Shown here: positions 1-52,200 of the stretch, in pieces
Position numbering within the stretch: position 1 is the first letter of the stretch
How the letters are laid out: each line of letters begins with the position of its first letter
From: Candidatus Yonathbacteria bacterium RIFCSPLOWO2_01_FULL_47_33b
GTDB taxonomy: Bacteria > Patescibacteriota > Minisyncoccia > Phycocordibacterales > UBA1550
Direction of reading: 5' to 3'
Length of the DNA stretch: 52,200 nucleotides
NCBI GenBank assembly: GCA_001823575.1
Contig: MHUW01000019.1
Span: 1 to 52,200, forward strand
Program-made: the position numbers and the translations under genes
The notes under the pieces: model-generated
Databases searched by the model: none
Told to the model about the DNA's origin: nothing
The model's input: the letters and a program-made list of their open reading frames with translations, nothing else

Positions 1-911
1 CTTCCCGTAGCTGGGTCCTTCAAATAGCACGAACCCTGGTTTTTCCCAAAGCCAGACTCTTGCATAAAAATAGCAAGGAGGAACGCTGGCCGAACGCCCG
101 TCTTTTGGGAAACAGTTTTTGCATAATCATACGCCTGACCAAAGGGGATTTCGCCAGAATCACGGAGTGCAAAGAGTGCGGCACGAATTTTTGCGGCAGC
201 AGCCTGTTTTTCTTGAAGCACTTTTTTATAGGCTGCCTCCTGCCCTTTGGTTACCTTCAACACCCGCGCCTTTTCAGCTTCCTTCGAATCGAGGAACTTT
301 TTTTCAAGCTCCTTCTGGTAGCGCATATCCGTTTCTTTGTCCTTTTTTTCCTCAAGCGCCGTCTTTGCCTCTTCGGTTATTTTTTTAGCGGTATCAACCT
401 CCTCGATTGATTTACCTATAGCTTCCTCAACAGACTGAAACGCGTCGACATCAACAAAAAACTCCGAAAGGGGTTTATCAGAAAGGGCTACCTCGGCAAG
501 AGAATACGAGTCAAGCTCGTCGGTGCGACGAAGGAGCGCTGCAAGAGAATCTCGCTCACGGTCAATTTTTGCCGAATATTTGGTGATGGTTTGTTTTTTT
601 ACACCAATGTCTTCAGTGAGTCCTGAGATGGCAATATTGCGGGCTTTAATAGAGAGTTTTGCTTTTTGAATTTGCGCATTCAAAATATCTACGTCACGCT
701 TAAGTGTCGCGCCTTCACTTTGTTTGCTTTTAACGAGCGCGTCTTGAATTTTTATTTCTTTTTCAGTCTGCGCTAATTCTGCTTCAAGCTTTGTACGGCA
801 CGCAGCGTCGCACGGCGCGGTCTGCGCAATGGCGACCGAAAATAAACCCCCAAAGGCGGCTACGAGCAATAGAAAAAACACGGTGAGCTTGGTAGGCAAA
901 CTTTTTTGCAT
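1..911 (-). CDS. Secreted coiled-coil protein with C-terminal lytic murein transglycosylase-like domain (runs off window start)
   Basis: Not in ORF track; manual translation from ATG at 911: signal peptide MQKSLPTKLTVFFLLLVAAFGG, long coiled coil, then IPFGQAYDYA..TGVRPAFLLAIFMQESGFGKNQGSC (lysozyme-like QES motif); frame open to window edge. Confidence 0.75.
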   Translation of the reverse strand, partial: MQKSLPTKLTVFFLLLVAAFGGLFSVAIAQTAPCDAACRTKLEAELAQTEKEIKIQDALVKSKQSEGATLKRDVDILNAQIQKAKLSIKARNIAISGLTEDIGVKKQTITKYSAKIDRERDSLAALLRRTDELDSYSLAEVALSDKPLSEFFVDVDAFQSVEEAIGKSIEEVDTAKKITEEAKTALEEKKDKETDMRYQKELEKKFLDSKEAEKARVLKVTKGQEAAYKKVLQEKQAAAAKIRAALFALRDSGEIPFGQAYDYAKTVSQKTGVRPAFLLAIFMQESGFGKNQGSCYLKDPATG

Positions 912-928
912 GTATATTTCATTATAAC

Positions 929-965
929 AAAAAAACCGCCCCGAGAGTATCCCGTGGCGGTTTTT
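929..965. terminator. Intrinsic terminator after rplY
   Basis: A-tract CCGCC..GGCGG T-tract hairpin. Confidence 0.7.
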
Positions 966-981
966 GCTCAGCGTGCGGTCT

Positions 982-1617
982 TTATTCCGCAGCCTCCTCT
1001 TCTTCCTTCTTGCCCTTCTTTTCAACTTCGATTGATGCGAGGTCCATAACAACAGGAGTTTCTGCCTCCTCTTTGGCTACCGCGATTGCGGCAACAACCT
1101 CGTTTGCGTGGGTTACCAATGTTACGCCCTTTGGAAGGACAATGTCACCTGCGGCAATCTGGCCGTCGAGAGTAGCGAGGGCTGAAACATCAACCGTTAC
1201 GCCGTGAGGAAGGTTCTCTGGGAGTGCCTTCACTTCGATCTCGTGGAGTGCCTTAACAAGTGTAGCGCCGAGGTCTTTCACAGCAGGGGCAACACCGATG
1301 AATTCAACAGGTACGTGAACCGTAACTTCATGGCCTTTTTCGATAACATAAAAGTCAGCGTGAATAGGCTCGCCTTTTACAGGGTCAATCTGAACCTCCG
1401 TAATGAGCGCGTTTACCTTACCCTTAGGCATTTCAAGGACTACCACCGTTGATTCGCCTGCGGCCTTCCATACTTTCTTGAATTCATTCAAGGGGAAAAC
1501 ACAGGGTGTTGCCTCTTGTTTGTGACCGTAATAAACTGCGGGAATAAAACCCTGGGCGCGCACTTCTGCGAGCTTTGCCTTTCCTTCACGAATTTCTCCT
1601 TTGAGTGTGATTGTCAT
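982..1617 (-). CDS. rplY: 50S ribosomal protein L25/Ctc
   Basis: IPAVYYG, HADFY, VPVEFIG motifs, acidic tail; long Ctc form. Confidence 0.95.
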   Translation of the reverse strand: MTITLKGEIREGKAKLAEVRAQGFIPAVYYGHKQEATPCVFPLNEFKKVWKAAGESTVVVLEMPKGKVNALITEVQIDPVKGEPIHADFYVIEKGHEVTVHVPVEFIGVAPAVKDLGATLVKALHEIEVKALPENLPHGVTVDVSALATLDGQIAAGDIVLPKGVTLVTHANEVVAAIAVAKEEAETPVVMDLASIEVEKKGKKEEEEAAE

Positions 1618-1643
1618 ATTGGGCTATTATACGGGTTTTTGTA

Positions 1644-1689
1644 AAAAAGGCAAGAGGTGGCGCGCTTTCGCGGCCACCTCTTGCCTTTT
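1644..1689. terminator. Intrinsic terminator after fba
   Basis: AAAAGGCAAGAGGTGGC..GCCACCTCTTGCCTTTT inverted repeat. Confidence 0.7.
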
Positions 1690-1699
1690 GGGGGTACTT

Positions 1700-2566
1700 T
1701 TAGAGAAAATTAAAGAGTCTCATCCTCTTTTCCACCACGGCCGCCACCGCATCAACGGCTGGCTTCATAAATTTGTAGGGTGCTGTTTCGTCAGGATTCT
1801 CGTTCAAGTATGCCTTGACCGCATCGTGGTACGCCACACGAATCTCAGTGTTGATGTGAATAATACCAATCCCCGCCTTGATAGCAGCCTGGAAATCCTC
1901 ATCGCTTGTTCCTGATCCGCCGTGAAGCACGAGAGGTACCCCTGCCGCCTGGCGCACTTCTTTAATACGCTCAATATTGAGGCGTGGCTCGGGAGCGTTG
2001 CGGAGCATGCCGTGAATGTTCCCTACTGACGGTGCAAAAAGGTCGATGCCCGTTTCTTTTACAAAACGCGCCGACTCCTCGCCGGTCGTGAGATTTTCAA
2101 GCGATACACCTTCAGGAACCTCGTCAAGAACCTTTGAGCCCGACCCAATATAGCCGAGCTCTGCCTCCACAATAATTTCAGGGTTCACGCTGCGCGCATA
2201 TTCCACACACTGCTTGGTAATGCGCGCATTTTCCTCAAACGAAAGCTTCGCCCCGTCAAAAATAACCGCATCAAACCCTGCATCAATAGCCTCCTTTACC
2301 CGCTCAAAGGAATACGAGTGGTCGGCGTTGAGATATATTGGGTATCCCTCGTCACGCACCGTCTTTACAAGAGCAACCGCCTGCGGAATACCTACAAAAT
2401 CGCGCTCCCCTTCTGATACGCCGATAATGACGGGTACACCCGCTGCCTTGGCCCCTTTGATGACCCCCCAGAAGCCCTCCATGTCTGAAATATTAAAATG
2501 TCCGACGGCAACCCCCTTTTCTTCTGCCATCCGAATTGTCTCGCGTAATGTTGGTACTGTGTTCAT
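1700..2566 (-). CDS. fba: Class II fructose-bisphosphate aldolase family protein
   Basis: ADH, VEAELG, GNIHG, VLHGGSG, NTE motifs. Confidence 0.9.
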   Translation of the reverse strand: MNTVPTLRETIRMAEEKGVAVGHFNISDMEGFWGVIKGAKAAGVPVIIGVSEGERDFVGIPQAVALVKTVRDEGYPIYLNADHSYSFERVKEAIDAGFDAVIFDGAKLSFEENARITKQCVEYARSVNPEIIVEAELGYIGSGSKVLDEVPEGVSLENLTTGEESARFVKETGIDLFAPSVGNIHGMLRNAPEPRLNIERIKEVRQAAGVPLVLHGGSGTSDEDFQAAIKAGIGIIHINTEIRVAYHDAVKAYLNENPDETAPYKFMKPAVDAVAAVVEKRMRLFNFL

Positions 2567-2650
2567 ATATATGTAGTTATGTTTTCTAGTATACCATAAT
2601 GAAATAATGGTGGTATACTAGAGGGAATTAATCAGTAATAGAAATCATAT

Positions 2651-3655
2651 ATGGAGAATCAGTTAGACTTTGTAGGAATCGGTGATACCGTTGTCGATGC
2701 ATTTATCCGCCTCAAAGAGGACCAGGCGCATACCACGTGCCGTATTGATACGGGCGCATGCGAGATTTGTATGCCATTTGGCGCAAAAGTTCCTTTTGAT
2801 TTTGTGACGGTATGTTACGCCGTGGGCAACAGTGCCAACGCCTGTGTTTCTGCTTCACGCCTTGGTCTCAAGAGCGCCCTCATCACCAATCTCGGCAACG
2901 ACGAGGATGGCAAAAAATGTCTCGCATCGCTCAAGAACGACGGCGTCGGTACGCAGTATATAAAAGAGTACGATGGCATCAAAACCAACTACCACTATGT
3001 GCTCTGGTACGACAGCGAGCGTACGATTCTCATCAAGCACGAAGATTTCCCTTACACGCTTCCCCTTGGCGATGTCGGACCACGCTGGCTCTACCTCTCA
3101 TCGCTCAACGAAAAGTCACTTGCCTATCATCACGAAATCGCCGCATATCTTGCAAAGCACCCTGAGACAAAACTTTCATTTCAGCCGGGCGGTTTTCAGA
3201 TTAAACTTGGTGTCGAAGCACTCAAAGATCTCTACGCACACACCGAAGTTTTCTTTTGTAATGTCGAGGAAGCACGTCTCATTTTAAAAACAGAGGAGCT
3301 CGAACCAAAGAACCTTGTAAAAATGATGGCGACACTTGGGCCAAAAATTGTCGTTATTACCGACGGTCCCAAGGGAGCGTACGTGTACGACGGTGTAGAT
3401 GCGTGGTTTATGCCCATCTACCCCGACCCTGTTCCTCCGTACGAGCGTACGGGAGCCGGCGATTCATTTGCCTCAGCATTTATTTCAGCACTCGCCCTCG
3501 GAAAAACCCCGAGCGAAGCGATTGCCTGGGCACCTATCAACTCGATGTCCGTCGTTCAAAAAGTAGGCGCACAAGAAGGCCTCCTCACCCGTGAAGCCCT
3601 CGAGAAATTCCTCGCCGAAGCCCCCGCCGACTACAAAGCGGTTAAGCTCGATTAA
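2651..3655 (+). CDS. PfkB family carbohydrate kinase
   Basis: N-terminal GD..VD, NVEEA, TDGPKG, ERTGAGDSF signature; divergent from fba. Confidence 0.9.
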   Translation: MENQLDFVGIGDTVVDAFIRLKEDQAHTTCRIDTGACEICMPFGAKVPFDFVTVCYAVGNSANACVSASRLGLKSALITNLGNDEDGKKCLASLKNDGVGTQYIKEYDGIKTNYHYVLWYDSERTILIKHEDFPYTLPLGDVGPRWLYLSSLNEKSLAYHHEIAAYLAKHPETKLSFQPGGFQIKLGVEALKDLYAHTEVFFCNVEEARLILKTEELEPKNLVKMMATLGPKIVVITDGPKGAYVYDGVDAWFMPIYPDPVPPYERTGAGDSFASAFISALALGKTPSEAIAWAPINSMSVVQKVGAQEGLLTREALEKFLAEAPADYKAVKLD

Positions 3656-3663
3656 CAAAACTT

Positions 3664-3697
3664 AAAAAAACCGCCTTCGTTCAGAAGGCGGTTTTTT
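3664..3697. terminator. Bidirectional intrinsic terminator
   Basis: A7 CCGCCTTC..GAAGGCGG T7 between convergent genes. Confidence 0.8.
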
Positions 3698-3768
3698 ATT
3701 AAAACAAAAACACCCCGCGAAAACTTGCGGGGTGTGAAATGATACAGAGTGATACACGTTATCGAACT

Positions 3769-5097
3769 TTAGAAGGTTCTGTAACTGAAGGTCGGTGGAG
3801 ACGACGAGAGTGGTGTACCGAAGGTGTTGTGCACAGAAAAAGAATATCCTCCATACACTGGGTCATGTACTGCAGTTACGCCGGCAACGGGAATAATAAT
3901 CTGATAATTCAGGATACCACCCGAAGAGAGAATGGGGATTGTGTATTTGCTCACAATATTTCCCGCCTTGATCTCCAATACTGCGGTGCTCGGCCCTTGT
4001 CCGCGAGCATATACGACCCCAATCGTATATGAGTCGGTGAGTTCTGAACAAGAGGCGACATATCGCTCTGGCCCATAACCCGCGGAATCTATAAGATCGA
4101 ACTTGCCTGCGGTACCAACAGGTGACAAAGATGTTGCTTGTGCGCCGTTATGCTCGTACACATGAAGATCCATATCTTGCCCTGCTCCAGGCGTAAGAGT
4201 AACAGAGATGGCGGTTTCATTGGAATACACCGGCGGGTGAACGCGGCTGTGCATCATCGTCACAATGTTTTGCGTGATGATATCCACCGTATTGCTTCCC
4301 GGTGCCAAATACTCTCCGACAAAACTATGTTTCAATATGTCGTGAGATATCCACGTACTCACTTCGTTGGTTGCATTTGGTTCCAAGGGAAGATTGACTA
4401 CCAAATCAAAGTCTATCAGACCAAAGCCTTGAATGGCTTGCTGGATGGCCTTGATTACCAGATCTTCCTCAAGGGTTGTGTACGGCCCGTCCCCGCCAAC
4501 AAAACTTGTTGGGTTGGCGACGGAAACAATACCAAACCCTTGCATTTGCGCAGAACTCAGCTCACTGAAAAGGATGTTCCATTCCGCGTTCGCAAAAAAG
4601 TTCCCTTGAGAGTGAGCAATGGTAACAACATTCTTTCCTTCCTTGATACTTTTATTATAAAGATCAAGATGTTCATTGAGGTCAGCACTTCCCACAATGC
4701 TCGAAAAGTCGAATGCTCCGGCAAGCCGAAGCATTTCATTCTGAAAGAAGTCAGGCATCATATCTATCCCGCCAAGCCACCGCCAAAAAGAGACAGCGAC
4801 ATTGTCAGACAAAGCTTTTTGCTTCGCGGATTCATACAGGTCATTCAAGAGTCCGTACGTTTTATTTTCCGCAAGGTCAAAGTCGAGTAAAGCAAATTCC
4901 TCCGGAGGTAATGTTGCGTGGAGCAACATCTCGATTTTTTCTCGAGATTTTACAGCATCATCATGATCATTCATAACGCCGTTACCGAATACCACGACTG
5001 TTCTTGGGCTGGGGGTGCCAACACAGAATGGTTCACTCGCAGTCGCTTCCGTAAAAGATACGAGAAGCATGAGAGCCGCACAGAGAATGTGTTTCAT
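3769..5097 (-). CDS. Secreted alpha/beta-hydrolase-like protein with C-terminal YfaP/DUF2135-like domain
   Basis: Signal peptide; AHSQG nucleophile elbow; C-terminal DMDLHVYE..G and GYGPERY motifs; SD AAGGAGG. Confidence 0.65.
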   Translation of the reverse strand: MKHILCAALMLLVSFTEATASEPFCVGTPSPRTVVVFGNGVMNDHDDAVKSREKIEMLLHATLPPEEFALLDFDLAENKTYGLLNDLYESAKQKALSDNVAVSFWRWLGGIDMMPDFFQNEMLRLAGAFDFSSIVGSADLNEHLDLYNKSIKEGKNVVTIAHSQGNFFANAEWNILFSELSSAQMQGFGIVSVANPTSFVGGDGPYTTLEEDLVIKAIQQAIQGFGLIDFDLVVNLPLEPNATNEVSTWISHDILKHSFVGEYLAPGSNTVDIITQNIVTMMHSRVHPPVYSNETAISVTLTPGAGQDMDLHVYEHNGAQATSLSPVGTAGKFDLIDSAGYGPERYVASCSELTDSYTIGVVYARGQGPSTAVLEIKAGNIVSKYTIPILSSGGILNYQIIIPVAGVTAVHDPVYGGYSFSVHNTFGTPLSSSPPTFSYRTF

Positions 5098-5117
5098 TGT
5101 TCACCTCCTTGAGATGA

Positions 5118-5687
5118 TTAGTTGGGGAGTGTTGAGGGATTAACCGCACACGTTGATGCACGCTGGTCATAAGGGGTTCCGTGGAACACCTCGCCACCGA
5201 GCTTATCATTGTAGGCGAAATACGCCTTTATGCGCTCGTCGGTGTTGAGGATTACAGATTTCAGCTCCACTTGCGGTTTATCCATGGCTTCAACGGATCC
5301 AAAAGTGTACACAAGGCACGTGATTGCCAAATCAGCTTCACGCCCATGTTGTACGGACTTCACCTTGTCCTGAGCATCAACAAGTGCTGCTTCCACAACT
5401 TTCGCATACTGAAAGAGTGCCGCGCGTTCCTTTGCCGAGTTGGGGTGTGTCGCCTCAATGTATTGTCGTACATGCAGTGGCAACCCAACACCATTGGTGT
5501 CCGTTGGCGTTATGTCGGGGATTACTGGCGCAGGCTTGGGCGTTGGTACAGGCGTCGTAGACGACACTTCACCACTACTGCTACCTCCCCCGCCACCGCA
5601 TCCGCTGATCGAACATACCCCCGCAAGAGCGAGGACGCCGAGGATGATGCCGAGTGCGTACTTGAAGATTGATTTCTTTGGTTCCAT
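5118..5687 (-). CDS. Putative lipoprotein, unknown function
   Basis: Hydrophobic leader, ISGC lipobox-like site followed by Gly/Ser/Pro linker; SD AAGGAG. Confidence 0.65.
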   Translation of the reverse strand: MEPKKSIFKYALGIILGVLALAGVCSISGCGGGGGSSSGEVSSTTPVPTPKPAPVIPDITPTDTNGVGLPLHVRQYIEATHPNSAKERAALFQYAKVVEAALVDAQDKVKSVQHGREADLAITCLVYTFGSVEAMDKPQVELKSVILNTDERIKAYFAYNDKLGGEVFHGTPYDQRASTCAVNPSTLPN

Positions 5688-5788
5688 AATGTTGCTCCTT
5701 ATTGAGAGGTTACGATATATAGTGTATCACAAAGAACTAACACACTGCGAGTGACTTTACCACAAATATGTACCTCTGACAACCATCG

Positions 5789-6964
5789 CTAAAATCTTAG
5801 GGGCGCTCTCTTTATTTCAACGGTATCTTGTGTGGTTAGAGTTTTTAAATATTCGCTATCGAGACCTTGAATTTCCCAAATTTTTAAACTGAGTTCAGAA
5901 CCTACAAGAAACACCAACGCATCAGCATCTACAACAATAGAAACTCCTACCAACCCAGGAACGCCGCCGTCATTAATAGGGGTAGCTTGCGTTATATTGA
6001 GATTAGCAGGAAGCGACTGTATAAATTGTTTTTGCAACTCAACATTAGACGTTTGATGCTCAGTATCATAAAGCGCTACAACAACTTTCATTGTTCCTTT
6101 GTTTTCCAAATATCTAAACATTTTTTCAATATGCGGTGTCATTTTATTAATGCATACGCTTCCTGGATCCTGCACAACATCCAAAAGTGTTGTTGAGAGC
6201 AGACCTTTTGAATCTTCTAATACAGCCATCAAATACCGGCTGCCTCCTATCTGAGCAGCTCCATACGGTTCAACCTTATATATTTCCTTCACCGTAAATT
6301 GAGTCGCCGCAGGAATATAAGAAAGATTTTTGGTATTATTTTTATAAAAATGAAATCCTAAAGAATCAAGATCTTCAATACACTCCAAGTCACGATTTAT
6401 CTCAAGGTCCCTATCTGACCCACCACACCCCTCACAGTCACGACTATACGCAAGAGGTAAGTTAAATGAAAACTTAGTACCCAAGAGAGGGTTCTCAGGT
6501 TGTGGAACAGACCTACGCCCTGAATGTACAACAAAAGATATTGGTTTCCAAAGGGAAACAACTATTGTAATGATAATGACAATTACAAGAGCGATGAGAT
6601 AGTAAGTTTTCTTACCACTTTCTTCTTTTAATTCTGCTGTTGCCTTATCTTCACCATCTCCTATAAAGCCCCTGAGGTATCCGTAGACCAGAAATAATGG
6701 GCCGACAGCAGGCGCAAAGTATAACAGGAGTCCGATAGGAAACCCAATTACAAACATAAGAAGACCGAACCACACAATAGTGCGAGACTTCCCTGCCTTT
6801 ACCCAAAATAAATACAAAATAAAAAAATAGGTCAAAAAACCAAGAATAGAGAGTGCCCATGATGGGAAAGTATCATTGAGGAGAGATTTTAAAGCTCCCG
6901 TAGTTCCAATCGTTCCAAACGAAACAACAAGAAACTTCTCCACTAATTCTAAAAATTTTTTCAT
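5789..6964 (-). CDS. Hypothetical membrane protein (N-terminal TM helices plus soluble domain)
   Basis: Long ORF; probable start MKKFLEL at 6964 just after a TATAAT; about 4-5 hydrophobic segments. Confidence 0.6.
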   Translation of the reverse strand: MKKFLELVEKFLVVSFGTIGTTGALKSLLNDTFPSWALSILGFLTYFFILYLFWVKAGKSRTIVWFGLLMFVIGFPIGLLLYFAPAVGPLFLVYGYLRGFIGDGEDKATAELKEESGKKTYYLIALVIVIIITIVVSLWKPISFVVHSGRRSVPQPENPLLGTKFSFNLPLAYSRDCEGCGGSDRDLEINRDLECIEDLDSLGFHFYKNNTKNLSYIPAATQFTVKEIYKVEPYGAAQIGGSRYLMAVLEDSKGLLSTTLLDVVQDPGSVCINKMTPHIEKMFRYLENKGTMKVVVALYDTEHQTSNVELQKQFIQSLPANLNITQATPINDGGVPGLVGVSIVVDADALVFLVGSELSLKIWEIQGLDSEYLKTLTTQDTVEIKRAPLRF

Positions 6965-7041
6965 TGATTTGATACCTACTATTATACCCTGCTTATTAAT
7001 ATTTTGCATCAAATTTTCCAAGGACTCCCCTTGGATTCCTC

Positions 7042-7512
7042 TTACATATCAACTTGTTTGCACACCTCCAAGGGAAATTCTTTGCCTTCAACCCAATCGC
7101 GCAAAAGCTCGTAGGCGCGTAGAGAAATAAATTCTTCAGGGAGCATTTTCGATAATTCTTCTTTGGTAAACCAGCGTACTTCGAGAACAGATTCACCATG
7201 CAGCTCCTGCTCTACGGCGGAGGCAGGCCTTGCGCCCGCACCGTCTGCGTGGGCAAGAAAATTGAATTGAACTCTTCTTTTGTCGGCTTCTTCTGAAACA
7301 TACACACCGAGAGAATGTATAAGTGTCACATCCAAAGAAGCTTCTTCTTTACATTCTCGTATTGCAGTGGTAAATATTGTCTCCCCGCTATCGTGTGATC
7401 CTTTGACGATGTTCCAAAGCGGCGTCGGATTCTTTGCGAGTTTCTCCTTGATGAGCAAAGCTCTCCCGTCTTCGTCAACAATAATGACACCAACTTTTAT
7501 TTTTGTGTCCAT
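7042..7512 (-). CDS. NUDIX hydrolase
   Basis: Nudix box GSHDSGETIFTTAIRECKEEA. Confidence 0.9.
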   Translation of the reverse strand: MDTKIKVGVIIVDEDGRALLIKEKLAKNPTPLWNIVKGSHDSGETIFTTAIRECKEEASLDVTLIHSLGVYVSEEADKRRVQFNFLAHADGAGARPASAVEQELHGESVLEVRWFTKEELSKMLPEEFISLRAYELLRDWVEGKEFPLEVCKQVDM

Positions 7513-7527
7513 AGTAAATAATCAGAA

Positions 7528-9339
7528 TTACACCAACCCAATGTGCAGCTCGTAGCTGTGGCGGTAGATGCCGTTTTTGATCTTCATCAGCTCGTCGTGG
7601 TTTCCCTCTTCCGCAATCTTTCCTTTTTCGATTACAAAGATGCGGTCTGCTTTTCGCACGGTACTCAGGCGATGCGCGATGATGAACGTCGTGCGCCCTT
7701 TCATAAGCTTTTCCAAAGCCTCACTCACTTTACGCTCGGTCTCGCTATCGAGCGCGCTCGTTGGCTCATCGAGAATCAAAATCTTTGGGTCACGCAATAT
7801 CGCACGGGCAATAGCCACGCGTTGTTTCTGTCCCACCGAAAGCTTCACTCCGCGTTCTCCCACCACCGTATCGTACCCCAAAGGCATCGCGGCGATAAAC
7901 TCATCTGCGTGCGCTTCGTGCGTAGCGCGAATAATATCTTCGTCAGATGCACTCGGTGATCCGTATCGTATATTTTCTTTTATTGTATTGTTGAAAAGTG
8001 CTACCTCCTGAGGCACCATGGCAATATTCTTTCGTAAATTAGTGAGGTGAAGCTTGCGCGTATCGACACCATCAACGAGTACGCGCCCTTTCGAGGGGAA
8101 ATAATACCCAGAGATAAGAGAAATGGCAGTACTCTTTCCCACGCCAGACTCGCCAACAAATGCCACGACCTCTCCGGCACGCACTTTAAAATCAACCCCC
8201 GAGAGCACATCTGGCTGACCTTCGCCATACGTAAAAGAAACATTTTCGAAAACAATTTCTCCGGAAAAATGCTCGGGGGTTATGGCCCCTTTAGGCTCAT
8301 ACACCTCTTCTTGCGCATCAAAAATCTCCTCTGCTTGCGCCGCTATGGTAAGCCCGTTTTGAATCGTCTGCCAACTATGCCCGAGCGATACAAAGGGGCC
8401 AAAAAACATCATTGCATAACCATTGAGTGCAACAAGCTCCCCTACGGTGATAGTGCCGTTTGAAACAAACTGTACGGAAAAAATAAATATTGCGAGTTGC
8501 GTCGCAAGTACAATCATGCGCTGGAAGAAACCTATGTTACTCCAAGTACGGTCAATCTGCTCCCACAAGCGTGCAGTCCTCACCATGAGTGCGTTACTCA
8601 CCGCATGACTCTCATAGTCCTCAGTGGCTGCCTGTTTTACACTCTCGATTTGCATTACCGCTTGAGCAGCATCATCCCATCCTTCATTCCACGACTTATG
8701 CGCTGCAATATCAACCGCTACAATAGGGAGAAGTATTCTCGACAAAAGTGCTGCATATAAAACAACCCCCGCTACCAAAATACTTGCAAGAAACGTATTG
8801 ATACTTGCTGCAAGCGTGATACCAATAATGATGCTAAGAAATTGCGGAGCAACCTCGGCGACCGTTCTCACAATAGCTGAAACTCGCCAGCTTGTGGCCC
8901 CTATTTTTTGCATCACGCCGTTTATATGTACACTTTTGTGGTACACAAGAGGCGCACGCAGTAAATGTATAAATCCGTTTGTCTGAATATTTAATGACAC
9001 CCCTGTATCTACACGCCGACGCAGACGATCCATAACCCAGTCAATGTTGTTCGCCACTAGCTGCACAAACACCCACGCACCAAGCAAAACTCCCCAGAGC
9101 GGGAGTGTGCTCGTCACCAACGTGTGCTCCCCTTGAGAGAGTTCAATAAGCGTGTCAAAGAAACGTCCCGTCACGTACGGGACAAACCCGTTCGCCAGTG
9201 CTGAAATAACACCCAAAAACACCAGGACAGTAAGTTCCTTTTTAAATGGCCACACATGTCGCCATATAGCCCGCAACCCCTTTTTCATCTCCTCTTTTTC
9301 GGTGTGTGGGCTTTTTTCTGTTTGCTTTTCCTCAGACAT
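7528..9339 (-). CDS. ABC exporter, fused permease/ATPase (MsbA/MdlB-like)
   Basis: TM domain, Walker A GESGVGKS, LSVGQKQR, ILDEPTS, IAHRLST. Confidence 0.95.
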   Translation of the reverse strand: MSEEKQTEKSPHTEKEEMKKGLRAIWRHVWPFKKELTVLVFLGVISALANGFVPYVTGRFFDTLIELSQGEHTLVTSTLPLWGVLLGAWVFVQLVANNIDWVMDRLRRRVDTGVSLNIQTNGFIHLLRAPLVYHKSVHINGVMQKIGATSWRVSAIVRTVAEVAPQFLSIIIGITLAASINTFLASILVAGVVLYAALLSRILLPIVAVDIAAHKSWNEGWDDAAQAVMQIESVKQAATEDYESHAVSNALMVRTARLWEQIDRTWSNIGFFQRMIVLATQLAIFIFSVQFVSNGTITVGELVALNGYAMMFFGPFVSLGHSWQTIQNGLTIAAQAEEIFDAQEEVYEPKGAITPEHFSGEIVFENVSFTYGEGQPDVLSGVDFKVRAGEVVAFVGESGVGKSTAISLISGYYFPSKGRVLVDGVDTRKLHLTNLRKNIAMVPQEVALFNNTIKENIRYGSPSASDEDIIRATHEAHADEFIAAMPLGYDTVVGERGVKLSVGQKQRVAIARAILRDPKILILDEPTSALDSETERKVSEALEKLMKGRTTFIIAHRLSTVRKADRIFVIEKGKIAEEGNHDELMKIKNGIYRHSYELHIGLV

Positions 9340-9381
9340 ATAGGCCGTATTGTAGCACAGGGTATGATTTAGGACTTATTC

Positions 9382-9879
9382 TTACTTTAGATTAACTTTT
9401 AATTCTCGCGCTCTTTCCATAATCCTATCGCCAATACTTCCCCAGTCAAAATATTGTTTATATTCATCGGGGTCGATAAGTTTTATTTCTGCTACCGTGT
9501 CAGCGGGGTCACATACAAATGGCCCGTATGGTTGCACCGAGCACACATAGCGAAGCTGGTAGTAAAAACTATCGTCACGCGTATCAATAACCTTCTGAAC
9601 TCCAACCGGCAGAAACGACATCACTTCCATATTTGCTTCTTCTTGTATTTCTCGCACCAATGTTTGCTCTAGTGTCTCTCCTTTTTCAATAGTCCCCCCA
9701 ATAAGTCCCCAATTTTTCTTTTTACCATTGTACCCTATTACTATTTTATCACCATAAAAACAAACACCGTATGTCTGAGTACACTTACTCATATCTAAAT
9801 CATCAAAAGAATCCGCATCCGAATATTCAAAAATATATTCCACCCCCGCGAGCCCTTTGTAATTGTTCGTGAGATTCAT
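9382..9879 (-). CDS. NUDIX hydrolase
   Basis: Nudix box GTIEKGETLEQTLVREIQEEA. Confidence 0.9.
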   Translation of the reverse strand: MNLTNNYKGLAGVEYIFEYSDADSFDDLDMSKCTQTYGVCFYGDKIVIGYNGKKKNWGLIGGTIEKGETLEQTLVREIQEEANMEVMSFLPVGVQKVIDTRDDSFYYQLRYVCSVQPYGPFVCDPADTVAEIKLIDPDEYKQYFDWGSIGDRIMERARELKVNLK

Positions 9880-9899
9880 AATCTAATCATTATACCCCC

Positions 9900-10694
9900 C
9901 TACCCGCCAAAGGTCATGAAGTTTGAGCTTTCGTAGCGGTGGACGGCGCGGTTGAATATGTTGATGGCAAATATAAACCAAGCAACCGCAAAACCAGCTA
10001 CTATTGCGACCTTGCCCAGCGACAAATCTTTTACTATTTCCACAGGAATCGTACCGATGAGGAGTGCAGGAATGACAAACATAAAGACTGCTCTCATCGC
10101 TCCTTGAAATGCACCCCCGTGGAAGAGTGCTGGGGTGAGGAACATTTCAAAGAGACCATTCACGACTGAACTTGCATCGGTAAACAAAAAACTGACTGAA
10201 TAAATAACTATGGTAACCGAAAAAAATAAAACCGTACTCAGTATCACCAGCAAGAATATCAGCAAAGCCTGCGCGATACTTGCATGTATCAGGATTCCGT
10301 AAATCCCCAGACAAATCACTCCAAACACAATATCCCCTACCGCTGATGCACTAAATGATGAAGTCACAATTCTCAAAAGTAAATTTTTAGGCGACAACAT
10401 AAAGCGGTCAAAGGCTCCCGTTGCGACATAATCGGGCAGTCTTTGAATGCCTGCACCAAAAGAAAATGTGAGCCCGTAGCAGAGTGCGGTAAAACCTTGC
10501 AACCCTACGATATCCGCAGCGGTCCATCCGCCAATGACGCCGACTGACTTCACAAAAAATACCCACAGAATAATAAAAGCGGTGTTGTTGATGGTCATTC
10601 CAACCACATTCATCAAAAAGCTCGCCCGCAGTTCGGCACTACTTTGAATATTCTTTTTGAGCGCATAGAGCGCGAAGTGTAGTTCTTGCATCAT
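9900..10694 (-). CDS. ABC-2 family permease (DUF990-like)
   Basis: Six TM helices, GGW and GAFDRFMLSP motifs, in operon with ABC ATPase. Confidence 0.85.
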   Translation of the reverse strand: MMQELHFALYALKKNIQSSAELRASFLMNVVGMTINNTAFIILWVFFVKSVGVIGGWTAADIVGLQGFTALCYGLTFSFGAGIQRLPDYVATGAFDRFMLSPKNLLLRIVTSSFSASAVGDIVFGVICLGIYGILIHASIAQALLIFLLVILSTVLFFSVTIVIYSVSFLFTDASSVVNGLFEMFLTPALFHGGAFQGAMRAVFMFVIPALLIGTIPVEIVKDLSLGKVAIVAGFAVAWFIFAINIFNRAVHRYESSNFMTFGG

Positions 10695-10698
10695 AGTG

Positions 10699-11499
10699 CT
10701 ATCCTCCGTTCACGGAGACTTTTTTTACTGCATGTTTAAACATACTATACGCGACCAATCCCAATACAAGAATCCAAAACATTTGTATACCAATCAATTT
10801 TAACCAAACCGTTGCCCATGATTCATACACCGTATGACTAACAAAAACCGATGCACCAAACGGGCTGTAAAGTGCAATCTTGTACATAAGGTCGGGGAAA
10901 AGTGCAACGGGCAAATACGAGCCGCCGAGAATCATCACCGCCTTGTCGACGACCCAAAACACTGGGACAATGTCCTCTATCCAAAAAGCGAGGAGTCCCA
11001 CAACCCCATAAACAAGAAGCGTGAGCACTATCGCACCAAGAAAAGTAAGGAGTAGTGTTGGGAGGAACAGCGCGGCGGTCATTGTTTGTGGAATCCCCAC
11101 CGTAAATACTAGCACCAGCACCCCTATCGTCGTCGTTACCAAAAACGGATAAACTCCTGCCCCTATCTGCCACCATGCGCGATACGCCAAATACGTAACG
11201 GGCTTACTCAACCAAACTTCAATGTATCCGGAAGTGACATCCTTCATGATAGATCGTGCAATACCTCGAAGCCCCAATACCGAAAAAGAAAAGTAAAAAA
11301 ACATACTCCACGCCACCACCGCAAAAGTCGCACCGTTTACCACGCCGTTGTTCAGCTTGAATACATACGAGTACAGAAGGAGTAAGATACCGCACCGCGC
11401 AGCGATGGAAGCAGTGTCAGCAAAAAGACGTCCCGGGTATTGGATTCGGTCTTTTACCAGCGTTGTTATTATTTTCTTAGCGAGTCGAATCTCTTTCAT
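10699..11499 (-). CDS. ABC-2 family permease (DUF990-like)
   Basis: Start MKEIRL overlapping ATPase end; DVTSG..LSKP, LGGSYLPV motifs. Confidence 0.85.
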   Translation of the reverse strand: MKEIRLAKKIITTLVKDRIQYPGRLFADTASIAARCGILLLLYSYVFKLNNGVVNGATFAVVAWSMFFYFSFSVLGLRGIARSIMKDVTSGYIEVWLSKPVTYLAYRAWWQIGAGVYPFLVTTTIGVLVLVFTVGIPQTMTAALFLPTLLLTFLGAIVLTLLVYGVVGLLAFWIEDIVPVFWVVDKAVMILGGSYLPVALFPDLMYKIALYSPFGASVFVSHTVYESWATVWLKLIGIQMFWILVLGLVAYSMFKHAVKKVSVNGG

Positions 11500-12472
11500 A
11501 TATGTGCCTAATAGTGGTCTCGAGCTCGGTATTGTACACATCAACATCCTCGACTTCAAAAAGGTTGAGGAGTTTTTTGAGTGAAGCCTGCACACTCAGC
11601 TTGTTGATATCCACCGTAACCGTTATCTTGTCTTTGCTCTGCAGAAAATATGTTGCGCCTTTGGGGAGTGCGGGAAAATCCTCGAAGCTTGTTTTAGGAA
11701 TGAGGTCAATATGCTTTTCATACGCAAAAGCTTTCGAGAGCTCCTTGGTGGGGAGGTCGTTAATAACCGTGCCATGATTGATGACAATAGTCCTCTCGCA
11801 CAATGACTCTATGTCCCCCACATCGTGTGAGGTGAGAAAGATGGTTACGTTTTCCTCTTTGTTGATGGTAATCAAAAGATCACGCAACGTTTTCTTTGCG
11901 ACCACATCAAGCCCAATCGTCGGCTCATCGAGAAAAATAATCTCGGGGCGGTGAATGAGCGCAGCGGCAACCTCGGCACGCATACGCTGTCCAAGCGAAA
12001 GCTTGCGCACTGGCTGATCAATAAACGACGTGAGGTCAAAGAGTTTTGTGAGCTCCTCAATGCGAGCACTGATACCCGTATCAGTCATCCCATACATCAC
12101 CCCAAAAAATTCTAGGGAGTCAGTGAGCGGCAAGTTTGGCAAAAGTTGTGAACGCTGACCAAAGACGGTGCCAATGCGGTAGGCAAGTTTCTTTCTATCC
12201 GTCGTGGGGTCAAGGCCGAGGACGCTAACTGTTCCCGAGGTAGGAAAAAGAATCCCCGTGAGCATTTTAATAGTGGTGGACTTTCCTGCGCCGTTGGGAC
12301 CAATGAACGCAATGCGCTCCCCCGCCACGACCGAAAAAGACACCTTGTCGACAGCGGTAATTTCCCGCATCTCTGGTGAAAACAAATTCTTCACCCACCC
12401 CGCTTTCGCATTCTTTACGGGAAACGAAAAAGTCTTGGATAAATTGGTAACGACAATAGAATTTCTCTTCAT
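11477..12472 (-). CDS. ABC transporter ATP-binding protein
   Basis: GPNGAGKS, VFGQRSQL, LSLGQRMR, FLDEPTIGLD. Confidence 0.95.
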   Translation of the reverse strand: MKRNSIVVTNLSKTFSFPVKNAKAGWVKNLFSPEMREITAVDKVSFSVVAGERIAFIGPNGAGKSTTIKMLTGILFPTSGTVSVLGLDPTTDRKKLAYRIGTVFGQRSQLLPNLPLTDSLEFFGVMYGMTDTGISARIEELTKLFDLTSFIDQPVRKLSLGQRMRAEVAAALIHRPEIIFLDEPTIGLDVVAKKTLRDLLITINKEENVTIFLTSHDVGDIESLCERTIVINHGTVINDLPTKELSKAFAYEKHIDLIPKTSFEDFPALPKGATYFLQSKDKITVTVDINKLSVQASLKKLLNLFEVEDVDVYNTELETTIRHIYERDSTR

Positions 12473-12575
12473 ATTCCTTATCATAGCAGGAAAGATGTGA
12501 GTGCAGAAATACGTATACAAAAAGGACAGTCATGAAATGACTGTCCTTAGTTTAATTACTAGATGATGGCGATTT

Positions 12576-12848
12576 TTATGCTCGAGCAAACCCTGCCAAC
12601 GCCTTTTTGTTGTGGCTGCTTGCGGCAATGCACGCCCACACAACACAGATAGGCCAAGTAACAAACAGGCCGAAACCGAGCGTGAACAGGCCGACGAAGA
12701 GCGAGACCACCAACATGATGATACCGCCCGACACCGTAGAATACATCATCCCCAGCGGACCAAAGATAAAGGCCAAGAGAAACGCTACCCCGACGCTCTT
12801 ACTCCCGCCGTCCACAACAACAACCTTTTGCACGTTATTTTCACTCAT
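12576..12848 (-). CDS. Small membrane protein (TM2-like)
   Basis: KSVGVAFLLAFIFGPLGMMY motif; three hydrophobic segments; own promoter and downstream hairpin 12522-12548. Confidence 0.7.
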   Translation of the reverse strand: MSENNVQKVVVVDGGSKSVGVAFLLAFIFGPLGMMYSTVSGGIIMLVVSLFVGLFTLGFGLFVTWPICVVWACIAASSHNKKALAGFARA

Positions 12849-13048
12849 CTCTGCAAATCTCCATAGAATTTTAATTGAAGGAACATTTCCTTTTTAACCA
12901 TGTAATGATTAAAAAGGAATCGACCCCAAAAGTCGACTTTTATAGAGTACATTATTTTTGCGTTAATGTCAAACTTTCGTAATGGTTCCAAGTTATTGAA
13001 CCATTACACTACATTGAATAACCGTGGAAGATATAGTACTATTTACCT

Positions 13049-13291
13049 ATGAAGAAAAATCTTACAAAAGTCTACGAATTCCCCGTCGTTATTGAACAAG
13101 ACGAGGCAGGATACTATGTGGCATATGCACCATCTCTCCAGGGGTGCTATACGCAAGGAAAATCTCTCGATGAAGCGCTCAGAAATATACATGAGGTAAT
13201 AGAGCTACACATCGAGGACCGTCGCGCAATCCGCGAGACCATCCCCCAACACAAAACAATCTCGTTCTCTTCGGTACGAGTTGCCGCATAG
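13049..13291 (+). CDS. hicB: HicB family antitoxin
   Basis: VVIEQDE.GYYVA..PSLQGCYTQGKSLDEALRNI signature. Confidence 0.9.
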   Translation: MKKNLTKVYEFPVVIEQDEAGYYVAYAPSLQGCYTQGKSLDEALRNIHEVIELHIEDRRAIRETIPQHKTISFSSVRVAA

Positions 13292-13301
13292 CCATACAAA
13301 T

Positions 13302-13379
13302 ATGCCAAAACTTCCTAAGACAAGAGAGATGGTCGTCGTCTTAGAAAAACTTGGGTTTTCTTTTTCTCGTCAATATTGA
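13302..13379 (+). pseudogene. hicA: Truncated HicA toxin (first 25 aa only)
   Basis: MPKLPKTREMVVVLEKLGFSFSRQY* directly after hicB; stops just before the conserved GSH motif. Confidence 0.75.
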
Positions 13380-13405
13380 CCGCGCAAAGTTTTGGAGAGT
13401 AAAAT
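13376..13405 (+). promoter_or_regulatory. Sigma70-type promoter of pilin gene
   Basis: TTGACC-18-TAAAAT. Confidence 0.55.
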
Positions 13406-13418
13406 AATTAATACATCT

Positions 13419-14024
13419 ATGTCATTGAGAAACAAACGTGTGCTTGTCCACCTGAATTTTCCTAAGAAAATGCAAGGCGGGTTTACGTTGATTGAACTTC
13501 TTGTGGTGATTTCGATTGTTTCGCTGTTGTCGTCGGTGGTGTTGGCGGCACTCAACGGCGCACGGACCAAGGCGGATGATACGCAGAGGAATCAGATTGT
13601 GGGTGAATATGTAAAGGCACTTGCACTTGCGTATGACGCTGCGGGGACGGGGTCGTATCCTGATACGGGGAACAACACTACTATGTACTGTCTCGGGGAT
13701 TACCCGACACTTGGGAATTATACTAGCGGCACTTGTCGATATGGACTTGTTGGTACTACTAAAAACGAAAACGCAACGGTACTTGAGGGACCAACGGGAA
13801 TCACAGGTGTTAAGCAATTTCTCCCATCTCTCCCAACATTAAAGATTGTTATTGAAAGCGCGACTAGGGCATATCAAGGACCTTTTTATCAATGCACTAG
13901 CGCAACAGGATGCTCAACGGCACAAATCGAATGGTATCTGCAACAGACCAATCAAAAATGTATAAAGGGGGCTACTTATACCCCTTATTCATGGGGCACA
14001 AAATGTGTCCTTCCTCTCAACTAG
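13419..14024 (+). CDS. Type IV pilin / pseudopilin
   Basis: Prepilin cleavage motif GGFTLIELLVVISIV; Cys-containing variable C-terminus; exact start uncertain. Confidence 0.9.
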   Translation: MSLRNKRVLVHLNFPKKMQGGFTLIELLVVISIVSLLSSVVLAALNGARTKADDTQRNQIVGEYVKALALAYDAAGTGSYPDTGNNTTMYCLGDYPTLGNYTSGTCRYGLVGTTKNENATVLEGPTGITGVKQFLPSLPTLKIVIESATRAYQGPFYQCTSATGCSTAQIEWYLQQTNQKCIKGATYTPYSWGTKCVLPLN

Positions 14025-14127
14025 TCGCCCTCACGCCAGCTATTGACAAAATCACCATAGTGCTCTATACTTGATGTAGTAGCAGTTCCCTGAAAACTTC
14101 TTGCAACCAACCCAACGGAGGTACAAA

Positions 14128-14814
14128 ATGAAACAACTTGTCGCAATACTCTTTGTATTTATGGCACTTGTTGCCATTGTTGCACCTGCCCGTGCCGCAC
14201 TCGTCTATGACGGCTACGCTACGGGCCCTGGAGGTTTGTCTACTCCCTACCCTGCGGGCGACAATCCGCAAGTGTATGCGGGATTGATTGAGTTCTCTAG
14301 TGGAATCCTCGCCATGTCGAGCGATCGCAATGCGCCATCGCATACTGGTGAATCGTGGACAATGACCAACTACTCCTACGCCGAAGTACAAGCAGGAGCA
14401 CCAGTACGGTTTACGTCGGAACAGTATGCACGAGCAGGATGGGTTCTTGATAGCTACCTTGGTCCTCAAAATCTTTCTCAATTGTATCCCTCCTTAAGGG
14501 TGCTGGCGGAAGCGAACGGCAATGATACGCTTGCTTCGTTAAACACGCAAGTGTGGGATATTATGTCCTCAACTTCGTGTCCTAGCAACTGGTCTTGCTC
14601 TAGCATCGTCGACACCTTCAACTGGTCTACCCTGATGGCGGTCGCCTCTGGTGGTCCGGGTCGTGACGAGTATCTCGTTCCTCTCGCCAGCCAAGGTCTC
14701 ACCCTCGCATCTGGCACGGTAAGTATCGCTCCGTCGGTCCCCCTCCCGCCATCAGTTTGGCTCTTGGGAAGTGGTCTCCTCGGCCTCGTCGGTGTCGCGC
14801 GTCGCAAGAAGTAA
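14128..14814 (+). CDS. Secreted protein with VPLPA-CTERM (PEP-CTERM-class) sorting signal
   Basis: TTGACA..TATACT promoter, SD GGAGG, signal peptide, C-terminal VPLPPSVWLLGSGLLGLVGVARRKK. Confidence 0.85.
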   Translation: MKQLVAILFVFMALVAIVAPARAALVYDGYATGPGGLSTPYPAGDNPQVYAGLIEFSSGILAMSSDRNAPSHTGESWTMTNYSYAEVQAGAPVRFTSEQYARAGWVLDSYLGPQNLSQLYPSLRVLAEANGNDTLASLNTQVWDIMSSTSCPSNWSCSSIVDTFNWSTLMAVASGGPGRDEYLVPLASQGLTLASGTVSIAPSVPLPPSVWLLGSGLLGLVGVARRKK

Positions 14815-14874
14815 GCAGTAAGTTTTCAAGTAGCACCAATCGGGTGGAGAATTACATTCTCCACCCGATTTTTT
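14798..14874 (+). repeat. Left copy of island-flanking direct repeat (gene 3' end plus terminator)
   Basis: CGCGTCGCAAGAAGTAAG...AATCGGGTGGAGAAT..ATTCTCCACCCGATTTTTT nearly identical to 20710-20779. Confidence 0.85.
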
Positions 14875-14887
14875 GTTTCTGGGGAAA

Positions 14888-15700
14888 CTATATCTTTCTC
14901 TTTTTCGAAGAAAAACCGAATATAGTTTTATATGTATTCTTCCCAAAAAGAATCGGGTGAAAGGATTTTTTAGCAAAAATTTTTTCCTTGGTCTTTTGGT
15001 TGTATCCGACCACACTCCCCTTTTCAAGAAGGGCAAAATTTTTGATACTCGACATTACCTTAAACCCCTCTGGCTTTATCACCAGAGCATCGACTTCATA
15101 AAAATCAATGGTATTTTTATTTTGTTTTTGAGAAGAAGGTTTTATCATTTTATAATATTCAAGCAGGCGTGTTACTCCTCGAATGGTATCATGGTACGTT
15201 TTTGTGCTTTTATCTTTCCCATACTCAAAACCAACTCCTAACTTTGCAGAGGACATCAGTGCATTCGACTTTGTTGCCTTCATATAAATAACCCTCTTGG
15301 GTGAAATTGCCTTCAATAAGGGTTTCATTGCGGGGGTATAATTTGTGATTATGAGCGAAGAAGCAACCCCTGACTCGGTAGAATGAATATCTACAACAAC
15401 ATCAAATGCATCAATAAAAGGCTTCATCCTGTACGCAAGTTCTTCCTCCCGGCTTCCATTTTTCCTACCGGGAAAAACTCTGTTGAGATCATCATCAAGG
15501 AAGCGCTTTTTTGCTTTAACTGCTTGTTCATTTGCGACATTAATGACAAAAGTTCCACACAGCGGTTGTGTCTTGCTAAAATACTTAGCGACCTTAAGCC
15601 CGACTCGCTCATTACCGTGTGTACAAACATTCAATAAAATCTTTGGCGACGGTGAGCAGTCTATTTTTTGAATATTCTTTTTTGAATATTTATGATTCAT
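14888..15700 (-). CDS. Succinylglutamate desuccinylase/aspartoacylase family (M14-like Zn hydrolase)
   Basis: HGNE, DLNRVFPG, DIHS, EYG motifs. Confidence 0.85.
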   Translation of the reverse strand: MNHKYSKKNIQKIDCSPSPKILLNVCTHGNERVGLKVAKYFSKTQPLCGTFVINVANEQAVKAKKRFLDDDLNRVFPGRKNGSREEELAYRMKPFIDAFDVVVDIHSTESGVASSLIITNYTPAMKPLLKAISPKRVIYMKATKSNALMSSAKLGVGFEYGKDKSTKTYHDTIRGVTRLLEYYKMIKPSSQKQNKNTIDFYEVDALVIKPEGFKVMSSIKNFALLEKGSVVGYNQKTKEKIFAKKSFHPILFGKNTYKTIFGFSSKKRKI

Positions 15701-15723
15701 ATTATTTTAATATTGTTAATTAT

Positions 15724-15760
15724 AAAACAAAAGAGACATGCAGCAAAATGCAGCATGTCT
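15724..15760 (-). terminator. Terminator after the T-box-controlled gene
   Basis: GAGACATGC..GCATGTCTC hairpin followed by T-rich tract on minus strand. Confidence 0.65.
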
Positions 15761-15787
15761 CACAAAAACTCCATAAGAAGGTTTGTT

Positions 15788-16438
15788 TTAACGAAGCGGA
15801 ACGACAACAAAAAATCCATCGTTCTCGTTGAGACTGTTTGCAAAAAATTTCTCAACAAGAGGGTCTTTGGCTTTTTTGAAATCCGCATCTTTGCGGATCG
15901 TGTTATAGATATCATGAACAATCATTGTGTCCAGATCGATACTCGGAACCTTGCAGAGCGCTGAAACGATTCCCCTCACAGCTTCGGGCGGGTTAGCGCC
16001 CATTGACGGATACGCAACACCAAAAGAAGAGAGTGAGCGCAAAGTTTCATATACTCGAGGATTTTGCGTCATTGCGGCAACAAAATCTTGCTCCTCAACA
16101 GAAATACTGTTGAGGAGCAGAATCTTATAAAGTCCGCAAGACCTGTCTCGAACAATGGTACCTCCGCGAAACATTACACGGTGTCCATTGATCTGTTCGG
16201 TATAATAAACACTAAAACCACGGCATTCGCCTGATTCAACGTGAGTAAGAATATCGATGTGCGCCTCTGCATGCTGGCAAAGACGTGCATGAATATCATC
16301 GTCCGTTGAGTCTGGAGCGAACCACAAGTACATCGCCTTTATCTGTTCAGCAACCTTCCCAAGTTCACTCTCAGACAAACCATCTGTCCGTAGAGTTTCA
16401 AGCTTGTATTGACCATCAAGTACATGCTTGGTATTCAT
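15788..16438 (-). CDS. Uncharacterised GNAT-fold-like protein
   Basis: SD AAGGAG then ATG at 16438; GFSVY..VMFRGGTIV..RSCGLYK resembles GNAT motif A; TQNPRVY segment. Confidence 0.6.
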   Translation of the reverse strand: MNTKHVLDGQYKLETLRTDGLSESELGKVAEQIKAMYLWFAPDSTDDDIHARLCQHAEAHIDILTHVESGECRGFSVYYTEQINGHRVMFRGGTIVRDRSCGLYKILLLNSISVEEQDFVAAMTQNPRVYETLRSLSSFGVAYPSMGANPPEAVRGIVSALCKVPSIDLDTMIVHDIYNTIRKDADFKKAKDPLVEKFFANSLNENDGFFVVVPLR

Positions 16439-16496
16439 GACATACTCCTTTCGTAATATTAAAAGAACAATGACACAGAAACCCTGAGAAGCTTTA

Positions 16497-16763
16497 ACAA
16501 AAAACTCCTCGTCTCCATACACAAAAAGCTTGTGTAAAGGGACGAAGAGTCTTGTCTACGTGTTACCACCCTTTTTTGGAAGCAAAGCTTCCCTTATTGA
16601 CTCAGACACCTTGCGGCCGACATCAATTATCCCATGATTACGGAGGAATCCGGGTCTCCACTAATGCAGAGACCACCTTGCTCATTTTGGCGAGCGATAT
16701 AGGCCCAACCCCCTAGTTTTCCTAGGGGACCTATATCAAAGGATTTACTACTATCGAAGAACT
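16497..16763 (-). ncRNA. T-box riboswitch leader (transcriptional), atypical stem I
   Basis: AAAAAAGGGTGGTAACACG (16577-16559) pairing with CGTCCC; overlapping terminator ending in U-tract; stem II, IIA/B pseudoknot with CCGTAATC, stem III. Confidence 0.85.
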
Positions 16764-16769
16764 AAATAA

Positions 16770-16797
16770 AGAGTAGCACAGCAAAAAATTCTGTCAA
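16770..16797 (-). promoter_or_regulatory. Promoter of T-box leader
   Basis: TTGACA-16-TACTCT with extended TG. Confidence 0.65.
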
Positions 16798-16801
16798 GCA
16801 A

Positions 16802-16837
16802 AATAAAAAAGAGACCCTCAAAATCAAGGGTCTCTTA
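16802..16837 (-). terminator. Terminator after trpS
   Basis: AAGAGACCCT..AGGGTCTCTT hairpin plus T-tract on minus strand. Confidence 0.75.
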
Positions 16838-16867
16838 GGTAACCGAACGAGGTATAACCGCTACGGG

Positions 16868-17860
16868 TCACTTCATCGAGCTTCGCACAAGGTCAAGTGT
16901 TGATTCTGCATTCGCTAAAGCCACGGAAGCCCCTTCTTTGAGAATACTATCTATGTATGAAGGGTCCTTCACAATTTCAGCTCGACGCGTCTGGAACTGA
17001 CGTAAAAAATCAACTACAATTGTAGCTAATAAATCCTTGAACACCCCCATTACTTGCTTACCCTCTAAATGTTCACTGATAATTGAGTCTATGTTCAAAT
17101 GAACTGCCGGATCACCACACAACTCTTTCGCAAGAGTTATATGGCTCTGTAGGCTATCAGTCATTACACCCTCAGTCGCAGTTTCTGCTGACTTTATCTT
17201 TTTTGCAACCTTAGCAAGGTCATCAGTAAGAAAAATGGCCCCACCTGGAACTGATTTGCTCATTTTCCCAGTCCCTTTCAATGAAAGGATGCGCAACGAC
17301 TTAACTTGCTGTACTGCAGGAATAGGAAATACATCCCCATATCTAGCGTTAAAATCACGAGCAAGTCGACGAACAACCTCCATGTGTGCAAGTTGATCTT
17401 CTCCAACGGGGACACTTTTAGCACGCTGAAGTAAAATATCAGCCGCCATCATTACTGGATAAAGAAACAAAAGAGCATTTGCTGTTTCAGGGTGTTCAGT
17501 ATTCTTTAATTTATCCTTGAGTGTCGGCACTCGCAATAATTCCGAAACCGAAGTGTGCCGCGCCAACAGCATTGTCATATAACTCACTTGATAAGCGATT
17601 GATGATTGTATGTAGATATTTGTCTTATTGGGATCTAACCCCAAGGCCAAATAGTCGGCAACGACCTCGCGGCAAAATTTATTTGCCACCGCAGGTTCAT
17701 TGTCCGTCAAAGAATGCATATCTGCCACAAACACCAGCGATTTGGCGCCTTGTTTCTGGAGCTCCACAAGAGGCTTCACCGCACCAATGTAGTTTGCTAT
17801 TGTAAGATCCCCCGTCGGACGGATACCTGTGTATAATTCAACTTTGTATTCTGCTTTCAT
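16868..17860 (-). CDS. trpS: Tryptophanyl-tRNA synthetase
   Basis: TGIRPTG.LTIANY (HIGH-equivalent), YPVMMAADIL, VPVGEDQ, KMSKS; own TTGACA-17-TAGTTT promoter and SD. Confidence 0.92.
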   Translation of the reverse strand: MKAEYKVELYTGIRPTGDLTIANYIGAVKPLVELQKQGAKSLVFVADMHSLTDNEPAVANKFCREVVADYLALGLDPNKTNIYIQSSIAYQVSYMTMLLARHTSVSELLRVPTLKDKLKNTEHPETANALLFLYPVMMAADILLQRAKSVPVGEDQLAHMEVVRRLARDFNARYGDVFPIPAVQQVKSLRILSLKGTGKMSKSVPGGAIFLTDDLAKVAKKIKSAETATEGVMTDSLQSHITLAKELCGDPAVHLNIDSIISEHLEGKQVMGVFKDLLATIVVDFLRQFQTRRAEIVKDPSYIDSILKEGASVALANAESTLDLVRSSMK

Positions 17861-18012
17861 GATTGCACTCCTTTCTAAATTTGATAAGAACCTCTATCGC
17901 AAAACTAACATGTATTCCATATAATGTCAAACCTCAAATCTAACAGTACAAAATAATATATCTTGAGTCTAAGACTAGATTAAAAAAGACAAAAAGTAAA
18001 GTGTAGTGGCAC

Positions 18013-18047
18013 AAAATAAAAAGCCCGCGATTTCTAGTGCGGGCTTT
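18013..18047 (-). terminator. Terminator closing the radical SAM operon, right after the small peptide ORF
   Basis: AAAGCCCGC..GCGGGCTTT hairpin plus T-tract on minus strand. Confidence 0.75.
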
Positions 18048-18062
18048 AGGTAGCATGGCCAC

Positions 18063-18158
18063 CTATTTCTTCAACGGCTTGGGCTTGAATGGTGAAAGAT
18101 CATTGGGATCACCCCATCCGCCCTGCGAAGTGCTTGTCTTGCGAACTTCTTTTTTCAT
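18063..18158 (-). CDS. 31-aa candidate RiPP precursor peptide MKKEVRKTSTSQGGWGDPNDLSPFKPKPLKK
   Basis: Below ORF-track cutoff; SD TAAGGAG 6 nt before ATG, TAG stop, terminator immediately after; last gene of rSAM-GNAT operon. Confidence 0.78.
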   Translation of the reverse strand: MKKEVRKTSTSQGGWGDPNDLSPFKPKPLKK

Positions 18159-18234
18159 TTCAATCTCCTTATTAAGATTACGGGCTAGAGGCGTCCACTT
18201 ACATTCGTCAACGCAAACACCCACAATAATACTA

Positions 18235-18759
18235 CTATGTTTTACACATTAACGCAAGCTCACTTCTAAGTGCCCCGTAGACTGCAATATCGTGTAGAGC
18301 CTCTCTAATAATGCCAGCTTGCCGCATTACTCCTTCGAGGTGGAAACCAAGCCTCTCTAGGATTATGCGTTCTGCAGTATTATCATAAGACACATATGCC
18401 GTAAGTCTATGTGTCTTATGGTTTTCAAGAGTCCACGCAATCAACACCTGATGAGCGAAGGAGCCTAGTCCGATACGTCGCATGCTTGGCATTACGGTCA
18501 CACCAATTTCAAAGTGATTGAATGCTCGCGACAGATAGGAATAAGCATAGCCAACGTACAACCCATTATATACAATGATGAATACATATTTGAACATTTC
18601 ATCTTGTAATCGAAGGCTTTCAGCGATTCTTTCATAACTGATAGTCTTAGTGGGCTGGAAATTTCCTTGGACAGCCTCTGAGCAATAACATCCATAAAGA
18701 AAATCAATATGTTTTTTAGACACAACAGCTGGTTCTAGTTCTATCATTTTACCCTCCAT
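18235..18759 (-). CDS. GNAT N-acetyltransferase, RimJ/RimL-like
   Basis: EIGVTV.P.MRRIGLG acetyl-CoA motif, NTAE..ILERLGFHLEGVMR; overlaps rSAM stop. Confidence 0.88.
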   Translation of the reverse strand: MEGKMIELEPAVVSKKHIDFLYGCYCSEAVQGNFQPTKTISYERIAESLRLQDEMFKYVFIIVYNGLYVGYAYSYLSRAFNHFEIGVTVMPSMRRIGLGSFAHQVLIAWTLENHKTHRLTAYVSYDNTAERIILERLGFHLEGVMRQAGIIREALHDIAVYGALRSELALMCKT

Positions 18760-20111
18760 AACTGAATCGGCTTACCAATCCGTTCAAAGAACTGTAACTT
18801 TGCAAGAGCAAGATTTTTCGAATGATTATCACAGCCCTGAAAACGAACCGCGTCTGTATATTGCCCGGGGCATCCACCTTGACAGACTTGAAACAAGTTA
18901 CATTCTTTGCAGCTTGTATTATCAGAGATAGTACGTGATAACCGCACGCGAGCAATTGTGTTCCATATCTCCACGAATTGATCCGTGTGCAAGTGGCCAA
19001 GATGGGACATATTCTCACCAAATTGTTTCTGAAACAAAGTACAATAAGAAACGCCTTCAGGGCCAAAGGTAATTAGCCCTAAATCATGAGAACATGCTGG
19101 GTCTTGCAATGTCTTATGTTCTCGATCTAGTAACATAGGCCAGTCAAACACTTGTGTTAGGGAAAATTTTTTAATGGAGTGATTTCCTTTTTCCAGAAAC
19201 AGCAACAGCTTGTATGCTAAATCAGCAATATCTTGCACTCTTTTGGTCCCATCATCTATACACTTTCCTGTTACAGAAGGAACTTCTATAACCCAGTCTT
19301 TCACCCCTAAGTCTGAGGCCAATTTACACACCTCCTTAAGACTTTCTTTGTTCATCCAATCATCAGTAAGCATGCTTATAACCCGCACATGAATCCCTGC
19401 ATCTAAATACCTCGCGATGTTCAAGACAATTTCCTTGTGACTTTGAACCCCACGCAAAGTATTATGGGAAACCATTGTTCCGTCTAAACTAACCTGAACC
19501 CCTCGGACGAACGGATTATTTTGAAGTGCTTTTACTACAAAATCTTGACGTCTCCAACCATTAGTATTCAAGACTATGGGAATACAGTATTTTCGGGTAA
19601 GGACATCAACGGTCATTTCAAACTGAGACTGATTAATGCTTGCTTCCCCTCCAGAAAGCCTAACACTTTCAACGCCAAGTAATGACAGATTGCGTGCAGT
19701 AGTTAGTATCTCCTCGTTAGAGAACATTTGTTTCTTGGGCTCTCCATCATCAAAGAGGTAGTAGCAATGGCTGCATTTCATGTTGCACTTTCTTGTTAAA
19801 TGCCATATGGCATGTCTACATGGTGCAACCAAGTCATATGTTTCAACCAATTGATTCTGCCTACCACCATTTGGTTTTTCATTTAATTCAATGACTTCGA
19901 AACAAGCAGGGATTTCTTTGATCAAACTATCGAGCCCTGGAATTTCACAAATGGGCGTCAGTCCATCACACAATGATAGTGCTCGGAACAATTCTGGTGT
20001 TAACAGATAGGTTTCGCCATACAGAGTAACCGCAACACGGTCAGCATCACTTGGGTACTCACAATTGTGACGTCCTCGTAATATTGCTCCATCAAGTAAC
20101 TTAGGATACAT
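18744..20111 (-). CDS. Radical SAM/SPASM peptide maturase with N-terminal PqqD-like RRE
   Basis: SD AAGGAGG then ATG 20111; GETYLLT..FRALSLCDG.TPICEI (RRE-like); CNMKCSHC; SGGE; TNG; SLDG; C-terminal CKEC.....CQGGCP...C. Confidence 0.9.
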   Translation of the reverse strand: MYPKLLDGAILRGRHNCEYPSDADRVAVTLYGETYLLTPELFRALSLCDGLTPICEIPGLDSLIKEIPACFEVIELNEKPNGGRQNQLVETYDLVAPCRHAIWHLTRKCNMKCSHCYYLFDDGEPKKQMFSNEEILTTARNLSLLGVESVRLSGGEASINQSQFEMTVDVLTRKYCIPIVLNTNGWRRQDFVVKALQNNPFVRGVQVSLDGTMVSHNTLRGVQSHKEIVLNIARYLDAGIHVRVISMLTDDWMNKESLKEVCKLASDLGVKDWVIEVPSVTGKCIDDGTKRVQDIADLAYKLLLFLEKGNHSIKKFSLTQVFDWPMLLDREHKTLQDPACSHDLGLITFGPEGVSYCTLFQKQFGENMSHLGHLHTDQFVEIWNTIARVRLSRTISDNTSCKECNLFQVCQGGCPGQYTDAVRFQGCDNHSKNLALAKLQFFERIGKPIQLWRVK

Positions 20112-20130
20112 AATAACCTCCTTTTCTGAG

Positions 20131-20370
20131 TTAAGATTGAACAACAAGTGCATCTTCTGTAACCACTTTATTACAGTGATCACAGAATACACCAGAAACA
20201 CGAATGGTTCCTGTTGTAAATTTGAAGCAATGATTACAACGCAACAGTGGGGACGTACATTTCATACACCATCGATGGTCTTGGGACTTATCTTTGAGTA
20301 CAATGCCGGACGTCGTCCACCCGCATTTCACACAAAAGTATTTGCGTGACTGATCATGACTAATTAACAT
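20131..20370 (-). CDS. Small double zinc-ribbon-like protein (four CxxC)
   Basis: SD TAAGGAG; CVKC, CMKC, CNHC, CDHC; first gene of operon. Confidence 0.75.
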   Translation of the reverse strand: MLISHDQSRKYFCVKCGWTTSGIVLKDKSQDHRWCMKCTSPLLRCNHCFKFTTGTIRVSGVFCDHCNKVVTEDALVVQS

Positions 20371-20432
20371 GTTAATCTCCTTAGAACAGAGGTTGTATGT
20401 TGTTGAAAACTTTTCAATGTACTACTATCATA

Positions 20433-20469
20433 CTCAAAAAATAATAGCATTTTTTGAGCAAAAAGTCAA
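20433..20469 (-). promoter_or_regulatory. Promoter of rSAM operon with overlapping inverted repeat
   Basis: TTGACT-17-TATTAT; CTCAAAAAAT..ATTTTTTGAG inverted repeat spans the -10. Confidence 0.65.
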
Positions 20470-20503
20470 ACTTTTCTGGCGGTACACTCAACCTTGAAGT
20501 GCA

Positions 20504-20726
20504 ACACCTTCAACTGGTCTGCGCACATACTCGTCGCTCATTCAGCAGAATGACCTACTGGGTGGGCGGTCTTGATGAGTATCTGATACCCATCAACGTC
20601 GCCCAGTCCGGCATTTCAGACACAGGCTTGGCAACCTTTACCCCTTCGGTTCCCGCCCCGCCAGCAGTATGGCTCTTTGGCTCCGGCCTCATTGCCCTCG
20701 TCGGCATCTCGCGTCGCAAGAAGTAA
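20504..20726 (+). pseudogene. 5'-truncated, frameshifted paralog of the VPLPA-CTERM gene
   Basis: TFNWS and DEYL.P blocks in different frames; intact VPAPPAVWLFGSGLIALVGISRRKK tail; no start or signal peptide. Confidence 0.8.
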
Positions 20727-20779
20727 GTTTCAAATAGCACCCCAATCGGGTGGAGAATTCATTCTCCACCCGATTTTTT
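20710..20779 (+). repeat. Right copy of island-flanking direct repeat
   Basis: Matches 14798-14874 including terminator hairpin. Confidence 0.85.
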
Positions 20780-20821
20780 ATTATTATTGCGCTGAATTTC
20801 GCCATATGCTAGCATATACAT

Positions 20822-21016
20822 ATGAAAATATCTGATGAAAAAATGCAGAAACAGGTACGCATTGCCTCCAAAAAACTCGGTGTGACAGAAAACGAGATTG
20901 TTAAACGTGCTATTTCAAGCTACCTTGGAAACTTTGAAGACCTTGTAAATCTACAAAAGGAGCTTCACACTTGGGATATTTTATCAGCCAAGTCTATGCG
21001 TAAGTATAATTTCTAG
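20822..21016 (+). CDS. Probable antitoxin (ribbon-helix-helix-like) of MazF-type toxin
   Basis: Small ORF directly upstream of toxin; LGVTENEIVKRAI; palindrome ATATGCTAGCATAT in promoter. Confidence 0.7.
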   Translation: MKISDEKMQKQVRIASKKLGVTENEIVKRAISSYLGNFEDLVNLQKELHTWDILSAKSMRKYNF

Positions 21017-21021
21017 CCGAC

Positions 21022-21345
21022 ATGAAGCCTGGTGATATTTGGATTGTTCATATACCAGAGCTTGGCACCCATGAGCAAAGTGGCGTTCGTCCGGCTGTCA
21101 TCGTGGCGTCGGTAACAAAAACGATAGTAACCATCATCCCCTGCACGAGCAACAAAGCGGCCCTGAGGTTTCCTTTTACCTTGTCTATCACACCAACTGA
21201 AAAAAATGGTTTAACTTCAACCTCTATAGCCCTCATTTTCCACATTCGTGCGATTGATACTAGTTTGCTCAAGAAAAAAGCAGGCGAGCTCAGTAAAAAA
21301 GATTTTGCGTCAATCAAGAAAGAAGCACGAAAACTTATTGGGTAA
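21022..21345 (+). CDS. PemK/MazF family toxin
   Basis: GDIW, HEQSGVRPAVIV, IPCTS, IRAID. Confidence 0.9.
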   Translation: MKPGDIWIVHIPELGTHEQSGVRPAVIVASVTKTIVTIIPCTSNKAALRFPFTLSITPTEKNGLTSTSIALIFHIRAIDTSLLKKKAGELSKKDFASIKKEARKLIG

Positions 21346-21349
21346 ATAC

Positions 21350-21710
21350 CTACTCCCCTTTCTCGTATATTTGATGAGCGACGAGGTCTTGATAGTGCGG
21401 CGAGTTGGTCATCAGCTCGTCGTGGGACCCTTCGGCAACAATTTTGCCCTTTTCCATAACAATTATTTTATCTGCATTACGAACCGTAGAAAGGCGATGC
21501 GCGACAATGATGGTTGTCTTGCCTTTTGAAACTTCGTTAATCGCATCCATAACATATTTTTCATTCACGGTGTCGAGGCTTGCGGTAGCTTCATCAAAAA
21601 GAAGTATCTGTGGGTCTTTGACGATAGCGCGAGCAATACCAATACGCTGACACTCGAGAGCTTGATCCCCCGCTCCCCCACCAGCGTATCCTGTTTTTAG
21701 GGTTGCTCCA
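21350..21710 (-). pseudogene. C-terminal remnant of ABC exporter ATPase
   Basis: [12 protein letters not shown] then frameshift in signature, [23 protein letters not shown]; in-frame stop upstream, no Walker A. Confidence 0.85.
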
Positions 21711-21711
21711 A

Positions 21712-22248
21712 TTATTCTACAATATTTAGCAAATCACTTACTTCTTTAATGCTTTGCAAATCATGAGGCATTATTTCAGGTATTTTCGAAACTTCGTTTT
21801 CAATAAAAAAGGAATCAATGCCGACATCCTTGGCTGCTAAATAATCATAGTGATAACTATCGCCAACCATTAATGCGTCCTCTTTACTTAGGTTTAGTGT
21901 TTTTATAATCTCTAACATAATTCCAGCTTTCCCTTGGGGATCACTGCCTAGAGAAGAGCGGTATGAGTGAAATAAGTTAACGAGGCCAAAATATTCGAGC
22001 CTTTCCTTAATCTCTCTAACGGCAATCTCTTCGGCATATGGGTTTGCTGAAATTACAACAAGATAAACCCCCTTATCGCTAAGTATCTCAAGCGTCTCCT
22101 TAATTCTTGGCGTAAGCTCTAAGTGTTCTAAGTAGTTATCTTTTGTTAAGGGGTCATTGTATATCCAGTGAGGTTTCTGGGTTCGTTTAGTTGCTTTTGG
22201 GTACCAAAGGGTTCCATCTCCGTCAAGGAAAATTATTTTCTTTTTCAT
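21712..22248 (-). CDS. HAD family hydrolase
   Basis: FLDGDGTL motif I, K motif III, MVGDS..YD motif IV. Confidence 0.9.
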
Positions 22249-22273
22249 ATTTTTATTCTTTTATGCTATGACC

Positions 22274-22612
22274 CTAATCAAACACCTCAATTCGAAATCC
22301 GACTACTCCATTTTTTTGTTCCTCTTCGTCTGAATAAAACTGTTTGATTTCATTATGTAAAAACTCCTTGCTCTCTCCGCCAAAAAGAGTAGGCTCGTGG
22401 TCTGCAAAAAGTTCCTTAAACGACGGGTACCGAAGGATGTCCGTTACTCGCGCCCTGACGTTGTTCTCTGGGTGATCATTCTCACTAAACTCAATTTCAT
22501 CGCCGATGGCAATCTGCTGTCGTTTTTCGTCATAAAGACGCGATTCAATCACTTTTTCTTTACGAACAATTTTTTCAAATGGCTCGGTAGCTACTTTCAT
22601 TTGATGTTGCAT
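22274..22612 (-). CDS. ASCH domain protein
   Basis: KVIESRLYDEKRQQI.IGD.I.F, YPSFKELF, YS.EEE...GV motifs. Confidence 0.85.
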   Translation of the reverse strand: MQHQMKVATEPFEKIVRKEKVIESRLYDEKRQQIAIGDEIEFSENDHPENNVRARVTDILRYPSFKELFADHEPTLFGGESKEFLHNEIKQFYSDEEEQKNGVVGFRIEVFD

Positions 22613-22706
22613 AGTTATTTTATGATTTGCAAATAAGAGGGGCAATAAAAACTCAAACAATGCCTCGGGTTTTATCCCAATTACTTTTTAGCTTTTTCTT
22701 CTAAAT

Positions 22707-22991
22707 TTATCCCAGCTGAACTTTTTTTCCTAGGGCGTGCGCGACACGATTGAGTGTATCCAACGAGATACTATATCTCCCACTCTCAATACGAGCAACG
22801 ACTGACTGTGGCATATGTGCTTTCTTGGCAAAAGTTTCCTGGGTTAATTTTTTTTGAAGACGGAGACTCTTGATTTCAGCTGCCATTTTAAGCCTAAAAA
22901 TTTCTTCGTTGTAGGCTTCTTTAAATTCCGGAGATTTAAGTGCTTTATCAAGAACTTGCCTAAGTGTTTTTGTTTTCGTTGTTGTTTTCAT
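22707..22991 (-). CDS. HigA-like XRE HTH antitoxin
   Basis: LTQ..FAKK..MPQSVVARIESG HTH downstream of toxin. Confidence 0.85.
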   Translation of the reverse strand: MKTTTKTKTLRQVLDKALKSPEFKEAYNEEIFRLKMAAEIKSLRLQKKLTQETFAKKAHMPQSVVARIESGRYSISLDTLNRVAHALGKKVQLG

Positions 22992-22995
22992 ATTT

Positions 22996-23298
22996 TTATT
23001 GCATCATTTTGTAGATATCCTCTGCTTTATGTATCTCTTGTATCGGTGTTTTTTGACTCTTTTTGATAAATCCTCGTACAAAATAGATGGTGTTTTTCTT
23101 TATAAAAAAGAGCAGCCTGTATTTTTTGACGACCAACTCTCTGATGGGACTCTTGAGCAGTTTTGTGTAAACGGTATCAAAATCTGTCTCCATAGTTTTG
23201 ATATGAGCTAAAATCTTAGCTTTATCTGCTTCAGAGAGTTGATAAATGAAATCTAATGCTTCATCAAAGAAACGAATTTCAAAATTTTTTATGGACAT
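22996..23298 (-). CDS. RelE/HigB (Gp49-like) toxin
   Basis: IREL...YRLLFF, GFIKKSQKTP..EI. Confidence 0.85.
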   Translation of the reverse strand: MSIKNFEIRFFDEALDFIYQLSEADKAKILAHIKTMETDFDTVYTKLLKSPIRELVVKKYRLLFFIKKNTIYFVRGFIKKSQKTPIQEIHKAEDIYKMMQ

Positions 23299-23344
23299 AT
23301 AGATAACCTACTCAATAATATTCGACCATTTCTAACATACTGAG

Positions 23345-23374
23345 ATTATAGCAAAAATGCTATAATTGTGTCAA
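23345..23374 (-). promoter_or_regulatory. Consensus promoter with palindromic operator for higBA-like operon
   Basis: TTGACA-18-TATAAT; ATTATAGCA..TGCTATAAT inverted repeat. Confidence 0.8.
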
Positions 23375-23402
23375 TGGCTTACTGCTCTATATTTTAGAGC
23401 TC

Positions 23403-24755
23403 TTATTTCACCACCGGGAATGAAATCACAAAGTCGGTGCCTTTGCCTTTTATGGACTCGACGGAGATTTTGCCGCCCATATTGTTGACGACTTGTGCAG
23501 CTATCCAGAGGCCGAGGCCGGTACCACGAATATCCTCGGTGTCCTTTGAACGCACGCGGAAAAACTTACTGAAAAGACTCTTTTGGTCCTCGGCGGAGAT
23601 GCCGATGCCAGTATCACGCACGCGGATTGAAAGGATGCTGTGCTCTGTTTCTGCAAAAACCTTTACTGAACCGCTCGGCGTATATTTAATAGAGTTACCA
23701 ATAATGTTCACGAGAATCTGGCGGAGCTTCTCGGGGTCCACATTGATATTGGGCAAGTCCTTTTTCTCGTAGGATATTTCGAGGCCTTTTTCGCGTGCTA
23801 CATACTGGAACGATTCGATGACTTTTTCTATGATAGGCGTTGCATTTATTGATGCCATATTAAACGTCATTCTTCCCTGCCCAAGGCGAATAACATCGAG
23901 GACGTCAGTAATGAGCGCATTCAACTGATCCACCGACGCCATAATGCGCGTGGTATTTTCTCGGTCATCGTCTTTGAGGTTTTGTGACTCTGAAAGCATA
24001 TCGGCATAGCCCTTTACTACCGTGAGTGGGGTGCGGAGCTCGTGTGCCGCCATTGAGATGAAGTCGTCTTTCATCTGGTCGATATCCTGAAGTTTTTTGT
24101 AGAGGACGGTGTAGTCGATAATCTTTGCCTGACGCAAAAGGAGTATAGAAATAGCAAGAACAATAAAAAAGAGGAAGTAATATGCACTACGAATATTTTG
24201 CATCGCTATCGCATCGACTGATGCCATCGACACACTAATGAGCAAAATTCCTGAGAGTACCCCGGTCTCACGATCAACGATTCCCCGTACCACGTTCCAA
24301 TGTCGCTCACCGTTTACCGGCACCGTGAAGAGTTTTGAACTATCGCCTTTGACCCCCACCTCGTTGTAAATGAAATCGTTGTTTTCGTCAGCGGTCCCAA
24401 CCTCCTCTTTGTTAAGCGATGCAATGACGGTACGTTTGCCGCCGTCGAGCGAGAGGACTTTGAATTCGCTGATAGACTGTTCATTTTGCGCCTTAATACG
24501 CTCGATACTTTCCTGCAGAAACGCTGGCTCGTTCATACGAGAAGAAGCGAGCTCAACAAAAATATCCTGCATAACTCCTACGCGCTCTTTTTCTAGGCGC
24601 TCCTGGTTACTCTTTGCGACCGAAAGGAACTTCTGTCCGCTCGCCAGGAATGCCAAAGGAATGACGATAATGAGAAAAATCGTATAGATAATCTGCGGAT
24701 TGTTCCTGGCAAAAAGAAATCCTTGAGAAAAATAGCTGGGGATACGTTTGAACAT
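23403..24755 (-). CDS. Membrane sensor histidine kinase
   Basis: Two TM helices; AHELRTPL, NSIKYT, DTGIG, GTGLGL boxes. Confidence 0.95.
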   Translation of the reverse strand: MFKRIPSYFSQGFLFARNNPQIIYTIFLIIVIPLAFLASGQKFLSVAKSNQERLEKERVGVMQDIFVELASSRMNEPAFLQESIERIKAQNEQSISEFKVLSLDGGKRTVIASLNKEEVGTADENNDFIYNEVGVKGDSSKLFTVPVNGERHWNVVRGIVDRETGVLSGILLISVSMASVDAIAMQNIRSAYYFLFFIVLAISILLLRQAKIIDYTVLYKKLQDIDQMKDDFISMAAHELRTPLTVVKGYADMLSESQNLKDDDRENTTRIMASVDQLNALITDVLDVIRLGQGRMTFNMASINATPIIEKVIESFQYVAREKGLEISYEKKDLPNINVDPEKLRQILVNIIGNSIKYTPSGSVKVFAETEHSILSIRVRDTGIGISAEDQKSLFSKFFRVRSKDTEDIRGTGLGLWIAAQVVNNMGGKISVESIKGKGTDFVISFPVVK

Positions 24756-24764
24756 TTTTATGGA

Positions 24765-26306
24765 CTATTCAGTGGTCTTGCTCATCCTGACACCGAGGAA
24801 TAGAAAGACTGAAATGAGGACGAGGATGATGACCGTAACGATCCCATAGAAATAATTATTTTGAACAAAACTAGGGGCGGCTTGTGCCTGTGGTATCGCG
24901 AGGGCCTCCTCCACCGTAATAGCGCTTGCGGTCTTTACGAATGGGAGAGGATTACTCTTTACGACGACTTTGCCTTTTACATCGGTAATACCGACATACA
25001 CCTGGTGGTTACCGTCCTCAAGCTCCTTGTCGAGGGTGTAGTTCCAGTTACCTTCGCTGTCGGTCTTGACCGTGACGACGATAGGGAGACTAAAGATATA
25101 CACGGTTACGAAACTATTGGGAAGTGCTTTACCACGGAAGGTTAACTTGCTGGCGGTCTGCGTGCCATCTGGTTTGGTGATTACTTCTGCCACCTGCACC
25201 GCTTCAACCTTGAAGGTTGTCTCGTCCACAACGCCACGCTCTTGCTCGGTGAGCACCTGCTCAAGCTTGAGGACGCTGTCTTCAACTTTTTGTGTTAGGG
25301 GATCTACCGCTCCTGCAACTGGTGCTTCTCCCCCGCGAGCGGTGCGCACAATCTCCGCGATGACCTCTTGTCTTTTTGCGGTGTCGCCTTTTTCGAGGGC
25401 GTCTTTAAGCTCTTGTGACTTTTCGTTGATTACTTTTTCATAGTCGACAGGGGTTGTTAATTTTGAGGGGCGAGCAGTGGTACCAATTATCCCTGTCTTT
25501 GAAATAACCCTCTGCTCTACCGCAGGCTGTGCACTTATTTCTGCTACAGACTTTTCCACCTGTAGCGAAAGTGCTTGCTGTGCCTGTTCCAACCTCCTTT
25601 GTTTTTCAGCTTCAATCCTCCTCAAATATTCTTGATTAGAAAGCGTGCTCGTAACGGCAGGTGCTGTTCTGGTTGATGTATTGCTGGTCACCGCCTCCTC
25701 ACTCTTTTCGTTCTTTACGGTGACCTGTATTGCACTACTGCGCGTCACTACACCATTAAAATCCTCTACTCTTGCAAACAAAAGATACGAGCCATTCTGC
25801 GTACGAGAAAGAGAGTCCCATGCATATACCCATTGTGCGCTTGCCGGATCAAACGTTGCCTGCCCAAGGTGCATCACAACTGACGATCCCGCAGGGGTAA
25901 TACCCACCCCCACAGACTGAGCCTTGCGACTTACCTTTACCACCACACGCTCTGTTCCTGAGATAGTTGTATCACCACCTTGTAATACTACATAGGCCTT
26001 AATAGGCGCGAGGGTTTGCGTCGAGGTGATTTGGGTTGTGGGTGCCGTGGCGGTATTAACTGTAGATGTGGTAATGGTGTCGGTGGTAGGCGTTGCGGTG
26101 ACTTGCGTGTCTGCTGTTTTAACGGTCGTGTCTGTCGTATCGCTAGTTGACGTTGTAGTCATTGTATCGGTAGACCCCGTCGTGGTATTGGTTAGGCTTG
26201 TTGTGGTATTTTGCAAAAAATCTGCCGCCAACGCAGTGTACGCCATAGCACTTAAAAAACTTACTCCCATCACAACGCCTATTATTTTTTTCATATTATT
26301 TTTCAT
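24765..26306 (-). CDS. Membrane-anchored surface protein with Thr-rich stalk and Ig-like domains
   Basis: Signal peptide, Thr-rich segment, GKALPNS..TDSEGNWNY..LEDGNH Ig-like motif, C-terminal TM. Confidence 0.7.
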   Translation of the reverse strand: MKNNMKKIIGVVMGVSFLSAMAYTALAADFLQNTTTSLTNTTTGSTDTMTTTSTSDTTDTTVKTADTQVTATPTTDTITTSTVNTATAPTTQITSTQTLAPIKAYVVLQGGDTTISGTERVVVKVSRKAQSVGVGITPAGSSVVMHLGQATFDPASAQWVYAWDSLSRTQNGSYLLFARVEDFNGVVTRSSAIQVTVKNEKSEEAVTSNTSTRTAPAVTSTLSNQEYLRRIEAEKQRRLEQAQQALSLQVEKSVAEISAQPAVEQRVISKTGIIGTTARPSKLTTPVDYEKVINEKSQELKDALEKGDTAKRQEVIAEIVRTARGGEAPVAGAVDPLTQKVEDSVLKLEQVLTEQERGVVDETTFKVEAVQVAEVITKPDGTQTASKLTFRGKALPNSFVTVYIFSLPIVVTVKTDSEGNWNYTLDKELEDGNHQVYVGITDVKGKVVVKSNPLPFVKTASAITVEEALAIPQAQAAPSFVQNNYFYGIVTVIILVLISVFLFLGVRMSKTTE

Positions 26307-26316
26307 ATTATTAAAA

Positions 26317-27288
26317 TTATATCAAACTTTTTACTGCCTCCTTGATTGAATCCTTGCCCATACCATAATGCTCGATGAGCTCAAGCGGGGTACCCGACTG
26401 ACCAAACTCATCCTGCACGCCAACAAACTTCATCCGTGTGGGATGTTCTACGGCAAGTATCTCGGCAACCGCAGAGCCCATACCGCCAGCTACCTGGTGC
26501 TCCTCTACGGTCACGATAGCACCACACTCTTTTGCGAGAGCAATCACCGCCTCGCGGTCCATCGGCTTCACGGTGCCGATATTCATTACCACTGCACCAA
26601 TCCCCTCACCCGCGAGCTCGTGCGCTGCCATAATAGCGTTGTACACGAGCGACCCACAGGCAATAATGCCTACTGAAACCTTCACGCCCTCGGGGCGATA
26701 AAAAATCTGTGCTTTGCCGATTTCAAACGGTGTGTCTACGGTCGTGATGATGGGTGTCTTTTCGCGAGCAAGACGAATGTATGTTGGCGAGCTTGTCTTT
26801 GCCATCGCGAGCGTTGCTTTTTTTGCCTCGATACTATCGCACGGGGTAATGACCACCATACGCGGGATCACGCGCGTCAGCGCGATATCCTCCACCGCTT
26901 GATGCGTACCGCCGTCGGGGCCTACGGACACACCCGCGTGTGAGCCGACAATTTTTACGGGGCGGTCATTGTAGCAAATCGTCGTGCGTATTTGCTCCCA
27001 GTTGCGACCGGGACTAAACATTGCATACGAAGAAACAAAAGGAATCTTGCCCATCGCCGCCATACCGCTTGCCACCGATGCTGCTGATTGCTCCATGATA
27101 CCCATTTCAAAAAAACGCTGAGGGAACTCCTTGGCAAACGCATCCATCTTGGTCGACTCGGTAAGGTCGCAACACATCGCCACCACACGCTCATCCGCAC
27201 GCCCTGCCTCAAGCAAGCCCTCGCCGAATCCTTGGCGAATCGGCGCCTGTTCTACATCTGCATCAAAAAGTTTTGGATTGAGGTTCAT
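26317..27288 (-). CDS. Transketolase, C-terminal subunit
   Basis: GIMEQ, GPDGGTHQ, TVEEH, FGQSG motifs. Confidence 0.92.
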   Translation of the reverse strand: MNLNPKLFDADVEQAPIRQGFGEGLLEAGRADERVVAMCCDLTESTKMDAFAKEFPQRFFEMGIMEQSAASVASGMAAMGKIPFVSSYAMFSPGRNWEQIRTTICYNDRPVKIVGSHAGVSVGPDGGTHQAVEDIALTRVIPRMVVITPCDSIEAKKATLAMAKTSSPTYIRLAREKTPIITTVDTPFEIGKAQIFYRPEGVKVSVGIIACGSLVYNAIMAAHELAGEGIGAVVMNIGTVKPMDREAVIALAKECGAIVTVEEHQVAGGMGSAVAEILAVEHPTRMKFVGVQDEFGQSGTPLELIEHYGMGKDSIKEAVKSLI

Positions 27289-27292
27289 ATGC

Positions 27293-27565
27293 TTATTTTA
27301 CCATCAAGCGAAGCCCAAGACCAGCAGTAACTTTTTGGATGAACGAAAGCGTCGGATTACTGCGCCCTGATTCAAACCGAGCAAGAGCAGATTGGGTCAC
27401 ACCGATTTCCGTCGCGAGCTCTTTTTGTGTAAGCTTTTTCTGGCCCCGCTTCTTAATAATAGCTTCAATGAGATCAAATTCTAAATCGGCCTCAGTCATC
27501 GCCTTGCGTACACCAGGGCGCTTCATAGAAGCTTTTTTAAATTGTGCAAATGTTTTCATTTTCAT
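27293..27565 (-). CDS. HigA-like XRE HTH antitoxin
   Basis: LTQKELA..IGVTQSALARFESG..NPT. Confidence 0.85.
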   Translation of the reverse strand: MKMKTFAQFKKASMKRPGVRKAMTEADLEFDLIEAIIKKRGQKKLTQKELATEIGVTQSALARFESGRSNPTLSFIQKVTAGLGLRLMVK

Positions 27566-27592
27566 AATGTTTAATATACCATATATGTTATA

Positions 27593-27901
27593 TTAGTACA
27601 ACTTGTTTTTCAAACTAATCACATAGTCAAGGTCTTTGTGTGTGAGTTTTTGTGTCTTTTTTATAATTGCATGCAAGATAATCGCTTCTTCATTTTTAAA
27701 AATAAAGAATATTCTTATATTATTTACCCCAATTACCCGTAATTCAAATATACCAGCAGAAATATTTTTTGTATGCGGGTAGCGAATCGTGTGACCATAT
27801 TTTTCCAAAAGACCGATTGATTTATTGATTTTCCCTACAGAAATATCATCAAGACTAAAAAGAAAATCGTACATCTCCGAGAAAAGGAAATTAATCTTCA
27901 T
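27593..27901 (-). CDS. RelE/HigB (Gp49-like) toxin
   Basis: GIFELR, IRIFF, LHAIIKKTQK. Confidence 0.85.
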   Translation of the reverse strand: MKINFLFSEMYDFLFSLDDISVGKINKSIGLLEKYGHTIRYPHTKNISAGIFELRVIGVNNIRIFFIFKNEEAIILHAIIKKTQKLTHKDLDYVISLKNKLY

Positions 27902-28464
27902 ATCTGTGAGCTCACCATGCGCTGTTTTGAACGATTTGACAAGAATTTGTAAGTGAGAGAAATAAGATTTGCTATGAATAAAAACCCCGTTACGTACAAA
28001 CTAAACACTATATATCCTAACCCTCCAAGAAGTATCCCTAAACCGCCAACCCCCTCCACCACACCAGCCAATCCTACTAATAAAAGGAACACTAAAAAAA
28101 TAACTACCAATACTGCTCCTATTTTTTTAAAAAGAAGGGCAACCCTTTTAAGATAATCCTCATAAGATAGAGCCTCTTTAATTTTTTGTTTTACAATAAC
28201 TTCTTGCATTTGATTTAATTCCTCTGCTGAAATATATCGGGGTGATATTTTCTTAACTAACAAAAAACAGAGTAAAAATACTAATGAAAAAATTATTGAG
28301 ATGACGCCAGGAACGGCAAATAAAACAAAAATGTCATTGTTTAATAACCAAAAAATAATGGCTGCTACCAGTGAAAGAACCCCTACTACAATAAAAAATA
28401 CTGATAAAAATTTCAGAAAGGATTGCACGTAGTATGCTATTTTCTTCCCTATCATATTATTCAT
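27898..28464 (-). CDS. Hypothetical membrane protein (4 TM)
   Basis: AT-rich ORF overlapping both neighbours. Confidence 0.6.
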   Translation of the reverse strand: MNNMIGKKIAYYVQSFLKFLSVFFIVVGVLSLVAAIIFWLLNNDIFVLFAVPGVISIIFSLVFLLCFLLVKKISPRYISAEELNQMQEVIVKQKIKEALSYEDYLKRVALLFKKIGAVLVVIFLVFLLLVGLAGVVEGVGGLGILLGGLGYIVFSLYVTGFLFIANLISLTYKFLSNRSKQRMVSSQI

Positions 28465-29326
28465 GCTCGCTCATGATTTGTCCGCCCAGGGTGCGGAGCT
28501 CGACCATGGCGTTTGCGCCTTGTTCTTTATTGGGTGGGTTGCCGTGCCATTTGTAGTCACGCTGGAACATCTCGACCCCCTTGCCCGGAATCGTGTGCGC
28601 GATGATGACTGAGGGCTTTTCAAAAATTGCGCGGGCTTGGTCAACAGCATCAACGATTGATTCCATGTTGTGGCCATCTATCTCGAGCACGTGCCAGCCG
28701 AAAGCAGCCAACTTGAGGGCGAGGGGCTCGAGGGGCATTATGTTTTCCGTAAAGCCGTCAATCTGAATATTGTTGCGGTCGACGATAGCGACAAGGTTGT
28801 GGAGTTTTTCTTTTCCGGCAAGCATTGCTGCCTCCCACACCTGCCCCTCGTTGAGCTCACCATCACCAAGGAAACAATACACCGTTCTATTTGAGTTGTG
28901 CCCGCGGTCGAGGCGGTCAACGAGTGCCATACCGACTGCTTGCGAAAGTCCTTGTCCGAGGGGTCCTGAACTTGTTTCGAGCATAGGTAACCATTCACGA
29001 TGTGGATGACCCTGCAAACGCGAGCCAAACTTACGAAGTGTTTTTAATTCTTCGACGGGGAAATACCCGGCATGTGCCATCACCGCGTAGAGCACGGGGC
29101 AAATGTGGCCATTAGAAAGTACTACACGGTCGCGCTCCTCCCAGGTGGGATTCTTAGGGTCTTGTTTGAGAATATGAAAATAGAAAGCAGTAAAAATATC
29201 TGCCATGCCGAGCGGCCCCGCCGTGTGCCCGCTCTTTGCCTCGACCAGCGACTCGACAATCGACGTGCGAATCTCGAGCGCCTTTTCTTCAAGGAATTTT
29301 GTTTTATCGTCGTGAAGGTGTGCCAT
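28457..29326 (-). CDS. Transketolase, N-terminal (ThDP-binding) subunit
   Basis: SGH, LSNGH, LQGHP, GPLGQG, GDGE..EG.VWE, WHG. Confidence 0.93.
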   Translation of the reverse strand: MAHLHDDKTKFLEEKALEIRTSIVESLVEAKSGHTAGPLGMADIFTAFYFHILKQDPKNPTWEERDRVVLSNGHICPVLYAVMAHAGYFPVEELKTLRKFGSRLQGHPHREWLPMLETSSGPLGQGLSQAVGMALVDRLDRGHNSNRTVYCFLGDGELNEGQVWEAAMLAGKEKLHNLVAIVDRNNIQIDGFTENIMPLEPLALKLAAFGWHVLEIDGHNMESIVDAVDQARAIFEKPSVIIAHTIPGKGVEMFQRDYKWHGNPPNKEQGANAMVELRTLGGQIMSEHE

Positions 29327-29379
29327 CGGGTTAGTTGTTTAGTTGTTAGCCACTAGCGGCTAGTGGCTAATCATTGTTC

Positions 29380-30048
29380 CTATTGTACCAAATCTTTTAA
29401 CTTCATGACAGCCTCGCGCACGTCCCCACTCTCGAGTATTGCCGAGCCGGAAACCAGACGTGTCGCACCAGCCTCGACAAGGCGCTTTGCGGTCTCGAAA
29501 TTGACCGCACCATCAACGCTGATAGAAAGTTTTGGGCGCAATGCGCGAATAGCACGAATGTGCTCAAGGACACGTTCGTCAAAAGCTTCCCCCTGAAAAC
29601 CAATACGCGCGATACCCATACACTGAATGAACTCCACGCGGTCGAGATATGGCTCGATGGCAGATATCGGCGTCGTGGTGTTGATGGCAAGGCCAAGCGA
29701 GACCAAACTCGGTACCGCAGAGCGAATGATCTCAAACTCCTGCATAGACTCCACATGCACAATAATGCGCCGTGCGCCTGCCGCAACCCACTTGGCAACC
29801 CATGCCTCAGGGTCCCCTATCATGAGGTCGACTTCAAAATCAAGATCCTCCCAATGAGGCATACCCTGCTCCTCCTTAACGATTGCATCAAAAAAAGAAT
29901 CGTGAGGGTACGGCCAGGTGCGACTCGGCACAAATTTGCCGTCCATGATGTCGAGCTGTACCAAGGGTACGACACCAACAAAGAGACCCATCGTCCCCGA
30001 AAGGTCGTTGTAGTCGCGTGGCATAATAGCAGGAATAATTTCAATCAT
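29380..30048 (-). CDS. rpe: Ribulose-phosphate 3-epimerase family
   Basis: DIMDGKFVP, GFQG, VDGAV, LVSGSAI; context with tkt and rpiB. Confidence 0.85.
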   Translation of the reverse strand: MIEIIPAIMPRDYNDLSGTMGLFVGVVPLVQLDIMDGKFVPSRTWPYPHDSFFDAIVKEEQGMPHWEDLDFEVDLMIGDPEAWVAKWVAAGARRIIVHVESMQEFEIIRSAVPSLVSLGLAINTTTPISAIEPYLDRVEFIQCMGIARIGFQGEAFDERVLEHIRAIRALRPKLSISVDGAVNFETAKRLVEAGATRLVSGSAILESGDVREAVMKLKDLVQ

Positions 30049-30052
30049 AAGA

Positions 30053-30493
30053 TTAAGCGTCAATTTCCCCTATACGTCGAGCATGTTTTTCATCGCTACT
30101 AAAAGGTGTTTCGAGCCATAGACGTACTGCTTCTCGTGCTTCATCCTCATCAACAAAGCGTGCGCCGAGAGAGAGAATGTTTGCATCGTTATGCTCACGC
30201 GAGAGAACAACGATATCAAAAGGTCCGCCGTAGTACACTGCTGCGCGCACCCCAGGAACACGGTTGGCACACATCGCCTCTCCTTGCCCTGACCCACCAA
30301 GAATGATACCGCGCGACTCTGGGTTCAGTGCAACCGCCTCGGCAACTGGCCGAATAAAATCTGGATAATCATCGAGCGCCTCGAACGAACGCGCGCCCAT
30401 ATCCTCCACTTCATGCCCAAGCTCTTTCAAAAACGGCACGAGTGCCTCTTTGAGCTCAAACCCTGCGTGATCGGTGCCGATATAGATTTTCAT
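30053..30493 (-). CDS. rpiB: Ribose-5-phosphate isomerase B
   Basis: DHAG, DDYPD, GSGQG, SREHNDAN, HARR. Confidence 0.9.
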   Translation of the reverse strand: MKIYIGTDHAGFELKEALVPFLKELGHEVEDMGARSFEALDDYPDFIRPVAEAVALNPESRGIILGGSGQGEAMCANRVPGVRAAVYYGGPFDIVVLSREHNDANILSLGARFVDEDEAREAVRLWLETPFSSDEKHARRIGEIDA

Positions 30494-30496
30494 TGT

Positions 30497-31543
30497 TTAT
30501 TCAAGGAACCCTGCAACACGAACAACGTGCTGTACGAGGGTATTCGTGTAGCCCATTTCGTTATCGTACCATGACATTACTTTCACGAGATTGCCATCTA
30601 CAACGCGTGTTAGTTCAAGGTCTGCAATGGCGCCATAAAGTTGTCCGATAACATCAGACGATACAATAGGCTCATCTGTCACCGTAAAAATACCTTCCCA
30701 TCGTGGATCCTTTGCAGCATCACGGAGAATCTGATTTACTTCCTCTACTGAAGTGTTTCGCTTTGCAATAAAAGTAATGTCGGCAACAGAGCCCGCAACT
30801 ACCGGTACGCGCACCGCAATACCGTCAAACTTTCCTACAAGACTTGGCACTGCCTCGGTCACGGCAATGGCCGCACCCGTTGAACCGGGAACCATATTTT
30901 GCGCTGCGGCGCGTCCTCCACGAAAATCCTTACCGCCAGGGCCATCAACGATTTTTTGCGTACCTGTGTATGCATGTGTCGTATTCAAAATCGCCTTCTC
31001 AATACCAATCGTCTCATTTAAAATGCAGATAAGTGGTGATGCAGCGTTCGTGGTACATGAAGCATTCGAGGAAATCTGAGCAGTAGCGAGCTTTTCGTCA
31101 TTGATACCCATAAGCACCGTGACGCCCGTGATACCTGGCGCATCCTCTCCTTTCACTGGTGCAGTAATGACCACGCGCTTTGCACCAGCATCCAGATGTA
31201 CTTTTGATTTTTCGTAGCTTGTATAAAAACCAGTAGACTCAACAACTACATCGATATCATACTTGCCCCAAGGGAGCTTGGTTGCATCTTTTTCCTGTAC
31301 GAGGATTACCTTTTCTCCGTCAACGATAAAGCCTGGCTCCACACCATCAGATGCCGGCACGACCGTCACATCAAAATCAGCCTTGCCGTACGCGGTATCG
31401 TACTTGAGGAGGTACGCCATGTTCTCAGGATCACCAAGGTCATTCACCGCCACAATCTCAAGTTCGGGTCGCGTGCGTGCGAGTTTATAAAACGCGCGTC
31501 CAATGCGCCCAAATCCGTTAATAGCTACGCGTACTTTTTTCAT
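30497..31543 (-). CDS. gap: Glyceraldehyde-3-phosphate dehydrogenase type I
   Basis: INGFGRIGR, SNASCTTN, STGAA, WYDNE. Confidence 0.97.
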   Translation of the reverse strand: MKKVRVAINGFGRIGRAFYKLARTRPELEIVAVNDLGDPENMAYLLKYDTAYGKADFDVTVVPASDGVEPGFIVDGEKVILVQEKDATKLPWGKYDIDVVVESTGFYTSYEKSKVHLDAGAKRVVITAPVKGEDAPGITGVTVLMGINDEKLATAQISSNASCTTNAASPLICILNETIGIEKAILNTTHAYTGTQKIVDGPGGKDFRGGRAAAQNMVPGSTGAAIAVTEAVPSLVGKFDGIAVRVPVVAGSVADITFIAKRNTSVEEVNQILRDAAKDPRWEGIFTVTDEPIVSSDVIGQLYGAIADLELTRVVDGNLVKVMSWYDNEMGYTNTLVQHVVRVAGFLE

Positions 31544-31628
31544 AATGCTTTCCGTGGTTATCAATTAGTAAATGTGCGTATATTTTATCACAATTTAGTA
31601 AAAAACACGCAATTGCGTGTTTTTATCC

Positions 31629-31889
31629 CTATGAATATAGTTCGCTATGGCTGCCAATATCAACAAACTCGATATGCTCACTATCTATTTCTTCGAAAAC
31701 CGCGCGAATGTCGCCGGTAACATTGATACTTCTGCACCCGACCCATTTACCACCGAGTGCATGATTATTAAGCAATGAGTAATGTGGGTCTTTTATAAAC
31801 AAAGTAAGCCTTTCATAAAATTTTTCTTTTATCACTTCTGACTGTTTACGAAGCATCTTTTTAAACACACGACTGTAGGTAATGACCAT
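31629..31889 (-). CDS. YafQ/RelE family toxin
   Basis: LNNHAL.G, SINVTGDIR, DIGSHSELY. Confidence 0.88.
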   Translation of the reverse strand: MVITYSRVFKKMLRKQSEVIKEKFYERLTLFIKDPHYSLLNNHALGGKWVGCRSINVTGDIRAVFEEIDSEHIEFVDIGSHSELYS

Positions 31890-31904
31890 AATTAAATGGG
31901 CAAA

Positions 31905-32174
31905 CTAGGAGCGAAGAGACTTTATCATGCTTTCAGCGTTATGGAATGGCCCAACAGACTTTCCTTGCGCACGTTCACAACGAGCAGACTCGATAGATTT
32001 CTTGAGTCTTGCTGACGGCTCCAAAACCGAAAACGAAACTGTTTTGCTTCGAGCTAAATTCTTTAGTGACGCATTGATAATCGCAGACAAAGAAAACCCA
32101 AGCTCATCAGCAACCTTTTGCGCCTCCTTTTTTACCTTAGGGTCTATTTTGATGTTAAGTACCGCTGTTTTCAT
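31905..32174 (-). CDS. RelB/DinJ family antitoxin
   Basis: LNIKID..VK.EAQ.VA.ELG.SLS.II; upstream of toxin. Confidence 0.88.
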   Translation of the reverse strand: MKTAVLNIKIDPKVKKEAQKVADELGFSLSAIINASLKNLARSKTVSFSVLEPSARLKKSIESARCERAQGKSVGPFHNAESMIKSLRS

Positions 32175-32176
32175 AT

Positions 32177-32212
32177 ATGACAAAGTATATACTTTGTCAT
32201 TATTACTGTCAA
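32177..32212 (-). promoter_or_regulatory. Promoter and perfect 24-bp palindromic operator of dinJ-yafQ-like operon
   Basis: TTGACA-17-TATACT; ATGACAAAGTATATACTTTGTCAT. Confidence 0.8.
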
Positions 32213-32224
32213 TCGCAATTACCT

Positions 32225-33637
32225 CTACCTTAACGCCTCTTCAAAGAGTGTTTTGAGGGTTGCGGGGTTTCCGGAACCTTTTGATGCTTTCATTCCCTGC
32301 CCTACAAAAAATTGCAGGAGTGCGACTTTGCCCGCCTTGTAGTCAGTAGCAACCGTAGGGTTCGCAGAAATTACCTCAGCGACGATAGCTTTCAGCGCAT
32401 CAACATCATTTTTCTGGATGAAGCCATTTTTTTCGGCAATGGTACGAGGTGCGCCACCTTCGGCATACATAATAGCAAGCGTGTCCTTTGCCCCACGCGA
32501 AGAGAGGTCGCCGAGTTTAATCATGGTTATGAGGTCCGCAAGGGTAAGGCCTGTTATTCCTCCGATGGTGCCGGTGTTTTTCATAAGCCCCACCAAATCA
32601 GAGGTGATGTAGTTTTCAATAAGTGCACTTGAAGGGCGGTCGCCACCTATCGCATTTACCGCATCTTCAAAAAGACCACCGATAAGTGCATCGGCAACAA
32701 ATGCCTCTGCATTCTCAGGCTTCACCCCAAACTCGCGCACCAACCGATGACGTTTTTCCCAAGGAAGCTCAGGCATCGTTGCCAATAGTGCTTCGTGTGA
32801 AAATTCAGGAATTTCGCTGATTTTTAATTTTGGTAAATCAGGGTCAGGGAAATAGCGATAATCGTGTGCACTTTCTTTTTTACGCTGTGAGAAGGTAACC
32901 TGTTTGGTTTCATCCCATCCGCGCGTTTCCTGTACAATCTCACCCGGACCGCCGTCGAGAATCTTTGTCATACGCTCTACCTCAAACGCAATGGCGCGTT
33001 CAACGGAACGGAATGAGTTCAAGTTTTTCACCTCAACTTTCGTGCCGAGGTCATCGGTCTTTGATATTGAAATATTCGCCTCGACACGCATCTCGCCTTT
33101 TTCCATATTCGCATCAGATACACCGAGCGTGCGAAGCAAGAGTTGCAACTCCCTTGCAAACGCACTCGCCTCTTCGGCGGTCTTGATGGTTGGTGTCGTC
33201 ACGAGCTCCATCAAGGGCACACCCGCGCGATTGTAGTCGACAAGACTTCCTGCGCTCCCCTCATGTGAAGAGCTTGCGGTATCCTCCTCAAGATGCACAC
33301 GCTCAAGAGCGATGCCATTTAAAACACCACCCGAAACAAGCGGGTATTTGTACTGACTGATCTGGTACCCCTTTGGGATGTCGGGGTAAAAATAATTCTT
33401 GCGATCAAACTCCGTAAAATCCGCGAGCTTGCTCCCGAGCGCTGTACCAACACGCAAAACATGCTTCACCGCCTCGCGGTTGATAACCGGCAATGTACCC
33501 GGGTGCGCCATACACACAGGACAAATATTCACATTCGGCTCTGCGTTAAAAGGGTCGTTCGCAGAATTGCAGAACATTTTTGTCTTTGTTTTCAGCTCGG
33601 CATGAACCTCCAGCCCAACCGTCAGTTTGTAACTCAT
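32225..33637 (-). CDS. gatB: Asp/Glu-tRNA amidotransferase subunit B
   Basis: GLEVHAEL, RKNYFYPD, DYNRAGVPLME, EVKNLNSF, DYRYFPDPD. Confidence 0.97.
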   Translation of the reverse strand: MSYKLTVGLEVHAELKTKTKMFCNSANDPFNAEPNVNICPVCMAHPGTLPVINREAVKHVLRVGTALGSKLADFTEFDRKNYFYPDIPKGYQISQYKYPLVSGGVLNGIALERVHLEEDTASSSHEGSAGSLVDYNRAGVPLMELVTTPTIKTAEEASAFARELQLLLRTLGVSDANMEKGEMRVEANISISKTDDLGTKVEVKNLNSFRSVERAIAFEVERMTKILDGGPGEIVQETRGWDETKQVTFSQRKKESAHDYRYFPDPDLPKLKISEIPEFSHEALLATMPELPWEKRHRLVREFGVKPENAEAFVADALIGGLFEDAVNAIGGDRPSSALIENYITSDLVGLMKNTGTIGGITGLTLADLITMIKLGDLSSRGAKDTLAIMYAEGGAPRTIAEKNGFIQKNDVDALKAIVAEVISANPTVATDYKAGKVALLQFFVGQGMKASKGSGNPATLKTLFEEALR

Positions 33638-33723
33638 ATAAAGGGGAGTATAGCACAGAAATATGAAGGTTTCAGCCCTCAAAAGAGCACTAAATAGCTA
33701 ACATTACAACACATCTGCCATCC

Positions 33724-33742
33724 GCGAAGGACGGTCCTTCGC
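33724..33742. repeat. REP-like palindrome
   Basis: GCGAAGGACGGTCCTTCGC; same core as 48021-48076 arms. Confidence 0.5.
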
Positions 33743-33748
33743 AAGTTT

Positions 33749-34318
33749 CTATGCAGACAATTCAGAAAGGTACACGAAAAAATAACCGCCAATCCATAAC
33801 AGGGCAATAATGAGAGTGATCCACAACATAACCTGTTTAAGAGAAGGCTCGTTACTACCCTTCCATTTTAGGAACATTTTTGCTGTAAAATAATACGCTC
33901 CCATATAGACAAGCAGCCAGGTAGGTTGCTCGAAGAAATAATCTTTGCCGCTTACTTCGTAACGCGTGGTTGCGTCTTCAAAGTATCCAAAATAGGGTGA
34001 GTACGATATCCATACCTGCAATAAGGTAAAGTATATAAGACTCATAATTACCACTCTGTTCGGATTCTCTGCAGAAAGAATTTTCTTCCTCAATATCATT
34101 GATGATACGAGCATAGCAAAAAATCCAGCCACCGCAATAAGCCTTAATCCTTGCCAAAAATCAGCGAAGAAAAAGCCAAAAAAATTTCCAAAAGGAAGTC
34201 CTAGGAGTTGCAGAACCAGTGAAAAAACTAGAAAACTCACTATAAACAAGAAAAAGTGCTGGAACCCTACCCACACAGGAGAATCTTTACCTACTATCTC
34301 AGTATTTAATATTGCCAT
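33749..34318 (-). CDS. Hypothetical membrane protein
   Basis: About five hydrophobic segments; flanked by palindromes. Confidence 0.6.
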   Translation of the reverse strand: MAILNTEIVGKDSPVWVGFQHFFLFIVSFLVFSLVLQLLGLPFGNFFGFFFADFWQGLRLIAVAGFFAMLVSSMILRKKILSAENPNRVVIMSLIYFTLLQVWISYSPYFGYFEDATTRYEVSGKDYFFEQPTWLLVYMGAYYFTAKMFLKWKGSNEPSLKQVMLWITLIIALLWIGGYFFVYLSELSA

Positions 34319-34414
34319 ATGTTAATTATACATCTTTGCGATCAAACCCCAAGGTCTGGTCTCACCTTGATTAAGCAAAACAATTTCATATGGGGATACC
34401 CTATATGAAAACCC

Positions 34415-35398
34415 TTAGGCTGCTGCTTTGAGAAGCTTCAGAAGTTCATCTTGGAATGACTTCATGACCTCGTCGTCAATAATCGAAATGGCAAACAATT
34501 GAGCAGTGTTGGGGTGTGCTTTTTTCATTGCCGCAGAAACTTCCTGCACGCGTTCGGGAGTTACCATATCGGTCTTGCTGAGAATAATGATTTCCTGTTT
34601 TTCTGCAAGCTCCTTGTCGTAGGCGGCGAGTTCTTTGCGTACCGTCTCATACACCGCGAGAGGATCTTCGTTTTCGAGGGACACTAAGTGCGCGAGCATC
34701 TTGGTGCGCTTCACATGACGGAGGAACTTATGACCGAGACCGCGACCTTCTGATGCACCTTCAATGAGCCCTGGAATGTCCGCAATAATAAAACCGAAAC
34801 ATTCACCGAGGTTTGGCTCGAGGGTGGTAAAGGCATAGTCGGCAGTCTTTGCGCTGGCGCGCGTGAGGGTGTTAAGCAAGCTTGATTTGCCAGCGTTGGG
34901 CAAACCAACGAGCCCGAGGTCAGCAACAATCTGAAGTTCGATTTCAAACTCTGCTTCAAAACCTTTCGTGCCAGGAATATGCTCCTTGGGCGAGCGGTTG
35001 ATTGAGGTTTTGAAATGCTCGTTGCCGTAGCCACCGCGACCACCCTTGAGGACCATTACTTTCTCCCCTTCTTTCAAAAGCGAAACTTCTTCGCCCGTAC
35101 GCATGTTGCGCACAATAGAACCGATAGGAAGATCGAGAATAAAATCATCACCGTTCTTGCCGTGAAGACTGTCGCTACCGCCGTCACCGCCACGCTCTGC
35201 GAAGAATTCTTTCTGATGGCGATATTTAATGAGAATATGCACGTCGCGAATAGCACGTACGTACACGTCTCCACCGTGACCACCGTCACCGCCCGAAGGA
35301 CCGGCAAATTCCTTGCCTTTTTCGTGCTTCCAACGCTCAACGCCGTTTCCGCCGTCGCCCGCTTTCATATAAATACTGAGTTCGTCGATAAATGCCAT
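34415..35398 (-). CDS. obg: GTPase Obg/CgtA
   Basis: Gly-rich OBG domain, GLPNAGKS, YAFTTL, DIPG, SKTD. Confidence 0.96.
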   Translation of the reverse strand: MAFIDELSIYMKAGDGGNGVERWKHEKGKEFAGPSGGDGGHGGDVYVRAIRDVHILIKYRHQKEFFAERGGDGGSDSLHGKNGDDFILDLPIGSIVRNMRTGEEVSLLKEGEKVMVLKGGRGGYGNEHFKTSINRSPKEHIPGTKGFEAEFEIELQIVADLGLVGLPNAGKSSLLNTLTRASAKTADYAFTTLEPNLGECFGFIIADIPGLIEGASEGRGLGHKFLRHVKRTKMLAHLVSLENEDPLAVYETVRKELAAYDKELAEKQEIIILSKTDMVTPERVQEVSAAMKKAHPNTAQLFAISIIDDEVMKSFQDELLKLLKAAA

Positions 35399-35407
35399 AA
35401 AATAGTT

Positions 35408-35580
35408 AAAAGTCTTAAAGTCGAAAGTCTATAAAGTCACTCAAATTCATGAGCTTCCTGACTTAATTGAATAGAAATATAAAATAACACAAAAAACACT
35501 TCTTCGCAATCCCTGGATGGATTCAATGCACTTATTCCTGTATTCACTTTCGACTTTGCGGACTTTATAGACTTTCGACT
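35408..35580. repeat. Degenerate element bounded by inverted arrays of AAAGTC units
   Basis: 35419-35438 is the perfect 20-bp reverse complement of 35561-35580. Confidence 0.65.
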
Positions 35581-36470
35581 GCGAGCTTCGCGAGCATTAA
35601 CGCTCCTTCTCTGGATCCAGCAACCGCAATGAAGCGCTTGTTGTGACAAAAGATTGCGTCGGGTACGCCTGAAGCGTCTGCGAGCTCTTGATCGCGCTTG
35701 CCTGCCCACGACACGGGGAGGTCTTTTCTATTTTTAAATGCATGCACATCACTGCGCACCGTCTCAACCTTCCACTTGCCGGTATTACCTCGGTCGGGTT
35801 TTACCACATAGAGTGGCTCTGATTTTGAACCAAGTGCCTCGTACCATGGATAGTGATCCTCGAGGACGATAATGCGTTTGTCTTCCGCTTTTTCGTATGC
35901 CTCTTCCGCACGGTGTTTCCCCTCTTCTTCGGCACATGCACGGACAATCTCGCGCGCAAGCATTTTCTTTGCCATTTCAAATGCCTCAAAAAAACCTTCG
36001 TCCTCGGTGCGGTCCTCGTTCCATGCAGGACGAAACGCACTAATCGCATCATGAATCAAAAGTGGCGCTACGGCACCAATAATCGAAAATGTTTCGATAC
36101 CATTGTCCCCCGCATCAATAGGCTGCACCAAGCGCTCGTCGAGCATGCGTGCGGCATATGCCGAGTGGGTCAAGCTTTCTCCGTATTCTTTCCACACGAG
36201 CCCAATTGATGAGTACGGAATGCCATTCTCGCGCACTCCGGCTCCGCCCATTTGATGATGGTCAAAACGCCCTATCTTTGGGTCGTATATACCTCCCACG
36301 TCCACCACATAGTCGCCCGTCGCCCAGACCTCGGGGTCGCGACTGCGTGCTATCTCTACGGCGCCGTCGTTCAAAAGAGCGAGTGTCGCGCACGCAAAAA
36401 CCTCATCAGTGTGGAAATTACCGCTGTGGGTTACTATCTTTTTCAAGTTTTTGGTGTTCTCGTCGTTCAT
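35565..36470 (-). CDS. MYG1 family protein
   Basis: THSG.FH.DE, DVGG.YD...FDHHQ, IDAGDNG, FCH...F. Confidence 0.92.
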   Translation of the reverse strand: MNDENTKNLKKIVTHSGNFHTDEVFACATLALLNDGAVEIARSRDPEVWATGDYVVDVGGIYDPKIGRFDHHQMGGAGVRENGIPYSSIGLVWKEYGESLTHSAYAARMLDERLVQPIDAGDNGIETFSIIGAVAPLLIHDAISAFRPAWNEDRTEDEGFFEAFEMAKKMLAREIVRACAEEEGKHRAEEAYEKAEDKRIIVLEDHYPWYEALGSKSEPLYVVKPDRGNTGKWKVETVRSDVHAFKNRKDLPVSWAGKRDQELADASGVPDAIFCHNKRFIAVAGSREGALMLAKLAVESL

Positions 36471-37043
36471 AATAAAGAGTCAAGAGCTTCTGAAGTAAAA
36501 TGAATGCTACCACGAAAACGACAATCAACAAAGCGAACCGCGATGCATTACGCGTAATATGAACCGCGGCATAACCAAAAAAGTGTCCCACGGCGAGGTA
36601 CAATGACACCCAAAGAATCGACGCAAAAAACTCTGCGCGCAAGAAAAGTTCAAACTTCACCTTGAGCACCCCCGACATAATAACCGTTGCGCGGTTTGCT
36701 CCATAAATGAATTTTGAAAAGAATATGGACTTGAACGGCCGTTCTCGAAAACGCGGCAAGAAATACGTAATGGCTCTCTCTGCCCAAGAAATCGTTCTCT
36801 GAGCAAAGGCTTTGTCTTTAAGTATCGAGCCGAGGTAGTACCACAGCACATTTCCCAGGACGACACCCAGGAGCGATATCCAAAATACGTCACCGACTCA
36901 AACGCCTCGAGGTTGGCGAGCATCCCCGCAATAATCAGAAAAATCTCCCCTTCAAGCAACATTGCCAAAAACAAAATAAAATACCCCGTGTAGCGGTGTA
37001 TTTCAACAAAAGAAATAATATGTTCGATGGTGAGGTTTTCCAT
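36418..37043 (-). pseudogene. DedA family protein with single-base frameshift near 36898 (pseudogene or sequence error)
   Basis: LEGE..LIIAG in one frame; GNVLWYYLG and SKFIYG.R in the adjacent frame. Confidence 0.8.
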
Positions 37044-37070
37044 AAAAAACACTGATGCGCACAAATGAAG

Positions 37071-37421
37071 CTATTCGTCGTCGCGGTCTTTCAAAAGGAA
37101 ACCGACAAGGACGCTCACTACGGACATTGCGAGGGCGCCCAAAAATGCTGCGGTAAAGTTTGCGACTTCAAATCCTTCCACAAAATTTCCGATACCCCAA
37201 AAGAGGAGGGCGTTCACCACGAACGAAAAAAGTCCAAGCGTGAGAATCGTTATAGGAAGAAGCACCATAAGGATGATTGGTCGCACGATGAGGTTCGCCA
37301 ACCCCCAAAAGAATGCAACGAGAAGCGCCGTACTAAACGAAGCGATAGCGATGCCCGGAATAAAGCTCGGGAGGGCAAGGAGGGCAAGGGCGACGATAAT
37401 CCATTTAGCAATGAGGCGCAT
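37071..37421 (-). CDS. 4-TM phage-holin-like membrane protein (YvlD type)
   Basis: NLIVRP..LPITILTLGLF..VVNA. Confidence 0.85.
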   Translation of the reverse strand: MRLIAKWIIVALALLALPSFIPGIAIASFSTALLVAFFWGLANLIVRPIILMVLLPITILTLGLFSFVVNALLFWGIGNFVEGFEVANFTAAFLGALAMSVVSVLVGFLLKDRDDE

Positions 37422-37433
37422 AGTTAGTATGTT

Positions 37434-38444
37434 TTATTTCTGAGGGACAAGATTTTTTACTTCGCCTTTGCTAAACGCTGCGATGTTTTCCGTCGTGGTG
37501 TCGAGAATGCGCTTGATTGCCTCATCGGTGTTGAACGCGTTGTGTGGCGCAATGATAGCGCGTGGGTGCTCGATGAGGTAGTGGTTGGCAAGGGTGGTTT
37601 TGAGCGCTTGTTCATTTGGGTGTGCATCAAAAATAAGCTTGGTTTCATCTTCGATGAACGCTTCTTCTTCGAGAACATCGAGTCCTACCCCCAGGAGAAT
37701 CTCTTCACGCAGGCCCTTTACCAATGCTTCTGTCTCTACAAGTGCGCCACGGGCGGTATTGATGAGCACACTCCCCTTTTTCATTTTACTGATGTTGTCG
37801 ACATTCAAAATATGGTGCGTCTCCTTCATATACGGCAAGTGAACACTTACGACATCCGACTGCGCCAGGAGCTCGTCGAACGATACATACGTGAAACCCA
37901 TCTCCTGCGCCATGCTTTCTTTAGGGAACGCGTCAAAGGCGATGACGTTCATCTCAAAACCTTTTGCTATGCGAATCATATGCGCACCAATGCGCCCAGT
38001 GCCGAGAATACCGATGGTGCGACCCTTGAGGTCAAAACCGCGGAGCCCTGCCTGAGAAAAGAGTCCTTCGTCTTGCACCTTTTTTACACACTCATACATT
38101 TTGCGCGAAACCGTAAGGAGGAGCGCCATCGCAAACTCTGCGACGGTATTCTCGCCATACGCAGGAACGTACGAGACCGTAATACCGCGTGTTTTTGCTT
38201 CTGCGGTATCGATATGGTCAAACCCCGTCGAGCGCGCAGCGATGTGTTTTAGGTTTGGAAAACGATTGAGTACATCTTTGTTGACGGGTGAGTTCACAAA
38301 CACTGAAAGAACTTCTGCTCCCTCATCGCGAAAATCCGCATGGTCTGTTGTTGTGCCTTTGAGAAATACTATCTCATGACCAGGAAGCCTCTCTGCGATA
38401 TATCCTTGCTCCCAATCTTCGTTGTAAAAATGTATAATCTTCAT
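37434..38444 (-). CDS. D-2-hydroxyacid dehydrogenase (D-lactate dehydrogenase-like)
   Basis: RSTGFDHID, GTGRIG, INTARG, DVLEEE, PHNAF. Confidence 0.92.
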   Translation of the reverse strand: MKIIHFYNEDWEQGYIAERLPGHEIVFLKGTTTDHADFRDEGAEVLSVFVNSPVNKDVLNRFPNLKHIAARSTGFDHIDTAEAKTRGITVSYVPAYGENTVAEFAMALLLTVSRKMYECVKKVQDEGLFSQAGLRGFDLKGRTIGILGTGRIGAHMIRIAKGFEMNVIAFDAFPKESMAQEMGFTYVSFDELLAQSDVVSVHLPYMKETHHILNVDNISKMKKGSVLINTARGALVETEALVKGLREEILLGVGLDVLEEEAFIEDETKLIFDAHPNEQALKTTLANHYLIEHPRAIIAPHNAFNTDEAIKRILDTTTENIAAFSKGEVKNLVPQK

Positions 38445-38450
38445 AATTTC

Positions 38451-39674
38451 CTATTGTAACACGTTAGCGTACTCAGCTTCAATCTGAACCAATCGTTCGT
38501 ACTTTACCGCACGCACCTGTTGCGAGGGTGCGCCTGCCTTTAGGCCATATGCACCAACCCCCACCGCAAGGTCTGCAATGAATGAATCATCGGTTTCGCC
38601 AGAGCGATGAGAGACGACGGTCTTCCATCCCGCCTGATGCGCAAGGCGTATCGTGTCATATACCTCAGAGAGCGACCCGACTTGGTTGGGCTTGATAATA
38701 AGTGCGTTGCCTGCGTGCAGTACAATCATCTCGGCAATGACTTTTGGGTTGGTAACGGTGAGGTCGTCCCCTACCACGAGCGTCCCCTCAGGGGCATCTG
38801 CTAAAAGTTTCGCAAATGCTTGTGGATCATCCTCAGCAAAAGGGTCCTCTATGCTCCGCAATGGGAAACGGCTCATGAGGTCACCGTACACTTCGTTCAA
38901 AGCCTCCCGCGGATAGTTTGTACCAATGAGACGATATCCCTCCTTGTTCAAAAACTCCGTGGCTGCAGCATCAATACCGAGGAAAAAAGTAGGTTCGCTG
39001 TCGATAAGATCTGCGAGTATCTCAAACGGCCTATCAAGGGTGGCGAGCTTTGGCGCATAGCCACCCTCATCACCAAAAGGCACTTCCTCCACCGTCTCTT
39101 CACGGACAATCTCGCCAAGTTTGCTAAAAAGTTTTTTCGCACGAGCGTAAGTCTCTCTTACTGAATCAAGACCTCCTGCCACAACAATGTACTCCTGAAA
39201 CGGCAACTTGAAATCAGCATGGGCGCCACCATTGAGTACGTTCATATAGAGGCGTGGAAATCCCGCAGTAAATCCTTCACTCTTTGCGATGAATTTCCAG
39301 ACGGGTAGCTTATTCTTCGCCGCAGACAATTTTGCAAAGGCGATACTTACCGCGAGGATACCATTTGCACCGAGGCGTGATTTGTTGGGCGTACCGTCAA
39401 GCTCTATCAAAAAGTCATCAAGTGCGCGCTGGTTTTCAAATGTTCTCGCGAGAAGCTGCGGGAATACTTCTTCGCGCAAAAGATGGAGTACGTCCTCCAC
39501 GCCCCTCCCGTCCTTGTCTCTTTTTTCGAGAGCTTCTTTTGACCCCGTACTTTTACCCGAAGGGACGCTCGCCTGCACCATGTGCTCGCCGGACACAAGC
39601 ATAACCTCTATCGTTGGTCGCCCACGAGAATCAAAAACCTCTTTCGTCTCTGCCCTGTCTATTGTTATCATCAT
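38451..39674 (-). CDS. eno: Enolase
   Basis: DSRGRPT, NGGAHA, GDEGG, IEDP, GDDL, KPNQ, SHRSGET. Confidence 0.95.
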   Translation of the reverse strand: MMITIDRAETKEVFDSRGRPTIEVMLVSGEHMVQASVPSGKSTGSKEALEKRDKDGRGVEDVLHLLREEVFPQLLARTFENQRALDDFLIELDGTPNKSRLGANGILAVSIAFAKLSAAKNKLPVWKFIAKSEGFTAGFPRLYMNVLNGGAHADFKLPFQEYIVVAGGLDSVRETYARAKKLFSKLGEIVREETVEEVPFGDEGGYAPKLATLDRPFEILADLIDSEPTFFLGIDAAATEFLNKEGYRLIGTNYPREALNEVYGDLMSRFPLRSIEDPFAEDDPQAFAKLLADAPEGTLVVGDDLTVTNPKVIAEMIVLHAGNALIIKPNQVGSLSEVYDTIRLAHQAGWKTVVSHRSGETDDSFIADLAVGVGAYGLKAGAPSQQVRAVKYERLVQIEAEYANVLQ

Positions 39675-39677
39675 AAT

Positions 39678-40964
39678 TTATTCTGTGAGTGTTAAATACC
39701 AATCCGAAACATTTGCCCCTGTGCGCCCGGTGTCGATATGCGAGCCAACTTTTTCAAAAAACGCATATGCCTGATTTTCTTCAAGCGCGACCAAGGGGTC
39801 CATGCCAAGCTCTTTTGCATGTGCGAGTGTCGCCTCATCAGCGATTGCTCCCGCAAATGGTGTGTTGTCCCAACCGTCTGACGTGGCACCAATAAACACT
39901 TGCCCCTTTTTAACGTGCGGCAGTGCTCCAAGTACGGCCACCTGACAGCGACCACCCTTGCCCGGCTTCTTCACGGTGACCGTTGTCTCGCCGCCAAACA
40001 GACGGCAGGTTTTTGGCTCGGTCGCCTCCAAAACCAACTGCTTGCCAATATCTTGCGCCTCTCCCTGAAGCTCCGCATTTTCGATACGCGCCGCATAGCC
40101 AAGTTGCGCAGCCGCACTTTTCATCGCTTCAAGCGCCTTCACGTTGGTGACAAATAAGAGATTATGAACACGCTCGAAATACATACTTTCTTTAGGGGTC
40201 TCAATGATTTCGCAACGAGGAATCCCGCACTTCTCGGCGATATTGTATTTACTCAAAATAGCATGGGCATCCTCCGCAGTTGTGGGGTCCATAACCGTGG
40301 GGCCCGATGCAATCATACTCATATCGTTCCCCGGAACATCCGAAAAAATGAGCGACACAACGGTTGCGGGGTATGCCATTCTTGCAAACTGCCCCCCTTG
40401 GATTCGCGAGGTGTGCTTGCGCACCGTGTTAACCTCGGCGATAGTTGCACTCTGCTCCATGAGGGACTTGGTGATTGCGGTCAGGGTGTCGCAAGAAATA
40501 TCATTCGGTAGGCACAAAAGAGAGGATCCGCCTCCAGAAATGACCGTAATCAAAAGGTCACGATCGGTGAGCCCCTCCGCAAGATCAGCAATGGACTTCG
40601 TGATTGCAATGTTCGTCTCCGAGGGAAATGGGTGGGTGCCGACTTGCGAGCGGAGTTTGCGCAGTGTTGCTCCACGTACGTCCAAAATGATTCCGTCCGT
40701 AAGGAACGCCCCGAGTTTTTCTTCAAATGCCTCGCCGGCATCAAGGGCGCATTTTCCAATCCCCACAAAAAAGATGCGCTCGTACGCGTTGAGGTGAAAT
40801 AACTGCCCACCGACCTTGAGCACCTTGCCGTCAATCTCCACTTCCGAGCGCACGACTTCTTTGGTAAGAATCGCACGATACCCCGCCTCAAGTATCTCGA
40901 GTGCGTGTTCGCGAAGCGTCGTCGTCGCAAGCTCGGCACCATTTTTGATGATTGAAAAACCCAT
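39678..40964 (-). CDS. Glycerate 2-kinase (DUF4147/MOFRL)
   Basis: GKCA, HP.P, SGGGSSL, SDVPG..IASGP, GGETTV, TGANV.D. Confidence 0.9.
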   Translation of the reverse strand: MGFSIIKNGAELATTTLREHALEILEAGYRAILTKEVVRSEVEIDGKVLKVGGQLFHLNAYERIFFVGIGKCALDAGEAFEEKLGAFLTDGIILDVRGATLRKLRSQVGTHPFPSETNIAITKSIADLAEGLTDRDLLITVISGGGSSLLCLPNDISCDTLTAITKSLMEQSATIAEVNTVRKHTSRIQGGQFARMAYPATVVSLIFSDVPGNDMSMIASGPTVMDPTTAEDAHAILSKYNIAEKCGIPRCEIIETPKESMYFERVHNLLFVTNVKALEAMKSAAAQLGYAARIENAELQGEAQDIGKQLVLEATEPKTCRLFGGETTVTVKKPGKGGRCQVAVLGALPHVKKGQVFIGATSDGWDNTPFAGAIADEATLAHAKELGMDPLVALEENQAYAFFEKVGSHIDTGRTGANVSDWYLTLTE

Positions 40965-41077
40965 ACAGATATAATATCACACGCTTCCCTTTTGCTTAAT
41001 ACGCTATTTGCGAGAATTTTTAAAAAATGGTATAATGTACATATGTTCAGGCCCGGCAAACGGGCTCTTTCATTGCT

Positions 41078-42319
41078 ATGATCGAAGCATTTTTCAACGG
41101 CATCTTATATGTATTCCTTTTTGTAACCCTCTACCTCGAGGTGTTCTTTCTCATTACCTTTTTCGAGGAGCGTGGCAACCTTACAGAAAAATCTAAGAAC
41201 AAGAAGCTTTCCTACTACCCCTCGACCACCATCATTGTTCCCTGCTGGAATGAAGAAAAGACGGTTGCGGGGACCATTCATTCGCTCTTGCGTTTAAATT
41301 ACCCCAAAAATAAACTGAACATTTTCATCGTCGACGACGGTTCGACCGACAATACGTGGGAGGTTATCCAGAAATTTGCCAACAATCCTCAAATCACGCT
41401 CATCAAAAAAGAAAATGGCGGCAAGCACACCGCCGTGAACCTCGGCATCAAGGAATCAAACTCTGAGCTTATTGGCTGCCTTGACGCAGACTCGTTTGTT
41501 GAAAAGGACGCCCTCCTCGAAATTGCCCGCGCATTTAACGAGGACAAGCTCATGATGGCCGCGACACCAATGCTTGTCGTTCACGAGCCACAGACCATGC
41601 TCCAAAAAATGCAGAAGACCGAGTACCACACGGGTGCCTTTTTGAAGCGCATGCTCTCACCACTCGACGCCATCAACGTAACCCCGGGGCCTTTTTCTAT
41701 CTTTCGTAAAGAAGTATACGAAAAGATTGGTCTCTACAAAAAAGCGCACAACACCGAAGATATGGAGTTCGCCCTCCGTATGCAGGCACACCACATGCGT
41801 ATTCGTAACGTACACACGGCGCAGGTGCACACCAAAACCCCCGACACACTCTACAAACTTTATCGTCAACGTCTTCGTTGGGCATACGGCACGATGAAGA
41901 ATACGCTCGATTATCGTTTTATGATTTTCCGTCGTGAATATGGCATCCTTGGTATGATTACCCTCCCTCTCTCGTTCTTTGGTGTCTTTATTTTCCTTTA
42001 CAATTTCGGCTTCATTGCTTTTCACTCAATACAAAGATTGCTCGAGAAAGCGATTCAAATCAGTACGACAGGTTTTTCGTTTGCTATACCACAATTTGAT
42101 TCTTTCTTTTTCAACACCGACTTTATGGCACTTCTATCATATGTCTTTCTCGGGCTTGGGCTCTTTATTATCTGGAATGGAGTGCGGCTCGCCGAGGGTC
42201 GTTTCCGTCCGACCACTGGTATCTTTTATTTCATTGTACTCTATGGTATTGTGGCACCACTCTGGTTCACTCGTGCAGTATGGAATGTACTCTTCTCAAA
42301 GGGAACTAACTGGCGATAA
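41078..42319 (+). CDS. Processive GT2 glycosyltransferase (PgaC/IcaA-like)
   Basis: DDGS, DAD, TED, QRLRW; flanking TM helices. Confidence 0.9.
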   Translation: MIEAFFNGILYVFLFVTLYLEVFFLITFFEERGNLTEKSKNKKLSYYPSTTIIVPCWNEEKTVAGTIHSLLRLNYPKNKLNIFIVDDGSTDNTWEVIQKFANNPQITLIKKENGGKHTAVNLGIKESNSELIGCLDADSFVEKDALLEIARAFNEDKLMMAATPMLVVHEPQTMLQKMQKTEYHTGAFLKRMLSPLDAINVTPGPFSIFRKEVYEKIGLYKKAHNTEDMEFALRMQAHHMRIRNVHTAQVHTKTPDTLYKLYRQRLRWAYGTMKNTLDYRFMIFRREYGILGMITLPLSFFGVFIFLYNFGFIAFHSIQRLLEKAIQISTTGFSFAIPQFDSFFFNTDFMALLSYVFLGLGLFIIWNGVRLAEGRFRPTTGIFYFIVLYGIVAPLWFTRAVWNVLFSKGTNWR

Positions 42320-42334
42320 ACCCATATAAACATT

Positions 42335-43042
42335 ATGCGCGCAAAAATTGAAACAAAAAAATACATACTCACCTTTGTTATCACAGCCATGGTATTTTTC
42401 GGTGCTCTTTTGGCGAGCAACCGCTTTGCTGAACGCCGATTGAGCGAAGTAAAGTCAATTGAAGACAAGATCTCCCTTGACCTCCTCTCGTCCGAGACAC
42501 AGTTCGCACTTCTTAAAGAATCGTCGTGTAAAGCAATCGACCACTCGACCGCATTCTCCGAGGAACTCAACTCGCTCACGCAAAAGCTTTCGTACATGGA
42601 GGACAACCTCGGCGGAGAAAACCCCGAAGTGCTTTCCCTCAAAAAATATTACTCGCTCCTCCAGATTAAAGACTCGCTCCTTGTGAAGCAGGTCAACGAA
42701 AAGTGTGGCGTAAAGCCCATCACCATCATCTACTTCTACTCCAACAAAGGCGACTGTGATGAGTGCAAGCGCGAAGGCTACGTACTCACTAAACTCCGCG
42801 AAGAATACCCTGAGCTCCGTATCTATTCGTTTGATTACAACCTCGACCTGTCGGCAGTCAAAACCCTCAAGTCAATTTATGGCGTAAAGAACACTCTTCC
42901 TGCGCTCATCATCTGGGATGAAAATTATTATGGATTCAAGAGCGCTACGGATATCGAAAAAATCGTCCCCCAATTAAAACGCCTTCGTGAAGCACGCGAA
43001 AAGGCAGCACAAACAAAGACCGCAACGAGTACGAAAAAATAA
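42335..43042 (+). CDS. Membrane-anchored protein with thioredoxin-like CxxC domain
   Basis: N-terminal TM; IYFYS...CDEC; YGVKNTLPALII. Confidence 0.65.
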   Translation: MRAKIETKKYILTFVITAMVFFGALLASNRFAERRLSEVKSIEDKISLDLLSSETQFALLKESSCKAIDHSTAFSEELNSLTQKLSYMEDNLGGENPEVLSLKKYYSLLQIKDSLLVKQVNEKCGVKPITIIYFYSNKGDCDECKREGYVLTKLREEYPELRIYSFDYNLDLSAVKTLKSIYGVKNTLPALIIWDENYYGFKSATDIEKIVPQLKRLREAREKAAQTKTATSTKK

Positions 43043-43089
43043 ATTAAAGAACCGCCGCGAGTCATAGAGACTCACGGCGGTTTAATTAT

Positions 43090-43542
43090 TTACCCCGGAA
43101 CAGAGGTTTTAGAACAAAACACGTTGCTATCATACGTGATGTCCGGAAGGAAATCCTCGGGTAATGCATATGCGTGACTGACAACCCATGCTATTCGTGA
43201 TAACATTGGGTGCTCACTCGTAGCAGTGACCCAGCCACACCAAGGACATCTGACCTTAGATGTTTCAATCAGACGCTCCTTGTCATTTTCACAAAAGAAT
43301 TTCCACTCTGCAATCGAGCTTGTTTTTCTACACTGGTCACGTTCACACGTAACACCCTGAAGCAACAGAGTTTTATCCCATTCGATCCTCAAGCGATAGA
43401 GATGTCGGTCTGCACAAACCATCAGGCCATCATGCCCCCTAGCGAGATGGTGGTCACGGTCATTAAGCTGTTCCACCATCTGATGGGCGATTTCAGCGAG
43501 TTTCATGTCTACTTCTTTGCTGCTGAGCACCTCAGACATCAT
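43090..43542 (-). CDS. Hypothetical protein (possible Zn-binding)
   Basis: SD AAGGAG; CPWC and CERDQC; hairpins on both sides. Confidence 0.55.
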   Translation of the reverse strand: MMSEVLSSKEVDMKLAEIAHQMVEQLNDRDHHLARGHDGLMVCADRHLYRLRIEWDKTLLLQGVTCERDQCRKTSSIAEWKFFCENDKERLIETSKVRCPWCGWVTATSEHPMLSRIAWVVSHAYALPEDFLPDITYDSNVFCSKTSVPG

Positions 43543-43661
43543 ATCTCTCCTTTTAAAAGTCCAAAAACCCTGACAGGAATAATATCACGCACTCCTGGAA
43601 ATGCAATACCGCCACGAATTGTTCAACTCGTGGCGGTATTGCATTTTCCCCTATTTAAATC

Positions 43662-44207
43662 TTACGCCCTGTCTTTGTTAACTTCAGTTTTCTCAATGAG
43701 TTCCATAAACTCAAGCACCTCGCCAGTATATGTTGGAACAACTGAGCCGTTGTAGTGGTGGAGCTTTTCCTCGGTGGTTGTGCCGTTGTAGTAGCGTGAG
43801 GTGACAGGATTATTCCCGCCCAAGTTATGCGCCACCGTTTCAATAGCCGCGTCCCATGATTTGAACTTTACGATCTTACATGAGCCCCATCCGAATGGAT
43901 TGTACCCGCAGGCAAACTTACCACCAGTAGATTCCTTAATCGCAATCGCGGGCAAAAGGCGCCAGTCGAGACCATTCTTCTCTGCCTCAGCAACGAACTT
44001 CGCTCCGTGCCCCTCAAGAGGCATACCACGCTTAGCAAAGTAAGCATCAATCTTGCCAGCACGTTCTTCTGCAAGCGATACCGACTCCTCTACTACGGCG
44101 TAGTTCGAAAAGAGGTTCATCTCATATAACATCGCGAATGGTGAGCTGGCGGTAAAAAAAGGAAGCAGCACGAGCCCACGAGCGAATTGTATTGTTTGTT
44201 TTTTCAT
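43662..44207 (-). CDS. Secreted glucosaminidase/lysozyme-like cell-wall hydrolase
   Basis: LDWRLLPAIAIKESTGGK, NPFGWG, F.SW..AI, YN motifs. Confidence 0.75.
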   Translation of the reverse strand: MKKQTIQFARGLVLLPFFTASSPFAMLYEMNLFSNYAVVEESVSLAEERAGKIDAYFAKRGMPLEGHGAKFVAEAEKNGLDWRLLPAIAIKESTGGKFACGYNPFGWGSCKIVKFKSWDAAIETVAHNLGGNNPVTSRYYNGTTTEEKLHHYNGSVVPTYTGEVLEFMELIEKTEVNKDRA

Positions 44208-44349
44208 AGAATGGCAATGTGTGCTTTGCCGAACGCCGTGTTTGTATATCGCCCAAGAACTTCTTTAAAGAAAAAGGCACCTAACGAAAGGTGCACTTAC
44301 TCTTCATTGACGATAGGTCTATACTAGCATAGTCGAGCCAAAAAGTCAA
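44208..44349 (-). promoter_or_regulatory. Promoter plus about 105-nt structured 5' leader
   Basis: TTGACT-17-TAGTAT; hairpin GCACC..GGTGC plus U-tract; motif shared with 49758-49845. Confidence 0.6.
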
Positions 44350-44465
44350 GCATTTTGACCGGTTTTTAGAGGGTATTTTCTAAAAAATTGGTAAAATACC
44401 CTTGTTTAACAAGGGTATTTTAGGAGAGGCCTTTACAAGTACATTTTGGTGTTTTGTCGTCCAAA

Positions 44466-44687
44466 TCAGCCATTGACCCCTAAAAACTGAAACCTTGGTG
44501 TCTTTTTACCAGCCACCTCAACCTCCTCCAAAAACATAGCAAGAGGTCTAACCCAAAGCCCTTTTTCACCATAAAGTGCTTGGTAAACTACCATCTTTTC
44601 GAGCGTTTCGCTGTGCTCTGCCACACCCAACACCCGATATTGGTGCCCTTTATGGTGTTCGTAGATACCTGGCTGTATGGTTCTCAT
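44466..44687 (-). CDS. DUF1653 domain protein
   Basis: GIYEHHKG..Y.V...A.HSET.E.MVVY.ALY...WVRP..MF. Confidence 0.9.
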   Translation of the reverse strand: MRTIQPGIYEHHKGHQYRVLGVAEHSETLEKMVVYQALYGEKGLWVRPLAMFLEEVEVAGKKTPRFQFLGVNG

Positions 44688-44689
44688 AA

Positions 44690-44992
44690 TTATGATTCAT
44701 CTAAAATGATACGTTTTTCAAACCTCCCTCGCTCTTCTGCTTTCCTTTCTTGTTCGACCGCGAGTGCTTCTTTATTAAAACCCTTGTGTGTCATTATGGC
44801 GTCCAGTACCTCGGCGATGTCCGCAAGTTCCTCAATACTCTCTGCTTCCAAAAATTCCGCGACCTCTTCATTTAGCTTCTCTTTGAGCTTTGCCCAATAT
44901 TCCGCCTCGTCGGCAATATGAAAAACCGCCTTCTCCCCTTTCGCTTCGATGCGCTCAATTATTTTATCGCGTACGAGTTTATGGTAGTACAT
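44690..44992 (-). CDS. MazG-like nucleoside triphosphate pyrophosphohydrolase
   Basis: KLVRDKI, KL.EE..EF, EELADI.EV, K.EERG.F. Confidence 0.88.
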   Translation of the reverse strand: MYYHKLVRDKIIERIEAKGEKAVFHIADEAEYWAKLKEKLNEEVAEFLEAESIEELADIAEVLDAIMTHKGFNKEALAVEQERKAEERGRFEKRIILDES

Positions 44993-45016
44993 ATTTTACC
45001 CTTATATTATAGTTCC

Positions 45017-45478
45017 TTACAAAGAGGACTGGTAGGACAGCTTGTTGTATTCGTCGGTAGGATATTCAATAATTCCTTCCTCGTGCCACAAAGCGAAGGT
45101 TGCAATACCGGCATCAAGCGCCAACCTGCTGCACACCGTGCAATATGGTTTGCCTGATTTCTTGATATTTCCATTTTCGTCAACCCTTACAAAATAGAGT
45201 CTTGATCCTTGTATCTTTTCAGGATTACTTTTTAACGCGCCCATGATTGCGCGCCATTCGGCATGTACACAACTGCTTGGTCCAGGTTCATTGCCACAGA
45301 TTCGTCCTTCTTTTTTATCCAAAGGGGGCGCATTGTACCCTTCTCCGATTATTTCACCGTCACAGACAATTACCGTTCCACATTTTGTCTCAAGACACAG
45401 GGCCTTTTCAGCAACGCGCGCTGCTCTCCTCATCCAACCTATCGCGTCCTTTTCCTGTTGCCCTGTTAGGTATTCCAT
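45017..45478 (-). CDS. Cytidine/deoxycytidylate deaminase family
   Basis: GEGYN, HAE, PYCTVC Zn motifs. Confidence 0.88.
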   Translation of the reverse strand: MEYLTGQQEKDAIGWMRRAARVAEKALCLETKCGTVIVCDGEIIGEGYNAPPLDKKEGRICGNEPGPSSCVHAEWRAIMGALKSNPEKIQGSRLYFVRVDENGNIKKSGKPYCTVCSRLALDAGIATFALWHEEGIIEYPTDEYNKLSYQSSL

Positions 45479-45485
45479 ATCCCTA

Positions 45486-47987
45486 TTACGCTCCGTGGCA
45501 GTGTTTGTATTTTTTGCCGCTACCGCAGGTGCAGGGGTCGTTGCGTCCTATTTTTTCTACATGGATAGGTTCTGCTGTAGGTTTCTCACTCTCTCCCCCG
45601 CCAATCTCGAGCGCTTGTTTGACAACCTTGCGTGCTTGTTCTTCCTCTTTTACAAAAGCGCCGGCACCAATAGTAGGAAGTATGCGAAGAATCTCGCCTT
45701 GTACCGACTCTTTCATTTCGCGGAACATACGGAGTCCCTCTTTTTTGTATTCAACGAGCGGTTCGCGCTGACCATAGGCACGAAGGTTGACCGAGGATTT
45801 CATGTACTCCATTGACTCGAGATGCTCCATCCACATCATATCAATGACCTGCAAAATGAGACGTTTGACTGCGCGATAAAATTCCTCTTCACCAATCGCG
45901 GCAATCTTTTGGTCAATATGCGCAAGTATTTCTGGATTACCCGCAACTATCTCGGCAAGGTATGCTTTCGCGCCTGATTCTGCAGAATCATGCCGCGCAG
46001 TGTCCGTTGAAGCGCGGGCCCCCTCGTTCATAAGCACCTCGCGACGAGCACCGTACACGTAGGCGCGCTGCTGGGTCATGACGTCATCGTACGAAAGCAC
46101 GTGCTTGCGGGCATCAAAATGGAAACCTTCTATTTTCTCCTGCGCGGTCTCAAGCGAACGAGAAATGAGTTTGTTTTGAATGGCTTCGTCCTCGGGGATA
46201 CCCAGTTTGCCCATCATGTTTTTAACGACATCAGACGCAAAAACCCGCATTAAGCTATCTTCCATTGAGACAAAGAATTGCGTCTCTCCTGGGTCACCCT
46301 GGCGGCCTGCACGGCCACGCAGCTGGTTGTCGATGCGTCGCGCCTCGTGACGCTCGGTACCAAGCACAAAAAGTCCGCCGAGGTCCTTGATCTCCTCTGC
46401 TTCTTCGCGCGAGCCCGGATTACCACCAAGCTTGATATCCACACCACGACCTGCCATGTTGGTTGCAATAACCACCCCACCCTTGCGGCCTGCTTGTGCG
46501 ATGATTTCACCTTCGCGTTCATGATTTTTTGCATTCAACACCTCGTGTCGCACCCCTTCACGCTTGAGGTATTCTGAAAGGAGTTCGTTCTTTTCAATAG
46601 AGACCGTACCAATGAGCACTGGCTGTCCTTTTGTATTAAGCTCCTTAACCTTGCGCGCAATAGCCTGGAACTTGCCTCGTTCTGTCTGAAAAATAAGATC
46701 ATCACGATCAATACGCGCTACCCCACGATTGGTAGGAACTTTGACCACCTCGAGTCCATACACTTTAAAAAATTCTTCACTCGAGGTCTCGGCCGTACCG
46801 GTCATACCCGCAAGCTTTTCATAGAGGCGGAAGTAGTTTTGGAAGGTAATAGACGCAAAAGTGCGTGACTCCTGCTGGATTTTAACCCCCTCTTTTGCTT
46901 CGACTGCTTGATGGAGTCCTTCTGACCAGCGGCGACCTGGCTGCATACGGCCCGTAAACTCATCAACAATCATTACCTCACCCTCGCGCACCACGTACTC
47001 TTTGTCACGATGGAAAAGTGCTTGCGCTCGTACCGCCGTCTCTAAATGATGCACATACTTTACGCCGCGTTCAGTATAAATATTATCAATGCCCAAAAGC
47101 TCCTCGGCTTTGTTGATGCCTTCATCGGTGAGCTGTACTGCTTTGAGTTTCTCGTCCACCGTATAGTGCTCCCCTTCTTTAAGCTTGGCGGCAATCCCGG
47201 CAAATACTTCATAAAGGTTTTCTGCATCACCTGATGGTGCTGAGATAATGAGCGGGGTGCGTGCCTCGTCGATTAAAATCGAGTCGATCTCGTCCACGAT
47301 TGCGTAGTGGTACTCACGCTGAGCAAGGTCCTCGGGAGCGTATGCAATATTGTCACGCAAATAATCAAAACCAAATTCATTGTTGGTGCCGTAGGTAATA
47401 TCCGCAGCATACGCCTCGCGCTTTGAACACGGGCGCATAAATTCGTGAATAACTTTAAACGAACCTACTTCATCACGCTCGGCATCCTTGTCTTTGTGCT
47501 CGGGGTCGTAGAGATATGATGAGTCGTGATTGAGCACCCCCGTTGAGAGACCGAGGAATGCATAGATCTGCCCCATCCATGTCGCATCACGACGTGAGAG
47601 ATAGTCGTTCACGGTGACGACATGCACTCCTTTCCCCGTGATTGCATTTACATACGCAGGGAGGGTTGCGACAAGGGTCTTTCCTTCGCCCGTCATCATC
47701 TCGGCAATCTTGCCCTCATGGAGTGCAAGCCCGCCCATGAGCTGCACATCGTAGTGGCGCTGACCAAGAGTTCTCTGTGATGCTTCACGAACTACGGCAA
47801 ACGCCTCGGGGAGAATATCGTCTATCTTTGCGCCCGCCTCAAGACGCTCCCTGAATTCTGACGTTTTCTGGCGGAGGGCTCCATCGGAAAGGGCCTGCAT
47901 TGACGGCTCGAAATTATTGATCTTTTGCACAATTGGAAGATAGCGCTTGGTTGTGTCGCCTCCAAATATAGATGTAAAAAATGACAT
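45486..47987 (-). CDS. secA: Preprotein translocase SecA
   Basis: [43 protein letters not shown]-terminal [16 protein letters not shown]. Confidence 0.98.
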
Positions 47988-48020
47988 AGGGGTAGTTTAG
48001 CATAAAAAACGACCCCCGCC

Positions 48021-48076
48021 GAGCCTTACAAAGGACCGCCCTTCGTATCTACGAAGGGCGGTCCTTTGTAAGGCTC
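48021..48076. repeat. Perfect inverted repeat with 27-bp arms (REP-doublet-like)
   Basis: GAGCCTTACAAAGGACCGCCCTTCGTA-TC-reverse complement. Confidence 0.75.
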
Positions 48077-48093
48077 TCAGCCCTCCCTAAAAA

Positions 48094-48135
48094 GCAAAAA
48101 CCCCATCCAACTAATATAGTCGGAGGGGTTTTTGC
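48094..48135 (-). terminator. Terminator of histone-like microprotein gene
   Basis: GCAAAAACCCC..GGGGTTTTTGC hairpin. Confidence 0.6.
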
Positions 48136-48145
48136 TAAAGCGATA

Positions 48146-48259
48146 TTATGCACGCTTCTTTGCAGTCTTCTTTGCTACCTTCTTTTTTGCTACTTTCTTT
48201 ACTGCCTTCTTTACAGCCTTCTTAGCTGTCTTCTTTGCTACCTTCTTTTTTGCTGCCAT
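48146..48259 (-). CDS. 37-aa Lys/Ala-rich histone H1-like microprotein
   Basis: MAAKKKVAKKTAKKAVKKAVKKVAKKKVAKKTAKKRA; synonymous codon variation among repeats supports coding; terminator follows. Confidence 0.8.
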   Translation of the reverse strand: MAAKKKVAKKTAKKAVKKAVKKVAKKKVAKKTAKKRA

Positions 48260-48495
48260 GTTTTTGTGTTGCGCTTGATGATGCGGTGATGCGTCATCAA
48301 ACTTATATGCAAATTTATTATCTACAATAATCTTCGACCGATCAAATGAAGTAAACCGCGAAGTAAAACTTTATTCAATCATGTGCGACTATCGGATCAT
48401 TTATGTATGAAAATTTATTTCATACACTGTTGTACTGATCTACTAATATTATCGCGCATACAAAAAACAAACACAATACTTTTTTGAAATAAAAC

Positions 48496-48504
48496 TGTGG
48501 ATAA
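48496..48504 (-). promoter_or_regulatory. Perfect DnaA box
   Basis: TTATCCACA next to AT-rich tract. Confidence 0.5.
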
Positions 48505-48560
48505 CTTTTTTTATTTTAATTTTGTAAAAAAAATTTTATTAACAAAAATTTTTTCTTTCA

Positions 48561-49583
48561 TCACACACGCATCATCACAACCTCTTCTTCAAGCGTCACA
48601 TTTGTTTTTTCTTTGATAATATTTTTCATTTCTTGCGCGAGTGACAAAATATTTTCTGCGGTTGCACCACCGTGATTCACAAGAATGAGCGCCTGATGTT
48701 CATACACACCAGCATCACCCTGGCGGTGCCCTCGAAAGCCACCAACCTTGTCTAAAAGCCATGCAGCAGAAAGCTTTACGGTATTATCCTCTTGTTTATA
48801 AGCCTTTATCCCAGGAAGCGCCCTTTCGAGCCGTGCAAACTCATCCGCTGAAACGACAGGGTTTTTAAAGAATGACCCCGCCGTACCAAGTCGCGATGAC
48901 GGCATTTTGGCGGTACGAATAGCAACGATTGCCTTGCGAATATCTACGAGCGCAGGCTCCTCAATTTTATTCTCCGCAAAAAAAGTTTTTACATCTTGGT
49001 ATTCAATGTGTGGTGTACCGTCATGACAAATACTGAATGCAGCGCGCACGACGATGAGGTTACTGTTTTTTTTAAAAATACTTTCACGATAACCAAATGC
49101 GCATTCGTCGCGTGAAATTTTTTTTATTTTCATTGTTTGCATATCAAATGCTTCTACCCATGCGAGCGCATCACATGCCTCCACGCCATACGCACCGAGG
49201 TTTTGCACGACGGCACCACCAATAGTTCCCGGTATGAGCGAAAGATTTTCTATCCCCCACAGCCCGCGCTTAACCGTATCGCGCACGACCTCATCCCACA
49301 CCTCCCCAGCGCCCGCGATAACGTGCGATGAAGAACCCTCCTCTTCATAGAAGATACCTTTGCATTCAATCTTCAAAACGAGCCCGGGAAACCCTTTGCT
49401 GGGTACGAGAATATTGGATCCGCCCCCCAACACAAAAATAGGCAGGTTTTGTGAGCGCGCAAACGCCACGCCACTACGTAAATCCGCAAGGCTTTTAACG
49501 CGTGCAAAAAAACGCGCGCTACCCCCGACCCGCATGGTGGTCATGGGTGCAAGAGGAATATGTTCTTTAATGCGTAGTGTCAT
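48561..49583 (-). CDS. murB: UDP-N-acetylmuramate dehydrogenase
   Basis: GGGSN, IPGT.GGA..N.GAYG, FGYRES, AGSFFKNP, HQAL.LVN, LEEEV. Confidence 0.96.
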   Translation of the reverse strand: MTLRIKEHIPLAPMTTMRVGGSARFFARVKSLADLRSGVAFARSQNLPIFVLGGGSNILVPSKGFPGLVLKIECKGIFYEEEGSSSHVIAGAGEVWDEVVRDTVKRGLWGIENLSLIPGTIGGAVVQNLGAYGVEACDALAWVEAFDMQTMKIKKISRDECAFGYRESIFKKNSNLIVVRAAFSICHDGTPHIEYQDVKTFFAENKIEEPALVDIRKAIVAIRTAKMPSSRLGTAGSFFKNPVVSADEFARLERALPGIKAYKQEDNTVKLSAAWLLDKVGGFRGHRQGDAGVYEHQALILVNHGGATAENILSLAQEMKNIIKEKTNVTLEEEVVMMRV

Positions 49584-49591
49584 ATGGTGAT

Positions 49592-49712
49592 AAAAAGCTC
49601 CGAGTTGATACTCGGAGCAGGGCTTCTGCACTCTTTTGGCTAGCGGGTACGAGCTCCAACAAATGTCTAATAAGTGAGTGCAGCCGCTAGCCAGAGGAAC
49701 GCACGAGCTTCT
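49592..49712 (-). ncRNA. Candidate structured RNA 2 (long hairpin plus terminator) directly upstream of murB
   Basis: TTGGTG-17-TACAAT promoter; TGGCTAGCGG/CCGCTAGCCA stem; terminator GCTCCGAG..CTCGGAGC-T5. Confidence 0.55.
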
Positions 49713-49757
49713 TTTGTATTGTAGGCGATTTTAACAAAAACACCAAGTACGGACGGG

Positions 49758-49845
49758 AAAACATAAAGCCCCGCTTTCGCGGGGCTTTATGTAGACATTC
49801 GTTTGTTGAATCGCCCAAGGGTTGCCCCCTGCGCACTCACTTACT
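49758..49845 (-). ncRNA. Candidate small RNA 1 (about 88 nt)
   Basis: TTGACT-16-TATACT promoter; GCAA-tetraloop hairpin; 13-bp GAAA-loop terminator; no SD-led ORF. Confidence 0.7.
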
Positions 49846-50032
49846 AATCCAGTATAGCAGATTCTCAAAAAAAGTCAACCCCCTACACCTACTTTTACAT
49901 TGTTGCCTCGTGTTTCAACCATTAGGTTTCCGAGAAACTGCCTTTAACAGAAAATTAGGTGCCATCCACCAATAAAATTTGCAACAAAAAACACGATGCA
50001 AAAGTAGGTGTGGGGGTCAAGTTTTTGAAGAT

Positions 50033-52168
50033 TTAGGGCCTTCTTCCCGCTTTAATCTCCTTACTATAGAACTCTCCCTGGTCTTTGAACGCTGGGTCGA
50101 GCAGTATCGCACGCTCGATTTCCGCTATTGAGTCTGCCCGGCGGCCCATTTCAAAATAGAGTGCCGAGAGCTTCGTGTGTGGATCAGCCTCGTTGGGTGT
50201 GCGTGCCACGTGTGCCACAAGAACGCGCTCAATCTCTTTGTAGTTCTTATTGTCCATGAGTACGCGCACATAGAAATTCTCAGCGTCTTGATACGCAGGG
50301 GCGAGCTCGTATGCCTGCTTAAACATCTCTTCTGCTTTCACGGTATCCTTTTTATTGTAAGACAAGCTCCCAATCTCAAACATGACTGCCTGTTTTTTAG
50401 GTGAGAGTTCATGAGCCTTCTCTAGATACACAAGGGCCTCGTCATAGCTCGCAGGATTGTAGCGCGCAAGTTGACTCAAAAATGAACCAAGGAAAAGCTG
50501 GTACCGCGCATCCTGGGAATGCGTATCAACCTGCTTTTTTAATTCGCTTACGGTGAGTTCAACAAATGCTTGCTTGGTTGCATTGTCGATCTTTTCAGCG
50601 CCGAGGATTTGCATGGTAATCTGGCTCAATTGTTCGCGCCCTTCCGAACTTCCAAAAGAGTCGTAGGCAAACACTTTCTTGAAATTCTCAAGGTTCACCA
50701 TAGGGCCTCCCTGCTGAGGCTGCAATGCTTCAATGAGCATAAAATTGGTCGCTAAAGGTTTAGCATTAAAGAAGTATATAAGAGCGACAACAAGAATTGC
50801 TGCTGCTGGAGCAATTGAAATATCGAGAGACGTCGCCTCTTCATTTTTTTTCTTATCACTTTTCTTTAGGGCGACAACTTCTCCCCCTCTTGAGCTCTCG
50901 AGGTACGCAAGGACCGAGAAGAACATTACGTAGCTCATCAGATTGTCAAACACAAAGAGGTTCTGGAAGAAGTATCCGGCGAGGAGTCCGGTGAAAATAC
51001 TTTTTTCAACAACAGAGAACGCTGAACCCCTTCTCCATAGATACCAAATGGCGAGGACAAAGAGCGATAAGTACGCGAAGAGGCCCAAGATACCGCCCGC
51101 AATGAGCCAGTCAAAGAACGCATTGTGAGCACGATCAAACCATGGCTCCTGCCCATACATATTGGGGTCATAATATGTATTGAACACGAAATTGAAGTTC
51201 TCTTGACCCCACCCAAGCATTGGTCGCTCTTTAAACCCTTGGTATGCCATATTCCACACCATAAAGCGCGACTTGGTTGTCGTCTCGGTAAGAGATATTG
51301 ACGAAAAACGCCCAAGGACGGGGCTGTTCGTCACAAACTGTGTGTCCTTCATCACAAAGAATCCACCAATAAGGAGCACGATACCTGCAAGGATTCCTAG
51401 CGCAATTTTGCGCAGACCAGTGCGCTCTTTTTCAAAAATGGCAATCAAAAGCGATGTAAGAAGGAGTCCTCCAATGAGACCCAGGATGGCTCCGCGGGTT
51501 GCCGTGTGATAGAGGACAAACACATCAAGAAGTATGAGCGGTGTGTAGATCCACACCGAAGCTTTCTCCGCAATCATCCCTCCAATAGTATGCCCTTTTG
51601 CGCGAAGCATCATAAACAACGTAAGGAACACATGGAACAGCATATAGACCGCGAGATATGCTGCATTGCCAAAGGTTGCATCAACGCGAGCGCTTCCCTG
51701 ATTTATTTGTAGTACCCCACCAAACTGAAACAACGCGTAGATACCAATAATAAAACTGACGAGTATCGAAGTATTCCAAAATGCACCCCACTTCTTTCGT
51801 GCCCCCAAAACTGTTGTTGCTATTACAAAGTACGCGAAGAAATGAAGGAGGCTTAGTACGCCTTCCATACGCTCATAGTTTGACCAGAAGCTCTTGTACG
51901 GGTTTTCGCCCAGTGCCCCCGCGAGCGCGAGAATGCCCACAAACGAGGCTGCTGCAATAAGGAGAGGTGACTTGGTGGGACGATATGCCGAATCGCGGTA
52001 CGCGAGTACGATCCATACACCAAGGAGTATTTCTACAATGATCCTAAATGCAAAGTTCTTACCCGTAATAAATGGAAAGAACATTCCGTCCGAAACGAAA
52101 AGAGGTATGAAAAGGACCAAAAATAACCCCCCTATCAATATATTGCTCAGAATTTTGTTTGTGTTCAT
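50033..52168 (-). CDS. O-antigen ligase family membrane protein with C-terminal TPR repeats
   Basis: Multi-TM; ATFGN, T.TRG, R..VW, GWGQENF, DRAHN motifs; TPR-like tail. Confidence 0.9.
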   Translation of the reverse strand: MNTNKILSNILIGGLFLVLFIPLFVSDGMFFPFITGKNFAFRIIVEILLGVWIVLAYRDSAYRPTKSPLLIAAASFVGILALAGALGENPYKSFWSNYERMEGVLSLLHFFAYFVIATTVLGARKKWGAFWNTSILVSFIIGIYALFQFGGVLQINQGSARVDATFGNAAYLAVYMLFHVFLTLFMMLRAKGHTIGGMIAEKASVWIYTPLILLDVFVLYHTATRGAILGLIGGLLLTSLLIAIFEKERTGLRKIALGILAGIVLLIGGFFVMKDTQFVTNSPVLGRFSSISLTETTTKSRFMVWNMAYQGFKERPMLGWGQENFNFVFNTYYDPNMYGQEPWFDRAHNAFFDWLIAGGILGLFAYLSLFVLAIWYLWRRGSAFSVVEKSIFTGLLAGYFFQNLFVFDNLMSYVMFFSVLAYLESSRGGEVVALKKSDKKKNEEATSLDISIAPAAAILVVALIYFFNAKPLATNFMLIEALQPQQGGPMVNLENFKKVFAYDSFGSSEGREQLSQITMQILGAEKIDNATKQAFVELTVSELKKQVDTHSQDARYQLFLGSFLSQLARYNPASYDEALVYLEKAHELSPKKQAVMFEIGSLSYNKKDTVKAEEMFKQAYELAPAYQDAENFYVRVLMDNKNYKEIERVLVAHVARTPNEADPHTKLSALYFEMGRRADSIAEIERAILLDPAFKDQGEFYSKEIKAGRRP

Positions 52169-52200
52169 TGCCCTCTACTATATCACAAAAAAACCAAAAA

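Follow-up and report, generated by a model that had tools for sequence, protein, structure and literature searches.

A predicted tryptophan-sensing T-box leader with a three-way-junction stem I upstream of a GNAT-fold gene in Candidatus Yonathbacteria

The minus strand of the window (the whole stretch of 52,200 nucleotides that was analysed, contig 19 of a 719-kb source genome that is 92% complete) carries at 16797-16499 a promoter, a T-box leader and an intrinsic terminator, as read from the sequence and from folding. This leader very probably works as a transcription-attenuation T-box riboswitch specific for tRNA-Trp, in a lineage-specific structural variant. Most likely, the switch turns on an acetyltransferase-like gene when tryptophan is short, in an organism that apparently does not produce this amino acid. 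The first-pass annotation had read this region as a T-box leader whose stem I is non-canonical and which precedes a non-synthetase gene, and this central reading is supported by our analysis.

The promoter, stem II, the IIA/B pseudoknot with its adjoining box, stem III, the antiterminator and the terminator are all present on the minus strand where the first-pass annotation had placed them (Table 1). The leader lies downstream of trpS and beyond the terminator of that gene, which also agrees with the initial description. The leader promoter was not among the calls of a generic promoter scan; in 19 of 20 related loci TTGAC followed by A or T was seen by eye at most 70 nt upstream of the leader. 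In the 5′ domain, a helix formed by the strands GATATAGG and CCTATATC bears a 7-bp hairpin and is accompanied by GCTC-GCCAAAAT-GAGC. The 5′ arm of the terminator contains the 3′ strand of the antiterminator, so that the two structures are mutually exclusive, and the terminator hairpin with its U tract sits 60 nt upstream of the ribosome-binding site of the regulated gene, P0001. A further hairpin followed by a T run is found between P0001 and the next gene, at about 15761-15724.

Table 1. Features of the leader and of its neighbouring genes (positions are those of the window; paired strands are separated by a slash)
Feature	Position	Strand	Basis or remark
trpS (tryptophan--tRNA ligase), upstream neighbour, outside T-box control	16868-17860	-	TIGR00233 E 1.3e-70; PF00579
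trpS intrinsic terminator	16809-16836	-	terminator scan: 12-bp stem, then T run
Leader promoter	16770-16797	-	-35 TTGACA 16797-16792, 16-nt spacer, extended -10 TGCTACTCT 16778-16770
Stem I, three-way junction	16676-16742	-	four helices, all covarying over 24 loci
Stem I basal helix	16742-16740 / 16678-16676	-	folding and covariation
Stem I lower helix	16737-16730 / 16703-16696	-	folding and covariation
Stem I upper 7-bp hairpin	16728-16710	-	folding and covariation
Stem I junction hairpin	16695-16680	-	folds in 24/24 members, from unrelated sequences
Specifier loop GUUGGG	16704-16709	-	proposed codon UGG (Trp) 16707-16705, then G16704
Stem II GGUCUC-UGCAUUAGUG-GAGACC	16653-16674	-	conserved UGC...AGUG interior; compensatory change at 5/7 pairs
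Stem IIA CGG-ATTCCT-CCG	16652-16641	-	invariant across members
F-box-like CCGUAAUC (DNA: CCGTAATC box)	16643-16636	-	CCGU(A/U)A invariant
Pseudoknot IIB, loop UCCU with GGGA	16647-16644 / 16633-16630	-	covaries at 2/4 pairs
Extra hairpin between IIA/B and stem III	16596-16627	-	AUUGA...UCAAU around internal loop, and GCC-GCAA-GGU
Stem III GGGAAGC-UUU-GCUUCC	16578-16593	-	sequence variable among relatives
T-box sequence AAGGGUGGUAACACG (DNA: AAGGGTGGTAACACG)	16573-16559	-	UGGU bulge 16568-16565
Antiterminator 3′ strand CGUCCC	16544-16539	-	antiterminator folds at -6.8 kcal/mol
Intrinsic terminator	16499-16552	-	-24.9 kcal/mol, then U6
GTTCTTT motif, between terminator and ribosome-binding site	16462-16468	-	conserved in relatives
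P0001, regulated gene, 216 aa	15788-16438	-	ribosome-binding site AAAGGAG 16451-16445
AstE/AspA-type zinc amidohydrolase	14888-15700	-	PF24827 E 5.1e-17

Judged by mechanistic criteria, the leader is a member of the T-box family: it has a specifier codon in a loop of stem I, a UGGN bulge, stem II, the IIA/B pseudoknot, an F-box and mutually exclusive antiterminator and terminator structures, and its codon and bulge are predicted to pair with a tRNA. A search with the Rfam T-box model, which had been proposed as a check, gave an end-to-end match when an E-value threshold was used (RF00230, model positions 1-219, E 3.4e-8), yet with 43.2 bits it does not reach the gathering score of 93, and a default-threshold Rfam scan of the 52-kb window therefore returns nothing. 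It is worth noting that a gathering score is a threshold for automatic annotation and not a mechanistic feature. The alignment to RF00230 skips 86 stem I model positions, at which 56 nt are present in the window. The leader folds with a z-score of -5.6, and none of 100 shuffled sequences folds as well. When the 719-kb genome was scanned with RF00230, this leader was the only credible T-box; a second match on another contig (C16:40144-40213, 13.7 bits, E 0.35) covers the antiterminator part only, falls within an apparent coding sequence and was treated as a chance match. Other hits on the same stretch, namely a rimP leader match on the trpS terminator (E 0.4) and several sub-threshold matches of miRNA models on the T-box terminator, are hairpin look-alikes.

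Relatives of the leader were found in other genomes of the lineage. When 61 related genomes from 33 genera were scanned with RF00230, 16 genomes (13 genera) gave weak matches, none of the 61 reaching the cut-off, and these matches split into two groups. One of them is found upstream of aspS at 9 loci and of thrS at 1 locus; its stem I is ultrashort, the terminal loop holds the codon, and terminators are present. The other group is of the type seen in the window. A covariance model was built for the core of the window type (150 positions, stem I through extra hairpin). In a sample of 151 genomes and 131 genera of the order, it detected this type in 15 genomes and 14 genera. A class-wide sample of 151 genomes, with the source genome and a few others of the same order among them, gave only 2 weak matches in the 150 genomes besides the source genome. 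Loci found with the covariance model were combined with loci reached via the downstream protein, and after removal of duplicates, judged by identical scores (L066 and L070, equal to G004; L067, L071 and L072, equal to G008; L073, equal to L068), 24 distinct members were kept, mostly from one order of Patescibacteria and with Candidatus Yonathbacteria as the named relatives.

The structure is well conserved among these members. Over the 24 of them, 97.1% of the cells are standard pairs, and both sides of the pair have changed at 28 of the 35 pairs; these values were reached by none of 500 shuffles, and slid-partner controls pair at 35-53%. The alignment used for these counts was fitted to the covariance model, a procedure biased towards the structure. 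From this alignment RNAalifold independently predicts the same helices, to which it adds the junction hairpin and a basal helix that covaries. Examination of homologous leaders for covariation, another of the proposed checks, thus came out in favour of the T-box, and the initial description of a 5′ domain that lacks the usual AG bulge and distal T-loops and forms a three-way junction is borne out, its helices covarying over the 24 loci. One pseudoknot pair (alignment columns 171-221) is unpaired in 16 of the 24 members and was dropped, which leaves a pseudoknot of 4 bp, with changes from C-G to U-A and to G-C as examples of its covariation. The extra hairpin at 16627-16596 is an insertion with respect to the Rfam consensus (30 nt after IIA/B), and all 8 of its modelled pairs covary. 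Covariation, RNAalifold and the folding of the junction together indicate that stem I with its three-way junction, like the extra hairpin, belongs to the conserved features of the family and does not reflect decay.

The terminator is conserved as well. In the family-wide computation a terminator of -25.8 kcal/mol or lower, followed by a U tract, was found in 23 of the 24 loci, the remaining locus ending with its contig. A strict test, in which CGYCC had to be fully paired within the 5′ arm of the terminator, was passed by 17 of 24; L026, L029, L036, L040, L068, L074 and the cut locus L032 failed it, and in the folds of L026, L029, L036 and L040 the CGYCC strand still lies largely within that arm. 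These observations bear on the possibility, raised with the first-pass annotation, that the leader is a decayed relic, i.e. a T-box that has had its original gene replaced and has ceased to switch. A relic would agree with the sub-threshold Rfam score, the truncated stem I and the unusual downstream gene, as well as with the patchy occurrence of the P0001 family (3 of 28 other genomes of the genus) and with one genome that has only a 52-residue P0001 remnant and no T-box. Nonetheless, all functional elements are intact, compensatory changes at 28 of 35 pairs extend across 14 genera, codon and bulge are invariant, and terminators are kept in all loci except the one cut by its contig. Moreover, the leader is strictly linked to the P0001 family, since all 7 distinct loci with P0001 relatives, down to 44% protein identity, carry it (4 of 4 genome loci where the copy is full-length and, duplicates counted, 7 of 7 metagenome loci). 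Covariation and this linkage make a relic extremely improbable, and we retain the reading of a leader that still switches.

The first-pass annotation considered the specifier codon not assignable. The family comparison leads to a different result, as the one-sided specifier loop reads R-Y-U-G-G-G, with UGGG invariant in 24/24 members, and a tRNA-Trp(CCA) is encoded in the source genome (C17:41312-41383). The genes found near related leaders point to the same amino acid. At L026 and L029 trpB directly follows the leader (TIGR00263, 475 and 524 bits, above the cut-off), trpE follows it at L040, and trpD-like genes are found at L033 and, as the second gene, at L025. A sister form with an ultrashort stem and the loop UGAUUGGGA precedes trpB in another order (L042). 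In addition, trpS is located within 1.5 kb of the leader in 4 of 20 loci, and in 3 genomes a tRNA-Trp gene adjoins the T-box. From this invariance, the gene contexts and the discriminator of tRNA-Trp, the specifier codon is read as UGG (Trp), followed by a purine. The agreement between codon and gene context, like that between bulge and discriminator described next, is an observed one.

The bulge of the T-box sequence had been thought to fit best a tRNA with discriminator A, which does not hold for the family. Its variable base is C in 15 members (UGGC) and U in 9 (UGGU), never A or G, and the tRNA-Trp discriminator is G73 in 17/17 genes from 15 genomes, the source genome included. Because tRNA-Trp carries G73, the UGGU of the window is expected to form a G:U wobble, and the UGGC of the 15 other members rules out a tRNA with A73. 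In this respect the leader resembles known Trp T-boxes, in which a U opposite G73 is common, the TBDB paper (PMC7778990) giving a figure of 46%.

A shift of the reading frame within the specifier loop would change the amino acid, and the T-box might then sense tRNA-Leu (YUG, one base 5′ of UGG) or tRNA-Gly (GGG) instead of tRNA-Trp. In fact, UGG is preceded by U in 22 of the 24 members and by C in the other 2, and both UUG and CUG code for Leu. The final G of UGGG may also pair with the opposite U (U:G in 23/24), and RNAalifold draws this pair, which leaves a 5-nt loop whose usual frame is YUG; for the Gly frame, GGG is invariant just as UGG is. Yet the tRNA-Leu(CAA) and the tRNA-Gly(CCC) of the source genome carry A at the discriminator position, read in the same way as the G73 of tRNA-Trp, and with this A the UGGC bulge of 15/24 members cannot pair. 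The contexts are trpB, trpE, trpD-like, trpS and tRNA-Trp genes, with no Leu or Gly genes among them, and the loop of the ultrashort-stem form likewise precedes a trp gene. We consider either of these two frames very unlikely, and tRNA-Trp is taken as the ligand in what follows.

Compared with the class I T-boxes of Firmicutes represented by RF00230 (Bacillus tyrS, glyQS and trp-related leaders), the leader shares the specifier codon in a stem I loop, a stem II with AGUG-type interior, the IIA/B pseudoknot, the CCGU(A/U)A box, stem III, and a T-box sequence with UGGN bulge and mutually exclusive antiterminator and terminator. It differs from them in stem I. Above the specifier, 20 of the 24 members have a hairpin of 5-7 bp with a small loop, and the other 4 have a longer one with no conserved motif; as this helix is a plain hairpin, of 7 bp in the window, the interdigitated T-loop platform of the canonical stem I cannot form, and an AG bulge is missing as well. 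A three-way junction that brings in an additional hairpin closes stem I. Further differences from class I are the one-sided specifier loop, with 0-1 nt on its 5′ side, the conserved extra hairpin after IIA/B, and the host phylum, Patescibacteria. As regards a K-turn (GA motif) at the base of stem I, UGA is found after the basal helix in the window (CCUUUGAU) but is not conserved over the 24 members, and the 3′ side is taken by the three-way junction.

A truncated stem I that lacks the elbow motif and is combined with a full stem II and IIA/B is known from class II translational T-boxes (ileS of Actinobacteria, including Mycobacterium tuberculosis). According to a review (PMC7583486), the stem II/IIA/B domain is essential where stem I is truncated, as is typical of translational actinobacterial T-boxes, and transcriptional T-boxes generally require an elbow-binding distal motif in stem I. 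Unlike class II, the present family ends in an intrinsic terminator with a U tract (23/24 loci) and shows no Shine-Dalgarno sequestration. An internal loop beneath an inserted hairpin holds the codon, and not a terminal loop, as it does in sister forms of the same bacterial class; unlike in ileS leaders, the amino acid is Trp and not Ile, and a three-way junction and an extra hairpin are present. A terminator read-out together with the missing platform points to a transcriptional T-box without an elbow-binding motif. As the ultrashort stem I is likewise combined with terminators in the aspS/thrS group, this combination looks like a property of the lineage.

The proposed mechanism would proceed as follows. 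Transcription would start at about 16765 and give a leader of about 270 nt, in which the codon is held on the 3′ side of the internal loop of a short three-way-junction stem I with no elbow-binding platform, where it may pair with the anticodon CCA of tRNA-Trp. By analogy with stem-I-truncated T-boxes, stem II and the IIA/B pseudoknot may clamp the codon-anticodon helix. If the tRNA is uncharged, its G73-C-C-A end would pair with UGGU (16568-16565, by a G:U wobble) and stabilise the weak antiterminator, and RNA polymerase would read into the GNAT-fold gene. With charged tRNA, or with none, the terminator of -25 kcal/mol would form and transcription would stop. tRNA binding and readthrough are what we infer from the elements, their conservation and their covariation, all of which are observed. 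Among the points that speak against a Trp switch are the Rfam score of 43 as against 93, the missing distal elbow motif, the wobble form UGGU of the copy in the window, and a regulated gene with no known link to tryptophan.

For P0001, the product of this gene, neither Pfam nor NCBIfam gave a match at E up to 1. Its AlphaFold2 model (pLDDT 92.5) has the GNAT alpha/beta fold; Foldseek gave 113 matches at E up to 0.001, with E about 1e-6 for the nearest folds, and VIA-align gave Z 13.1 for NatD (rmsd 3.6, 156 residues aligned) and 12.6 for RimI, many GNATs falling at Z 11-13. The suggestion that the downstream product is GNAT-like thus agrees with the model and with both structure comparisons. 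A loop R-S-x-G-x-Y (R-S-x-G-L-Y), in which Y is invariant, is located where GNATs bind the pyrophosphate of CoA, the CoA-binding motif of the superfamily being Q/R-x-x-G-x-G/A. By hhalign, the P0001 family is tied at 88% probability to a positional counterpart from another genome, itself matched by PF00583 (Pfam GNAT), and at 64% to a second counterpart. Whereas its fold matches those of GNATs such as NatD/Naa40, RimI and AAC(2′)-Ia, the family stands apart by the absence of Pfam and NCBIfam matches, by an invariant AMTQNPRVY motif of its own and by a C-terminal extension of about 60 residues. It is also small: one search gave 30 proteins, and a profile search gave 154 representative clusters at E up to 0.001. 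Its relatives, where named, are Patescibacteria group bacterium and Candidatus Yonathbacteria.

The gene that follows P0001 encodes an AstE/AspA-type amidohydrolase (PF24827, 62.5 bits as against a cut-off of 25); its match to the aspartoacylase model NF002601 (E 1.1e-19) reaches 70.7 bits as against a cut-off of 180, so that it is not an equivalog. This arrangement recurs, as 8 of 20 loci have an AstE/AspA-type amidohydrolase as the second gene behind the T-box, and the first gene in those 8 loci is either GNAT-like or a GCS2/Amidoligase_2-like carboxylate-amine ligase. Profiles for trpA, trpB, trpD and trpE gave no match in the source genome (92% complete). P0001 is probably an N-acyl/aminoacyl-type transferase that, together with its AstE/AspA neighbour, helps a Trp auxotroph under Trp shortage. 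Such an auxotroph would use uncharged tRNA-Trp to induce a putative pair of amide-forming and amide-cleaving enzymes acting on a Trp-related compound.

Perhaps, instead, the GNAT-fold protein is a defence enzyme that acylates and thereby inactivates a Trp antimetabolite or an inhibitor of TrpRS, which would likewise leave tRNA-Trp uncharged. T-box-controlled resistant synthetase copies exist in other bacteria, the source genome shows no Trp pathway to boost, and the nearest folds (Z 11-13) include N-alpha-acetyltransferases, AAC(2′), the tabtoxin resistance protein and phosphinothricin/glyphosate acetyltransferases. What weakens this explanation with respect to a role in supply is that GCS2/Amidoligase_2-like genes take the same position elsewhere, where an AstE/AspA amidohydrolase follows them too. 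Amidoligase-like counterparts and an amidohydrolase suggest the making and breaking of an amide metabolite rather than the inactivation of a drug; moreover, the same type of leader controls plain trp biosynthesis genes elsewhere. A defence function is therefore rather unlikely, and we favour the role in tryptophan supply.

If these readings are correct, their meaning goes beyond a single locus. With slightly less than even confidence, we suggest that the leaders form an undescribed structural class of T-boxes confined to Patescibacteria (Parcubacteria-type), which terminates transcription without an elbow platform, and that they control an unknown Trp-starvation regulon of an amide-forming enzyme and an AstE/AspA amidohydrolase. 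The class would be defined by the three-way-junction stem I and by an accessory hairpin in place of the platform. In the proposed regulon, a GNAT-type or ATP-dependent amide-forming enzyme and the amidohydrolase would process a Trp-containing or Trp-sparing amide metabolite. A full-text literature search, with most subscription journals outside its scope, found no paper joining the T-box with the names CPR, Patescibacteria, Saccharibacteria or Parcubacteria. The leaders would place T-box regulation in the ultra-small Patescibacteria, where standard Rfam thresholds miss all of them. They would also offer a natural counter-example to the need for the stem I elbow motif in transcriptional T-boxes, as this need is put in PMC7583486, and the compact RNA makes fast co-transcriptional tRNA capture without that motif a testable question. 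Furthermore, the codon provides a functional handle on genes that cannot be annotated otherwise and ties them to tryptophan limitation; these are the GNAT-fold family without Pfam match, two further unknown families, the amidoligase-like genes and the AstE/AspA hydrolase, all from organisms whose amino acid supply depends on hosts.

Finally, attenuation may be one of two layers of control, with the GTTCTTT motif adding a second step that is translational or mediated by a protein. The motif was rejected as a general 5′-UTR signal, as the genome shows no enrichment of it ahead of genes (16 of 238 occurrences, as against 8 of 238 for a permuted word). Nothing ties it to any factor, and in several loci it is present without a recognisable complementary Shine-Dalgarno sequence. 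We regard a second layer as unlikely. In its favour, GTTCTTT is found at the same place in 18 of the 23 related loci that have sequence there, when about 0.04 per locus would be estimated by chance, and in the window its UUCUUU could base-pair with AAAGGA of the ribosome-binding site.

A recurring gene pair was found 3′ of the Trp T-box, in which a gene for an amide-forming enzyme is followed by one for an AstE/AspA-type zinc amidohydrolase. Besides the window, we observed this pair at seven related loci (L010, L011, L028, L030, L031, L035 and L037), its first gene being either GNAT-like or GCS2/Amidoligase_2-like, and it looks as if these differing first genes replace each other functionally. 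At L014 and L027, the same T-box type is followed by proteins for which a Pfam scan gave no match, nor did an NCBIfam scan of the L014 protein; the two are alike as judged by eye only, and an alpha/beta hydrolase gene comes next at L014. At L034, the first gene after the T-box encodes a PEP-synthase/PPDK_N-like protein.

On comparison of the window with L010-L040, L068, L074 and L075, a GTTC(C/T)T(T) motif, roughly A-W-A-GTTCTTT-W-A in consensus, was seen after the terminator U tract and ahead of the start codon in 18 related loci, out of 23 whose sequence covers this interval. The second copy, close to the leader 5′ end, is restricted to the closest relatives, and genome-wide GTTCTTT is not enriched ahead of ORFs.

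Features located in the window and at related loci
Feature	Locus	Position	Strand	Detail
AstE/AspA-type amidohydrolase	window	14888-15700	-	second gene of the pair
GTTC(C/T)T(T), downstream copy	window	16462-16468	-	between terminator U tract and start codon
GTTC(C/T)T(T), second copy	window	16757-16763	-	close to leader 5′ end
No-Pfam protein	L014	1794-2555		253 aa
No-Pfam protein	L027	539-1330		263 aa
P0001-family remnant	L006 / L069 (G014:C2)	16691-16846		52 residues within 89-codon open frame

The remnant in genome G014, which shares 87% identity with the C-terminal end of the family of P0001 (the GNAT-fold protein encoded after the window leader), is probably a decayed copy; the T-box core is absent near it.

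In the 92%-complete assembly of the window's genome, the trpB, chorismate-binding (trpE-type), Glycos_transf_3 (trpD-type) and Trp_syntA profiles found no match, while all four matched in each of the 14 control genomes. A shorter Trp T-box occurs in other orders of the class (L041, G293:C18; L042, G264:C31), and that of L042 stands ahead of trpB (TIGR00263, 635 bits). Stem I of this shorter form consists of one hairpin, whose loop is UGAUUGGGA. This points to the window type having gained its upper hairpin as an insertion into such a loop, or to the short form having lost that hairpin by deletion.

In three genomes, a tRNA-Trp(CCA) gene immediately adjoins the Trp T-box locus (L052, G131:C16; L057, G148:C18; and L059, G055:C2, where it lies upstream at a distance of about 110 nt from the T-box), being a second copy in two of them. 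These genes encode the CCA end, all carry G73 as discriminator base, and their acceptor stems differ from those of the common tRNA-Trp of the order.

A second T-box type was observed in the window's order, ahead of aspartyl-tRNA synthetase genes (aspS; L007, L009, L012, L016, L017, L019, L020, L021 and L022) and a threonyl-tRNA synthetase gene (thrS; L015), all but L009 being covered by the family search. Like the window type, these T-boxes score under the Rfam cut-off; they have apparent terminators with U tracts and an ultrashort stem I, whose terminal loop at L007, for example, contains GAC.

What the first reader, a model, noticed from the sequence alone, without database searches (positions are those of the whole stretch)
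49592..49878. Tandem pair of mutually complementary small RNAs gating murB
There are two promoter-terminator units with no convincing ORFs. The apical loop of RNA 2 (GCACUCACUUAUUAGACAUUUGUUG, 49681-49657) is complementary to two separate parts of RNA 1: its 5' end AGUAAGUGAGUGC (13 bp, one G-U) and CAACAAACGAAUGUCUA before its terminator (with a bulge). The order is permuted, so the loop would clamp both ends of RNA 1. RNA 2's terminator ends 8 nt before the murB start, so pairing could control readthrough. It matches no RNA family I recognise. A plus-strand reading of 49667-49741 also resembles RNA 1, so an old inverted duplication is an alternative.
Basis: partly seen in the sequence, partly recalled or inferred. 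Interest (0 to 1): 0.76.

Follow-up and report, generated by a model that had tools for sequence, protein, structure and literature searches.

The report
Conserved pair of base-pairing small RNAs
Two neighbouring small RNA genes in an uncultivated ultra-small (Patescibacteria) bacterium have co-evolved to pair with each other across a whole class of these bacteria, forming an undescribed two-RNA complex that does not depend on the cell-wall gene murB next to it.

Summary
On the minus strand, 49878-49592 carries two promoter-to-terminator units without credible ORFs. RNA 1 runs about 49845-49757 and RNA 2 about 49711-49592. RNA 2 is a 25-bp hairpin. Its 37-nt apical loop pairs with the 5' end of RNA 1 (helix A) and with the stretch just before RNA 1's terminator (helix B).

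In this window alone the match is only modestly above chance. Comparison makes it strong:
- RNA 2 occurs once per genome in 106 of 151 genomes of the order and 50 of 151 of the class.
- RNA 1 lies beside it in 78 of 90 loci.
- Both helices covary: 90.8% of cells paired, 11 of 17 pairs changed on both sides, 0 of 500 shuffles as good.
- Cognate partners fit better than swapped ones (0 of 10,000 permutations).

The two are separate transcripts. In some genomes they lie on opposite strands, are split by a gene, or sit on different contigs.

"Gating murB" is not the general role. At least 15 genomes keep the pair but have no MurB_C match, and the terminator before murB is not conserved. No Rfam family matches.

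Best reading: a dedicated two-RNA complex, function unknown. murB often rides on RNA 2's transcript.

The parts
49851..49878 (-). RNA 1 promoter-like site (-35 TTGACT at 49878-49873, extended -10 TGnTATACT ending at 49851)
   Evidence: The same motif stands at the same distance in the genus and order loci. The same 26 nt precede a protein gene at G000:C18.
49757..49845 (-). RNA 1, about 89 nt (5' end inferred from the promoter; 3' end from the hairpin and U tail)
   Evidence: Conserved in 25 of 28 genomes of the genus at E <= 1e-13. The covariance model finds it beside RNA 2 in 78 of 90 order loci.
49833..49845 (-). Helix A strand of RNA 1 (its 5' end)
   Evidence: I4. Pairs 16-25 with 223-232 of alignment A9 are 90.3% paired, and 6 of 10 pairs changed on both sides.
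49812..49834 (-). RNA 1 internal hairpin (GNRA-type loop in this genus; length varies elsewhere)
   Evidence: Compensatory changes (columns 10-32).
49792..49808 (-). Helix B strand of RNA 1, directly before its terminator
   Evidence: I6. Pairs 69-75 with 240-247 of A9 are 91.6% paired, and 5 of 7 changed on both sides. Cognate partners beat swapped partners.
49754..49792 (-). RNA 1 terminator-like hairpin (14 bp) with U-rich tail
   Evidence: I3. Covariation (columns 66-97). Not listed by the scan.
49718..49746 (-). RNA 2 promoter-like site (TTGGTG-17-TACAAT)
   Evidence: Read. I read a -10-like hexamer 8-20 nt before the hairpin in most genus sequences and in many order loci. Not flagged.
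49592..49711 (-). RNA 2, about 120 nt including its own terminator (ends inferred)
   Evidence: The model for the hairpin finds one copy in each of 106 of 151 genomes of the order. A broader model finds it in 50 of 151 genomes of the class.
49622..49708 (-). RNA 2 long hairpin (arms 49708-49684 and 49646-49622)
   Evidence: I2. 10 of 29 predicted pairs show compensatory changes, and the G-U pairs fit only this strand.
49647..49683 (-). RNA 2 apical loop: A' 49681-49669, B' 49669-49657, invariant GGAG 49657-49654, then a conserved tail
   Evidence: About 28 nt are invariant in 18 of 18 genus sequences. Pairing partners as.
49592..49618 (-). RNA 2 terminator-like hairpin and T-run, ending 8 nt before murB
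   Evidence: I saw it, read by eye, in part of the genus but in few other lineages.
48561..49583 (-). murB (340 aa, ATG at 49583): a neighbour, often co-transcribed, not part of the RNA pair
   Evidence: Pfam MurB_C 4e-24 and FAD_binding_4 1.3e-23.

Best explanation
RNA 1 (about 85-90 nt) and RNA 2 (about 90-125 nt) are two separately transcribed small RNAs. They form one specific two-RNA complex, and that complex, not murB control, is what selection maintains.

Proposed sequence of events:
1. RNA 2 folds into a roughly 25-bp rod that presents a 37-nt apical loop.
2. RNA 1's single-stranded segment between its internal hairpin and its terminator pairs with the 3' half of that loop (helix B).
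3. RNA 1's 5' end pairs with the 5' half of the loop (helix A).

The two helices sit in permuted order. The result is therefore a closed clamp: a four-helix junction made of the RNA 2 rod, helix A, the RNA 1 hairpin and helix B, with the RNA 1 terminator stacked at the A/B joint. An invariant GGAG-containing strand of the loop stays unpaired.

I think the complex most likely acts as a unit, either as the RNA part of an unknown ribonucleoprotein or as a two-state RNA switch. In about 60% of genomes murB has no promoter or Shine-Dalgarno sequence of its own and is read from RNA 2's transcript. There the hairpin, and possibly RNA 1, must also affect murB expression as a side effect.

Shown: conservation, separate genes, both helices, independence from murB. 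Inferred: the transcript ends, the order of pairing, the junction geometry, and action as a unit.
For: Conservation:
- RNA 2 occurs once per genome in 106 of 151 genomes of the order.
- It occurs in 50 of 151 genomes of the class, consistently by family.
- In the phylum draw of 151 genomes only one marginal match lies outside the class.
- In the genus the RNAs are 73-94% identical in DNA. MurB is 53-64% and the upstream protein 42-84% identical in protein.

Pairing in trans:
- On 38 tandem units, 90.8% of cells pair, 11 of 17 pairs changed on both sides, 0 of 500 shuffles are as good, and slid registers pair at 22-55%.
- On 76 genomes, cognate helix B averages -14.7 kcal/mol against -10.5 for swapped partners; 0 of 10,000 permutations match this.

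Separate transcripts:
- Each RNA has its own promoter-like site.
- RNA 1 lies on the opposite strand in 5 of 78 loci and convergent in one locus of another order.
- A 451-aa gene separates the two in G014.
- RNA 1 is on another contig in G098 and G134, and its helix A and B segments still fit that genome's RNA 2 loop (read by eye).

Co-occurrence: 56 of 58 genomes with an RNA 1 match also have RNA 2.

Independence from murB:
- 15 of the 20 listed genomes without a MurB_C match carry RNA 2. For 13 of them I also found RNA 1 (12 beside RNA 2, one on another contig), and where I read its helix B segment it fitted that genome's loop.
- 23 of 43 loci without murB have a terminator right after RNA 2.

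Helix A is nearly invariant across the class while helix B drifts freely. That suggests helix A is read as a sequence and not only as a helix.
Against: - No transcript data: no RNA run was listed, so ends, strands and abundance are inferred.
- No partner protein or activity is identified. 'Acts as a unit' is an inference from co-location, co-occurrence and the invariant helix A.
- Tight linkage to murB in 64 of 107 loci, with the start codon at the hairpin base, fits a regulatory leader equally well in those genomes.
- RNA 1 was not found near RNA 2 in 12 of 90 loci by the model. One of the 12 was recovered by eye, three were found elsewhere or further away, and two remained unfound after a whole-genome search.
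- RNA 2 was not detected in 45 of 151 genomes of the order or in 101 of 151 of the class. It is either not universal or has diverged beyond the models.
- The covariation controls ignore relatedness between genomes.
Confidence: 0.55

Rival explanations
1. First reader's model, generalised. RNA 2 is the murB leader and RNA 1 is its dedicated antisense regulator. Pairing at the loop changes termination, processing or translation of murB, and that is the system's purpose.
For: - murB follows RNA 2 on the same strand in 64 of 107 loci (53 by the script plus 11 that I added from its list).
- Its start codon lies -15 to +23 nt from the hairpin base in 44 of 57 loci, and I saw no Shine-Dalgarno sequence or promoter in between.
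- In this window a terminator stands 8 nt before murB.
- In one locus (L043) a SecA-like start follows RNA 2 by 10 nt, read by eye.
Against: - 15 genomes keep RNA 2 without any MurB_C match, and I found RNA 1 in 13 of them. 15 genomes have murB without detectable RNA 2.
- 23 of 43 loci without murB end RNA 2 with its own terminator.
- In one genome murB lies between RNA 1 and RNA 2.
- RNA 1 pairs with the loop, not with the stem strand that covers the start codon. I found no alternative antiterminator fold in the window.
- Masking of the GGAG by RNA 1 is no more frequent in cognate pairs (38 of 68) than in swapped pairs (372 of 672).
Confidence: 0.2
2. Regulator and decoy. One of the two RNAs is a base-pairing regulator of other messages, and the other is its sponge or mimic, titrating it.
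For: - RNA 1's pairing segments are its 5' end and a single-stranded stretch, as in many seed regions (recalled).
- The pair persists without murB.
Against: - The 8-mers of helix A occur at chance level in the genome: 26 found, about 22 expected. Longer matches are confined to this locus apart from single chance-level hits.
- Helix B drifts freely while staying matched to its partner, which is hard to reconcile with many other targets.
Confidence: 0.15
3. One pseudoknotted transcript. RNA 1 and RNA 2 are domains of a single structured RNA or riboswitch that folds in cis.
For: - They stand in tandem on the same strand in 72 of 78 loci, often only 15-60 nt apart.
- RNA 1's hairpin has a weak U-tract in many lineages.
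Against: - Opposite-strand, convergent, gene-interrupted and unlinked arrangements all keep the pairing.
- A -10-like element precedes RNA 2 even where the gap is short.
Confidence: 0.07
4. A relic of an inverted duplication, or a DNA-level element with no RNA function.
For: The reverse complement of RNA 2's loop looks like a circular permutation of RNA 1.
Against: - Conservation at class level, compensatory changes in four stems and two intermolecular helices, and strand-specific G-U pairs.
- The stretch is unique in the genome.
Confidence: 0.02

Closest known systems
CopA-CopT of plasmid R1 and RNA I-RNA II of ColE1 (antisense control through hairpin loops; recalled, not fetched)
   Same: A small RNA recognises the apical loop of a long hairpin in a partner RNA. 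A second contact through a single-stranded end follows. The predicted product is a four-helix junction and not a full duplex.
   Different: - Those regulators are encoded on the opposite strand of their target and are fully complementary to it. Here the partners are separate genes with two short matched segments in permuted order.
- Those systems are plasmid copy-number controls. This one is chromosomal, single copy and conserved across a bacterial class.
- This pair persists without the downstream gene.
Trans-encoded base-pairing small RNAs acting on mRNA leaders, such as DsrA-rpoS or IstR-1/tisB (recalled)
   Same: Each RNA has its own promoter and terminator. Pairing is short and imperfect with a structured 5' leader. 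In 64 of 107 loci RNA 2 is physically the 5' leader of murB.
   Different: - There is a single dedicated partner, not a regulon.
- Pairing is to the loop, away from the start codon.
- The 'target' is itself a stand-alone terminated RNA in many genomes.
Two-piece stable RNAs, such as the permuted two-piece tmRNA (recalled)
   Same: Two RNA chains are held together by conserved helices, encoded side by side, and co-occur.
   Different: - A standard one-piece tmRNA is present elsewhere in this genome.
- No one-piece homologue of this pair was found.
- The pieces have their own promoters and are not cut from one precursor.
T-box leader with tRNA (two-point recognition of a trans RNA by a leader; recalled)
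   Same: A leader RNA contacts a separate RNA at two distant sites.
   Different: No T-box match in Rfam, no conserved terminator/antiterminator pair, and the ligand is a dedicated small RNA.

Membership tests
Known housekeeping RNAs in Rfam (6S RF00013, SRP RNA RF00169/RF01854, tmRNA RF00023, RNase P RNA RF00010) | Match to the family's covariance model at its gathering score | tested here: not met
   - 0 matches in the window and 0 in 17 homologous loci.
- The best sub-threshold hits are unrelated families far below their cut-offs.
- tmRNA and RNase P RNA lie elsewhere in the genome.
- No SRP RNA and no 6S match over the cut-off anywhere in the genome.
Cis-antisense countertranscript systems (CopA-CopT type) | Regulator transcribed from the opposite strand of its target, overlapping it | tested here: not met
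   RNA 1 is a separate gene upstream of RNA 2. It is on the same strand in 72 of 78 loci and unlinked in two genomes.
Cis-antisense countertranscript systems (CopA-CopT type) | Pairing starts at a hairpin loop of the target and ends in a four-way junction | not testable with these tools
   The loop location of both target segments and the permuted order are shown. The junction and the pathway are inferred.
Trans-encoded regulatory sRNA with an mRNA leader as target | The paired partner is the 5' leader of a regulated gene | tested here: inconclusive
   True in 64 of 107 loci, where murB follows directly. Not true in 43. 15 genomes keep RNA 2 without any MurB_C match.
Two-piece stable RNA | Two chains joined by conserved, covarying helices, always found together | tested here: met
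   Helices A and B covary. 56 of 58 genomes with RNA 1 also have RNA 2. RNA 1 lies beside RNA 2 in 78 of 90 loci, and more were found by eye or elsewhere in the genome.
Two-piece stable RNA | A one-piece homologue exists, or the pieces are cut from one precursor | tested here: not met
   No one-piece form appeared in the order, class or phylum searches. The pieces have their own promoter-like sites and sometimes lie on opposite strands.
Riboswitch or attenuator of murB | Conserved expression platform (terminator/antiterminator or start-site sequestration) tied to the downstream gene | tested here: not met
   The terminator before murB is present in the window. I saw it in part of the genus but in few other lineages. 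The RNA persists without murB.
Type I toxin-antitoxin pair | A conserved small toxin ORF on one of the two RNAs | tested here: not met
   Only unsupported 31-49 aa ORFs are present. Those on the minus strand begin before the inferred RNA starts or cross the gap between the two RNAs, and one lies on the plus strand. The RNA 1 hairpin varies in length by amounts that are not multiples of three.

The most novel reading that the evidence does not exclude
The pair is an obligate two-piece housekeeping RNA. On this reading it is the RNA core of an undescribed ribonucleoprotein, or a self-organising RNA machine, specific to one class of Patescibacteria and comparable in standing to 6S or SRP RNA. RNA 2's loop acts as a splint: it places RNA 1's 5' end against the base of RNA 1's own terminator. 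A bolder variant is that this splint guides processing or end-joining of RNA 1.
Probability: 0.3. Interest if true: 0.9.

Novelty: new variant of a known kind. Interest (0 to 1): 0.8.

Why it matters
To my knowledge no small RNA has been characterised in the Candidate Phyla Radiation, and six literature searches here surfaced none. These are tiny, uncultivated bacteria that make up a large share of bacterial diversity.

This is a single-copy RNA pair conserved across a class, with intermolecular pairing that is proven by covariation, strong promoter-like sites and a nearly invariant core. It is therefore a concrete handle:
- It can be added to annotation as two new RNA families.
- It can be tested in vitro with nothing but transcripts.
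- It is a bait for finding the protein, if any, that reads it.

The analysis also corrects the obvious first guess. The pair is not simply a murB switch, because it survives in genomes where no MurB_C domain is found.

Tried and rejected
- **Expression.** No RNA holder was listed for window 48000-52200.
- **SRP RNA idea.** No SRP RNA model matches in this genome or in 41 relatives. Ffh and FtsY domains are not found either, so a diverged SRP RNA is not a sensible reading.
- **One cis-folding transcript.** Rejected by the opposite-strand, interrupted and unlinked arrangements.
- **Masking of the invariant GGAG by RNA 1.** No better in cognate than in swapped pairs.
- **Other targets of the helix A seed.** The 8-mers occur at chance level.
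- **Replication-origin link.**
  - A perfect DnaA-box 9-mer follows the locus in many genomes.
  - GC skew does not flip in the window.
  - dnaA, with four boxes, lies on contig C8.
  - The 9-mer occurs 22 times in the genome.
- **Single-window significance.** The best duplex alone is not above shuffles (188 of 1000).
- The murB rows used an out-of-frame translation, because I took the start as 49585 and not 49583. They are void and are replaced.
- ** tally.** The count of 59 of 61 at E <= 1 is too loose to mean anything. Only the strong genus matches are used.

Full report
**What is in the window.** Read on the minus strand, the 447-nt gap lies between a Wzy_C/TPR membrane-protein gene (50033-52168; Pfam) and murB (48561-49583; MurB_C and FAD_binding_4). 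It holds three things.

1. At 50029-49864 there is a 166-nt inverted repeat. Its arms recur, usually as inverted pairs, at about 14 other places in this 719-kb genome. It is a dispersed hairpin element and not part of the finding.
2. RNA 1:
   - a near-consensus promoter-like site at 49878-49851;
   - a 5' segment at 49845-49833;
   - a hairpin at 49834-49812;
   - a single-stranded segment at 49808-49792;
   - a perfect 14-bp hairpin with a U-rich tail at 49792-49754.
3. RNA 2:
   - a promoter-like pair at 49746-49718, which I read by eye;
   - a 25-bp hairpin at 49708-49622 with a 37-nt loop;
   - a terminator-like hairpin and T-run at 49618-49592;
   - then 8 nt, then the murB ATG.

Only unsupported 31-49 aa ORFs overlap the stretch. 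The stretch folds much better than shuffles (z = -7.4).

**The complementarity.** Within this window alone the best duplex is not unusual (188 of 1000 shuffles). The two-site score is unusual (4 of 1000).

**It is not a known RNA.**
- Rfam gives nothing at gathering scores in the window or in 17 homologous loci. The permissive scan gives only unrelated hits far below their cut-offs.
- No tRNA or tmRNA lies in the window.
- tmRNA and RNase P RNA are found elsewhere in the genome.
- SRP RNA and 6S are not found over their cut-offs.
- I considered a diverged SRP RNA and dropped it. The Ffh M domain is missing from 41 of 41 relatives. The SRP GTPase domain is missing from this genome (motif check).

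**Conservation.**
- The stretch is unique in its genome.
- Both units are strongly conserved in 25 of 28 genomes of the genus. The spacer between them varies, and in G014 it holds a 451-aa GlgC-like gene.
- About 28 nt of the RNA 2 loop are invariant in 18 of 18 genus sequences.
- MurB is only 53-64% identical in the genus, and the upstream protein 42-84%.
- Consensus folding shows compensatory changes in the RNA 1 hairpin and terminator (8 of 25 pairs) and in the RNA 2 rod (10 of 29 pairs). The G-U pairs fit only the minus strand.
- A covariance model of the RNA 2 hairpin finds one copy in each of 106 of 151 genomes of the order (96 of 131 genera).
- A broader model finds RNA 2 in 50 of 151 genomes of the class. 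Presence or absence is consistent within families.
- In a phylum draw of 151 genomes, only one marginal match lies outside the class.
- Loci from other orders of the class show the same layout.

**Two RNAs, pairing in trans.** I examined 90 order loci.
- The RNA 1 model finds a partner near RNA 2 in 78 of them. In 72 it is upstream on the same strand, in 5 upstream on the opposite strand, and in one there is a doubtful downstream hit.
- Of the 12 loci without a hit, one clearly has RNA 1 by eye. One has it 745 nt upstream, and two have it on another contig. The two unlinked copies I read in full have their own promoter-like sites, and all three have helix A and B segments that fit that genome's loop. 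Two of the genomes searched in full remained without a convincing RNA 1.
- In one locus of another order RNA 1 is convergent with RNA 2.
- A -10-like element precedes RNA 2 even where the gap is short.

The pairing is therefore intermolecular.

**Evidence for the pairing.**
- On 76 genomes, the helix B duplex between cognate partners averages -14.7 kcal/mol, against -10.5 for swapped partners. None of 10,000 permutations reaches this.
- On an alignment of 38 tandem units, the 17 pairs of helices A and B are 90.8% paired. Eleven pairs changed on both sides (29 cells). No shuffle out of 500 is as good on any measure, and slid registers pair at only 22-55%.
- Helix B is replaced wholesale in several families yet stays complementary.
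- Helix A is nearly invariant but has compensated changes at four positions. One is the A-U swap shared by this window and G014.

These controls do not model relatedness between genomes, so the numbers are not probabilities.

**What the pairing builds.** Both targets lie in one hairpin loop and the order is permuted. A one-to-one complex must therefore close into a junction of four helices: the RNA 2 rod, helix A, the RNA 1 hairpin and helix B. RNA 1's 5' end and its terminator meet at the joint between A and B. The loop's invariant GGAG-containing tail is left over. This geometry is inferred. A self-paired state of the free loop is predicted but rests on invariant columns. RNA 1 does not preferentially cover the GGAG.

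**Relation to murB.** Across 107 loci:
- murB follows RNA 2 on the same strand in 64. The script counted 53, and I added 11 from its list where the open frame merely starts earlier or up to 180 nt later.
- Where a start could be placed (57 loci), it lies -15 to +23 nt from the hairpin base in 44, and I saw no Shine-Dalgarno sequence in between. In those genomes RNA 2 is the murB leader and must influence its expression.
- 43 loci have no murB behind RNA 2, and a crude scan finds a terminator right after RNA 2 in 23 of them.
- One genome has murB between the two RNAs.
- MurB_C is found in 114 of 151 genomes of the order. Of the 20 listed genomes without it, 15 carry RNA 2. Conversely, 15 of the 20 listed genomes without RNA 2 have murB.

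The pair is therefore kept for a reason other than murB. The window's terminator 8 nt before murB is a feature of part of this genus, and I found no antiterminator alternative.

**Verdict.** The "pair of mutually complementary small RNAs" is right, and the clamp idea is supported by covariation. "Gating murB" is at most a side effect. I favour a dedicated two-RNA complex acting as a unit (0.55). The alternatives are a murB regulator (0.2), a regulator-decoy pair (0.15) and a single cis-folding RNA (0.07).

**Literature.** Searches with Patescibacteria, CPR or Parcubacteria combined with RNA terms returned nothing that describes this pair. I saw listings and abstracts only. Supplements were not available.

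**Earlier notes of this scan.** Three earlier notes describe what seems to be the same system upstream of murB in other genomes. They agree on the pairing. They are not independent evidence.

Noticed in passing
window 49864-50029: A 166-nt inverted repeat (24-nt arms 88% complementary, plus inner arms) sits directly upstream of the RNA 1 promoter. Its arms recur, mostly as inverted pairs 60-110 nt apart, at about 14 other places in the genome. In G020 I saw copies between RNA 1 and RNA 2 and again downstream of RNA 2. It looks like a small mobile hairpin element.
   Followed up: partly
whole genome G000 and relatives: The SRP system was not found.
- SRP RNA models: 0 hits in G000 and 0 of 41 relatives.
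- Ffh M domain: 0 of 41.
- SRP GTPase domain PF00448: marginal hits only, in 2 of 121 genomes of the class and 1 of 101 of the phylum, against 14 of 14 control genomes.
- No ORF with the DTAGR motif in G000.
Three literature searches found no statement either way. Either this is a real phylum-wide loss or the tool's first look has a blind spot. It deserves its own check.
   Followed up: partly
window 48496-48504: A perfect DnaA-box 9-mer lies 57 nt after the murB stop. A perfect box follows murB within 400 nt in 17 of 22 loci. It follows RNA 2 within 300 nt in 22 of 43 loci without murB. It is probably not the origin: GC skew does not flip in the window, and dnaA lies on contig C8 with four boxes around it. 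The genome holds 22 such boxes against about 5.5 expected.
   Followed up: partly
window 48146-48480: Downstream of the DnaA box there is a promoter-like site and a hairpin-rich leader of about 210 nt. It precedes a 37-aa lysine-rich ORF (48146-48259). The same leader and ORF are recognisable in G020. This may be another conserved structured leader.
   Followed up: no
order-level genomes: MurB_C was not found in 37 of 151 genomes of the order, many of them 97-100% complete. Part of this order may therefore lack MurB.
   Followed up: no
L152 (G014:C13:26700-28800): In the closest relative a 451-aa GlgC-like (nucleotidyl-transferase) gene is inserted between RNA 1 and RNA 2, 1.7 kb apart.
   Followed up: partly
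G000:C18:29935-29960 (L007): The 26 nt of the RNA 1 promoter recur identically in front of a protein-coding gene that has a clear ribosome-binding site. A tRNA cluster lies nearby. This suggests a common strong promoter type in this genome.
   Followed up: partly
G070 contigs C1 and C31: RNA 2, RNA 1 and murB all appear twice with identical scores on two contigs. This is a duplication or an assembly redundancy.
   Followed up: no
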